From Octopus sinensis (Eukaryota), in contig NW_021832987.1 of assembly GCF_006345805.1 (NCBI RefSeq), positions 1 through 59,304 on the forward strand: a stretch of DNA of 59,304 nucleotides, in the 5' to 3' direction. Under the pieces are notes generated by a model. That model was not told the DNA's origin, searched no databases, and saw only the letters and a list, made by a program, of their open reading frames with translations. Shown one piece after another: positions 1-59,304 of this stretch. Numbering within the stretch: position 1 is the first letter of the stretch; each line of letters begins with the position of its first letter. Both the position numbers and the translations under genes were made by a program.

Positions 1-136
1 TGAACGAGATTGGTGACCCTCGTTGAGTTGGCAAAGCGTGTCAATTTAGACGATAGAAATAACAGTCAACGGAACTCAGATCATCAGTTATCTTAAAATT
101 GAGGGAGGACATTGACATGTATCTATGTATATGAAA

Positions 137-379
137 CAGTGGTTCTGAACCATGTTTAAGTTATGGATTTATTTGATCCCTACTTTACTGGGATGGACAC
201 AAGTAGCCATGGAATGTCTTAAGAAATCCCATTATAATTTTATAATTAGATATTAGGAATTATATAAAACTAGTTTTACTTATTTGTGCACTGTAGAAGT
301 GTAACTAATATAGTGCATACATTTGAACAATATTATTTATGAAATCCCAAGGGTTATATCGACCCGTTCAGATATACTG
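137..379. mobile_element. hAT-type MITE (non-autonomous DNA transposon)
   Basis: Left TIR CAGTGGTTCTGAAC and degenerate right TIR GTTCAGATATACTG. The 8-bp flanks ATATGAAA / ATATAAAA match 7/8, consistent with a hAT TSD. Confidence 0.65.
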
Positions 380-654
380 ATATAAAACTTTATTATGTTC
401 ATCAGTATTGAAATACATTCGACTAATCTCAGAGTATTGTGTATATTAAAAGTCAATAAACACTTAAAAACTCACGATAATATTCAATTGATTTCTCTAC
501 CATAGTTGCTTGTGTGAATCATCTGCAATTCTGTTATGTTCTACATCTCTGTAGCCACGACTTAGAACTGTTCAAAACACATTCGTTCAGAGACATAACG
601 TATAGACGAGTATCTCTTCATATTTTCACGTGATTTATATATATATATAGACGA

Positions 655-803
655 TAAGAAAATGGAGAAATAAATGACAATGAAAGTGGATCTTCGGTGT
701 TATAAAGCCATTAATTAATTAATTAATTAATTAATTAATTAAATAATGGCTTTATAACAGTAAAGATCCACTTCTAATTGTTATTTGTTTCTCCATTTTC
801 ATA
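655..803. repeat. Fold-back inverted repeat (~55-bp arms) with a (TAAT)n centre
   Basis: GAAAATGGAGAAA...GTGGATCTT...TGTTATAAAGCCATTA is mirrored by TAATGGCTTTATAACA...AAGATCCAC...TTTCTCCATTTTC. Confidence 0.85.
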
Positions 804-978
804 TATGCATTAAACTACGGTTTAACTTTTAAATTACCCACTACCGTATACCTTAAAAGAAGCACAATACATACTGAGATAATTAACAGGAGTGCCTCTG
901 TATACATCTATCCTTTATGTGGTTCAATACCTATAATTTATAATTACACACACACCATATTTATATACATATATATAT

Positions 979-1029
<51 letters not shown>

Positions 1030-1854
1030 TAACCATTCTTCACACTCTCCTATCACAAAATTAACTTTCACTATATCTTTCCACTGCCGGTCACTTCAGA
1101 AATGTAACAACACGTCGAGAGTTGGCGATTCTTCTTCTTCTTTGGCCTTTTCCCTTTCTACTTTCCGACGAAGAGTCATGCTGGAAATGTCAAAAATCCT
1201 CTCCTTCCACCGAACTAATATAATTCCTGTTCTCACATCCGTGCTTCTGTGTGTGTGTGTGTGTGTTTGCATGTTCCTTTTCATATAAATAAACACGGAA
1301 TCATGTGGTTGTGTGTGCAGGTGTATATAAAGGTACAAAAATATCGGTGAAATCAAGGTAGGAAACACAACCTGGGTGTATTCGTTTTACAAATGTTTCG
1401 CAAATATATTCTTCTCTCTTACCTATAGCACAGACGAAGAGATAAAAAACCAAAGGTAGAATAAACCTAACGTAGCTCACGTTGAGAGTCGCCAAAGATT
1501 CAAATAAGCAGAAGGAAATGATACACGTGGCCTGAATGGCAACTCTGATTTTGACGTTTGATGCGTGATGGGTCGGAGACAACGTTTCCTGGTATGGGTG
1601 CTTTGTAATTAAGCTCGTGTATGTGGATGTGCTAACGGGTGTGAACTTAATGTGCGTGTGGGTGAGGCTAAGTAGGTACATATATATATATATAATATAT
1701 AATATATATATAATATATATATATATATATGAGTGTAATCAGATGCACAACACACACCTACTAGACACGCACACTATTCGCGAGTGCTGTGTATATATAT
1801 ATATATTATATATATATATATATATAATATATATTATTTATATAAACACACAAT

Positions 1855-1890
<36 letters not shown>

Positions 1891-1924
1891 AACACACACC
1901 CACACATATATATATATATTTATT

Positions 1925-2325
1925 TTCACTTTTTTCAGTCATTTGACTGCGGCCATGCTGGGGCACCGCCTTTAGTCGAGCAAATCGACCCAAGGACTTA
2001 TTCTTTGTAATCCCGGTACTTATTATATCGGTCTCTTTTGTCGAACCGCTTAGTGACGGGAACGAAAACACACCAGCCTCGGTTGTCAAGCGATTTTGTG
2101 GGACACAGACACAGACACACACACACACACACACATACATATATTTATATATATATACTTATATACGACGGGCTTCTTTCAGTTTCCGTCTAACAAATCC
2201 ACTCACAAGGCATTGGTCGGCCCGGGGCTATCGCAGAAGTCAGTTGCTCAAGGTGCCACGCAGTGGGACTGAACCCGGAACTATGTGGTTTGTTAGCAAG
2301 CTACTTACCACACAGCCACTACTGC
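1925..2325 (-). mobile_element. SINE family A (tRNA-like head, internal TA/CA microsatellite, LINE-like 3' tail)
   Basis: On the minus strand: A-box-like TGGCTGTGTGG, B-box-like GGTTCAGTCCC and tail CCAGCATGGCCGCAGTCAAATGACTGAAA. More than 10 copies occur in the window. Confidence 0.9.
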
Positions 2326-2330
2326 TTCTA

Positions 2331-2565
2331 CAAGGCAGCGAGCTGGCAGAAACATTAGCACGCCGGGCAAAATGCTTAGCGGTATTCGTCTGCCGCTACG
2401 TTCTGCGTTCAAAGTCCGCCGACGTCGACTTTGCCTTTCATCCTTCTCAGGATCGATTATATAAGTACCAGTTCGCACTGGGGTCGATGTAATCGACTTA
2501 ATCCCTTTGCTTGTCCTTGTTTCTCCACTCTATGTTTAGCCCGTTGTGGACAATAAAGAAATATA
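2331..2565 (+). mobile_element. SINE family B
   Basis: Head AAGGCAGCGAGCTGGCAGAA, B-box-like GTTCAAAG(A)TCC and body GTCGACTTTGCCTTTCATCCT...AAGTACCAG, shared with other copies. Confidence 0.85.
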
Positions 2566-3591
2566 TATTTATATACATATACATTTCTAGACGGTTACAC
2601 ACACACACACACATACACACACACAAACACACACATACACACACACACAACACACACACACACACAGAGTCATTATGCATAAAACTATACGGGCATGCGA
2701 TATAATTTGATGTAGCATCTTGCATCAATTTGTAACCATTTCTTGCTAATAATGAGTTATGATTTGTGTGTAATGTCAGTTTAATGATTGATGATATTTA
2801 ACAGAAGTTTCTTTATTCAAACTTAAAATATCATTTACTAAATCCGTAAATAAAATGTCAGTTTGTTTAAAACAATTTTGTAATAACATTTTCTTTTCTT
2901 TTTTAATAACATATCTCATTTTTATTCTCCTTTCGTATGATGGAGGTTTTGCTAGACATGAAAATCTGAAAATATTTTACTGATACAATTTTTCCCAATT
3001 ACTATTTCACATATCGTAGTGCAACAGATACTCATTGTAGTTTACATCGAAACGTTTATCACTATAATTAAAATCTTTAGCTCGAATCTGTTCAAGATTA
3101 ATTGAACGATTTTCTTCAAAGAATCCATTCCACTGCTGTTACAGAAAATCGAGATTTTACCAGACTATAAAGCCATTTAATTAAATATGTGTTTAATTAA
3201 ATATCATGTCTAATCCGGTGTTTATTACGTCAAAACCTTAAATACCCCTAACGTTACTTGACTTGTGTTTAAGTTTTTCTATAGTACTTATGAGTCGAAT
3301 ATATATATATATATATATATTGGTATATATTGGTAAATGTTTTTGAATTTCACTCTCTACATGAATTTATCCCTCTTTGTGTCTCTAGCACTAAGCTTCC
3401 TTATTTTGGAGCCTTTTATTATATTTCTATATGAATAATATTTTTCTATATGAATGATATTTTGTCTAATGACTAATTCGTCTTTTGTGCTAGGCCATTG
3501 GTAATAATAGCCTATGTATTACCCTTTTTGATTATGTTCATATGTATATAATATATATATATATATATATATATTAATATATATAATATAT

Positions 3592-3628
<37 letters not shown>

Positions 3629-3942
3629 GGTAAAAACGTTAAGATAACAAAAGAAAGAAAGATACATTAATATTATGTAAAGAGAAAATTATCTGTAAAA
3701 TAATATGTGACAATTATTCAATAGCCAAGATAGAACTGAGTTTCGGATGCCGAGGTGGAAATCCACACCACATTTTCTTCGGTTATCTATCTATCTATCT
3801 ATAAATATATATATATATATAATATATTAATCCACAAGATAAATAATATAGATATATAGTTAACGCAAGGATTGAACAAATAAAGTTTATTGGACGCTCC
3901 AGGAAGAAGGAAAGAAGGATATATATATAATATATATATATA

Positions 3943-4005
<63 letters not shown>

Positions 4006-4129
4006 AAAATGCCAACCTCCTTCATCGTTCAGAATATTCGACTAAAAATCATTTATCATTTACTTTTACTATTCTTTATTACTTTGCGATTCCTGCTTCA
4101 CGCAAGTTTAGATCGAAGAAACATTATAT

Positions 4130-4865
4130 AGAAGTAAGACTTTATTAAGCACCATTGAGTTCTGCATTTAGGTGAAACAATCTTGAGCCAAGTGATGTAT
4201 ATCCACGGCGTATTCGCGAGTGATGTGAAGCATGAAGCTGAGGAGCAAGCTAGGATAGCAGGTGCTGGTACAGTAATTCTCCAGTGACAAATTTCGATAC
4301 TTAAAAAAAAGAAATTGCCATAAAAGCCTAACTCACGATTTTCATTTATGTTTTTGTGCCTATCTTCAACTATTGACAAGGCTACTATGTAATCACCGAA
4401 AGAGTACGATTGTCTTAATTGGGGTACCTCCAAAGGATCTCTGCACTATGCTTACTCGACATGGTTCGTAGCTTTGTGTACAGAGAGTATCTTTAGTTCT
4501 AGCCACTGCTTGGCCGCATTGAGAGGTCACAGATCCGATACTACTGAAATGTGTTTATAATGCCCGAGGAAGGAATCGCAAGAGGGATTCTTCAAGCCCA
4601 GCCAACAGACAGGAGATCGAAGATGAGACAAATTACAAAATAGTTGGATAATATTCATTGGCTTAGTTGGTCGGGTTTGAGAATCCAGCTGGAAAATTTA
4701 ATAAGGATTGCTTCTGATAGGACACCGTGATAGTGGTGCCTGAGGACCCACCGCACATGGCACTCCCGGGAACAGTGGGCGGAGAAGATTAATAGATGCA
4801 CGGAAGGATGGATTGATGGGTGGATGGATGGGTGACTGGATGGATGGATGAGCGGATTGATGGGT
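4130..4865 (+). mobile_element. Decayed RTE-clade LINE 3' part (Expander/Rex3-like) with (GATG)n tail
   Basis: Hand translation across stops and frameshifts gives LGETILSQV..GVFASDVKHEAE..RIAGAGTVI..VPIFNY..VITERVR..LQRISAL.LLDMVRS..PLLGRIERSQIR..DNIHWLSWSGLRIQLENLIRIASDR. This is collinear with the RTE RT C-terminus and ends in GGAT repeats. Confidence 0.8.
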
Positions 4866-4954
4866 AGACATTATCGCACTGGAAATTTGTATAGGTATCA
4901 TATTGCAATATAATTACTTTTAGAGAATAAGACCCTGCTTCGGAATTGTCTTTT

Positions 4955-5177
4955 ACTCTCGTTTGCTTGTTTCAGTCATTTGACCGTGGCCATGCTGGAA
5001 CAACCCCTTTAGTCGAGCAAATCGACCCCAGGATATATTCTTTGTAAGCTTAGTACTTATTGTATCGGTACCTTTTTACCGAACAGATAAGTTTCGGGGG
5101 ACGTAAACACACCAGCATAGGTTATCAAGCGATGTTGGGGGGACAAGCACAGACACACAAATATATACAACACACAC

Positions 5178-5208
<31 letters not shown>

Positions 5209-5738
5209 CTATATATATATATATATATATAATTATATATATACATATATACGACGGGCTTCTTTCAGTTTCCGTCTACCAAATCCACCTCACAAGGCTT
5301 TGGTCGGCCCGATGCTATAGTAGAAGACACCTGCCCAAGTTGCCACGTAGTGGGACTGAACTCGGAACCACGTGGTTCGTAAGCATGCTACTTATTCTTT
5401 GTAAGCCTCGTACTTATTCTATCGGTGTCTTTTTGTCGAACCGCTATGTTACGGGGACGTAAACACACCAGCATAGGTTGTCAAGCGATATTGGGGGGAC
5501 CAGCACCGACACACAAACACATACATACACACGTACGTATATATATATATATATATATATATCTACACAAATATACGACGGGCTTCTTTCAGTTTCCGTC
5601 TACCAAGTCCACTCACAAGTCTTTGGTCGGCCCGAAGCTATAGTAGAAGACACTTGCCCAAGTTGCCACGCTGTGGGACTGAAAGTGGAACGATGTGGTT
5701 CGTACGCAAGTTACTTACCACACAGCCACTCCCACGCC
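4955..5738 (-). mobile_element. Two SINE family A copies in tandem
   Basis: One copy at 4955-5390 followed by a second, tail-truncated copy at 5390-5738. Confidence 0.85.
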
Positions 5739-5751
5739 TATAATGTGTGAC

Positions 5752-5869
5752 GCTTACAGCACCTAGGTTTCCCAAGCGGTCATTCATCTAAGTACTAACT
5801 AGGCTCAACATAGCTTAACTTCGATGATCGGATGAGAACCAGTGCTTTCAACGTGATATGGCCGTAATA
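5752..5869 (-). pseudogene. 5S rRNA: 5S rRNA pseudogene (solitary, diverged)
   Basis: The reverse complement reads TACGGCCATATCACGTTGAAAGCACTGGTTCTCATCCGATCATCGAAGTTAAGC...GTTAGTACTTAGATGAATGACCGCTTGGGAAACCTAGGTGCTGTAAGC, a full-length 5S match. The C box is altered (GATGAAT vs GATGGGT) and there is no oligo-T terminator. Confidence 0.9.
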
Positions 5870-6525
5870 CTGACAAATATTTACACTAATCGTTTCTTGG
5901 ACACATTTACTAAGACGTTAAGAAGTATAAGATATTTTTTTCAAACATTTACGTATAATGCCATCGTATTTTTTAGCCTCTTTTCTTTAATTTGCATTGA
6001 AAATTTAACAAGGACATCCGTACTTGCTTGCGAATGTGGTCTCTTTGTCTACTAAATAATTATTAGTTGTGCTGTTCTCTTTACTAATACCATCTGTAAG
6101 AACCAGTTTATAATTTTATATTAACATTGCATTATAATTTGGCGAACAGGAAATTTAAATTGTCGTGTTCTTGAATTAATTGACATAATTTTCCTGAATC
6201 TATGTAAAATTATTTTTCGCAATATAATTAATTATTCATAATTTGCAAGAGGAATCTCATTTTTTTTTTGTGTGTACTACTTCAATAGTATAAAGCATTT
6301 GCATTGTGTTCCGTGGCAAATGTACAGTAATTATGCTGAATAATGATTCGAATTCGAAATTAATGAGATCTAAAATTCGTATCGAAGAAATATTATGAAA
6401 TATATTAAATGATAATGCATTTATTTATTTAATGTGATAAGCAGATTACATACACGCAGTTATACTACCTGTTATCTCTTCTCAGCGCAGGCGTGTATGT
6501 GTAGTTAGAAGATTGTTTCCCAAGC

Positions 6526-7145
6526 AAGGCGGCGAGCTGGCAGAAACGTTAGCATGTCGGGCGAAATGCTTAGCGTATTTCGTCAGCCGTTACGTTCTGA
6601 GTTCAAATTTCACCGAGGTCGACTTTGCCTTTCATCTTTTCGGGGTAGATAAATAAAGTACCGGTTATGCACTGGGGTCGATGTAATCGACTTAATCTGT
6701 ATGTCTGGTCTTGTTTGTCCTGTCTGTGTTTTTAGCCCCTTGTGGGTATTAAAGAAATAGGTATTTCTTCTAACCTTACGTTCTGAGTTCAAATTCCGCC
6801 GAGGTCGACTTTGTCTTTCATCCTTTCGGGGTCTATAAATAAAGTACCAGTTATGAACTGGGGTCGATGTAGTCGACTTAGTTCGTTTGTCTGTCCTTGT
6901 TTCTCCCCTCTGTATGTAGCCCCATGTTGGCAATAAAGAAATCAGAAACGTTAGCACGCCGGGCGAAATGCTTAGCGTTACGTTCTGAGTTCCAATTCTG
7001 CCGAGGTGGACTTTGCCGTTCATCTTTTCGGGGTCGATTAAATAAATACCAGTTACGCACTGGAGTCGATATAATTGATTTAATCCGTTTGTCTGTCCTT
7101 GTTTGCTCCATCTGTATGTAGCCCCTTGTGGGCAGTAAAGAAATA
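6526..7145 (+). mobile_element. SINE family B tandem array (~3 body units)
   Basis: Repeated TACGTTCTGAGTTCAAATT...CACTGGGGTCGAT...AGCCCCTTGTGGG...AAAGAAAT units. Confidence 0.85.
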
Positions 7146-7961
7146 AAAAGCCTGGTTCTCAATCACATGACTCCAGGTTCAGTCCCACTGGGTGTTACCT
7201 GGGACAAAATATCGTCTACTGTAGTCTCTGCCGATTCAAGGCGCCTGAGTGAACTTGGTAGAAAGAAACTAACGTTGTACATACAAGAATATTTGAGAGC
7301 GGTACCGTAGCACGACCGTACTCTAATGGCTGACACTGGAAACAAGTAAAAGATCGAAGATAAAATATACCATATTGCAAGTTTCCCGTTGAGGGTAATT
7401 CTGCTCCCCAAAACCTTGCATCAGATAGAAACGGTAAGGTATCGTGAGACATGTAGCACCACAACTAATTTTAGTGAACATAAATTTCAGAAGTATAAAT
7501 ATAGGAATAAAGACTGTTTTTCTATATATTACATGCCTAAAGAATTTTTGTGGCCATAACATATATAACGAAAAATAAAAAATAAATAAAGGCATGAGAT
7601 CTGATAAACGCGACGCACTGGATTTGATATGTACGAGATTAAGGGAATGATATACAATTTGAAAGCATAATTTTCCTAGCATTTCTTGATTATTGTTCTC
7701 TTAGATGATTAATAAGATATTTAAAGGAAGGGATATTATTTTTCTATAACTCCTTCTAATGAATCGTAATTTTCAGAGGAACGACTTTTTGAATTGATAT
7801 GGATTTGCTGTAAGAAGATTGCTTCTAAACTATATGTTTGCGGGTTCGGTCACACTTAATAGCACATTAGGGAAGTAACTTCTGCTATATCCTCGGGCCG
7901 ACCAAATACATGCGAGTGAATTTGGTAGATTGAAACTGGAAGAAGCTCTTCTTATATACAT

Positions 7962-8044
<83 letters not shown>

Positions 8045-8048
<4 letters not shown>

Positions 8049-8092
8049 ACAACAATAATGATAATAATAATGATAATAACAATAATAATAAC

Positions 8093-8138
<46 letters not shown>

Positions 8139-8199
8139 TAATAACAAAAATAATAATAATAATAATAACAATAACAATAATAATAACAATAACAATAAC

Positions 8200-8240
<41 letters not shown>
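8045..8240. repeat. (AAT)n/(AAC) microsatellite
   Basis: Direct inspection. Confidence 0.95.
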
Positions 8241-8242
8241 TA

Positions 8243-8429
8243 GAGGCAGGGGTGGTTGTGTGGTAAGTAGCTTGCTTATCAACTACTGCTTCGTTGTGTT
8301 CAGTTCTACTGCGTGGACACTTGGGCAAGTGTCTTCTACTATAGCATCGGCCGATCAAGCCTTGTGAGTGGATTCTCGGACGGAAATTGAAACAAGCCGT
8401 CGGTTTTTATTATAATATATATATATATT

Positions 8430-8469
<40 letters not shown>

Positions 8470-8709
8470 CTATACATAGTGTGTGTATGTATGTATGCAT
8501 GTGTGTGTATATGTTTGTGTGTCTTGTTCCCCAAACGTCGCTTGACGATCGATGCTGGTGTATTTACATCCCCGTAAATTAGTGGCTCAGAAAAAGATAC
8601 CGATTGAATAATTACTAGTTTAACAAAGAATAAGTTTGGGGTTGATTTGATCGAACAAAGTTGGTGCCCCAGCATTGCCGCTGTCAAATGAATGAAACAA
8701 GTAAAAGAA

Positions 8710-8710
<1 letters not shown>
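8243..8710 (+). mobile_element. SINE family A (older copy)
   Basis: Head GAGGCAGGGGTGGTTGTGTGGTAAG and tail GCCCCAGCATTGCCGCTGTCAAATGAATGAAACAAG. Confidence 0.8.
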
Positions 8711-8780
<70 letters not shown>

Positions 8781-8940
8781 TAATAATAATAAAAAGAAGA
8801 AGAAGAAGAAGAAAGAGAAGAAGAAGAAGAAGAAGAAGAAGAAGAAGAAAGAGAAGAAGAGGAAGAAGAAGAAGAAGAAAAGACGATGATGATGATGATG
8901 AAAAAGAATAAGAAAAGGAAGAAAAGAACAACAACAACAG
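8711..8940. repeat. (AAT)n-(AAG)n-(GAT)n compound microsatellite
   Basis: Direct inspection. Confidence 0.95.
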
Positions 8941-10322
8941 AAACAGCCACATACAAAAACTAATAAAGGTTTAACCAGTCGGTTATTGAATGTTGAAGAA
9001 ATTAACCCAAGACAAGAGGTTTCATGAAACGAATGAAGATGATATATATTGGAACGGAAGACTTTGTCTCTTTCGACCAACGATTGATTGGCCAGGTAGG
9101 ATCAATATTTTATCAATGGGAGGATTCCAGAATTAGAGATTGAAGAACTTAAGACAAGAACCGAAAATGAATTGGAAGACTTTTGAGTAACATTAGTAGA
9201 ACGAAGTAGTGCTAAATGAGAATGGAAATGGAGAAAATCACTAACAGCATGAGGACACTAATGAAGAATATTGTAAAGGAGATGAAGCCGGAAGAATGCA
9301 AGAAATATTGAACACAAATTGAAACGATGAAGTCGAGATTTTTGTGATGATGCGAGGTATGATATTTACTGAAAGCGAGGACACGTATAAGTATAACGCC
9401 CCCACTGGCGGCGTTATACTTATCTTGCTTATAAATAACGCTTATAAATAATACCTGCACCCGGTTACACTACTTATATGAAAATAGCCCTTGGAAATAA
9501 ATTCTGAAAAACTTTTAAGAGAAATATGATTAACCATTGCAAGAGGAATTACTCCTGGGAGACGAATGGTGGTTTGTCTTGTCGACGGGGGGTTTCTTTG
9601 ACAAGGCAGGGTTAGACGAACACACGCACACATAAAAAATTTCTTTCTGCCACCCGACGGATTTTACAGCAGTGACCATTGTGTAGGGCTGTTTACCAAC
9701 TGACGGCCACTTGATCAAACGCACATACGAACACATAGAACAGTACACACACACATGTTTCTAAGTAGATTTTGTCCCGCCCCATATAATACACCTAATA
9801 TTCTTTAAATAGTCAGAACTTTAGTCTCGGTCACAAAGAACATCTAAGCACCCCGTGCTCCCACCCACCGGAATGACGCTGCCTGACCCGTTAAAACCTT
9901 TCACGCACCACCACCAGTTTTCAACATACATTGATAAACAGTTTGGCCATGGGCTCTTAGGAGCCTCGTTCGATTTGTTTTGCTCCGCCTCTGTTCTGTT
10001 TTTGTTTTTTCCAACGGATTTCCTATTTCTTCCTGAAGAGAAAGACACAATATGGTCTCCTTACTCAATCGGAATTTGGTAAATTGTGCCTTTCGAAACA
10101 CGTGTAGAATGCAATAAAACGATTTCTGTTCAATCTTCGTTCAACTCCATTTCTTCAATTCACTAATAATATTAAAATTCAATTATCCGCACCAACGCAC
10201 GGTTGGTACACCATATGGTTGTACCTCCAACCGTGCTGTCTTCTGCTGTGATTATTGCTACCAAGGTATCGGTTAAACTTTTGATTAATCTGCAACAAGA
10301 TTATTCATCTTTCTATTTCACA

Positions 10323-10383
<61 letters not shown>

Positions 10384-10720
10384 ATATATATATATCAGTA
10401 CGTCTAGTTATGCACACATTCAGTTATACAAAGTGTAATGTAAGTACAAATAGGCACCCATGGGCATATACACATGTTCATTATTATTCTTCGACACACA
10501 AATACGCACGCGAGCGCCCGTGCACCCACACACACATATACAGACACATACACATAGTTCTGTTCCACCGTATTCCGGTTTTTTCAACCTCTACCTGTTA
10601 TATCTACTTCTTTCTCACCTTTTACAGCTTTCCCTCTTATCATACACAAGCATAAATGATAACATTGACACAGCACACACACGTAGATGCAAACTCATGA
10701 AAGTGTGTGCTTACGTGTGG

Positions 10721-10755
<35 letters not shown>

Positions 10756-11078
10756 CTTGAATATTATGCAGTTACTTTTACTATTGATTGAATTATTTGC
10801 ACTGCATATATTTTTAAAGTTTGAATATTAGGAAGATGCAATTTTGAAAGAATCATATTGCAATAACCGAACTGCTGTACACTATTCATTTTCTCTTTCA
10901 CGTTTAGATTGAACTGTGTTCCCACCTCACTCATCAGATACATACATAGATATGCACGATAGCCTATAAATACATATAAACGCTTACATGATTGCGTCTA
11001 TGTCCATACACATAAGCGCAGATATGTATGGTCTCAGGACAAGCGCTTCGAAACTGTTCTTGTCTAAAAGCCAACACT

Positions 11079-11466
11079 TTGGGAAGTACTCCGTCGGTTA
11101 CGACGACGAGGGTTCCGGTTGATCCGAATCAACGGAACAGCCTGCTCGTGAAATTAACGTGTAAGGGTCCGAGCACTCCACAGACACGTGTACCCTTAAC
11201 GTAGTTCTCGGGGATATTCAGCGTGACACAGAGAGTGACAAGGCCGGCCCTTTGAAATACAGGTACAACAGAAACAGGAAGTAAGAGTGAGAGAAAGTTG
11301 TGGTGAAAGAGTACAGCAGGGATCACCACCATCCCCTGCCGGAGCCTCGTGGAGCTTTTAGGTGTTTTCGCTCAATAAACACTCACAACGCCCGGTCTGG
11401 GAATCGAAACCGCGATCCTATGACCGCGAGTCCGCTGCCCTAACTATTGGGCCATTGCGCCTCCAC
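11079..11466 (-). mobile_element. SINE family C (tRNA-Arg-like head), full length with TSD
   Basis: Minus-strand head GGAGGCGCAATGGCCC..GACTCGCGG..GTTTCGATTCCC with TCG at the anticodon position. Flanked by AAAAGCC(A/C)ACACT. Confidence 0.9.
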
Positions 11467-11589
11467 AAAAGCCCACACTAAGACGCTCTAATAGGCAATA
11501 AATCCTGTGTAGTAACAATTCAAGGTAAGCTTCTAAATTAAACATAGGCCTTTACCTATCACCATGCCCTAGTGTCTGTTACTAACCCT

Positions 11590-12090
11590 TCTGATCATAA
11601 GGATGAGAGGCGAATATAATCAACCACAAATGCTTTCGGCTCTCTAGAGAAGTGTCCTCATATTTCTGATGTACATGTCCTGCATGGCTCTGGTTCAGTT
11701 AGTGTGGAGGCCCTCATTACCTCATTGCAGCTGTGCTGGGTGGGACATCATTGTAAAATGGAAGTCGGCAGTCTCCCAAAGACAGTTATCTATGATGAGC
11801 TGCCTATTGAGAAGTGGAGTCGTGTTGGCCATAGGATACGATAGAGGGATGTGTTGAAATGTTATATAAAAACTCCAGCATGTCCCCAGCAACAGGGGAG
11901 GATAGGGCTCCGCGGCACGATGAATGAAACCAATCCCTGAAATTCGAAATTACTGCCATTGAGGAGAGACCTGAGAGAGAACACAAAAGAGCCCACGAGA
12001 AGCTCACTACTGTGTTGTGTCAAGTAGCTTCACCTCCATCAGATGACATCACTGTTGCAATTCAAGAAGAGGCATTGTAGCCGTCAGCCG
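11590..12090 (+). mobile_element. Decayed RTE-clade (BovB-like) LINE 3' fragment
   Basis: Translation ISDVHVL..SVEALITSLQLCWVGHHCKMEVGSLPKTVIYDEL..RDVLKC matches the RTE motif SIE..QLRWxGHVxRM..LPKxxLYGEL..xKDxLK. Confidence 0.75.
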
Positions 12091-12149
12091 AGGCAGAAAT
12101 GATTTCTGGACAGGAACAGTCAACGTTTACCTATGACTGTCAGCGAAAG

Positions 12150-12485
12150 AATGTATATATATGTATATATATATGTATATATATATACGTATGTTTGTAT
12201 GTATATGTGTGTATTTATATGTGTGTATGTATATGTGTGTATGTATATGTGTGTATGTATATGTGTGTATGTATATGTGTATATGTATATATATGTGTAT
12301 GTATGTGTGTATGTATGTGTGTGTATGTATGTGTGTGAATGTGTGTGTATGTATGTGTGTATGTATATGTATGTATGTATATGTGTGTATGTATATGTGT
12401 GTGTATGTATATGTGTGTGTATGTATATATATGTGTGTGTATATGTGTGTGTATATGTGTGCGTGTGTGTGTGTGTGTGTGTGTA
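12150..12485. repeat. (TG/TA) mixed microsatellite
   Basis: Direct inspection. Confidence 0.95.
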
Positions 12486-12834
12486 TAGAAGATTTAGTAT
12501 TTGATTGTTTTAACTTAATGAGTCGTAGGAGAATAAAGGTAAGATGGCGGCTTCTATATCTTGGGTTGCTATCTGTTTCTATTGACCAACATTGTTATGG
12601 CTATAGCTTATATGGACAACGGCGATTAAACAGAATGCCCCTTTGGTAGGGATAACCAGGTCTAGAGTTCTATATGTGCATTATCAACTACCAGAGACTT
12701 CAAGAACATTTATTGTCCCGTCCATGTTGGTCAAAATTGCATCAATAAGTGTGTTGTTATCGGAAGTTAGTTATCCCTCAGTTGGTCCAGATAATGAATA
12801 CCAGCTTCATACCAGGTGTACTGTAAGTACAATG

Positions 12835-13095
12835 TAAAATAAATAAATGCGCCCTTTTAAAGCCTAGTTAGGCTCATGGGCCCTTTTTCCCGGTTTCTTT
12901 GGCGTATATGTTCCCCAGCTGGACGGGACGCCAGTCCATCGCAGCGTTACTCCTTTTTGCTAGCTGAGTGAACTGGAGCAACGTGAAATGAAGTGTTTTG
13001 CTAAAAAACACAATGCATCTCCCGGTCCAGGAATCGAAACCACAATCTTACGATCATGATGCCGACACCCTAACCACTAAGCCACGCGCCTCCAC
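12835..13095 (-). mobile_element. SINE family D (tRNA head, CORE-like middle, tail shared with the 34083 element)
   Basis: Minus-strand head GGAGGCGCGTGGCTTAGTGGTTAGGG...GTTTCGATTCC. A 12-bp TSD GTAAGTACAATG lies on both sides. Confidence 0.85.
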
Positions 13096-15074
13096 GTAAG
13101 TACAATGCATATTAACTAAAATATACCCTGTTAGCAAAAATGGAAATTGAACGCGTTAGATAGGAACATATTCGTGTGAGTATTGTTATAGGAATTGCTC
13201 TCGGAATTGTATCTATATTTATCACAGCCCTTTGTATATTAATTGCCTGTCGGTTTATATGTGAATTTAAAAGCATATTGTAAGAGAAATTATTAAAATT
13301 TCTGTATTTCAAAACGAATATTGTTTATGAACCATAATTTGTCAGAGATTTCCATAGGCAAATAATATGAAACTTATAATTATGTTATCTCAAACTGATG
13401 CAACATAAATCTTAAACATAATTAAAACATAATTAAACCCCTTGTGATTGTTTCGCTATAAACTTGAGAAGTATTAAATATCCAATGTTAATAAAATGCA
13501 AATATTTTAGAGATATATAGAATAAGATAAAATTATGTTGGAGTTAATTGTTCCTTACACTCCGTCCTTTAGAATATCCTGTGCAATAAATTTTTAAAAA
13601 CATTAGAAATTTAAATATGACTGAATAACGATTTAAACGTTGTAATTTTGGTATAAAGTTTTTTCACGAACAATAAGGAATTTTTTTTTAAAACATCAGA
13701 AAAAAAATGGAAGTAAGAGACTTATGTTTAAGCAATTTCGAATTTTAGTGGGCAAACGGCTTTGTTGTATATTTCCTCTATTGTTAATTTATATTCTAAT
13801 TATAAGAAAATGCAAATTTTTTCTCAATTTAATGCTTCTAAAATTTCTCATTATCTCATCTATCAAAACTCTTGTGGCCATCGCAAGCAATTATAATTTG
13901 ATTGGAGTGATTAATTTCATGCGATGAATATTAATAGACGACTGCGTCGAAAAGAGTTGATCAGGAAAATGTAGTCATTTAATCTTTAGTATGGAAATAC
14001 TTAACTACAGGTCCCTTCAACATCACCATATTTCTCTTTACTTTTGTTCATAGCTAGTTTCCTCAAACATTTAGATATGTTACTATGCAAGACATTCATT
14101 GAAGAACACAGTGATTGCTAGTCATTTGATCCTCTCAACCGAGCATTGACTACGGGGGTGGCAGATGTGCTGGTGTATAGATTTCAAGTCTAGTTGTTAA
14201 CCTTGACCTTGGATTCTCTGTTTGTTAGTTTGGGATTTTACAGAATCGGAAAGAAATGTACACAAACGCTCTGGAAATAAGATCCATTACCTCTATCATT
14301 CTGTTACGTTCTTATTTACAAAAATATCTACCTGTTTAATTTGTTTTTTATTATATATAATATGAGCGAATGTGCGTTTTTTTTTTACGTAACTGAAAAT
14401 GTAAAATCGTTTCCTTAAGTAAAACTTGCCTAAAGGGAAATAGATTGTGTACGCCGCAATGTTAAAATCAATTACAGCGTTACCATGTCATAACATACTT
14501 AAGCTTATGTTATACATTACAAAATAAGATTATAAGCAAAAAATATGTTTTGAAACGTCTATGTTATAACGTTACAAAAAAGTCGGAAAAGAGTGAATTT
14601 CTGGATTGGATAACAGCCACAGGACCAAGGCTGTATTTTCCTCCCTGCGAAATACACCCAAAAAGCAAAGAAGTTGTACCTTATATATCTGTGTAGTGGA
14701 AGACAGGGATGGGAGAAATTGTAGTCAAATAATAGATGATATACTACATCATTTGTTGAAAACTTAGGAAGCGCGAAAGACGAGAGCCTCACATGATAGC
14801 ATAGGTGGTAGAGAGATCCGATCCACTAGTTAAGGGGCAAAGGGGAATAGTTAATCTATAAGCAAGAGGAAAAATTGGGCAGAGAATTCGCCTCCTCTGA
14901 GGAAGTAGGTTGTTATGGATCAGGTCCCAAAACCCATCGTCTCATCATACGAGCACATCTTATTCAATGATTCAGAAAACCAGTTCCAAAGATAGAGTTG
15001 AATCATCTTCAACGTTGTATCGTTGACCCGTGTAAAGTGAAGCCGTGAAAGACACCAGCATTTTGTTTTTAAAT

Positions 15075-15527
15075 TCAGGAGGGATATGCAGTGACATACA
15101 TCTGGAAACTCCTGGAGGGTCTTATCCTGAATTTTGGCATTCAAAATTACCCCAACAGCAGAACGGGACGCCACTGCATGGTGCCAAATATCCCAACACC
15201 ACCATCAAAATACAGGACCAAATAGTGCAACAGCTTGGGTTTTAGGGGACCATAGCTCTTCAATATCCTTCCTAAATGCCTGAGAGACCTGCAAAGTGTG
15301 GATGTGAGTCTCTTTAAAGCTAAACTGGATCGCTTCTTGTCAGGGGTTCCAGATGAACCTACCTCTCAGCGGGAAATACAGATGCGGGCAGCGGCGTCGA
15401 AAACCCTTGTTGATCAAGTGCCACGTATCAGAGGTGGTTTCACATACTAGTGTAGATCATTCAACTGTGATGCCCCAGCATGACCACAGCCTTCGGTTTG
15501 AAACATTTTTAAGGATTTAAGGATTTA
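15075..15527 (+). mobile_element. CR1/L2-group LINE 3' end (ORF2 C-terminus, 3' UTR and tail)
   Basis: YAVTYIWKLLEG..RTGRHC..LGFRGP*LFNILPKCLRDL..FKAKLDRFLSGVPDEP, with the stop at 15448-15450. Tail GCCCCAGCATGACCACAGCC..GAAAC followed by (TTAAGGAT) repeats. Confidence 0.8.
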
Positions 15528-15859
15528 GCACATATTTCACTGTATTTTTGAAACATGTTCTCTGGGAATAATGGAGAAGAGCAATCAATAACAAAATATG
15601 TTGCTAACTTTACATGGAGTCAGTCGCTTTCATTTGACAGGTTAGATGCACTGCAAAAATTGCTGACGATATTGAGAAAGCAGTTGTGTTTGCGAAAATT
15701 AACAACTTACTGAACTGCATCTGCCGAAAATTTAACGTAAAGAGAAATAAAAAGTGGGGTATTTTTGAAATATTTTTTTCTTCTTTTCTGCAGGATCATT
15801 AGGCATTTATTTTTGACATATTAACGTGCGGGACAGCATATATATATATATAATATATA

Positions 15860-15904
<45 letters not shown>

Positions 15905-15961
15905 TATATATATATATTATATATATATATATATATGTATATATCTATATATATATATATA

Positions 15962-15997
<36 letters not shown>

Positions 15998-16344
15998 TAT
16001 GTATATATACATAGCCGAAAACACATTCACTCAAACATATGTGAGTGTTTTTTATTATATATATATATATTATATGTGCATAAATTAGAGACACAGTGAG
16101 ACAGAATGATGGAGAATCGAGAGCTAATTTTGATGTTCAAAGAAGTGAATCAATAATTAATGAGAAGGGAAAGATGTAGCGTATAACAATCGATGAGATT
16201 TTAAAATTTCCTTTCAAGAGAGGTAGAACAGTGAGAATAACCTAAAAGTATTTGATTCCAATGGTTATTGAATCATTCATATATTCATAAGAATCACGTG
16301 AAGTAAATATACATCTCTCTCTCTATCTCTATCAACTTCCATAT

Positions 16345-16359
16345 CTATCTATCCATCCG

Positions 16360-16457
<98 letters not shown>

Positions 16458-16479
16458 CATTTATTTATTTATATATGTA

Positions 16480-16518
<39 letters not shown>

Positions 16519-16557
16519 GTATCTATCTATCTATCCATTTATTTATTTATATATGTA

Positions 16558-16597
<40 letters not shown>

Positions 16598-16619
16598 CAT
16601 TTATTTATTTATATATGTA

Positions 16620-16682
<63 letters not shown>

Positions 16683-16693
16683 ATATACATACA

Positions 16694-16770
<77 letters not shown>
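16345..16770. repeat. (CTAT)n-(CT)n-(TA)n compound microsatellite
   Basis: Direct inspection. Confidence 0.95.
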
Positions 16771-16778
<8 letters not shown>

Positions 16779-17495
16779 CCTGTCTCGTTTCTATTCCTTT
16801 TTGTACTGTATTTCTTGTAATTGTATTTTTATTTTGTATTTGTTTTTAATTGTATTTTTTACGTCCTGTTTTTGTCACATCTTTTTTCCTTGTTGTTACC
16901 CCTCTGCAAAGGAATTTTATGTAATTCTTTCGCAGAAAGGACTAGTTTGACGAGACATGTTCTGTCCTCACCTTCGAAACACGCTGGAGTTGAACTAGGG
17001 ACGGCTGATGAAGGGGATTTTTCCTTCTGTAGTTGTCTTGTACTCTGTTTTTCGTTGTTAAAGGAATGGTCCGCTCCATGCTGTTTTTACGTTTTCGTTT
17101 CTCGTTGAGTTCTACGTATATTTGTGGTGTCCTGTACTCACGTATATATATTTATAAATGCATGTATATATACATGTAGATGTAGGTACGTACATATATG
17201 TTTGTATGTATGCATATATTTTATTTATTACACTATTGTATGACTGAGTGCCTTCGCGTCGATTCGATTCGATTCGTTTGGTTTGGTTTGGTTTCTTCTT
17301 CTTCTCTAAGCTGGTTTATATATATATATATATATGCATATATATATATATGCATTTATATACATATGTATGTGTGTGTATATATATATATACATACATA
17401 TATACATATGTATATATATACACGTATGTATATACATATATATGTACACATACATATACACACACACATACACACACACACATACACACACACAT

Positions 17496-17527
<32 letters not shown>

Positions 17528-17562
17528 TGTTTTGGGACGCTCAGGATAGGAAAGAAAAGAGG

Positions 17563-17599
17563 ATGTAACGTTTCGAGCGGAGCTCTTCGTCAGAAACAT
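17563..17599 (-). ncRNA. Minimal hammerhead-like motif in a Penelope-type terminal repeat
   Basis: Minus strand CTGACGA-A-GAGC-TCC-GCTC-GAAACGTTA. Homologous to copies at 1165, 18800, 37920 and 57574. Confidence 0.6.
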
Positions 17600-18144
17600 A
17601 GGAGAATGAAAGATCCAAGGAAGGGAAGACGGAGGAACAAAATCGCCAACGGTACACACGCGTTCACGGAGAGAGAGAGAGAGAGAGGGAGAGAGAGACA
17701 GAGAGACAGAGGCAGAGAGAAAGAGAGACGACACACACAAAGAGATAGAAAGACAGAAATAATTACTTGGATTTTCAGCACACTGTTAGTAGTATACCGA
17801 CTGAAGCACTTTCACTTTTCAAGATATCTGATACCTTCCATTGTTTTGATGTGTCACTGAAAATGCTCAAATTTGTGATTATCGTTGAAAAATGAATTCT
17901 AGCTATTAAATCTACAAACTAATGAATTTGTTCTTAAATTGATCACCACGTCAGACATTTGTGAAGAGAAACAGGTTGTGAAAGAGAGGAATCCTGCTAA
18001 CGAATGAGATTATTAATACTTAACTCGATAAAGTGCAGCGACGTTTATATTAATTCTTATCTTACTGGCAACATGCAGAGAGGAAGGAAATTATAGAATG
18101 ATATTTCATTTTCCTTAATAAACACAGACAGACACAAACGCAGC

Positions 18145-18182
<38 letters not shown>

Positions 18183-18682
18183 TGTTCGCTTGATAAACGA
18201 CATTAAGCGAAAGTACGCTGAATAACATATCCGTTAGCGTTTGTATTCATATGAGAATGCATTGTACGGATTTATGTATACAGGTAAGTGTGTGAGTGTG
18301 TGTGTATACTATAATGTGTGTGCATCTGTATAGATGTAGAAGTGTATTTGACACATTGAATTAATCAAGTAAAATTCGAAAAGAAAAAGAGGTATAAACT
18401 CAACCGCATAATTTCTATGGAATTATCTCTGTGACATGATTTTGACAGTTTTCTTTCAATAAACACACGGTGGCTTCTGTTTCTTTCTCTTCCATAGTTT
18501 TCTTCCATGTTTATTTGATCAGTTGTAAAATATGTTCCTAGATAAACTACGTTCGCGTATGATTTACGATGCAACGCGTTTTCCTCTACCTCGGGCAAGG
18601 AAGTGAAAGTGCAAGAAAGCCTTCTACACATAAGATTATGTGAATGCCAATGCAACTGAGAAAGTGTGTGTGCATGTGTACT

Positions 18683-19205
18683 TCAAAATATATATATATA
18701 TAATAACGGGAAAGTTTACGAAAATAAAAAGACGAAGGCAGGTGGAGTACAAACAAGCAAATGTATTTGTATAGCGCTCCAAAATAGAAAAAGTCTTTTA
18801 CGTTTCGAGCCTACGCTCTTCGACAGAAAGATACACAGAAAAGAAACAAGGAGAGAAAAATATGCGTGTTGGAGCTAACGATCTATCATGGCGTCCTGAC
18901 TTAGGACAGTGGTCAGACGCGAGAAGGACAGTAGGGGAGATAACAGGGTCAAGTGACTTCCAAAACGAAGGTGCCCCCAACACAAAGGTGCGTGTGTGTA
19001 TAAGAGAGTATGTATGTGCGTGTGAAAGAGGGCTGGTGGTTTGGACGTGTGTGTGTATGTATGTGTGTGTGTGTGGAGATGTGGGGATGGGTGTGTGGGT
19101 GGTGTGCTGTGGGTGGTGTGTTGTAATGTGATGTGTAGTGCTGTATGGTGTAGTGTAGTGTGGTGTGATGTTGTGGCGAGGTGGGGAGGCGAGAGTGGGG
19201 AGAGC
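18683..19205 (-). mobile_element. CA-rich non-autonomous element ending in a minimal hammerhead-like motif
   Basis: On the minus strand a CA-rich body is followed by CTGTCGAAGAGCGTAGGCTCGAAACGTA (18799-18826) and a tail ending in (TA)n. Confidence 0.5.
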
Positions 19206-19415
19206 ACAGAAACTGAAGTCTTATGGATGCCATATTTGAAGCCAATGGCGATTGTATTGAATGAATTTCCTCTTTAGTATTTCAAGATATTCTTCGGCTA
19301 AGTTTGGTAAATATATCTGTAAAAATGAGATGTCAGTGTTATTTTTATTTTTGCGTAATTTAGACAATTTATTCACTATATTCTCTCTTCTCTCTCTCTC
19401 TCTTTCTCTCTCTGT

Positions 19416-19460
<45 letters not shown>

Positions 19461-20442
19461 GGCTTGTGGACTAAGAGTTGATGGGAATGATATTGTTGAG
19501 AATCTATTTATTCCAGCATTGACAATTTAAAAGACTAATTAGTGTATAAGAGATACAAGATTACAGACATCAGGCAAAAGCGTAGCTCACCACTATCGAA
19601 TAGCTGTGGTTGTAAAAATCTAGTCAAAATATAACATCAAATATGTGAATTGATTTATTTCATGTAAAATAGGCATATTTTATCAAGTAAACATATCAGC
19701 TTTCTGTTTCCGCTGTAATTTGTACAAAATTAATTTAAAGATGTTATAAAACCAGATAGGCAGTAGTGCATGCGACAGTAAACAGGTAGTATGATAGGCA
19801 GTTCTGTTCGATAATGAAAATAAAAGAATACATTTTAGACTAAAGCCTGCAATTAATGTGTGGAATAGACGGGTAATATATGGAAAATCAAGAAAGAAAG
19901 AGGTGTAAACGTATTTCCAACTGAATATTTTATATCAATGGAAGTCTGACTGAAATAAAATACATGGAAGATATAAAGTGATTATAAAAATCAGAAAAAA
20001 AGGCTTAATCAGTTACTGATTTACATGAAAATCAGTTAGACTGCATGAATGCAACAACAAAACAGCCTTAGTACTCTATAGATTACATGGCTGAATATCA
20101 TTAAGATGAAGCGATAAAGTAAATACTGGTGTGACTCAAAGTGTATGCTAACACTGGCTGACATACATATAGTCAGTTTATTTCTATAATAATGTTCGGC
20201 ATCGTAGCAAGTTTTCAGATATTTTGCGTCGCAAACTAAATTCATTTATCAAGTTAAAATGTGGAGTAAATTAAATACAATCGAATAATAATATAATTTC
20301 ACAGTGAAATAGGAAAAAAGGACTAACAATACAAGTAATAATAACATAAAAAAAAATAGTATAGTTATTCTCGTCAATTAAAATAGGGAAATCAAGATCA
20401 CAGAAGAAGAATGAGAGAGTAAACAGCTAAATCGAGAAAACA

Positions 20443-21004
20443 TTGGGGTGTCCGGAAAGCTCGTGCCGATTTATAGTGGCTTACCTTTCGACTTATTTTA
20501 GAACATGGTTGAATAGATAAAACAGGATTTCACTACACCTCCGTTTAGAGCACAGTTTAAGCTATCTTTTCGTGGAAGAAGGTTTATGTTCCTATAATCT
20601 CTGTTAATTCTGTTACCCTTGAAAATGGAAGATAAGAAAGTCCATTTTCGGCACTTAATGCTTTGGGAACCAGACAAAAATTGCTGCAGCTCGATCGAGA
20701 TATGTCACCCCACTCTCCATATTCACCAGATATTGCTCCTTCGGATTTCCACTTATTCCGGTCTCTGCAGAATAGTCTTAATGGTAACAATTTCAGTTCC
20801 TTGCATAACGTAAAATATACCTTGAATTCTTTGCCCGGAAAGCACCTCAATTCTGGGAAGAGGGTATTTTCAAGTTAAAGGAAAGATGGAGACTCATTGT
20901 GCAACAAAATGGTTCATATTTGGCCGGTTAAAAATTTAATGGCAAGTATTTATTGGCCTATTTCTTTCCTTTAAAAATCGGCACGAACTTTCCGGACAAC
21001 CCAA
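20443..21004 (+). mobile_element. Internally deleted mariner transposon
   Basis: ~30-bp TIRs TTGGGGTGTCCGGAAAGCTCGTGCCGATTT / AAATCGGCACGAACTTTCCGGACAACCCAA with CA/TA flanks. The N-terminus MEDKKVHFRHLML is joined directly to TRQKLLQL..HSPYSPDIAPSDFHLFRSLQN (YSPDL motif). Confidence 0.9.
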
Positions 21005-21395
21005 TACATCAGTCCCATCAATAATGTTTCTTGTATGGTTCCGGTTAGAGTATACAATATATCATATTGAGAAATTTCGAAACTACCCTGTTCTGAGGAA
21101 AATGATAAACTGAAATTATTGAACATCGTTCATATATAGTTAATAGAATGTACAGACGTATCTGATGATGGTAGTTCGGTTGGACGATGACTAACAATGA
21201 AATGGCCGCCGACATATTTTCCACAAAATATGGATATTTTATCCTGTTTTTGGTATAAAATTAGCATTATGCTTCTGTCTGACAATAAAATATTTCCCTA
21301 TTTGTATCTATCAATACATCTCAACGGTTCTAAAGCAAACTTTGTTTGTTGACTTTCAAGTGAAATTGAATTTAACGTACGGCTTTGTTTTCTTT

Positions 21396-21441
<46 letters not shown>

Positions 21442-21667
21442 GTGTGTGTGTATGTGTGTGTGTGTGTGTTTATGTATGTATATGTATATGTATGTGTATA
21501 AGATTCAGAGAAGACTTCGTTCGATATCTTTAAATAATTTCATAAACCTTGTCCACAATATTTGATTGAAGAGAATTCTATGCATGTCTAAATTAGAATG
21601 AATGCATTCTCCGATGTTAAATCGTTCATCAACGCATTTATCTGATACTTCAACAATAATAAATCAC

Positions 21668-21678
21668 TATATATATAT

Positions 21679-21731
<53 letters not shown>

Positions 21732-21905
21732 GTATGTGTGTATATATATATATGTATGTATATATGTATGTATATATATATATACATATATGTATGTATA
21801 TATGTATATATATACATGTATATATGTGTGTATGCATATATATATATCTGTATATATATATATATGTATATATATATATGTATATATATAATATATATAT
21901 ATATA
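21668..21905. repeat. (TA)n/(TATG)n microsatellite
   Basis: Direct inspection. Confidence 0.95.
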
Positions 21906-22258
21906 CGGGTGTGTGTGATTGTATATAGAAGAATATATTAATAAAAGGAATTCCAAACTTGTCTGATTTTCACGTTTTATTTATAATCTTATAATGATAT
22001 AATATAATATAATATAATATAATATAATAAAATAAAATAATAGAATGTTAAATGTTCATTCTGATTAAACTAGTACTATCATGCATTAAATTCTGCAATC
22101 TTCAGAGGTTTTCCAAACTGTATTCTGACCAATCAGTGTGTAGCATCACTCAATTACTTAAGCTGATTTGTTGGTTGAGCTGATTGGTTTAGGTGTCACG
22201 CTTTGTTGGACATGCTTTGTTGGACATGCTTTGTTGGACATGTATGTATGTATGTGTG

Positions 22259-22308
<50 letters not shown>

Positions 22309-22351
22309 TTAATATATGTATCTATATTTATATATGTATATATGTATGTAT

Positions 22352-22385
<34 letters not shown>

Positions 22386-23321
22386 GTATGTATATATGTA
22401 TGAATACATATCTGTATATATACCAATATACGTATATATATATGTACATACATATATAAAGAAAGAGAGAGAGAGCGAGAGAGAGAGACAAAGAGAGAGA
22501 AAAGGAGAGTGAGAGATTCTGTGTGTGAGAAAGAGAGGCAGGGTATCACCAGATGAAAGATAAGTGATCCACGGATATGACGAGAGATTACTCTATATGT
22601 AAATAATAAACATGCGGTCATACGTTACTGATAAAGTAATGTTTATAGTTTCATTTTAAATTATGCGTGCAGTACGTTTAGATCCTGTGTCCTTTTTCCA
22701 TGCCCACAGTTCAAATGAGCCATCGGAAAACATATCTACTTTATCAACGATGATTTTTATGTCGTCAAAATATTTTCTTTTCAGAATGTAAACATTTGTA
22801 TTCAACGATTTATTTATTACTAAAAGCAACATGAGATTAAAATGTCATATTTCGTTTGTACAAATCTGGAAGTCTTTTTAATATGATCTGATTAATTAAT
22901 TAATTAGTTAGTTAATTAATTAGTTAATATAATAATATGCATCTTAGACTAAGTAGAGACATGGATTTGATTAAGAGAGAAAATTTCAATTAATCATAGT
23001 ATTAATTGACATACATTGTAAGATGAAATCTTTATTAAACAAATAGTATGTTTTCTGATGAGGAAATTTTCGAATGAAAATTATGTCCATACAAGATAAT
23101 ACATTTGTTAATTTTTAAAAGAAAACAATACACTGTTGTGCATTCTTCATTTTGGATGTAAAACTTTGCTCACATTATTTATTTGATCTGATTTCTTCCA
23201 TTTCTGGCAAGGTTCAAGTAAATGAACAGGGAACGAAAAAGTTAAGAATAGTTAGGCAATATACAATACTGCTATATTTCTGTTTGTAGACAATATCTAT
23301 GGAATTTCGTCATCAGTTTGA

Positions 23322-24078
23322 AAGGCGGCGAGCTGGCAGAATTTCGTACAGCTGGCAGAATTTCGTACAGTTTGAAAGGCGGCGAGCTGGCAGAAACGTT
23401 AGCGTGCCGGGCGAAATACTTAGCAGTATTACGTCCGCCGTTACGTTCTGAGTTCAAATTATATGACGAAAAGAGGCGGCGAGCTGGCAGAAACGTTAGC
23501 GTGCCGGGCGAAATGCTTAGCGGTATGTCGTCAGCCGCTACGTTCTGAGTTCAAATTCTGCCGATGTCGACTTTGCCTTGCGTCCTTTCGGGGTCGATAA
23601 ATTAAGTACCAGTTACGCACTGGGGTAGATGTAATCGACTTAATACGTTTGTCTGTCCTTGTTTGTCCTCTATGTGTTTAGCCCCTTGCGGGCAGTAAAG
23701 AAATAAGTATTTTGTCTGCAGCTACGGTCTGAGTTCAAATTCCACCGAGGTCGGCTTTGCCTGTTATCCTTTCGTGGTCGATTAAATAGGTATCAGTTAC
23801 GCAGTGGGGTCGATGTAATCATCTTAATCCGTGTGTCTGTCCTTGTTTGTCCTCTCTGTGTTTAGCCCCTTGTGGGCAGTAAAGAAATAAGTATTTTGTC
23901 TGCAGCTACGTTCTGTGTTCAAATTCCACCGAGGTCGGCTTTGCCTGTTATCCTTTCGTGGTCGATTAAATAGGTATCAGTTACGGAGTGGGGTCGATGT
24001 AATCAACTTAATGTGTTTGTCTGTCCATGTTTGTCTTCTCAGTGTTTAGCCCCTTGTGGCTAGTAAAGAAATAAGTAT
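23322..24078 (+). mobile_element. SINE family B array with reiterated heads and three tandem body units
   Basis: GGCGGCGAGCTGGCAGAA occurs three times, then ~183-bp body units repeat. Confidence 0.85.
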
Positions 24079-24735
24079 CCGTAAAGTTTGAGGCGTTTGA
24101 CGCTGACAGTCTTTCGTTTCTGGTTTTGTTTTGTTCGTATATATAACGTGATCTGCGAATCGCTTACATGCAGTTATTTCACAACTGCATGCGTTCGGAG
24201 AAATGTTTTGTATAGATTTTATTACTTTTCACATTATTGAAACTACAGCTTTAATGTATAACGATATAGAAATCACAAAATTGTCATAGGCTAACAGTCT
24301 CAGCTATTAGATAACCATTTGAATAAGCATGTTTGCAATAATTGGCTAATTTAGGTGATATCAGAATTGTGCTATTAATTGTATAATAAGTAACTTATAT
24401 AAGACTTTTATTTCTATAAAGTTATACGGATCTACCCTAATGTTAAAAACACACAGACGCGCAAACACACAAATACACATATACATGCATGGGAACACAC
24501 ATATACATATAAACACACATATGCCGTTATAATGGACTACACAGACCAGGAGGAAAAATATTGGTGGACGAGTCGCTGAAGATGACACAGATGGGTGACA
24601 AAAACTTCCCAGACAATAGGAATAAGGTAAAATAAGAACAATAATAAACGAGTGAAGAAGGAATATATATTGCATGTGTTTATTAAAGAGAATGGGCTAA
24701 TCAGAAAAGGAGGAAACACGTAAATGGAAGAGTTG

Positions 24736-24779
<44 letters not shown>

Positions 24780-24792
24780 ATATATATATATA

Positions 24793-25566
24793 CTAGCAGT
24801 ATCGCCCGGCGTTGCTCGGGTTTGTAAGGGAAATAACAATATAAGCATTTTTAGAGAATTATAGCAAAAAAGTAACCAAAAAAATGCATTAAAAAAGCAA
24901 AAAATATGATGGTAATTTTTTTTTTAAATCGTTGACTCATCGTAGACATTTTTAGAGAGTTACTTCCCTTATATAATAGCAAAAAATGCATTAAAATGGA
25001 AAAAATGATGGTAAATTATTTAAAAAATCGTAGACTCATCGTAGACGCGCGCTAATACCCAGAAAGGCTCGATATGAATCACGACTATAAGATACCCGGT
25101 TTGGGTTAAACTGCACCGCAAAATGTGGGAGTAGTTAGGAATCTATATCGTAGGAGACAGACACACAACTTCACTTTTATATATAAAGATTTGTGCACCA
25201 ACTAAAACATTCGGTTGTGCAAATTGTTTGCACAGGAAACCTGCCCTGTTTGGCGGTTTTTGCCGTTTTTGTGGATCTGTTTCAGCTTTTTTAGCGATTT
25301 CTGTTTTGGCGACATCAATCCATGAAGTCGTTGTTCTGAAAGAACGCTGGTCTCCTTTACGACGTTGATTTCCTTACACTTCCTTCCCAACAGCTTCACG
25401 AGGGAGGGAAGAAGGGGGAGAAGCAACACAGGTGCAGGTGTGAGCATGGACGCCAACTCCGCCGCCATCGACACACGAAAAAATATGCGTTAAAATGGAA
25501 AAAAATGATGTTAAATTATTTTTAAAATCGTAGACTCTCACACAACTTCACTTTTATATATATAGA
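24793..25566 (-). mobile_element. Non-autonomous Helitron, composite (two 5' ends, one 3' end)
   Basis: Minus-strand 3' end CCCGAGCAACGCCGGG hairpin plus CTAG. 5' termini TC(T)TATATATAAAAGTGAAGTTGTGTG occur at 25189 and again at 25566. Confidence 0.75.
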
Positions 25567-25866
25567 TATATATAATTTCATTTAGAGATAGTAGTCCCCT
25601 TCATCCCACCATATAAAAGAATTTTAGTTTAATTTAAAACTTATAATTCACTTCCCAGGTACACGTGTTTCTTGAGGTTCTTTTACGATTCCTTAAGCAC
25701 ACCGTGTTTTACAAGAATCCTACTTAAAATGAAACCCCAATCATCAGTCCTCTAAATAACTTTATCATAGTTCGATACCAAATACTATGTTTCAATTTTT
25801 ATTCCCTCATTCAAAATAATTTGAACCCCTGTGATGCCAGATATTTTATTCCCTAATAAATAAAAT

Positions 25867-25934
<68 letters not shown>

Positions 25935-26829
25935 GGAGTCGAATGCCTCAAAGAAATAATTTCATTTGAAATGCTTTTCAACGTGACGATCGATTGCAAT
26001 TATTTAAATAACATACAAAATTCTATAGAAATGAAAATGAATTGTACAAAATTTATATAGTAAAATGGAAACGAATAAAAACGAATACGCACACACATAC
26101 ACATGTGTAAGTATATATTGATGCATATGAACATATACATATATGTGCATGTTTGTGTGTGCGTACGTAATGAATTAGCTTGCTCACTATGAAGACAAAT
26201 ATATTTTCATAAAACATTTACAGAGGCTTCAAGATAAACATCTAGAAAGTGTCGTGTGCTGGTGTGTGGTGCGTATTTATATACACACTTGGGTTTACCT
26301 GCACTTGTGCATCTCTCAGTGTAATGTATGCATCTGTATTCTTGTGAGATTCTATAAATAAATTTTCCAGACAGATTTTTATCTGCTCTCTCACTCCCTT
26401 TTAGCAAATTACAAATACATTAATATTTTCATGACAAAGTGCATCGCAATTATCTTAATTCTCACGCTTGCATTATTCTTTAGTTGTCCAACGTATCCAG
26501 ACATAGCCGGGAGGGATCACAAATGGTTGTTTATCACTATTTGCACATTTACGGTGTAGAACTCCGTTGGATATCGAAGCTGTTATTCTTGACCTAATAA
26601 CCTCAACTCCAATACTGAAATCAGGTTGGTGTGTTAAGCGTATGCCCATATATGAATATTAATATCGATATGTGTAAATGTGCCTATCATTTGGTGTACG
26701 CGTAGTTCTACATGTGATTTCAGTGAAAATGTATTCATACTGTATTCATACTGCGAAATTTGAAGATGTTATTTGCAGATAATCAGTCAAATTATTGCAG
26801 CATTTCAATAATTATAATCTTCTACTTCC

Positions 26830-27180
26830 CCAGTAAAGTTGATATTAAAAAGAAAAACACGTTGAGGTCGATATATTATGTACTAAACAAAATCCTGGGC
26901 TCTCTATATTCGAAAAGCCATCTAATTCCAATGTCCTGTAAAAGCGCTTATCCATGAATGATATCACACATGCTTTATCCCCTTTTCTTGTCCTTCCATG
27001 AAATAAATATAATCTCCCATAAAGTGGTGCTTCAAATTTGTTATTCACTGATTGAGAATCGATATTTTCTAGATTTCCAACTCTAATATCAAATTTGGTT
27101 GTTGTTACTAATCGAACATAAACCTGAAGAGGATTAACATTTTCAGAAATTGATTGAAGTGCTAAAGTTATCACATTCTT
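26830..27180 (-). pseudogene. Possible decayed C1q (globular) domain fragment
   Basis: The ORF has KFDIRVGNLENIDSQSVNNKFEAPLYGRLYLFH, resembling the gC1q motif FDxVxxNxGxxY..GxFxAPxxGxYxF. A NFTG motif occurs downstream in another frame. Confidence 0.35.
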
Positions 27181-27553
27181 AATCTTATTATTATGATAAT
27201 ATTACAGACATACGGATTATGTGTGTGTGCGGGTTTGTATACACGCTTGTAAACGCGATTATACGGTGATTGGTTCGCTTCCTAAAGCCAACCCTGTCAT
27301 GCATCGTGGTCCCTCATGTATTCTGTACCAATTTAATATGCTGGAATGAATTCCAACCGAAATCTGGGGTAACCATTATAGATCCAAATGTCACATTCTT
27401 CGACCATCCAATCGGACAGCGGCACGAATTCTGAGGCGTTGTGCTTGCTTACAGATATATAACGTGTTGAAACAAAGACAGTATACATGATCTCCGCTTT
27501 CGTAGTCGCAGCTGAATGACGTCCGGCAATCAGTAAAGCACATTTTGCTATAA

Positions 27554-27742
27554 AAGGCTTCTCGGCCTTTTAGCTAAGTTGAAAGTGTAGTATCTGTTAT
27601 TATCAGCTTAATATCTGATACGGTCCCTATTTGGGGCCATCGATATTAAATTGATTTTTAGAACGAGGCGAAGAATTAGGGTCTTGCTCCGCCTTTGCCA
27701 CGGGTTAGCCTGGTATTGCAGTGCTTCCAGTATTCAGCCCAT
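27554..27742 (+). ncRNA. U2: U2 snRNA-like copy (divergent, probably a pseudogene or variant)
   Basis: GCTTCTCGGCCTTTT.GCTAAG, branch-recognition GTAGTA (27587-92), stem IIa TATCAG/CTGATA, Sm-like ATTTTTA and loop IV ATTGCAGT. The copy is full length but changed at its 5' end, at GATC->GTTG and at the Sm site. Confidence 0.9.
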
Positions 27743-27768
27743 CTCCCACCCGGGAGATCTTAAGAGAA

Positions 27769-27973
27769 AAGACGGTGCTCCAGCATGGCCACAGTCAAAT
27801 GACTGAAACAAATAGAAGTGTAAAAAAGAATAGGCGCTGGTAAGAAGCGTACTTCCCAACCACATGGTTTCAGGTTCAGTCCCACTGCGTGGAAGTTTGG
27901 GCAAGGGTTTTCTTTTATAGGCTTTTGTCGACAAACCCCTTGTGATTGGATTTGGTAGACGGAAACTGAAAGA
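27769..27973 (+). mobile_element. SINE A tail followed by a SINE A head fragment
   Basis: GACGGTGCTCCAGCATGGCCACAGTCAAATGACTGAAAC, then the head through GGAAACTGAAAGAA. Confidence 0.8.
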
Positions 27974-28011
27974 ATTAACGAATTGGCCATTTTAGTGGCG
28001 GGCTATGAAAT

Positions 28012-28211
28012 ACTCTTTCAATTGTTTCAGTCATTTGACTGAGGCCATGCTGGAGCACCGCCTTTAGTCGAGTAAATCGACCACAGTACTTATTCTTTGT
28101 AAGCTCAGTCCTTATTCTATCGTTCTATTTTGCCGAACCGCTAAGTTACAGGGACGGAAACACACCAGCATCGGTTGTCAAGCGATGTTAGGGGGACAAA
28201 CACGTACGCAT

Positions 28212-28278
<67 letters not shown>

Positions 28279-28450
28279 CATATATACGATGGGCTTCTTT
28301 CAGTTTCTGTCTACCAAATCCACTCACAAGGATTTGGTCGGCCCGAGGCTATAGTAGACGACACTTGCCCAAGGTGCCACGCAGTGGGACTGAACCTGGA
28401 ACCATGTGGTTGGTAAGCAAGCTACTTACCTCACACCCACTCCCGCGCCT
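28012..28450 (-). mobile_element. SINE family A, full length
   Basis: Collinear with the other copies. Confidence 0.9.
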
Positions 28451-29097
28451 ATTATTTTGCGAAGTTATTTCGGGATGATGTTTTCTTTAAAGCTTGAATT
28501 TAATATCAGTGTTCATTTATGGCTGTAAGTCCATGCAGCTGCAACGCATAATATTTGGGATGGATGAAAGAATGAAATTTTGTTTTTGGTTGCTGTATCT
28601 AAACATAGCTCAATCTAAGTACGTGTGTTTATTTATGTAATTAAATTACTGGATTTGTCGGTAAGGAAGATTTTTATTATTTCATTTCTTCATAATAATT
28701 TTCCAGCAGTGGTGTTACAATACGTACACGTATATAAGCTTACATCAATTTATGTACATAAATGTATACGTATAAAAGTTGGCACGAAGCTACGGAAGTT
28801 AATATGCATACAGCTCTTCATAAAAATATTCCAAACGTAACACTTAATTTTCAACATAGAATCAATGGCATACGTGTGTGCATATGTGTGTGTGTGTGCG
28901 CGAGTGAGCGAGTGTGTGAATCGGTATATAAGTAGACACGCCCCCACATACACCTACTCGTATACGAACCGGTGTTTCAAATGAAGATGTCACGGAAAAA
29001 TTTGTAACTTATAATTAAGATAAAACATCTAACGATGATTACGTAAAGTGCAAAATAATAAATAAAACGTATATATTTAATAGAATAACATTTTTTT

Positions 29098-29149
<52 letters not shown>

Positions 29150-30120
29150 TGAAATTTGATTTAGTATTTCTAAATTGAATTTTTCCTGTAAGTTTGGAAT
29201 AATATTCCCTCATATTATATACGTATATAAATAATTGAGAGACACAAGTTGGAATATACGAGAATATATTATTAATCACAACAATTGTTTCAACACATCT
29301 AGCATCGACTTCTCTTGTGGGACACACAAACTCTAGTTCAGAAATATCCGCTGTTGCAGTCGTATCTTAGCGATTGTTAAATAAATAAATATAAAAATCG
29401 CGTTAAAATGACTGTTCCATAATGCAACTTTCCGTTTTGTAGAAAGAAAGACAGCTAGACGAAGGAAAATTCTTCATATATGTAGAACATCCCCCCCCCC
29501 AAAAGAAAATTGCAGAAGACAAAAATAAGTACCTTAGAAAATATATTAAATATACTCAAATTAAAACCGTAGAAAATAATTAATATAAAATTAATATATA
29601 TTTTAATTTCAGATATGAAGCATCTAAATAACATAGTATATATTTTTGCAAGGAATAATTAATAAAATATATGATATTATCGTATACACTGTCTATATAC
29701 ATTTAAAAAATCTTCATATTGGTTATTATAAATGAGAAATGTTGTACGATATCTCGTGGCATGTTGACCAGACATTATTTGATTAAAGTAATTAGTTAAA
29801 ATGGTTGCCATACGTCAATGCAGTTGTAATTGCTTCCACTCTATACAATTCATAATGTTGTATAAAAGAAAAGACTGCGGATCCTGAAATATAATGAAGT
29901 ATACAACCAGCTGGAGTACAGCGAAATACATAACATGAAAAGACATTGACGAATTTTTAAAACGGGTCTTTTAAAATATGGCAATTGTAAAATGCAAAGT
30001 AATAGTTTTATATTGGACTACGATAGGATCGTCATCAATATTAATGATGGTGATTGGTGTTGTCATCAACACCCATAACAATTTTACGCTATCTATTAGT
30101 TAAAAAGATAGGAAAAAAGA

Positions 30121-30520
30121 GGCGCAGAAGTGGCTGTATGGTAAGAAGCTTGCTTAGCAACCACATGGTTCCGGGTTCATTTTCACTGAGGGGCACCTTG
30201 GGCAAGTGTCTTCTACCATAGCCTCGGGCCGACAAAAGCCTTGTGAATGGATTTGGTAGACGGAAACTGAAAGAAGCCTGTCGTATATATGTATATATAT
30301 GTATGTGTGTGTGTTTGTCCACCTAACATCGCTTGACAACCGATACTGGTGTGTTTACGTCCCCGTCACTTAGCGGTTCGGCAAAAGAGACCGATAGAAT
30401 AAGTACTGGGCTTACAAAGAATAAATCCCGGGGTCGAATTGCTCGACTAAAGGCGGTGCTCCAGCATGGCCGCAGTCAAATGACTGAAACAAGTAAATGA
30501 GTAAAAGAGAGAGTAAAAGA
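30121..30520 (+). mobile_element. SINE family A, full length
   Basis: Runs from GGCGCAGAAGTGGCTG to GACTGAAACAAGTAAA with a (GAGTAAAA)n tail. Confidence 0.9.
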
Positions 30521-30619
30521 GTATATATCATACAAAATTATGCTTGAACATCGTATGATAGGTGCTAAAAAAATAAGCAAAAATACAAAATGTTAATTAA
30601 AATACACATACTGTTTCAT

Positions 30620-31029
30620 ACTCTTTTACTTGTTTAAGTTATTTGACTCTGGCCATTTGGAGCACCGCCTGTAGTCGAAGATATCGATCACAGGACTTAT
30701 TCTTTGTAAGCCTGGTACTTATTCTATCGCCGCCCCCCCCTTGCCGAACTGCTATGTTACAGCGACGTGAAGACACCAGCATCAGTTGTCAAGCTATGCT
30801 GGGCGGACAAACACAGACGCGAAAACATACACACACCTCACACATCTATATATATATACTTATATACGACGGGCTTCTTTCAGTTTCCGTCTACCAAATC
30901 CACTCACAAGGCTTTGGTTGGCCTGAGCCTATAGTAGAAGACACTTGCCCAAGGTGCCTTGAAGTGGGAATGAACCCGGAACCATGTAGTTGGTAAGCAA
31001 GCTACTTACCACACAGCCACTCCTGCGCC
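30620..31029 (-). mobile_element. SINE family A, full length (inverted relative to the 30121 copy)
   Basis: Collinear with the other copies. Confidence 0.9.
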
Positions 31030-31149
31030 TATACAAACACATTAAATGGCTGCAGTTGTAAAGTTGACATATATAACACAAACAAGAGAATTCACTGAGC
31101 TTCGTAAAAGAAACACTATCCGTACATTCAGTTATAAGAACGGTTCATC

Positions 31150-31524
31150 GTGGAGGCGCAATGGCCCAGTGATTAGGGCAGCGGACTCGCGGTCATAGGA
31201 TCGCGGTTTCGATTCCCAGACCGGGCGTTGTGAGTGTTTATCGAGCGAAAACACCTAAAGATCCACGAGGCTCCGGCAGGGGATGGTGGTGATCCCTGCT
31301 GTACTCTTTCACCACAACTTTCTCTCACTCTTTCTTCCTGTTTCTGTTGTACCTGTATTTCAAAGGGCCGGCTTGTCACTCTCTGTGTCACGCTGAATAT
31401 CCCCGAGAACTACGTTAAGTGTACACGTGTATGTGGAGTGCTCAGCCACTTACACGTTAATTTCACGAGCAGGCTGTTCCGTTGATTCGGATCAACCGGG
31501 ACCCTCGTCGTGTGCTTCCAACCA
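31150..31524 (+). mobile_element. SINE family C with 17-bp TSD
   Basis: Perfect TSD TATAAGAACGGTTCATC at 31133-31149 and 31525-31541. tRNA-Arg-like head. Confidence 0.92.
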
Positions 31525-31891
31525 TATAAGAACGGTTCATCAATATTTGTACGAAAGGAAACGGCATATTAACATTGAGTAGAAGAATAAGCTGTAACAC
31601 CTCACTATTCAATTATGCTTCGAAACGTTTCGAAAGACACTTCGCTGAGAATGAAACTAACTATAACGAACATATATCTAATTTAGAAGACTGTGTGCCC
31701 ACAGTAGTAATTGAAAAATGCCACGTTCCCATATTTTGGAACATTTAATTAGACACTTGTTATAAACAACAGCACAAATTGAAGTCTTAAAATTAATAAC
31801 TTTAAAATTGGATTCCTTTTTTCGTGTGTCAATTTAGGAGCATCTGAAACTGTCAAGATGGCACATTGTGGACGAAAGATAATGGATTTGG

Positions 31892-32278
31892 TGTGTGGTA
31901 AGTAGCTTACTTACCAACCATATGGTTCCGGGTTCGGTACCACTGCGTGGCACCTTGGGCAAGTGTCTTCTGCTATAGCTTCGAGCCGACCAAACCTTGT
32001 GAGTGGATTTGGTAGACGGAAACTGAAAGAAGCCTGTCGTATATATGTATATATATACATACATGTGTGTGTGTGTCTGTGCTTCCCTCTCCCAGCATCG
32101 CTTGTCGCTGGTGTGTTTACGCCTTCGTAACTTAACCCTTCGGCAAAAGAGACCGATAGAAGAAGTACTAGGCTTACAAAGAATAAGTCCTTGGGTCGAT
32201 TTGCTCGACTAAAGGCGGTGCTCCAGCATGGCTGTAATCAAATGACTGAAACAAGTAAAAGAGTAAAAGTGTAAAAGG
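31892..32278 (+). mobile_element. SINE family A
   Basis: Collinear with the other copies. Confidence 0.88.
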
Positions 32279-33096
32279 GTATTAGTAAGATAAGTATGAG
32301 GCACTTTGTTGCTGTTTCAGGGTTTATCACGCATTCGCATTTAAACTACTCTCTGAAAGTCTGTCCAACTAATGTACGGGTTTTAGCAATATACATTCTT
32401 TTTTCAAGTAAAAACAAAAGACGAAGTGTTTTATTTATTTCTACGGAAATATTGCTCGACTCCTTGTTAAAAAATAGGACCGGGTGTTGCGACAGTGAAC
32501 GAAAGCACTTGACATTTGGAGGTCACGGATTGAGTATCACAGGAAAGGGTTTTCACATGACAGGCTTTAATTGAAGTGACATCCAATTGGTGACGTCATA
32601 GAAAACGTCAAATGCACAACAAAGAAACAAATACACGTCCTTTAAATTCTGCTGCGTACTTATGATATCGTAGGGCATTGTATGTTTATTACTGTTCCTT
32701 CTTTTGCGAATGCAACCTATATGTATTGTAGCCCAAATCAGCAAAACTGTTCTCGTTGTTATCCCAGTAATGTATACTAGAATACTACAAGGGGTAGTAT
32801 TTTAATTATAATTTCAACTTATACATGTTGCAGGGTGTATAAATCACATACAAGGATTCTACATCGGTAGAGGGATACATCTAACTGGATTTTGTGGATG
32901 ACTTTGAAATGATAGCTCGTGAATAGATCTTTAATACTTCCGGGTTGGTTACTCATCAAATGAAATTATGCTTTCGTCTAGTCTCAGAAAATGGCAGCAG
33001 GTAATAAAAGAATAAAGTAATCTCTCGAGTAAGTACCTTACTGTACATTCCAAAGAATCCTTACCAAAAAGGATTAGAGGATTTTGATCTCTAGGA

Positions 33097-33306
33097 CATA
33101 TGGGTAAATTTTCAGAGTAACACCCGCACGATGTTCACTAAGAAACAAAAACTCGGATTTTTTGCGTGGAATGTAGTACCCTGACCTCGTATGGATTTGC
33201 AGCATATTACGAGGTCAGGGTAATTGATTCCACGCAAAATATCCGAGTTTTTGTTTTTCTTGGTGAAAATCGTGCGGTCGTTACTCGAACATTTTACCGA
33301 CATGTG
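33097..33306. repeat. Fold-back element (~95-bp arms, ~16-nt loop)
   Basis: CCGCACGAT..CAAAAACTCGGAT.TTTTGCGTGGAAT..TACCCTGACCTCGTA is mirrored on the right side. Confidence 0.88.
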
Positions 33307-33427
33307 TGCGTGAATGTTAAGCAAACAAAAATGAAAGAGGAATAACTTTCTCGAGGCAATCAAAATCGTCTTAAAAACTTCTCATTACATTACAAATTCT
33401 AAGAAGACTATCAATCGGTTCATAACA

Positions 33428-33865
33428 TCTCTCTCTATATAAACGGCAGTTTGTCTGTCTGTGTGTCTGTGTGTCTGTCAGGTTGTAGCCTCAACCGGAC
33501 CAAGGCTTTCAACCAATTCTGATGAAACTTGAGACACACATAGCCAATGTCATAATTCAAAACTAACGCAGCGAAAATTTTGAAAAGTTCCCCCAGTTCT
33601 GAAAAAAATCGATAAATTCGACATGGGTCGAGAATCTAAGCTTTTTATATGCAACACATTTTCTGACTAGGGGACACAACTCGAGCTTTTTATCGCCCAA
33701 AGGGACAGCTAGGAACATCGTCTACACAGAAGTATTCGAGTGAAGAGAAGACACTGCAACCTACACATGCGCCTTCGTTCCCTAGAGGGAAAGGACTAGA
33801 TTGGGATTAGTCGTTACCTACTAGGGGCTCTTACATATCCGGGCAACGCCGGGCTATGCTGCTAG
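33428..33865 (+). mobile_element. Non-autonomous Helitron
   Basis: A|TC start, subterminal hairpin CCGGGCAACGCCGG and CTAG|T end, with no TSD. Confidence 0.8.
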
Positions 33866-34082
33866 TTTGTAATAATATTCACTATATCATTCCAGCAAAT
33901 GGTTATGAGATTTAGACAAGAACGCGATATATAAAAATCCCATCGAATCCAATTCACTAAATGTAATTAAGAACAACCGAATACAGAAAATATGAGTGGG
34001 AAGCAACTACTATATGTACATGCCTGAGACTAAAGAACGCGTAAGAGTAGCTATAAAAAAACAATTACCATAAGTTCATAAA

Positions 34083-34394
34083 TGGAGGCGCAATGGCCCA
34101 GTGGTTAGGGCAGCGGACTCGCGGTCGGAGAATCGCGGTTTCGATTCCCAGACCGAGCGTTGTGCGTGTTTATTAAGCGAAAACACCTAAAAGCTCCACG
34201 AGGCTCTGGCAGGGGGTGGTGGTGACCCCTGTTGTACTCGCCACAACTTTCTCTCACTCTCTCGTCCTGTTTCTTGAGTAACGCTGCAATGGACTGGCGT
34301 CCCGTCCAGCTGGGGGAAACACATACGCCACAGAAACCGTGAAACCGGACCCATGAGCCTGGCTAGGCTTGAAAAGGGAGACGTTTATCGTTTT
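34083..34394 (+). mobile_element. Chimeric SINE (family C head plus family D tail) with 13-bp TSD
   Basis: TSD ATAAGTTCATAAA. The first ~185 nt match 31150 and the last ~110 nt match the tail of the 12835 element. Confidence 0.88.
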
Positions 34395-34912
34395 ATAAGT
34401 TCATAAAATCTAGCAAGAAATGATTGCAACATGTCCTGATTTTGTGTAAACAACAATGCAATTACATATGCAGCCACAAATCTATCGTAATCGGTCATAT
34501 AGACATTGGATGTATTTAGTTTTCAGCCTGGATTTCTTAATGGCTGTTGGCAACAAAATTAGACATACTTCCATGTAATGTATTAAGAGATGGACATAAA
34601 TCTATAAATGTCACTTGCTTGTGTGAACTTTGGTCTTGTGGATATGGAAGTACTATTTCTTTTGCCAATAACAAGGGAGTTATTCCGACAAATCTAGACG
34701 CGTGATATTTTCTGGAACAATTTGTCACGGCAACAAAATTCTTCACGCAATAGATATAAGGCCGAAAACAGATCTTCATACTTCTCTCTTGCCAACATCA
34801 AAACCTTTGTATCAACTCAAACTTTCATTTGTATCCCAACTACTCTTCAAAATTGCTAGTTTGTAAACAGCATGTTTTTTTTACCATGCTTTAATACAAC
34901 CTAGAAAGCCTT

Positions 34913-35310
34913 GGCGGCGAGCTGGCAGAATGGTTAGCACGCCAGACGAAATGCGTAGCCGAATTTCGTCTGCCGTTACGTTCTGAGTTCAAATTCCGCC
35001 GAGGTCGACTTTGCCTTTCATCCTTTAGGGGTCGATAAATTAAGTACCAGCTACGCACTGGGGTCGATATAATCGACTTAATCCGTTTGCCTGTCCTTGT
35101 TTGTCCCCTCTGTGTTTATCCCCTTGTGGGTAGTAAAGAAAGAGGTATTTCGTCTGACGCTACGTTCTGAGTTCAAATTCCGCCGAGATAGACTTTGCCT
35201 TTCATCCTTTAGGGGTCGATAAATTAAGTACCAATTGCATACTTGGTTCAATCTAATCGACTAGATCCCCTCCCCCAAAATAATGGGCCTTGTTCCAAGA
35301 GTACAAAAGG
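34913..35310 (+). mobile_element. SINE family B (two body units)
   Basis: Collinear with the other copies. Confidence 0.85.
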
Positions 35311-35379
35311 ATAATTCTAAGGCTACTGGCGTTTACATAAGTTTAAGCTTGCGAAACACAAATGCATGTCGGCTTTCAG

Positions 35380-36005
35380 AATGCTTCTGTTGTGAGTGCT
35401 GCACTTTTAAATACTTTTCTTTCTAATTAATCATTGCCGTTTAAATTTAAGGGTGGAATTTTGCCCTGTATGGAAATCTAATGAATATAATTAATATTAT
35501 TTGCTGTCTTTGATGCTTTCTTTATATTTACCATTGAGTAAAATCGCTTAGTCTTAAATCTTGGTATTCACTTTTCATTGGTATTTATATTTGCATAGTT
35601 ATAGTTTAGTTTTTCTTTGTTAGTATTCTACTATTTCTTATTTTTGGTTTTGAAGCATCTTCTTTTTTCTCTTTTGCTCGTGTGAAAGATATACATCTAA
35701 TTTATTCTCTCTATGGAATTACATTTTTGTTGTTTGTGTTGTGTACAGTGATTGCGTTTTTTTTTTGTGTATTCTTTCTTATCAATATTTACTTCGATTT
35801 TGATGGCTTTGAGAATACAGGAATTTTTGCTGCTCTTTGATAATATAATTTCTTAACACTTGTGTTTGGATAGAATGTTGCACTTAGAACATGGCTATAT
35901 CAAGGTTTTTAATTCCATAACTATTTCGAGAGCACTGCGGAGTTGGAAGTGAAATGCTTCTATCTCCATTTCTTCTTCTAGAAGATGTTAATACATGCAA
36001 CTATC
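35380..36005 (-). mobile_element. Highly decayed GIY-YIG (Penelope-like) endonuclease remnants
   Basis: Fragments NRILTKK..PMKSE..HTGQNSTLKFKRQ..KSAALTT and a second SAVLSK..WELK-like piece resemble the 53.3-53.8 kb domain, with many stops. Confidence 0.35.
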
Positions 36006-36477
36006 TTATTAAAACAGACTGGAATCGGATATAAATGACATAGGAGGTCAGTCAGTCAGTGTGTTTCTATGGATAACCTCATTTATAATCGGCAGATGAA
36101 AAATGACTGAAAATATTGCGACAGACAGCAAATTGCTTTAATGAATGGATTTATAAATGAATGAGATGAATAAAATGTACAAAAAGAGATACGAAAGATA
36201 ACAAAGTCGACTACATAAAGAGATGAGAAAATTGGAGTAAAACCAGAATTCCAAATACATGAAAGCAGAAATAGGTCTAATTTTGCATTGAGTAAACGGA
36301 AGAACTCAGACTGTTATTGTTCGATAATGACCGAGATGATATACGAATGACTTTATTACATAATGTCTGGTAGAGCAAGGAAATACGTATAATAATATAA
36401 AGAATGTCGTATGAAGATATATTATATATTATTTAATCTTTTCACTCTCTCTGTGTCTGTCTCTCATTCCCTGCGGA

Positions 36478-36568
<91 letters not shown>

Positions 36569-36598
36569 CGTACACACACACAAATAAGGCTCTACGCT

Positions 36599-37000
36599 GG
36601 AATTTATAAACAGTTAATACGAAGGTTTCTACTGATTACGTGATTTTAACATCAGAGCCAGTATCTTTGGGATGAGTACATTATAGTCCGTAGTGCCCAT
36701 GGGTATCCCGTTGATGATCAAGATTATTTCTTTCATCAGGCGATACTGCATTAGTGGGTGGACCACAGAAGGATGTATATCCTTTCTTGCCGGCTCGACG
36801 GAGCTTCATAGTCGCAAGAAGAAATAAACATCCCTCTGTGATTCATTTAGACATGAAGTATCGCCTGATAAAATGATCATCAAACGGATGCCCATGGGTA
36901 CTGTGGGCTTTACTGTTCTCATGCCAAGGATAAGGGCTGTGATGTTCAAGTCACAGGATCTGTGGCAACGCGTAGCAATGTAGTAATTATTTATAAATCC
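36599..37000 (+). repeat. ~400-nt imperfect rod-like hairpin inside a cassette bounded by (TA)n
   Basis: Near-continuous pairing from GGAATTTATAAA/TTTATAAATCC inward through ATCAGGCGATACT/AGTATCGCCTGAT to TTTCTTGC/GCAAGAAG, with many G-U pairs. Confidence 0.85.
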
Positions 37001-37147
37001 CTTCCTAGTACTATTGTTACTATTATATTTACCCTACATCATATCGGTATAACCCTGAAGCAACACTGAAAAACTGACTCCCTATTCACCATCAGTAGAC
37101 GGTACTTGGCACGCTGAAATAGAATCTTTATTTGCGCTTCCATTAAG

Positions 37148-37180
<33 letters not shown>

Positions 37181-37379
37181 AGTAGTTGAATGAATTATCC
37201 TAGTATGGATAATTCGGTTAACCGATACCTGGGTAGCAAATTCCCGTAAGAAAACACGGTTGAATCTACATGCTAAGGGCAGAGATCACGTGCTATCGTG
37301 TGGAAATTTGTCTGTTTTTTTTTTACTATAAATAAATGAAAGAATGGAGTCGAACGACGATTTAACAAAATTCCTTTAT

Positions 37380-37460
37380 TCTCGACATATGTTTCGAAGA
37401 CTGCATATTCCTAATTCCGAAGGAATAAGGGGTGCATTATGCCGCCTTCTCATCAGGAAA
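37380..37460 (-). ncRNA. Type I hammerhead ribozyme (Penelope-type minimal stem III)
   Basis: TTTC-CTGATGA-GAAGGC...GTCTTC-GAAAC-ATAT-GTC^GAGA. The core is complete, stem III is the palindrome ACATATGT and the cleavage triplet is GUC. Confidence 0.8.
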
Positions 37461-37465
37461 GACAA

Positions 37466-37529
37466 GGAACTTATGTCAGCATCATGACGAACAAATATTT
37501 TTGCTCGTCATGATGCTGACATAAGTTCT
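37466..37529. repeat. Perfect 24-bp inverted repeat adjacent to the hammerhead
   Basis: GAACTTATGTCAGCATCATGACGA / TCGTCATGATGCTGACATAAGTTC. Confidence 0.9.
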
Positions 37530-38679
37530 TTTATTCATTTATTTATTTCAGTCATTTCACTGTGGCCATGCTGGAGCACTGCCTTAAATGTTTTAGACAA
37601 ACAAATCAAACAATATTTTGTCTTTTGAAAGTCTAGCTCTTGTTCTATTGGTCTCTTTTGGCGAACCTATAGTTTACGAGTACATAAACACAACCACTCC
37701 GGTTGTCAAGCGGTGATGTCATACACACACACACACACACACGCACACAGTCACACACATAGATATACACATGCGATGAGAAAGACTGCTTCTTACCCTC
37801 CCCCCCACACACACACATCAGTAATCATGTCGAACCGTTAATTCCTACACATCGTTTCTCACTCAGTAATATTTTGGGGGTGTGGTTCACGTACTTTTTT
37901 GACGTCTGAAACCTTTCCCTCGAAGAGCGTAGGCTTGAAACATAAAAAAAAACCTTTTCACTTCTTCCTGTGTTTCAAACTAGTACAACTGCATGTTGTC
38001 ATCTCAACAATATTCGTATTTTGTTTTCGTTAAATTTGAACGGTATATATACACACAAGAAAACATAAGATACAGTGTACATTTAAACACATGAGGAATC
38101 CACTCATGGGATTCAACACGCTAGAAAGAGCAGCTAGGTTCTATAACCACAAAATTAGGGATAAAATTCGACAGGAACGCAATGAAAAAAAAAAACATTT
38201 TACCATCTAGTTTCCTGGACCAATTGGTTTCTGATTTTAGTTTAGCAAGTAAATGAATAACATATACCCTCGCCTAGGTGAAATCGTCTTCAGTAGGAAC
38301 ACCTAGGGTTAAACGTATAAGCACCGGGCAATCAAATGACGTGCTCCTTGTTTATACATTCTAACTTTTTCAAAATCTACTTCCCAGCCGCAGCCCTTCG
38401 CCAGCAATAAAAAAAATGCCAACTTTTAAAAACCGAAAATTATCCTAAAACTTACAATATTTAATCATATCAAAGGGAATGGGAATTAATTAAAATGTAC
38501 ACTGTATCTTATGACTAATATATAGTCTTTTGGACTACATTTTTACACGTTAGATCACATAAAAAAATATATATAGTGTACAGGTATATATATACGTGGG
38601 GGTACCGAAAAGAAACCGGAATTTTAAAATATCATTTTATTCATTTCGTTTCCCATGACTACACTTTCATTGCCTTCAA

Positions 38680-38905
38680 AGAGGGTAGTGGTGAGCCCTG
38701 TGTTGTACTGTTACTCTACAACTTTCTCTCACTCTTTCTTCGTGCCTCTGTTGCACCTGTATTTGAAAGGACCAGTCTACTCAAACTTTGGGTCACGCTG
38801 AATGTCCCCGACAATGTCAGCTACTTGCAGTGAAATTTCACGAGCAGGCTTTTCCGATGATCGGATCAACTGGAACCTTCGTCGTCGTAAACGACGGAGC
38901 GCCAC
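38680..38905 (+). mobile_element. 5'-truncated SINE family C
   Basis: Matches the 3' half of the 31150 element. Confidence 0.75.
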
Positions 38906-38931
38906 AATATATATGTATCTATATATATATG

Positions 38932-38973
<42 letters not shown>

Positions 38974-38988
38974 ATATATATATCATAA

Positions 38989-39085
<97 letters not shown>

Positions 39086-39751
39086 TCACGTATACATAGA
39101 TACATACAAACCTATATCTATGCATGCAAATTTGCGTGTATTCTTCAGCAGGTGATTTAAAAAGAAAGATGTAGTAATCATTTGCCTGTATGTGTGACTA
39201 TTTGATGTGGGTAATTATAATGTAATTATACAATTATTATAACAGATTCTTGATCCAGACGCATATCAATATTTACTGAATAAGCTAATTTTCTGTCGAA
39301 TTTATTTTAAAACATTGTGTCATCCACTAGCACATATCCAATAACAAAACCAATAATTATACCACTAGAAATTATAACAGTAGATTCCATTGTGTTTCAA
39401 CAAAAGCGAAACGCAAACATTAAATTTAAATTTAATAGAATAGTAACAAACTAATAATGTATTGTGTGATACAACATACTTATCCCCATACGTCTGTCTA
39501 TCCAGTAATTGGGGTATAAGTTAATATTGAAGGATATATAACATTTCTATTTGTTCAACTTCCAGACGTCGTGCGTGAGGGAAGTATCAAAACCTTTTAA
39601 ATATATATATGCAATACTGCAATATACATAGATAGTTATGGAAAGGTTGTGTGTGTGTGTGTGTGTGTGTGTTATGCGAGTGTGTATGCATGTGTGCATT
39701 TATGTAAATATATATGCACACATAAAAAGAAGACATGAGCTTAAACGTATA

Positions 39752-40147
39752 CTAGCAGTATCGCCCGGTGTTGATCGTGTTTGTTTCGACTCTTTAGAAT
39801 TGGAATTTTGGAGAAGTAAAAATCTTGCGTTATGTAGCTTGTTATTCTCTTTCAGTGAACATTTTTCTGGTTGAAATACACCGAAAAATAGCGACACCAC
39901 AGTCAACAAAAATTGTAAAAAATAGGGATTTTCATAGAAAAAAGCACCTTTTTGATGTAAATAATTTTTGATTTTAACGTGGTCCGATTTGAATTTCTTC
40001 TGCTACGGAAGGAAGGGTAAGGCTTCTTCTATCATAATCTCAATTTTGGTTAACTTGTACAGCAGGGTCTCGGAGGAGATAGTGTTAGTTGAAGGCTACC
40101 AAACCTGCCATACAACACAGACAACTTCAGCTTTATATAGAGAGAGA
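39752..40147 (-). mobile_element. Non-autonomous Helitron
   Basis: Shares the CTAGCAGTATCGCCCGG terminus with 24793. The 5' end is TCTCTCTCTATATAAAG on the minus strand. Confidence 0.75.
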
Positions 40148-41422
40148 TATACACACACACACGCATACATACACACAGACAGACACCCGACAAACAGACA
40201 CACAAGCATACACACGCACTCACATATGCACTTAGATATATGCACACATGCTACAATTTTCACAATATATTCAAATACACAAAGACAATTCCATGCCGAA
40301 TCACAGCGTTTACTTAGCATTTAAACCTAGAGATTCTGGTATAATTATATTAATACTTCTGTTTCTCACTATACAATATTCCTACCTATCTTTAAATATT
40401 TGATGTCATGGATTGTATATATAATTTATGAGTGACACTGACAACATTATGACATAAAAAGTTATGTATATACAGTTGAAGAATTATATGAGATATAAGA
40501 AATTTGGATAAAAGGACACATTTTGGATACTGTGCTATGATATTTCGGGAAATGGATTATATGATACAACTAACAGTTATTTTTTTTGTTTTTTTTTATT
40601 TGCTTTAGATTTACTCTGTAAATAAAGTATTGTAGTATATCGTATATTTATTTAAGTGTTCCCCTTTGCGAATGCAATCTCTGTCTGTAGCGAAAAATAG
40701 TTCCTGAAATACGTAAGATTTAATGCTTGGTGTTAGGTTGAAAATTTACGACGGAAGAAGACCAATGAAAACGTCGATAATTATGTCTGTTTCCCTCCAG
40801 TAAAATCATGTTTCGATGTGATTAAACATCAAAAATCAATAGATATGACTACAACGAAGTTATAAGCTGAATTCATTCGCAGCTAACGGCTCAGTCAGAA
40901 TATAAATGCGCCGTAAGAAATATCACATTTACTTATTTACTCTGCTCATGTCAGATTTATTATTGAGAACGTATATATATATATATATATATTATATACA
41001 TATTGTATTTTGTACATATACTAATTTACCGACAAACTAAATATTTAGATAATCTCCTAATTATAAATGCTATATTAATTAGTAACTTTCGGGAAATATA
41101 GGAATGATGTTACGGAAAATGTCCATACCATATTCATATAAGTACATTTCTTTTCGCCATTAAAACTCTTTTTATAATTTCTTAAGGTTCAACATCATCG
41201 CCAAAACAGAATTTTGATCACCAAGGAAAATCGACGAAAGCGGTCTATGGTAAATTACTTTCAAAACTGTGACTGACACAAAAATATGGAATTTTCAAAT
41301 ACACGTATATGCACACATGTGCGATAAAATGCATTTATGAATACAAGAATATATACACATGCTTTTTCATCTGTGCATTTATACGAATAAATAACATTTT
41401 ATGCATTGACATATGAATACAT

Positions 41423-41502
<80 letters not shown>

Positions 41503-41526
41503 GCATATTATAGTTATGCCCTGATA

Positions 41527-42550
41527 TTTGCATTTGTATTTGTGTAAGATTTCTCCGTTTTTTTACCGTCCCTGTTTTTCGTATACATTCGATGCTTTTT
41601 TCCAAGGTATCTAATGCTCTTAGCGTAGTTTTTCCTTGGAGCTGGCCAGATTGGAGCAATATCGAGTATATCCAGCCGAAATTGCTAATATAGTCTGGAA
41701 CTCGACTGGGGAAAGAAAACTCCGTATTACCCGTCCTCGTTTTCTTTGTATCGTCCGTCTGGATATGTTGTCCCTATTTTGTATCACCTAACTGTCTGGG
41801 TATTTTGCGCTTTTGACCCATTTTGGGATTTTTATAAATAAATATTTAGCACCGTACGTGTACTTTGGTCTCTTATATGTAATAATATATATATATATAT
41901 AAATTTTGTACGACTCTATTATTCTTTGTTTTCTTTCATTCTTTCCTTCTTTCTATCAACACTTTCATACTTACCTCGTTCATTCCACTCTTCGTTCTTT
42001 CATTCCCTTTCTCCCACATTTCCTGGACTTCTCTTCATGCTCACTTTCCCTCATCTTTCCTTTCTCTGTCCCTTTCATTTTTTTTTAGCGCTCCTTTATT
42101 CTTCTATCCCTCTGCCTCCATCTCTCTTTCTTCTCTCCCCACGTGACCGATTTTCAGCCGAGCCTGACCTTTCTTTCTTATTTCGAATACCATCCATACA
42201 ACATTTATATTCCTCCACGTGTCTGCCAAACGTTATGTCCTTGCCGTAATCATTTACTTCCACACACGTCAGCTTAATTTAGTTGTCCTTAGTCGAAAGA
42301 CACCTGTTGTTATGTCCTGTTATTTGCATTTGTATTTGTGTAGCATTTCTCCGTTCTTTTCCGTCCTTGTTTTTCGTATACATTCGCTCCTTTCTTCCAA
42401 GGAATCTAATGCTCTTAGCTTAGTTTTTTACGGGGCTGGCCAGATTGGAGCAATATCGAGTATAACCAGCCGAAACTGCAAAGATAATCTGGAACTCGAC
42501 TGAAGAGAAAAAACTCCGAATGACCCATTCTTGTTTTCTTTGTATTGTCT
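41527..42550 (+). repeat. Direct repeat pair (~230 bp; 41527-41755 and 42323-42550), terminal-repeat-like
   Basis: Both copies share TTTGCATTTGTATTTGTGT...GCTGGCCAGATTGGAGCAATATCGAGTATA.CCAGCCGAAA...TCTGGAACTCGACTG. Confidence 0.85.
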
Positions 42551-43558
42551 GCGTAACATTGAATATCTCTATTACTAACTCCTAATCAGCTCACTTTGGA
42601 TTTATTTTGAAGCTACTCTAGACAGTGTGGCCCTTGCCCTGGACGAAAACTTTGGAGTTTAAATTAAGCGCTACAATACGTTTTCTATCGGGGGATATCT
42701 AGCTCTCACCTCTTGACTGTATGTATGCATGTACGTATGCCAAACGTTTTCTGTGTGTAATGGAGTCCATACACACGTAGGAGCACGTATATGTATTCGT
42801 AAAACATCAACGTAGAGACATCAACGTAGTCGTGTGAAGCAGATTCCATACGATTATTCTTACATTTGTTTGTTCTTTTCATATTTTGCAAGCTAATGGC
42901 TGACGGCCATGATAGCAACAGCCGCATTTGGTTTAATGGCGAATGTTAGATACTGCTATTATTGGCATGAGATTAAGTTTTCAGTGTGTAATTTTCGAAG
43001 CATTAGGTATCTGTAACCTAAACAACATTGTATTTCAGCTACATAAATTGAAACACACACAACAATTTATACACATTTTCGTACACATACAATATCATAT
43101 ATTTATTACACTCACACAGAAATTTCTAAAAAATTCGTTATTACCGTACTGGTCCAATTTCGGGGTTAATTAATAAGAAATTTTCTCCTCTTCAGCGGCA
43201 AATACGCAAGATATAAGTGAAATACTTACTCATACCCGTCGAAAAAGCAAACACCAAGTCCTGAGCAGACCTAAGTACCCCAAATATATCCAAAATAGAA
43301 AAATCTTCGGCTCATCTCGAGAACGTGTGATTGGAATTTTTTAGAAATTTCTATCGGTTTGTTTCGAGACGCATAAATTATAATGGTTATTGAAAAGTTT
43401 TGTCTTTTTTTCAGCATATTTGGCATTAGAATTTTTCTTTTGCCCTTATCTTGTAAATTATTTATAAATTTAACCTTTAAAGGTATTTTTTGATATGCTG
43501 GCCATTGATATAATATTTTTCCCGAAAAAAAATTTATCCTATATTTGTTATTTATATA

Positions 43559-43720
43559 GCAGGAGTGGCTGTGTGGTAAGTAGCTTGCTAACCAACCACA
43601 TTGTTCCGGGTTCAGTCCCACTGCGTGGCATCTTGGGCAAGTGTCTTCTGCTATAGCCCCGGGCCGACCAATGCCTTGTGAGTGGATTTGGTAGATGGAA
43701 ACTGAAAGAAGCCTGTCGTA

Positions 43721-43777
<57 letters not shown>

Positions 43778-43982
43778 TTGTCCCCCTAGCATTGCTTGAC
43801 AACCGATGCTGGTGTGTTTACGTCCCCGTCACCCAGTGGTTCGGCAAAAAAGAGACCGATAGAATAAGTACTGGGCTTACAAAGAATAAGTGCTGGGGTC
43901 GATTTGCTCGACTAAAGGCGGTGCTCCAGGATGGCCGCAGTCAAATGACCGAAACAAGTAAAAGAGTAAAGAGTAAAAGAGT
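43559..43982 (+). mobile_element. SINE family A, full length
   Basis: Collinear with the other copies. Confidence 0.9.
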
Positions 43983-44863
43983 ATATATAAATTGCATATA
44001 GGACTTGATAGAAATACAGATAGATCAGAAGTGTATATTACTGACATCTTTACGAGAATACAGGATTGAGTGTGGCAGCTGCTATCCCTAATTCGCTGGG
44101 ACAGCGAGATCCAGGATGTCTGTAGATATATTTTTACTGATACAAAACAGAAAATGGAATGCAGCGTATTAATTAATATTTTATGAAGCTTTATCAGTGT
44201 TGTTGAATAACATCAGGATAATATAAACATCGTAGCTTTTTGCTTTCGTTCCATAATTTAATATTCTTAGAGGTGAATAGAGATGTATATATTTGTATGT
44301 TTTCGTATCTCCTTTTGTTTGCAGTATGGCGTCAAATATTTTAGTTATATTTTCAACAAAAGACAATGTATGTCTTTCGCATTTCGGTTTCTATGAGTAA
44401 TTATGTGCTTACAATGAGAAATGGTAATTTCTTTGCCACCATAGGCATAAATATAAACTTCATTTCTTTCTTTTATGAAAGAACGAAACGCATATTTCCA
44501 GTAGCATTAATTAAATAATTAGCAATTGGCTACAATGATAAAAAAGGACAAAAGAAAAACAAACAATACAAAATACATATAATTACATATAAGAAAACAT
44601 ACGAAAGGAATATCAGCATGAATTTCGTGTCATATAATGATATTTACATTTAATATAATTTGGTGGAAACAAAAACGTATGAAAATTTAAATTTCATTAA
44701 ATAGTATTATGATGTTGAAGAATTAGATTATAAAATTCTAAGACCACCGTCAACACAACAAGTGATATTATGGATGATTATGATGATGATGATGATGATG
44801 ATAGCAGCAACAACAAAAACAACAACAAACAACAAAAACAACAATAATAATAGCAATAAATAG

Positions 44864-45592
44864 GCAAGAATCCTCTGGGAGTTTGATTTCCAGACAGGCA
44901 ATATGTTAGAACACTGAAGTCCAGATAAAGTAACATTTGGGAGGGACAAACAAGAGTGCTTAATAATTGACAGAGTAGTACCAGGAGATCAACATATTAC
45001 TCTTTTACTCTTTTACTCTTTTACTTGTTTCAGTCATTTGACTGCGGTCATGCTGGAGCACCGCCTTATATCGAGCAACTCGACCCCGGGACTTATTCTT
45101 TGTAAGCCCAGTACTTATTCTATCGGTCTCTTTTGCCGAACCGCTAAATGACGGGAACATAAACACACCAGCATCGGTTGTCAAACGATGTCGGGCGACA
45201 AACACAGACACACAAACAAACGCACAAACATATATATATATACATATATACGACGGGTTTCTTTCAGTTTCCATCTACCAAATCCACTCACAAGGCATTG
45301 GTCGGCCCGAAGCTATAGTAGAAGACACTTGCCCAAGGTACCACGCAGTGGGACTGAACCGAAACCATGTAGTTCGTAAGCAAGCTACTTACCACACAGC
45401 CACACCTGCGCCTATCATTATGAAAGAATGAGAAAAGGTTGAAAAATTTGGAGTCCTGAGAATTGAGATCAGTATCTTGTGGCAGCTACAGGAGTCAAAC
45501 ATAAAGGTTGTCCCTATTGCCATCGGAACATTGTGTTTAATACCACCCAATCTGATAAAAAAAAACTCTGAAAGCCTCAGAAATACATAACA
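44864..45592 (+). mobile_element. R4/Dong-like LINE 3' fragment (restriction-like endonuclease) interrupted by SINE A
   Basis: ARILWEFDFQTGNMLEH*SPDKV..CLIIDRVVPGDQHI | MKE*EKVEKFGVLRIEISILW..VVPIAIGTL matches the RLE motif ILWD..QTD..RPD..IIDV..KE.EK.KY..LW..VVP.VIG.LG. It follows an AAC/AAT repeat. Confidence 0.8.
45000..45412 (-). mobile_element. SINE family A inserted in the R4/Dong fragment
   Basis: A full copy splits the RLE reading frame. Confidence 0.9.
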
Positions 45593-45654
45593 ATAAAGAT
45601 TTACTAACAGCTGAACATTGAGAATAAATAGAAGCTGAATAAACGATCAGATGT

Positions 45655-46645
45655 TCTTTTCTATTCTCGGCAGAAAGCCCGGAATATTTGGTGACAGGGG
45701 CCAATCGGTTAGATCGAGCCCAGTAGACAGCTAGTACTTAATTTATCGACCCCGAAATGATGAAATACAAAGTCGACCTCTGCGGAATCGGAACTCAGAA
45801 CGTAGCTACAGATGAAATACTGCTAAGCATTTCGACTAACGTGCTAACTCTTCTTCCCGTTCGCTGGGTTTAAAATATTATTTTCTGCTCTAGGCACAAG
45901 GCCCAATATTTTTGGGGAGGAGGCCAATCGATTAGATTGACCCCAGTATGTAACTTGTACTTAATTTATTGACCCCGAAATGCTGAGATGCAAAGACGAC
46001 CTCGCTGGAATTTGAACTCGGAACGTAGTGTCAGACGAAATACCGCTGGCAATTAGCCCGGCATGATAACGATTCTTTTCTACTCTAGGCACAAGGTTCA
46101 AAATTTTGAGGGAGGAGAGCAGTCGTTTATATCGACGCCAGTACGGGACTGGTACTTAATTTATCAACCCCGAAAGGATGAAAGGTATAGTCGATCTAGC
46201 GGAATTTGAACTCACAACATAGCGGCAGACAAAATACCTATTTCTTTTCTACCCACAAGGAGCTAAACACAGAGAGGACAAACAAGGACAGACAAATGGA
46301 TTAAGTCGATTATATCGACCCCAGTGCGTAACTGGTACTTATTTAATCGACCCCGAAATGATGAAAGGCAATGTCGACCTCGGCGGAATTTGAACTCAGA
46401 AAGTAGCGGCAGACGAAATACCTATTTCTTTACTACGCACACAGAGAGAACAAACAAGGAAAGACAAACGGATTAAGTCGATTACATCGACCCCAGTGTG
46501 TATCTGATACTTAATTTTATCGTCTCCAAAAGGCTGAAAGGCAAAGTCGACCTCGGTGGAATTTGAACTCAGAACGTAGCGGCTGACGAAATACTGCTAA
46601 GCATTTCACCCGGCGTGCTAACGTTACTGCCAGCTCGCCGCCTTT
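45655..46645 (-). mobile_element. SINE family B tandem array (~5 units)
   Basis: Repeated GACCCCGAAA.GATGAAA.GCAAAGTCGACCTC.GCGGAATTTGAACTC units, with the head at 46620-46645. Confidence 0.85.
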
Positions 46646-47669
46646 GAAGAATCAAATATTGAAACAGCACGTAAGATCTAACCCGATATTTTCAATACAG
46701 ATGGCAAGTTAAATGTTTACAGAAATTTAAAGAGAAAAAGAAAATAGGTAAAGCCATGACCATGACCATGAAATGTATTAAAGATGATAACATTTAAGAG
46801 AGACTGTAGACTAGTTTTAGTACTATGTTGCAACGGATCATATACGCAGTGAGGGAATGCTGACCTATACTACATGTTAAGAAGCTTATCATGTATGAAT
46901 CTGTAATCTAACGCAGTGGGAATATCTATTATGATTAATTAATTGTCTTAATTCACTGTCAAAGGATAACTAATTAAGTTAATGCCATTCAATTCTTATA
47001 AACGTTTAATACTATGAAATTAGCAAGTGATCCTTCTATATAAATTAAATGCTGCTTTGTTAAATACTGACCCCAATCACTAATTTACATTTCGACCATA
47101 TCTAATTTTTTATTGCAAAAGTAGTTATAACTTTAATCGTACTATTTAGTACCTGAAATGGTCAAAAGGTTTTCATAAACTATAATGAGAAAGGAAACAG
47201 GTTCAAACACAATCTTTGCACTTTAAATTATTAGGATAAAAAAATAAGACACTAATTCATTTTTTAAATAGTTTATGAACATTTCTGGCGCAATCAGTTG
47301 TCAGCCTTAGAAGTTATATATACCTTTTTCTACACAGCTCGAAATGTATTGAATATAATGTTCTCACAGAGAGACAAGCAAAAGAAAATGGAGGATTAGT
47401 AACAAACAGCATGTATAATGGGGCTTTCACTAATATAGTACGTAAATAGTGATGGAATGTGTTTAAAATGTACCGCATGTTAGTGACATGAAAACTTTTC
47501 TAAATCTTCATTCTGTCAACAATATATTACGTGTATTATTTTCATTAGAAACACAAATGAAAATATGGGAACAAATTATAAGAAAACATAAATTTATTCA
47601 TCAACATAACACTAAAAGTATTCATACAAATTTAAATTTCTACAAGCAATCCCTATAATAAAAAACCAT

Positions 47670-47737
<68 letters not shown>

Positions 47738-48340
47738 TATATACAAAGATAGACAGATATGGAAAGAGAGAAAAAGAAAGAATGTATGCGCGTGGGAGGG
47801 AGTAAGAGAGAGGAAACAAGAAATAAAGAATTTCTCAATTTTAGTTATGTTTTCTTAATTTGGAGTGAAATACGTTGGCCCACAGCAGACTGCATCACAA
47901 TCAAACAACGCTAGGATAATATACGGACAAAGTACACAACAAAGCGAAAACAATGACAATCAAAAATAATTATAAGAAAACTGGATATATAAAATAGATA
48001 TTGTATTGAATTATACATCGAATATATGTTTCAAATATTGTTTTTTTTTATATATAGATTCTTGAATGCAATTACCCGAGAGTATACTGTGCAATGAGGT
48101 TATAATATAAACAATGTAAACTTATCGCATTGTTTCTCAAATACAAACAATACGATCCTTGTGGTTATTTTAAAAAAAAGTGTTTATAATAATAACAATA
48201 ACATACACCGCACATAGACACACAAACAATCATGTACAAACACACATATATGTATTGTATAATGTTGGTTTAAATAGCACATGGTTTTGGGTTCGATCCT
48301 TGTTGTGGAAGTCATTCTTGCATATCATATACATGTGTGA

Positions 48341-48437
<97 letters not shown>

Positions 48438-48509
48438 TGTGTATATATATATATACATACGTATATTAGAAGAAATGAGGTATTCAGAAAATCGGATGGT
48501 TTATATTTA

Positions 48510-48787
48510 CAGATATTTATCTGTATATTACATGTTTTTATACATCATATAACTTAGATCATGTATTACCGCTTTCTCCCATTCTAGTGGGGTTTTCAAA
48601 TCAACTAAGTTCCTGTGTGAAAAGTTTTGACCATTTTATAGTGGTATTGAGTTTGTAGTGGTGGTCAAAACTTTTCACACAGGAACTTAGTTTGATTTGA
48701 AAACCCCACTAGAATGGGAGAAAGCGCTAATCAATGATCTAAGTTATATGATGTATAAAAACATGTAATATACAAATAAATATCTGT
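48510..48787. repeat. Near-perfect fold-back (~115-bp arms)
   Basis: CAGATATTTAT...CGCTTTCTCCCATTCTAGTGGGGTTTTCAAATCAA..AAGTTCCTGTGTGAAAAGTTTTGACCA is mirrored with few mismatches. Confidence 0.92.
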
Positions 48788-49228
<441 letters not shown>

Positions 49229-50235
49229 AACCTCTTCAGAACACTGTGACAAACAGTGCGGCATAAATACCGATCTCCATAAATTTCAGTGAATGTGGTC
49301 AGAAATGTAATTCTTAAAATCGTTTACTGTTTTTGGATTCCTCTCATAAATCTTGTTCTTTACAACACCCACAAAAGTGAAATCCATTGGTGTCAGTCCA
49401 GGTGAATTTAGTGGCCATTAAATACTGCCCCGTCTTCCAAATCAAGGCTGTAGAAAGGCTTGGTTAAGGTAGTCCCTTACTGTCAACGCATAATGGGGAG
49501 GTGCTCCATCTTGCCGAAAGAACAGTTCATCAAAGCTAGCTTTGGTTCTGAATTGTGGTACTACCACGTCACGAAGTATTTCCAAGTAGTTCTACCCATT
49601 TACATTTCTATCAAAGAAAACGAGTCCGATAACACCTTCGCTTCAGATTGCTACCCAAACTCTATGTTAATATGGTAATTCTCAAAATGGAAATATGTTA
49701 AAGGTGAGATTCAACCCGCACGGACATGGTGGTGCTCAAGCATGTGCTGTAGAAGACCACGCACATGGATAACGGCGTGGGACCATTTTCAATCATTGTT
49801 CATAGATCGTACAATTTTTTGTAAGCACAGAGTCCTTTCCGAGAAACCGTTCTTTTGCAAGAAAACCCCTTTCTAACAAACAGTTCTCAGCACTTTATTA
49901 AACATTCATTTTCTCTGTAGTATCGAAACTAGATTTTATAAAATGTGAAGTATAAAATTCGCATCTACTCAAGGTTTTCACAAATAGTTTATATGATGTA
50001 TACGTAGTAACATGAATTCAGATACAGTATGACAAGGGAGTTTCCTATCTCCTGTTGAAGTTCAACATAATGAATTAAAGAGAACTATACAAAATATAAT
50101 TTATTATAACTTATACTTCTTAGATAGATTTATATGAACAGTACGTTGATAAGCAGTACCTTTTAGCAACAAACCAGATTGCGAGTACCTTGTGATGTGT
50201 TTAATTCCAGTATGCTTGTTTGGGTGGATACCCTG
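49229..50235 (-). mobile_element. Decayed Tc1/mariner-superfamily DD41D (rosa/VS-like) transposon
   Basis: FRQDGAPPHYALTVRDYLNQAFLQP*FGRRGSI*WPLNSPGLTPMDF has 41 residues between the second and third Asp. A CAGGGT terminus lies at 50235. Confidence 0.8.
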
Positions 50236-51023
50236 TGTTCAACATTCGTTTGGTCAAACATATTGTTGACGTAAGTGCCATTGCTTAAAGTAGACCACCC
50301 GTTTCAGAGCGCAGCTCATCAAATGGCAATATCTTAGTGAATTTTATTGCGTATGTAAGTAAATTGAGCTTTGAAATATAATGTGATAGCTCTCAAAGAG
50401 AACGCAAATTCGATTTCGGAAAATCAATATACATTATGACCTTCACTTGTTTGATAACGATCATTACTTTGATATCTGGAAGTATTTAGTTACATAAAGC
50501 TTCCGTTTAGGCAAACCATTGATCTATGTCTTTCCCGAGGATACTCGCGGAAGCATCGAACATTTTCCCATCATTATTTTCCGAATCTCAGACCAATTGG
50601 AACATATTTCTGAAAATACCCTTATGTGTAAACGATTAGAATGAATCGGCTGCATGCAACACTTTCTTTTAAATTCTTCTCAGTGATGGATATAGAAGGA
50701 GAGGTGGGCCTAAGAACTCGTGGCAAAGATCAACACAAAAGGAACTAGAGAAAGGGGGACATTCATGGCAGAGTATAAGTACAGAAGCCCCAAATTATTC
50801 GACATGGAATTCATCTATAAGTGGCCTATACTCCGCTTTGGAGGGTTAAAGGCATAAAGTAAAGTAAACGTTTCGTACTCCTGCATTACATTTCAAAACA
50901 TACTTGCACATCCATTAATCAATTATCCAACATAGATTTACCGGAATCACACTGCTATTTCACTATTTTCATTATCAGATCGCGTAATTATGAGAGTGTT
51001 TACAAATAATTATAAGGACACAT

Positions 51024-51440
51024 AGGCGCAGGAGTGGCTGTGTGGTAAGTAGCTTGCTTACCAACCACATAGTTCCGGGTTCAGTCCTACTACGTTGCAC
51101 CTTGGGCAAGTGTCTTCTACTATAGCCTCGGGCCGACCAATGTCTTGTGAATGGATTTGGTAGACGGAAACTGAAAGAAGCCTGTCGTATATGTGCATAT
51201 ATATGTGTATGTGTGTTTGTGTGTTTATGTGTCGGTGTTTGTCCTCCCAACATCGCTTGACAACCGATGGTGGTGTGTTTACGTCCCTGTAACTTAGCGG
51301 TTCGGCAAAATAGACCGATAGAATAAGTACTGGGCTTACAAAGAATAAGTCTTGGGGTCGATTTGCTCGACTAAAGGCGGTGCTCCAGCATGGCCGCAGT
51401 CAAATGACTGAAACAATTAAAAGAGTAAAAAGAGTGAAAA
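51024..51440 (+). mobile_element. SINE family A, full length
   Basis: Collinear with the other copies. Confidence 0.9.
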
Positions 51441-52303
51441 GTATACTAACGATAGAACGCGAAATACAGACATAAACCAGCTTTCCTCCTTACTACACAC
51501 CCTACAGTTTTTATTCCAGAAAGGGTCAGACAAAATCATATTCAAACAATCGTATTTCATTAGGATGTCGGAACAATACGTTTGCTGTACATGCGATAAA
51601 ACTTACGAAGACATTTGAAGAAATACCACAACCCACTTAACCATATTCTACATAATCAACATTCATCAATATAAAGTAACTCCAAAACTACTCGAGTAAT
51701 ATCCAATGGAAGCAACACAAAATACATCATTATATAATGCATGGTAGCCATATTAATAACTCACATAATATAACCAGAAGGAAAACCTTAAATGCGAACA
51801 TCACACAGCTATATAGGCCTTAGTGTAAGCAAAAGACAAATATCTAATGTGACACCGGAATCAACATTATAACATGTACCTTGAAAGCAAATATTGGGCA
51901 AAGATAATTTCATATGTTTGAAGTACAAACCTGCTCACTCAACACAGACATGCCGGTGCACATGCTAGTGTAGTAGAAGATCAAAGGCAACCATTGAAAA
52001 AAAGGTAATAATGATTTATATATTAATAAGCAATATATGGCCAGGTGTTTTCTTTTCTCACGAACTGATATTATAATGAAGGGCAACCAAATCTCGCTAA
52101 GACTTTTGCAATATAAATAATGAAAAGAACAACGATTTCAATATAAGAATAATGAGAAATACACTGAACAATGTATAGGAAATATGAATGAATATATAAC
52201 ATGTCTGCCTGATACATGTAAATATATATATATATATATATAATATATATATATATTATATATATATACATATATATATGGCTGCTTATTTACTTATTTT
52301 GAG

Positions 52304-52364
<61 letters not shown>

Positions 52365-52619
52365 AATATATACATGATTGCTTATTAACTTATATATGTA
52401 TATTTATATATGTATATATATATGTATATATATAGATATATATGCATGTATATATATATATATATATATACAAAAAGCAATAAAGATTCAAGTTAATTTA
52501 AATGAATTTACTTGAATATGGTACATAACTTAGATGCACCAAAAAAAACTATACTGTTTTAACAATACAGTAATGTGGGGTGATTATAAGCGAGAAGGAA
52601 GCAACAAGAATGGATAGGT

Positions 52620-52710
52620 TTTTAGTACAATCGTTTCATACAAGGACAGGCTTTATTAAAAGTTGTAAAAATTACAGCATATAAACGTGTCCCGTACTCA
52701 TCAGCTAAAA
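52620..52710 (-). ncRNA. Type I hammerhead ribozyme (left arm copy)
   Basis: Reverse complement of 55271-55361. Confidence 0.75.
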
Positions 52711-53319
52711 TACATGTGAGTTCTCTAGACATCCTAGTGGTTGAGGCTATACTCATGAAGTAATGTAGATAATTAAGTAACATAAACAGATTTCCAAAGT
52801 TCATTAAAGTTCTTTAAAGATGATGTACAGTCTTATCACAGAATTTTAAAAAAGTTCTAATAGCATCACAGAGAAGGTGACCTAATCCATAGAGCACATG
52901 TGAATTTCCAGAGATATGATGAGGGATTACATACTCACAGAAGACAAATTTATTCATTGTTAATCACAACGAGGTGGGTCTCAATTCCTGCTTATTAGCA
53001 TTACAGAGAGGATGAATTAATCCTTTGTGTAGATGCACAATTTCCAATGGTGTAGATGTAAGTTTCCAGAGAAATGAAGTGGAATTTCATAATCACAGGC
53101 GATAAATTTATCAATGGTTGAACACAATGAGGTAGGTATCAATTCTTGTTATATGATTAGGTATTTGCCACATTAATCACATTACTGCTATTTACAAGAG
53201 GCTGTAGCTATTTAACTCCCAACTTTTAAAGGCTGAACGGCTTTCTAGAGAGGCCAAGAATAGAAAGGGAAGGGAATAGAAGAAAAGAGAGAAAATAAAG
53301 GAGGAGGGAGCAAAAAAAT

Positions 53320-53797
53320 AGGAACCTAAGACATCTACCCAAGAATAATCCAAAGCCTGAAGTTGCTCCTCCTGTGTGTAAGTGTAGAATAAAATCAAAA
53401 TGCCCGGCACCTGGTCTATGTGGGGAAAATAATGTAATCTATAAATGTACCATATCCACGGAGAATAACAAATATCTTTACGTTGGATGTACAATTAATT
53501 TTCTAGCCAGAGTTAGAAATCACATCTCGTCTTTTAAATTACGTCATAAAGCTGGTACCACCACACTTTCAAACAAAATTTGGGAACTCAAAAATAATAA
53601 TAAAAATTATAACCTTAATTGGGAATAGTTAGGAGAGCAATTCCGTATAAAATAGTAGGGTTGGTTGCCAACTATGCTCCATGGAGACGTATGAAATTCT
53701 AAAGCATAGAAAACATAGAAACTTATTGAATAATCATATCGAACTAGGTCAAGTTTGTGTCCACGCTAAATTGAAGACTTTAAAATATTTTAAATGA
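53320..53797 (+). pseudogene. GIY-YIG endonuclease domain of a Penelope-like element (two 1-nt frameshifts)
   Basis: CKCRIKSKCPAPGLCGENNVIYKC..YVGCT..FLARVRNHISSF..TTLSNKIWELK..W/EIVRRAIPY/..CQLCSMETYEI..LLNNHIELGQVCVH..* contains VIY/YVG, the catalytic R, E and N residues and Cys/His motifs. Confidence 0.88.
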
Positions 53798-55270
53798 TTA
53801 GAATATCCGTAACTAGATAGATAGATATAACTTGATTTCTACTAGTATAGCACTGCTTTAAGTAGATAACTAAGAGTTCTCACACTACAGTTATCTTTTT
53901 CCTTATATCTGCATCAGTTTTTTGAGAACAGGGAAATGAATAGTACTTATACGCTGCTTAATTGAGGCTTTATTTAATTTCAAACTCATAATTTTTAAAT
54001 TCTTAATTTAAATCTTAATTGTAATTTTTAATTTTAATTCCTAACTTAATCTAATTTAGTAGCATAACTCTAATAAAATAAAATGAGATACTATAGCCCC
54101 ATAATTCTATTTCAAAATTAAATAAATAAGGCTACCCCCTCGGTGATAATATGATTATCTTCATTATGATAGACAATCCCCTAACACCTTGTAAATGATC
54201 TTCTAAGATTTGACCTGTAGTCCGTCAATGTATGAATAATAACGGCAACTCCTTAAGACAATAAAATGAATAAATTAAATAAGTAAGTTTTATGGACTTT
54301 TTGATAAGATTATACTTAGATTTTCCTAATGTAATTTCTTTTGATTTTAGCATCTGACCCCTAAACCCCTGACTGTGTTATCTCTTTAGATTCTCTTTAA
54401 ATTCATAGCTGATTTCAACAGCAATAAATTAGCTGTTTTACTGGCCAAAGAATAATATTCTCCTCTAGTTCCTAGATGCCTGTAAATTAAAACCAGACTT
54501 GCCGTCTACTAATTCTTCTGTATAACTAGAACCCTCATTTTTATTTTTATTTTTATTTTTTCCCTTCTTTCCCTATTCCTTTCTCTTTTCTCTTTTTTCT
54601 GTTTCTTCTTCTTATTCTCTTTTTCCTTTTCTCTTCTCTTTTAGTCCCCTTCCCCCCCCCCCTTTTTTTTGCTCCCTCCTCCTTTATTTTCTCTCTTTTC
54701 TTCTATTCCCTTCCCTTTCTATTCTTGGCCTCTCTAGAAAGCCGTTCAGCCTTTAAAAGTTGGGAGTTAAATAGCTACAGCCTCTTGTAAATAGCAGTAA
54801 TGTGATTAATGTGGCAAATACCTAATCATATAACAAGAATTGATACCTACCTCATTGTGTTCAACCATTGATAAATTTATCGCCTGTGATTATGAAATTC
54901 CACTTCATTTCTCTGGAAACTTACATCTACACCATTGGAAATTGTGCATCTACACAAAGGATGATTCATCCTCTCTGTAATGCTAATAAGCAGGAATTGA
55001 GACCCACCTCGTTGTGATTAACAATGAATAAATTTGTCTTCTGTGAGTATGTAATCCCTCATCATATCTCTGGAAATTCACATGTGCTCTATGGATTAGG
55101 TCACCTTCTCTGTGATGCTATTAGAACTTTTTTAAAATTCTGTGATAAGACTGTACATCATCTTTAAAGAACTTTAATGAACTTTGGAAATCTGTTTATG
55201 TTACTTAATTATCTACATTACTTCATGAGTATAGCCTCAACCACTAGGATGTCTAGAGAACTCACATGTA

Positions 55271-55361
55271 TTTTAGCTGATGAGTACGGGACACGTTTAT
55301 ATGCTGTAATTTTTACAACTTTTAATAAAGCCTGTCCTTGTATGAAACGATTGTACTAAAA
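55271..55361 (+). ncRNA. Type I hammerhead ribozyme (right arm copy)
   Basis: TTTTAG-CTGATGA-GTACGGGACA...TGTCCTTGTAT-GAAAC-GATT-GTA^CTAAAA. Stem I is 6 bp, stem II is long and the GUA cleavage site is at 55355. Confidence 0.75.
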
Positions 55362-55415
55362 ACCTATCCATTCTTGTTGCTTCTTTCTCGCGTATATATA
55401 TATATATATATATAT

Positions 55416-57702
55416 GTTGATGGACTTGGTTCCCGTGGAGCGGGTTGTTCGGGGGCCCCCGCGCGCGCACGCCTTGGCGCGTGCTGGGGGCTGGTCGGCC
55501 CCATGGGCTTGCGTTGTATTGTTTGTGTGTTGTGTGTGTGAGCGTGCTTCGTGTGTGTGGGCGTGCTTCGGGTGTGTGCGTGCGTATGTATACATACATA
55601 CCCACACACATGCATGCATCCGTACCCACATACATACACGCACACCTACTCACACACACACTTACACACACACATACACACACACACCTACCCGCACACA
55701 CACACACATACATACATACACATGCACACCTACTTCAGACATACACACACACAGACATACACCCATACACTCACACTCACACGCATGCACACACACACAT
55801 ACACACAAACATACTTACATACTCCTATACGCACATACATACACACAGACATACACACATACACACTCACACATACATACACACACATACTTACACACAC
55901 ACTCGCCTGCACGCGCACACACATGCATGACAAACACCCATACACTCACACTCACATACACACACACCAACATATACACGCACACGCACACATAAACGCA
56001 CAAACACACCTACATATATTACACACGTACACACACACCTACATACACATGCATACACACACACACACAAACACACACGGACACACCCATACATACATAC
56101 ATACATACACCTATACACACACGCCCATACACACCTACATACACACACATGCATACACACACACACGAACACACCCATACATACTTACATACATACACCT
56201 ATACACACACGCCTACACACCGACATACACACACATGCATACACACACACATGTACGCACATTCACACACATATACGCACATACATATATACCTACACAC
56301 ATGCACACACACACACATACGCACATGCATACGCATACATGCATACATGCATACACACACACACGCACGTACACATACATACACACACACACATACATAC
56401 ACCCATACACATACATGCATCCTACACACACAGACATACACACTCATACATACATACACACACACACACTCACTCACACACCTGCATGTACGCGCACACA
56501 CATGCACATACACACACTTCCACACACACACACGATACACACATTACACACACACACAACACATACACATACCTACATACATCATATAACACATATACAC
56601 ACAAATATTACATTCATCGGACACACTGACACCCAGACTTACACACAGACACACTCACACATCCACACACATACATACTTACACACACACTCGCAGGCGC
56701 GCGCACATACACACTTGTGCACGTTCGCGCACGCATACACGCATGCATGCACCACGCTCGTGGTTGACCGACTAGATCTCCTGTACGTAGCTGGGGCCGG
56801 CGCGTGTCTTTGAGTTCTCCCACGCCTGTCGCCGCGGGACCACTCTTCCATCTTCCCCTTTCCCCCCCTCCGCTGCAGTTTTTTTTTCCTAACCCCCCCT
56901 CTTTGTACACACACGCACACACATACTCCCACCCACTCACACACACACATTTGCATATATATATAAATAAAACTTACACACACTTCAAATTTACTTGCCA
57001 TACACACAACTACGCACACGGGACCACTACCATCAACAACACACTGGCACGTTACATACGCCCACCCTTCCCTCCTTCCTTTTCCCCTCCATCCTCCTTT
57101 TTTACCACTGACCACTCACTCGAGACTTGCTATGTCATCCGTTCGCCTGCACGCACTAACATATACATATTTTTTGTTTTTTTATCTCGCCTCACACACA
57201 CATACACACACGCACACGCACACACTCACACATACATCACACGCACACACACATACCTCCCTGTTTCTTGATCTGCCTTTCTAACTTGCTAGGGTACCCC
57301 CACACACTCCTTTTATTCTACTACTGCCTGCTACTAGCCACTGTCCACCATACACACACATACACACACATGCACACACTCACACACACACCTTCGTTTT
57401 CTCGCACACCTTTTTTTAATCATTCCCTCTTTGATTCAGCTCTCCTGTTTTTAAAAACATTTTCCTCCTTTTTACCACTTCGTCTTTTTCAGTATGTGAC
57501 CTCGTGAAGACTACCTGCAATTTTTTTTTCCTCTGTCCTCTCCCCTCTCGGGATCTTTCTTTCTCCTATGTTTCCGACGAAGAGCTCCACTCGAAAACGT
57601 CATACCCTCCTTCTTCCATTTTCCTGAGCGCCTAATAATAATAATACTGTAAATTGGTTCCACGTGTTGTTGTTTTTTCTGTTTTCCCCGTTTGGATTAA
57701 CC
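55416..57702 (+). mobile_element. CA-microsatellite-rich element with GC-rich start and hammerhead-like 3' module
   Basis: GC-rich at 55416-55570, then CA-rich tracts, then CCGACGAAGAGCTCCACTCGAAAACGTC (57574-57601) homologous to 17563. Bounded by (TA)n. Confidence 0.55.
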
Positions 57703-57703
57703 T

Positions 57704-57804
<101 letters not shown>

Positions 57805-58555
57805 ATGTGTGGGGGGAGCAGTGTGTAAACGGATGTATGCATTGTATAATTTGCAATAAAATATGTTTCTTGAAATATATCTCCATACAGCAGAGAGTTT
57901 TAGAAGAATGGATGAAGTAAAAACAGAATAAACGTGAGTCAAATGCAGATAAAACACCAAGAGAAAATTGAGAGAAGAAAACAACAAACACAATAGAATA
58001 TTCTTTTAAAAACATGATGGATCTATTCTATTGTAAGAATTTGAATGCAATCAACCATGTGAATTTTCTTTAAGAGATGCTGTAATATATCAAGAAGAAA
58101 ATTACATCATTTCAAAAATTATGACAAGTAACTCAAATTTCGATGACGAACAACGGAGGTCTGGCTAAAAGGAAATAGAGGCTGTACCACACAATTACTC
58201 GTACACATATAAATAGGAATTACAACCGTGTTTCGTGGTCTGCTACCACAACCGCTCCTTTATAGGATCCAGTTAGCTCAAGACATCCTCAGGAGGAACC
58301 ACGTCCGGTTTCGGCCCCTACCCCTCTAACATTTTGACGTGCCCCCCCCCCCCTTTCCGAGGTGTCTTCAGCTCTGGGGTTGGGTGCATGTAGGTGTATT
58401 TGCGAGCCTCATGTTTAAATGAGAAATGTGAATATAACTATACATGCTCAAGCATTGATTTACTGCGACAGGCATTGACACATACACACACGTATGTATG
58501 TATGTGTATATATGTATGTGCGTATGTGTATTATATATATATATATATATAATAT

Positions 58556-58657
<102 letters not shown>

Positions 58658-58662
58658 GTGTG

Positions 58663-59304
58663 TATATTGACAGGGCAAGACTGCTAGGTAGTCGGCCGCA
58701 TGCTAGAAATAGATCATCAACTATCAAACTAAAAGAAAGTTCTCTAGAGGAAAAATTCAGCGAACACCAGAAACAAATTGGGTGGCCAGGACAGATGAAA
58801 ATTTATATAAAACAGAATTAATTGCATACCTCGGTTTCGGCCTTTAACAAAAGAATTACTTACATAATTCAAATGTCCGTGGCCTCATCAGTACAATCCT
58901 TCAGTGTAAATGCAATCCGCAAAATTAACCCCAGCTTTCTGTGCCAAAACAGTCGCGTGTTTAGTTTTACCGATTACATTAGGGATAAAATTTCAAATGT
59001 CCTAGTTCCGGCGCGCTAAAAGATTCCTAAAGCGAAGAACTGCAGTAAATAATTCACTGCGGTTAGTGCTTGCTACTAGAGAACGTATTTATTTCAATAT
59101 TTAAATAATGAGGGAGATAAATTAATATTAATTTTAATATCAATTTAAAACCAGTAGTCTAGCATACAAAAAATCTGAAAAATCAGGGAAAATTCTAATA
59201 CATGTATATATTGACAGGGCAAGACTGCTAGGTAGTCAGCCGCATCCTAGAAATAGATCATCAACGATCAAACTACAACGAAAGTTCTCTAGAGGAAAAA
59301 TTCA
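58663..59304 (-). mobile_element. 544-bp repeat unit carrying a hammerhead (Penelope pLTR or retrozyme-like), running off the window end
   Basis: TTGACAGGGCAAGACTGCTAGGTAGTC... occurs at 58667 and again at 59211. Confidence 0.8.
58821..58897 (-). ncRNA. Type I hammerhead ribozyme
   Basis: ATTGTA-CTGATGA-GGCC...GAATTAT/GTAATTC...GGCC-GAAAC-CGAG-GTA^TGCAAT has a complete core, a 6-bp stem I and a GGCC stem II. Confidence 0.85.

What the first reader, a model, noticed from the sequence alone, without database searches (positions are those of the whole stretch)
58663..59304. 544-nt repeat unit with a canonical hammerhead: candidate cephalopod retrozyme or pLTR
Seen: a direct repeat with period 544 (58667/59211) contains a complete type I hammerhead on the minus strand (58821-58897), has no recognisable protein, and starts in (TA)n. 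Established: non-LTR retrozymes are tandem non-coding units with one hammerhead each, cut to monomers that can circularise and are thought to be mobilised by PLEs. Inference: if the array continues past the window, cleavage would release ~544-nt monomer or circular RNAs.
Basis: partly seen in the sequence, partly recalled or inferred. Interest (0 to 1): 0.75.

Follow-up and report, generated by a model that had tools for sequence, protein, structure and literature searches.

The report
Penelope-carried hammerhead retrozyme, 545-base unit
This is one copy of a scattered family of 545-base non-coding repeats that each carry a conserved hammerhead ribozyme motif and are likely pasted into TA microsatellites by Penelope-type jumping-gene enzymes, a known kind of genomic parasite whose self-cutting and RNA circles are untested here.

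Summary
Confirmed. Window 58667-59210 is a non-coding unit followed by 94 nt of a second copy, with a type I hammerhead motif at 58897-58821 (minus strand). The window is the whole contig, so nothing downstream can be read. The genome answers instead: a dispersed subfamily (227 exact hits of a 17-mer) within a wider family (1,335 hits of a tail motif; sister subfamilies about 70-80% identical). The hammerhead core is kept and its stems change in compensating pairs (11 of 20). The whole unit folds strongly (z -5 to -6). No copy examined is joined to an ORF, so this is not an ordinary pLTR. Insertions carry Penelope-like (PLE) footprints: (TA)n targets, variable 5' ends, inverted arms, and two fixed 3' ends 114 nt apart, used one each in 58 of 58 two-arm insertions with two fixed ends. 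Autonomous Hydra-clade PLEs in this genome show the same long one-sided tail; they are the likely, unproven helper. Cleavage, expression and circles are untested. Verdict: new member of the non-LTR retrozymes. The scan found similar families earlier on other DNA.

The parts
58532..58658 (.). (TA)n/(TG)n microsatellite; insertion target, at the 3' end of the hammerhead-sense RNA
   Evidence: 58532-58655; 187 of 203 fixed ends in the family abut TA/TG tracts
58659..58667 (-). Fixed end B (tail-less end); inferred reverse-transcription start site; TATA microhomology blurs the exact base
   Evidence: 86 of 220 arms start at unit positions 1-21; the direct repeat extends back to 58659
58667..59210 (-). 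One full 544-nt non-coding unit, 35% GC, 23 differences from the family majority; predicted branched-rod RNA
   Evidence: fold z -5.14, 0 of 100 shuffles as stable
58821..58897 (-). Type I hammerhead motif: 6-bp stem I, long stem II with a GUAA-loop hairpin, 2-bp stem III; predicted cut 58827/58826
   Evidence: covariation over 41 copies of three subfamilies
59097..59210 (-). 114-nt 'tail' between fixed ends A (about 59097) and B; two predicted hairpins then a short single strand. Internal in this copy, terminal in most others
   Evidence: 117 of 220 arms start at unit positions 415-445; 22 contigs of run X15 leave the unit into (TA)n at 59097; folds
59211..59304 (-). Partial second unit, cut by the contig end; its hammerhead, if present, would lie beyond the window

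Best explanation
This is one copy of a dispersed, protein-less repeat family whose 545-nt unit carries a conserved hammerhead motif and which is likely copied into (TA)n microsatellites by the reverse transcriptase/endonuclease of a Penelope-like element, probably of the Hydra clade. Shown: unit, motif, dispersal, no joined ORF in the copies examined, TA targets, 5' truncation, inverted arms, two fixed ends. Inferred: a tandem copy is transcribed on the hammerhead strand; the PLE protein binds the structured RNA, cuts (TA)n and starts cDNA inside the RNA at site A or site B; when both DNA ends are extended one uses A and the other B, and the two cDNAs join head to head. The template is continuous across the cut site (a circle or an uncut multimer). 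Untested: self-cleavage, monomer release, ligation to a circle.
For: Dispersal: 43 near-full matches at 90-100% identity (window included) among 40 scored candidates; 137 and 227 exact motif hits, 0 for reversed controls. Anatomy of 136 elements from 161 loci: 74 have arms in both orientations; of 66 two-arm cases 58 are A+B, none A+A or B+B, 8 have an arm without a fixed end; 187 of 203 fixed ends abut TA/TG. Arms of one insertion share non-majority variants at 2.3-3.7% of sites against 0.5% between loci. Hammerhead: 91.8% of cells paired, 11 of 20 pairs with double changes (5 of 6 in stem I), slid controls 28-39% paired. Whole-unit fold z -5.1, -6.0, -5.8 in three subfamilies against +1.15 for an equal-length PLE 3' end. 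A purified PLE starts cDNA at two internal sites that delimit the tail and extends both strands (PMC11167929). ORFs with the Hydra motifs RWK, DKT and CxCX5C occur here; Hydra-type copies have long-stem-II hammerheads, TA targets and 125-160-nt tails on one arm only, while a Neptune-like family has a 34-nt tail and a minimal hammerhead. 38 of 48 arms that reach position 141 pass the cut site.
Against: No sequence parent was found: 60 loci of two autonomous families gave no match to the unit apart from a family copy inside one locus. Among 20 further loci the only non-family match is a weak tail likeness to one Hydra subfamily (66% over 111 nt; shuffle p 0.003-0.05 for L389/L397, mostly not significant for the other 7 tails; 36 comparisons). 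Only 6 of 128 elements hold two complete hammerheads in one arm. No 5' end falls exactly at the cut. The 12-unit sister array has units 6-13% apart with internal subgroups, which a single rolling-circle pass does not explain simply. Long-range helices show few double changes (7 of 96 pairs). In the one tested PLE, hammerhead cleavage was not needed for insertion. 8 of 9 Xenopus retrozyme dimers did not cleave in vitro.
Confidence: 0.85

Rival explanations
1. Ordinary pLTR plus tail of an ORF-bearing PLE whose body lies beyond the contig end.
For: The contig ends 94 nt into the second copy. Truncated PLE 3' ends with hammerheads are common: two lie in this window. Not all PLE families of the genome were surveyed.
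Against: Upstream of the hammerhead (RNA sense) the sequence returns to its own tail and to end B, in the window and in all long copies. PLE protein matches beside 3 of 56 and 2 of 54 arms are separate neighbouring insertions, in most cases seen to lie beyond a TA tract or other DNA. The same ORF-less unit persists in subfamilies about 70-80% identical.
Confidence: 0.04
2. Non-autonomous PLE derivative copied from linear, uncut tandem transcripts; the hammerhead acts at another step or is a passenger, and circles play no part in transposition (a variant of the best explanation).
For: 38 of 48 arms read through the cut site. Uncut RNA was the main substrate of the anole PLE in vitro. Hammerhead-less Naiad/Chlamys elements also form tandems and inversions. 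The 12-unit array is heterogeneous.
Against: Successive passes within one arm show no recurring polar differences across 38 loci, so there is no sign of a fixed diverged master dimer. The motif and the whole-unit fold are conserved across subfamilies. Arm ends are over-represented 3-19 nt short of the cut in one sample, though this was not reproduced.
Confidence: 0.4
3. Satellite or segmental-duplication DNA spread at the DNA level, with a chance or relic hammerhead.
For: Some local duplication exists: L021 units are 0-0.8% apart and share 11 rare variants including a GUG at the cut triplet; L012/L013 lie in a duplication of more than 7 kb.
Against: Polar 5' truncation, two fixed ends, the strict A+B rule, TA targeting and different flanks on many chromosomes; compensatory stem changes.
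Confidence: 0.03

Closest known systems
Metazoan non-LTR retrozymes (Cervera and de la Pena 2020, PMC7229834: passages and sections 14, 17 read; Li, Clavereau and Pollet 2026, 10.64898/2026.07.22.740005: parts 1-3 of 5 read)
   Same: Non-coding, low-GC tandem unit with one type I hammerhead; 2-bp stem III with a tetraloop as described for invertebrates (a sister subfamily has the 1-bp palindromic type); strongly self-paired RNA; monomers, dimers and multimers; PLEs in the same genome.
   Different: 545 nt, above the 170-400 nt of the 2020 paper but inside the 51-972 bp range of the 2026 survey. Mostly 0.3-1.5-unit dispersed insertions with inverted arms and two fixed ends, which the parts read do not describe. 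No matching pLTR parent found, unlike 24 of 57 Xenopus families. Cleavage and circles untested.
Hydra-clade Penelope-like elements (Craig et al. 2021, PMC8557442: passages, section 11, and the supplement row for Hydra-1_Obim read)
   Same: (TA)n target, canonical 3' hammerhead, 5' truncation, inverted 5' arm, tail on one end only. Local Hydra-type copies have 125-160-nt tails with a similar predicted two-hairpin layout.
   Different: No ORF and no clear sequence homology. The 114-nt tail is about three times the published 30-40 bp.
Poseidon PLE of Anolis (PAc; Frangieh et al. 2024, PMC11167929: parts 1-2 of 4 read)
   Same: Two internal cDNA start sites delimit the tail; both DNA strands are extended; AT-rich targets.
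   Different: Autonomous, other clade, short tail. The one-A-one-B pairing seen here is not stated in the parts read.
Non-autonomous Chlamys elements such as MRC1 (passages in 10.1101/2021.04.23.441226 and PMC8557442)
   Same: ORF-less PLE passengers with head-to-tail insertions at microsatellites.
   Different: Mostly no canonical hammerhead; they resemble their helpers at the 3' end; green algae.

Membership tests
Non-LTR retrozyme | Type I hammerhead in each unit | tested here: met
   39 of 48 copies spanning the motif keep both core halves; covariation; 9 same-strand motifs in the L307 array
Non-LTR retrozyme | Tandem units with at least two consecutive hammerheads | tested here: met
   Met by the family: 6 of 128 elements and L307. 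Not testable for this copy (contig end)
Non-LTR retrozyme | No protein-coding capacity; GC below 50% | tested here: met
   Longest frame 65 codons, GC 35%; no joined ORF
Non-LTR retrozyme | Self-cleavage to unit-length RNA | not testable with these tools
   Needs a cleavage assay; genomic 5'-end test inconclusive
Non-LTR retrozyme | Expressed as linear and circular monomers | not testable with these tools
   Only assembled contigs of runs of uncertain type were available
PLE-mobilised element | 5' truncation, partial tandems, inverted 5' arm, tail at one end only | tested here: met
   74 of 136 with inverted arms; 58 A+B, 0 A+A, 0 B+B among two-arm cases
PLE-mobilised element | Microsatellite target bias | tested here: met
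   187 of 203 fixed ends
Passenger of a Hydra-clade PLE | Terminal sequence shared with a named autonomous family | tested here: inconclusive
   Weak colinear tail match to L389/L397 only; none to the other families sampled
Autonomous PLE (pLTR of) | RT plus GIY-YIG ORF joined to the repeat | tested here: not met
   this copy's own far side is unreadable
LTR retrozyme (plant type) | Type III hammerhead within LTRs | tested here: not met
   Motif is type I and units are head-to-tail

The most novel reading that the evidence does not exclude
The unit is a long-lived, viroid-like 545-nt RNA circle that has kept its fold and ribozyme through at least four subfamilies without any ORF-bearing parent. 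It mimics the two-hairpin tail of Hydra-clade PLEs, so that a PLE dimer primes cDNA from both ends of a cut (TA)n site, one at A and one at B. That would be a direct genomic record of how an animal ribozyme circle is written into DNA, and a compact substrate for testing it.
Probability: 0.3. Interest if true: 0.62.

Novelty: new member of a known kind. Interest (0 to 1): 0.36.

Why it matters
PLE mobilisation of animal retrozymes was proposed from co-occurrence and pLTR similarity (PMC7229834; 10.64898/2026.07.22.740005). This family adds an insertion footprint: two fixed ends matching the two-start-site chemistry shown for one PLE, used strictly one each in mirror-image insertions. That makes a simple in vitro test possible. 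No paper describing a cephalopod retrozyme turned up in five searches; Repbase and Dfam could not be searched. The class is known and the scan has met several such families, so the interest is moderate.

Tried and rejected
Downstream sequence: unavailable (contig end); a search with the upstream flank found no allelic or overlapping copy among 40 scored candidates. Rfam: no hammerhead hit. RNA: no RNA holder listed. Contigs of four runs guessed to be RNA lie on the unit but show no joints, strand or ends and are not shown to be RNA. One 577-nt contig of run X18 (kind unknown) closes on itself with period 545; tandem DNA would do the same. 5' ends at the cut site: 10 of 48 arms (8 loci) end at unit 141-161 and 0 of 38 at 162-182 (nominal p 1e-4), but none end at 158-161, the stretch is TA-like, and an unrelated peak lies at 50-70. 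In sister subfamilies 5 of 14 arms end in the matching bin against 3 of 17, 6 of 23 and 10 of 33 in the bins before it, after removing 14 mis-chained short arms (the chaining failed for two subfamilies). Inconclusive. A-to-I edits written into DNA: no signal (5 of 27 shared against 15 of 184 unshared variants, p 0.09; A>G and U>C rates equal; 7 outlier loci left out). Co-mobilisation with the Hydra ORF beside L012/L013: a segmental duplication. Parent search among autonomous families; only the best-scoring families were reachable. Phage collection: no match. Searches used mis-registered structure strings and are discarded; timed out.

Full report
Observation. Unit 58667-59210 is followed by 94 nt of a second copy at 94.7% identity. 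The minus strand holds a type I hammerhead motif at 58897-58821 with the predicted cut between 58827 and 58826; 0 of 100 shuffles gave a strict hit. Rfam misses it. There is no frame above 65 codons and GC is 35%. The window is the whole contig, so the continuation cannot be read, and no allelic copy was found.

The family. A genome search gave 43 near-full matches at 90-100% identity, the window included, on many chromosomes. Exact 19- and 17-mers hit 137 and 227 times with empty controls, so this subfamily (S1) has a few hundred insertions, a median 3.7% from the family majority. A degenerate tail motif hits 1,335 times and reveals sister subfamilies: S2 and S3, about 70-80% identical over the whole unit with the same length and layout, and S4, seen only as partial copies. 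Most insertions are under 1.5 units. L021 has 3.5 units and the S2 locus L307 about 12.

Insertion anatomy. From 161 loci I kept 136 elements after removing identical sequences (128 after also merging same-structure pairs). In hammerhead sense every arm has a variable 5' end and usually one of two fixed 3' ends: B at unit position 1 (86 arms) or A near position 431 (117 arms); 17 arms have neither. 187 of 203 fixed ends abut TA/TG tracts. 74 elements have arms in both orientations. Of the 66 with exactly two arms, 58 pair A with B, none pair A with A or B with B, and 8 have an arm without a fixed end. Some arm pairs cover non-overlapping parts of the unit (L103, L107, L128), so the second arm is not always a fold-back of the first. 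Arms and passes within one insertion share variants more than copies from different loci do. This is the PLE pattern of partial tandems, inverted 5' copy and one-sided tail. A purified PLE starts cDNA at two internal sites that bound the tail and extends both strands, which gives a ready mechanism for A and B.

The ribozyme is conserved as a structure. Across 41 copies of S1-S3 the core is nearly invariant, 91.8% of cells pair and 11 of 20 pairs show double changes; slid controls pair 28-39%. These cells reflect a few subfamily-level events, not 94 independent ones. Stem III varies among 2 bp plus tetraloop, 3 bp, and 1 bp with a palindromic loop. The whole unit folds far better than shuffles in all three subfamilies tested, unlike a PLE 3' end of equal length, and the hammerhead forms in the linear and circular minimum-energy folds of the window unit. 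Double changes in the consensus fold of the whole unit are few (7 of 96 pairs), so the long-range helices are predicted, not proven.

pLTR or retrozyme. No S1 arm leaves the unit into shared or coding sequence. PLE protein matches near 3 of 56 arms are separate neighbours. The same holds for 96 tail-anchored arms of all subfamilies. The plain-pLTR reading is therefore unlikely, although this copy's far side is unseen.

The helper. Autonomous families here include Hydra-type ORFs (RWK, DKT, CxCX5C) and a Neptune-like ORF. Hydra-type copies have long-stem-II hammerheads, TA targets and 125-160-nt tails on one arm only; the Neptune-like family has a minimal hammerhead and a 34-nt tail. The 114-nt tail fits the Hydra pattern. 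Its predicted two-hairpin layout recurs in several Hydra tails, and it aligns weakly but colinearly with one subfamily (L389/L397; p 0.003-0.05, 36 comparisons). This is a lead, not an identification. No family showed clear homology. A Hydra family from an octopus with (TA)n preference is listed in the supplement of Craig et al.; I did not compare its sequence.

Circle or linear template. 38 of 48 arms read through the cut site, so the usual template is a circle or an uncut multimer. Passes within an arm differ by 2.5% with no recurring polarity over 38 loci (6 outlier loci left out), which fits repeated copying of one template. Against a simple circle: the 12-unit array is heterogeneous, and the anole PLE preferred uncut RNA. 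The pile-up of ends just short of the cut was not reproduced. I put circle involvement in transposition near even.

Verdict. A real, non-autonomous, hammerhead-bearing PLE passenger that meets every non-LTR retrozyme feature testable from sequence. The class is published for other animals. Five literature searches found no cephalopod description; the giant squid genome paper only counts 235 hammerhead matches. Earlier scan notes describe similar families of other unit lengths with the same two-end rule, but none matched this sequence; my A+B count preceded those look-ups. New member of a known kind, interest 0.36.

Noticed in passing
window 52470-55396: Truncated Hydra-type PLE insertion: GIY-YIG fragment at 53320-53625, hammerheads at 55277-55355 (+) and 52704-52626 (-), a 733-nt inverted arm carrying a ~120-nt tail, TA at both ends. 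The family has near-identical copies and open frames up to 947 aa elsewhere.
   Followed up: yes
window 37180-37456 (-): 3' end plus tail of a second Hydra-type PLE family with a long-stem-II hammerhead, ending in (TA)n; resembles the 3' ends of L385/L386/L398.
   Followed up: partly
window 58215-58391: Very high-copy 177-nt repeat with two CUGANGA motifs and GAAACCGG on the minus strand; possibly another PLE end.
   Followed up: no
L311 8158-8200; L312: Neptune-like PLE (811-aa frame) with a minimal hammerhead whose core reads UUGAAAA and a 34-nt one-sided tail; a tandem junction shows the tail is the start of the next copy. That the U3-A8 core is a known variant is recalled.
   Followed up: partly
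L307 1385-8320 (G000:C2): About 12-unit array of sister subfamily S2 with an inverted arm, TA at both ends and a nested foreign insertion; units 6-13% apart.
   Followed up: partly
L021 3758-5692: 3.5-unit S1 array; the full units are 0-0.8% apart and all carry GUG at the cut triplet, predicted inactive; local duplication or assembly effect.
   Followed up: partly
L340: Inversion junction falls at the apex of the hammerhead stem II hairpin, suggesting a snap-back switch in this copy.
   Followed up: no
window 27554-27747 (+) and 5751-5869 (-): U2 snRNA and 5S rRNA matches above Rfam gathering scores; likely gene copies or pseudogenes.
   Followed up: no
window 6571-7145, 23523-24078, 46267-46594: Tandem arrays (173-202-nt period) of a common SINE-like repeat.
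   Followed up: no
run X18, record 25, laid on window 58740-59284: A 577-nt contig from another organism label closes on itself with period 545 and 45 differing letters; run type unknown, so circle and tandem DNA cannot be told apart.
   Followed up: no
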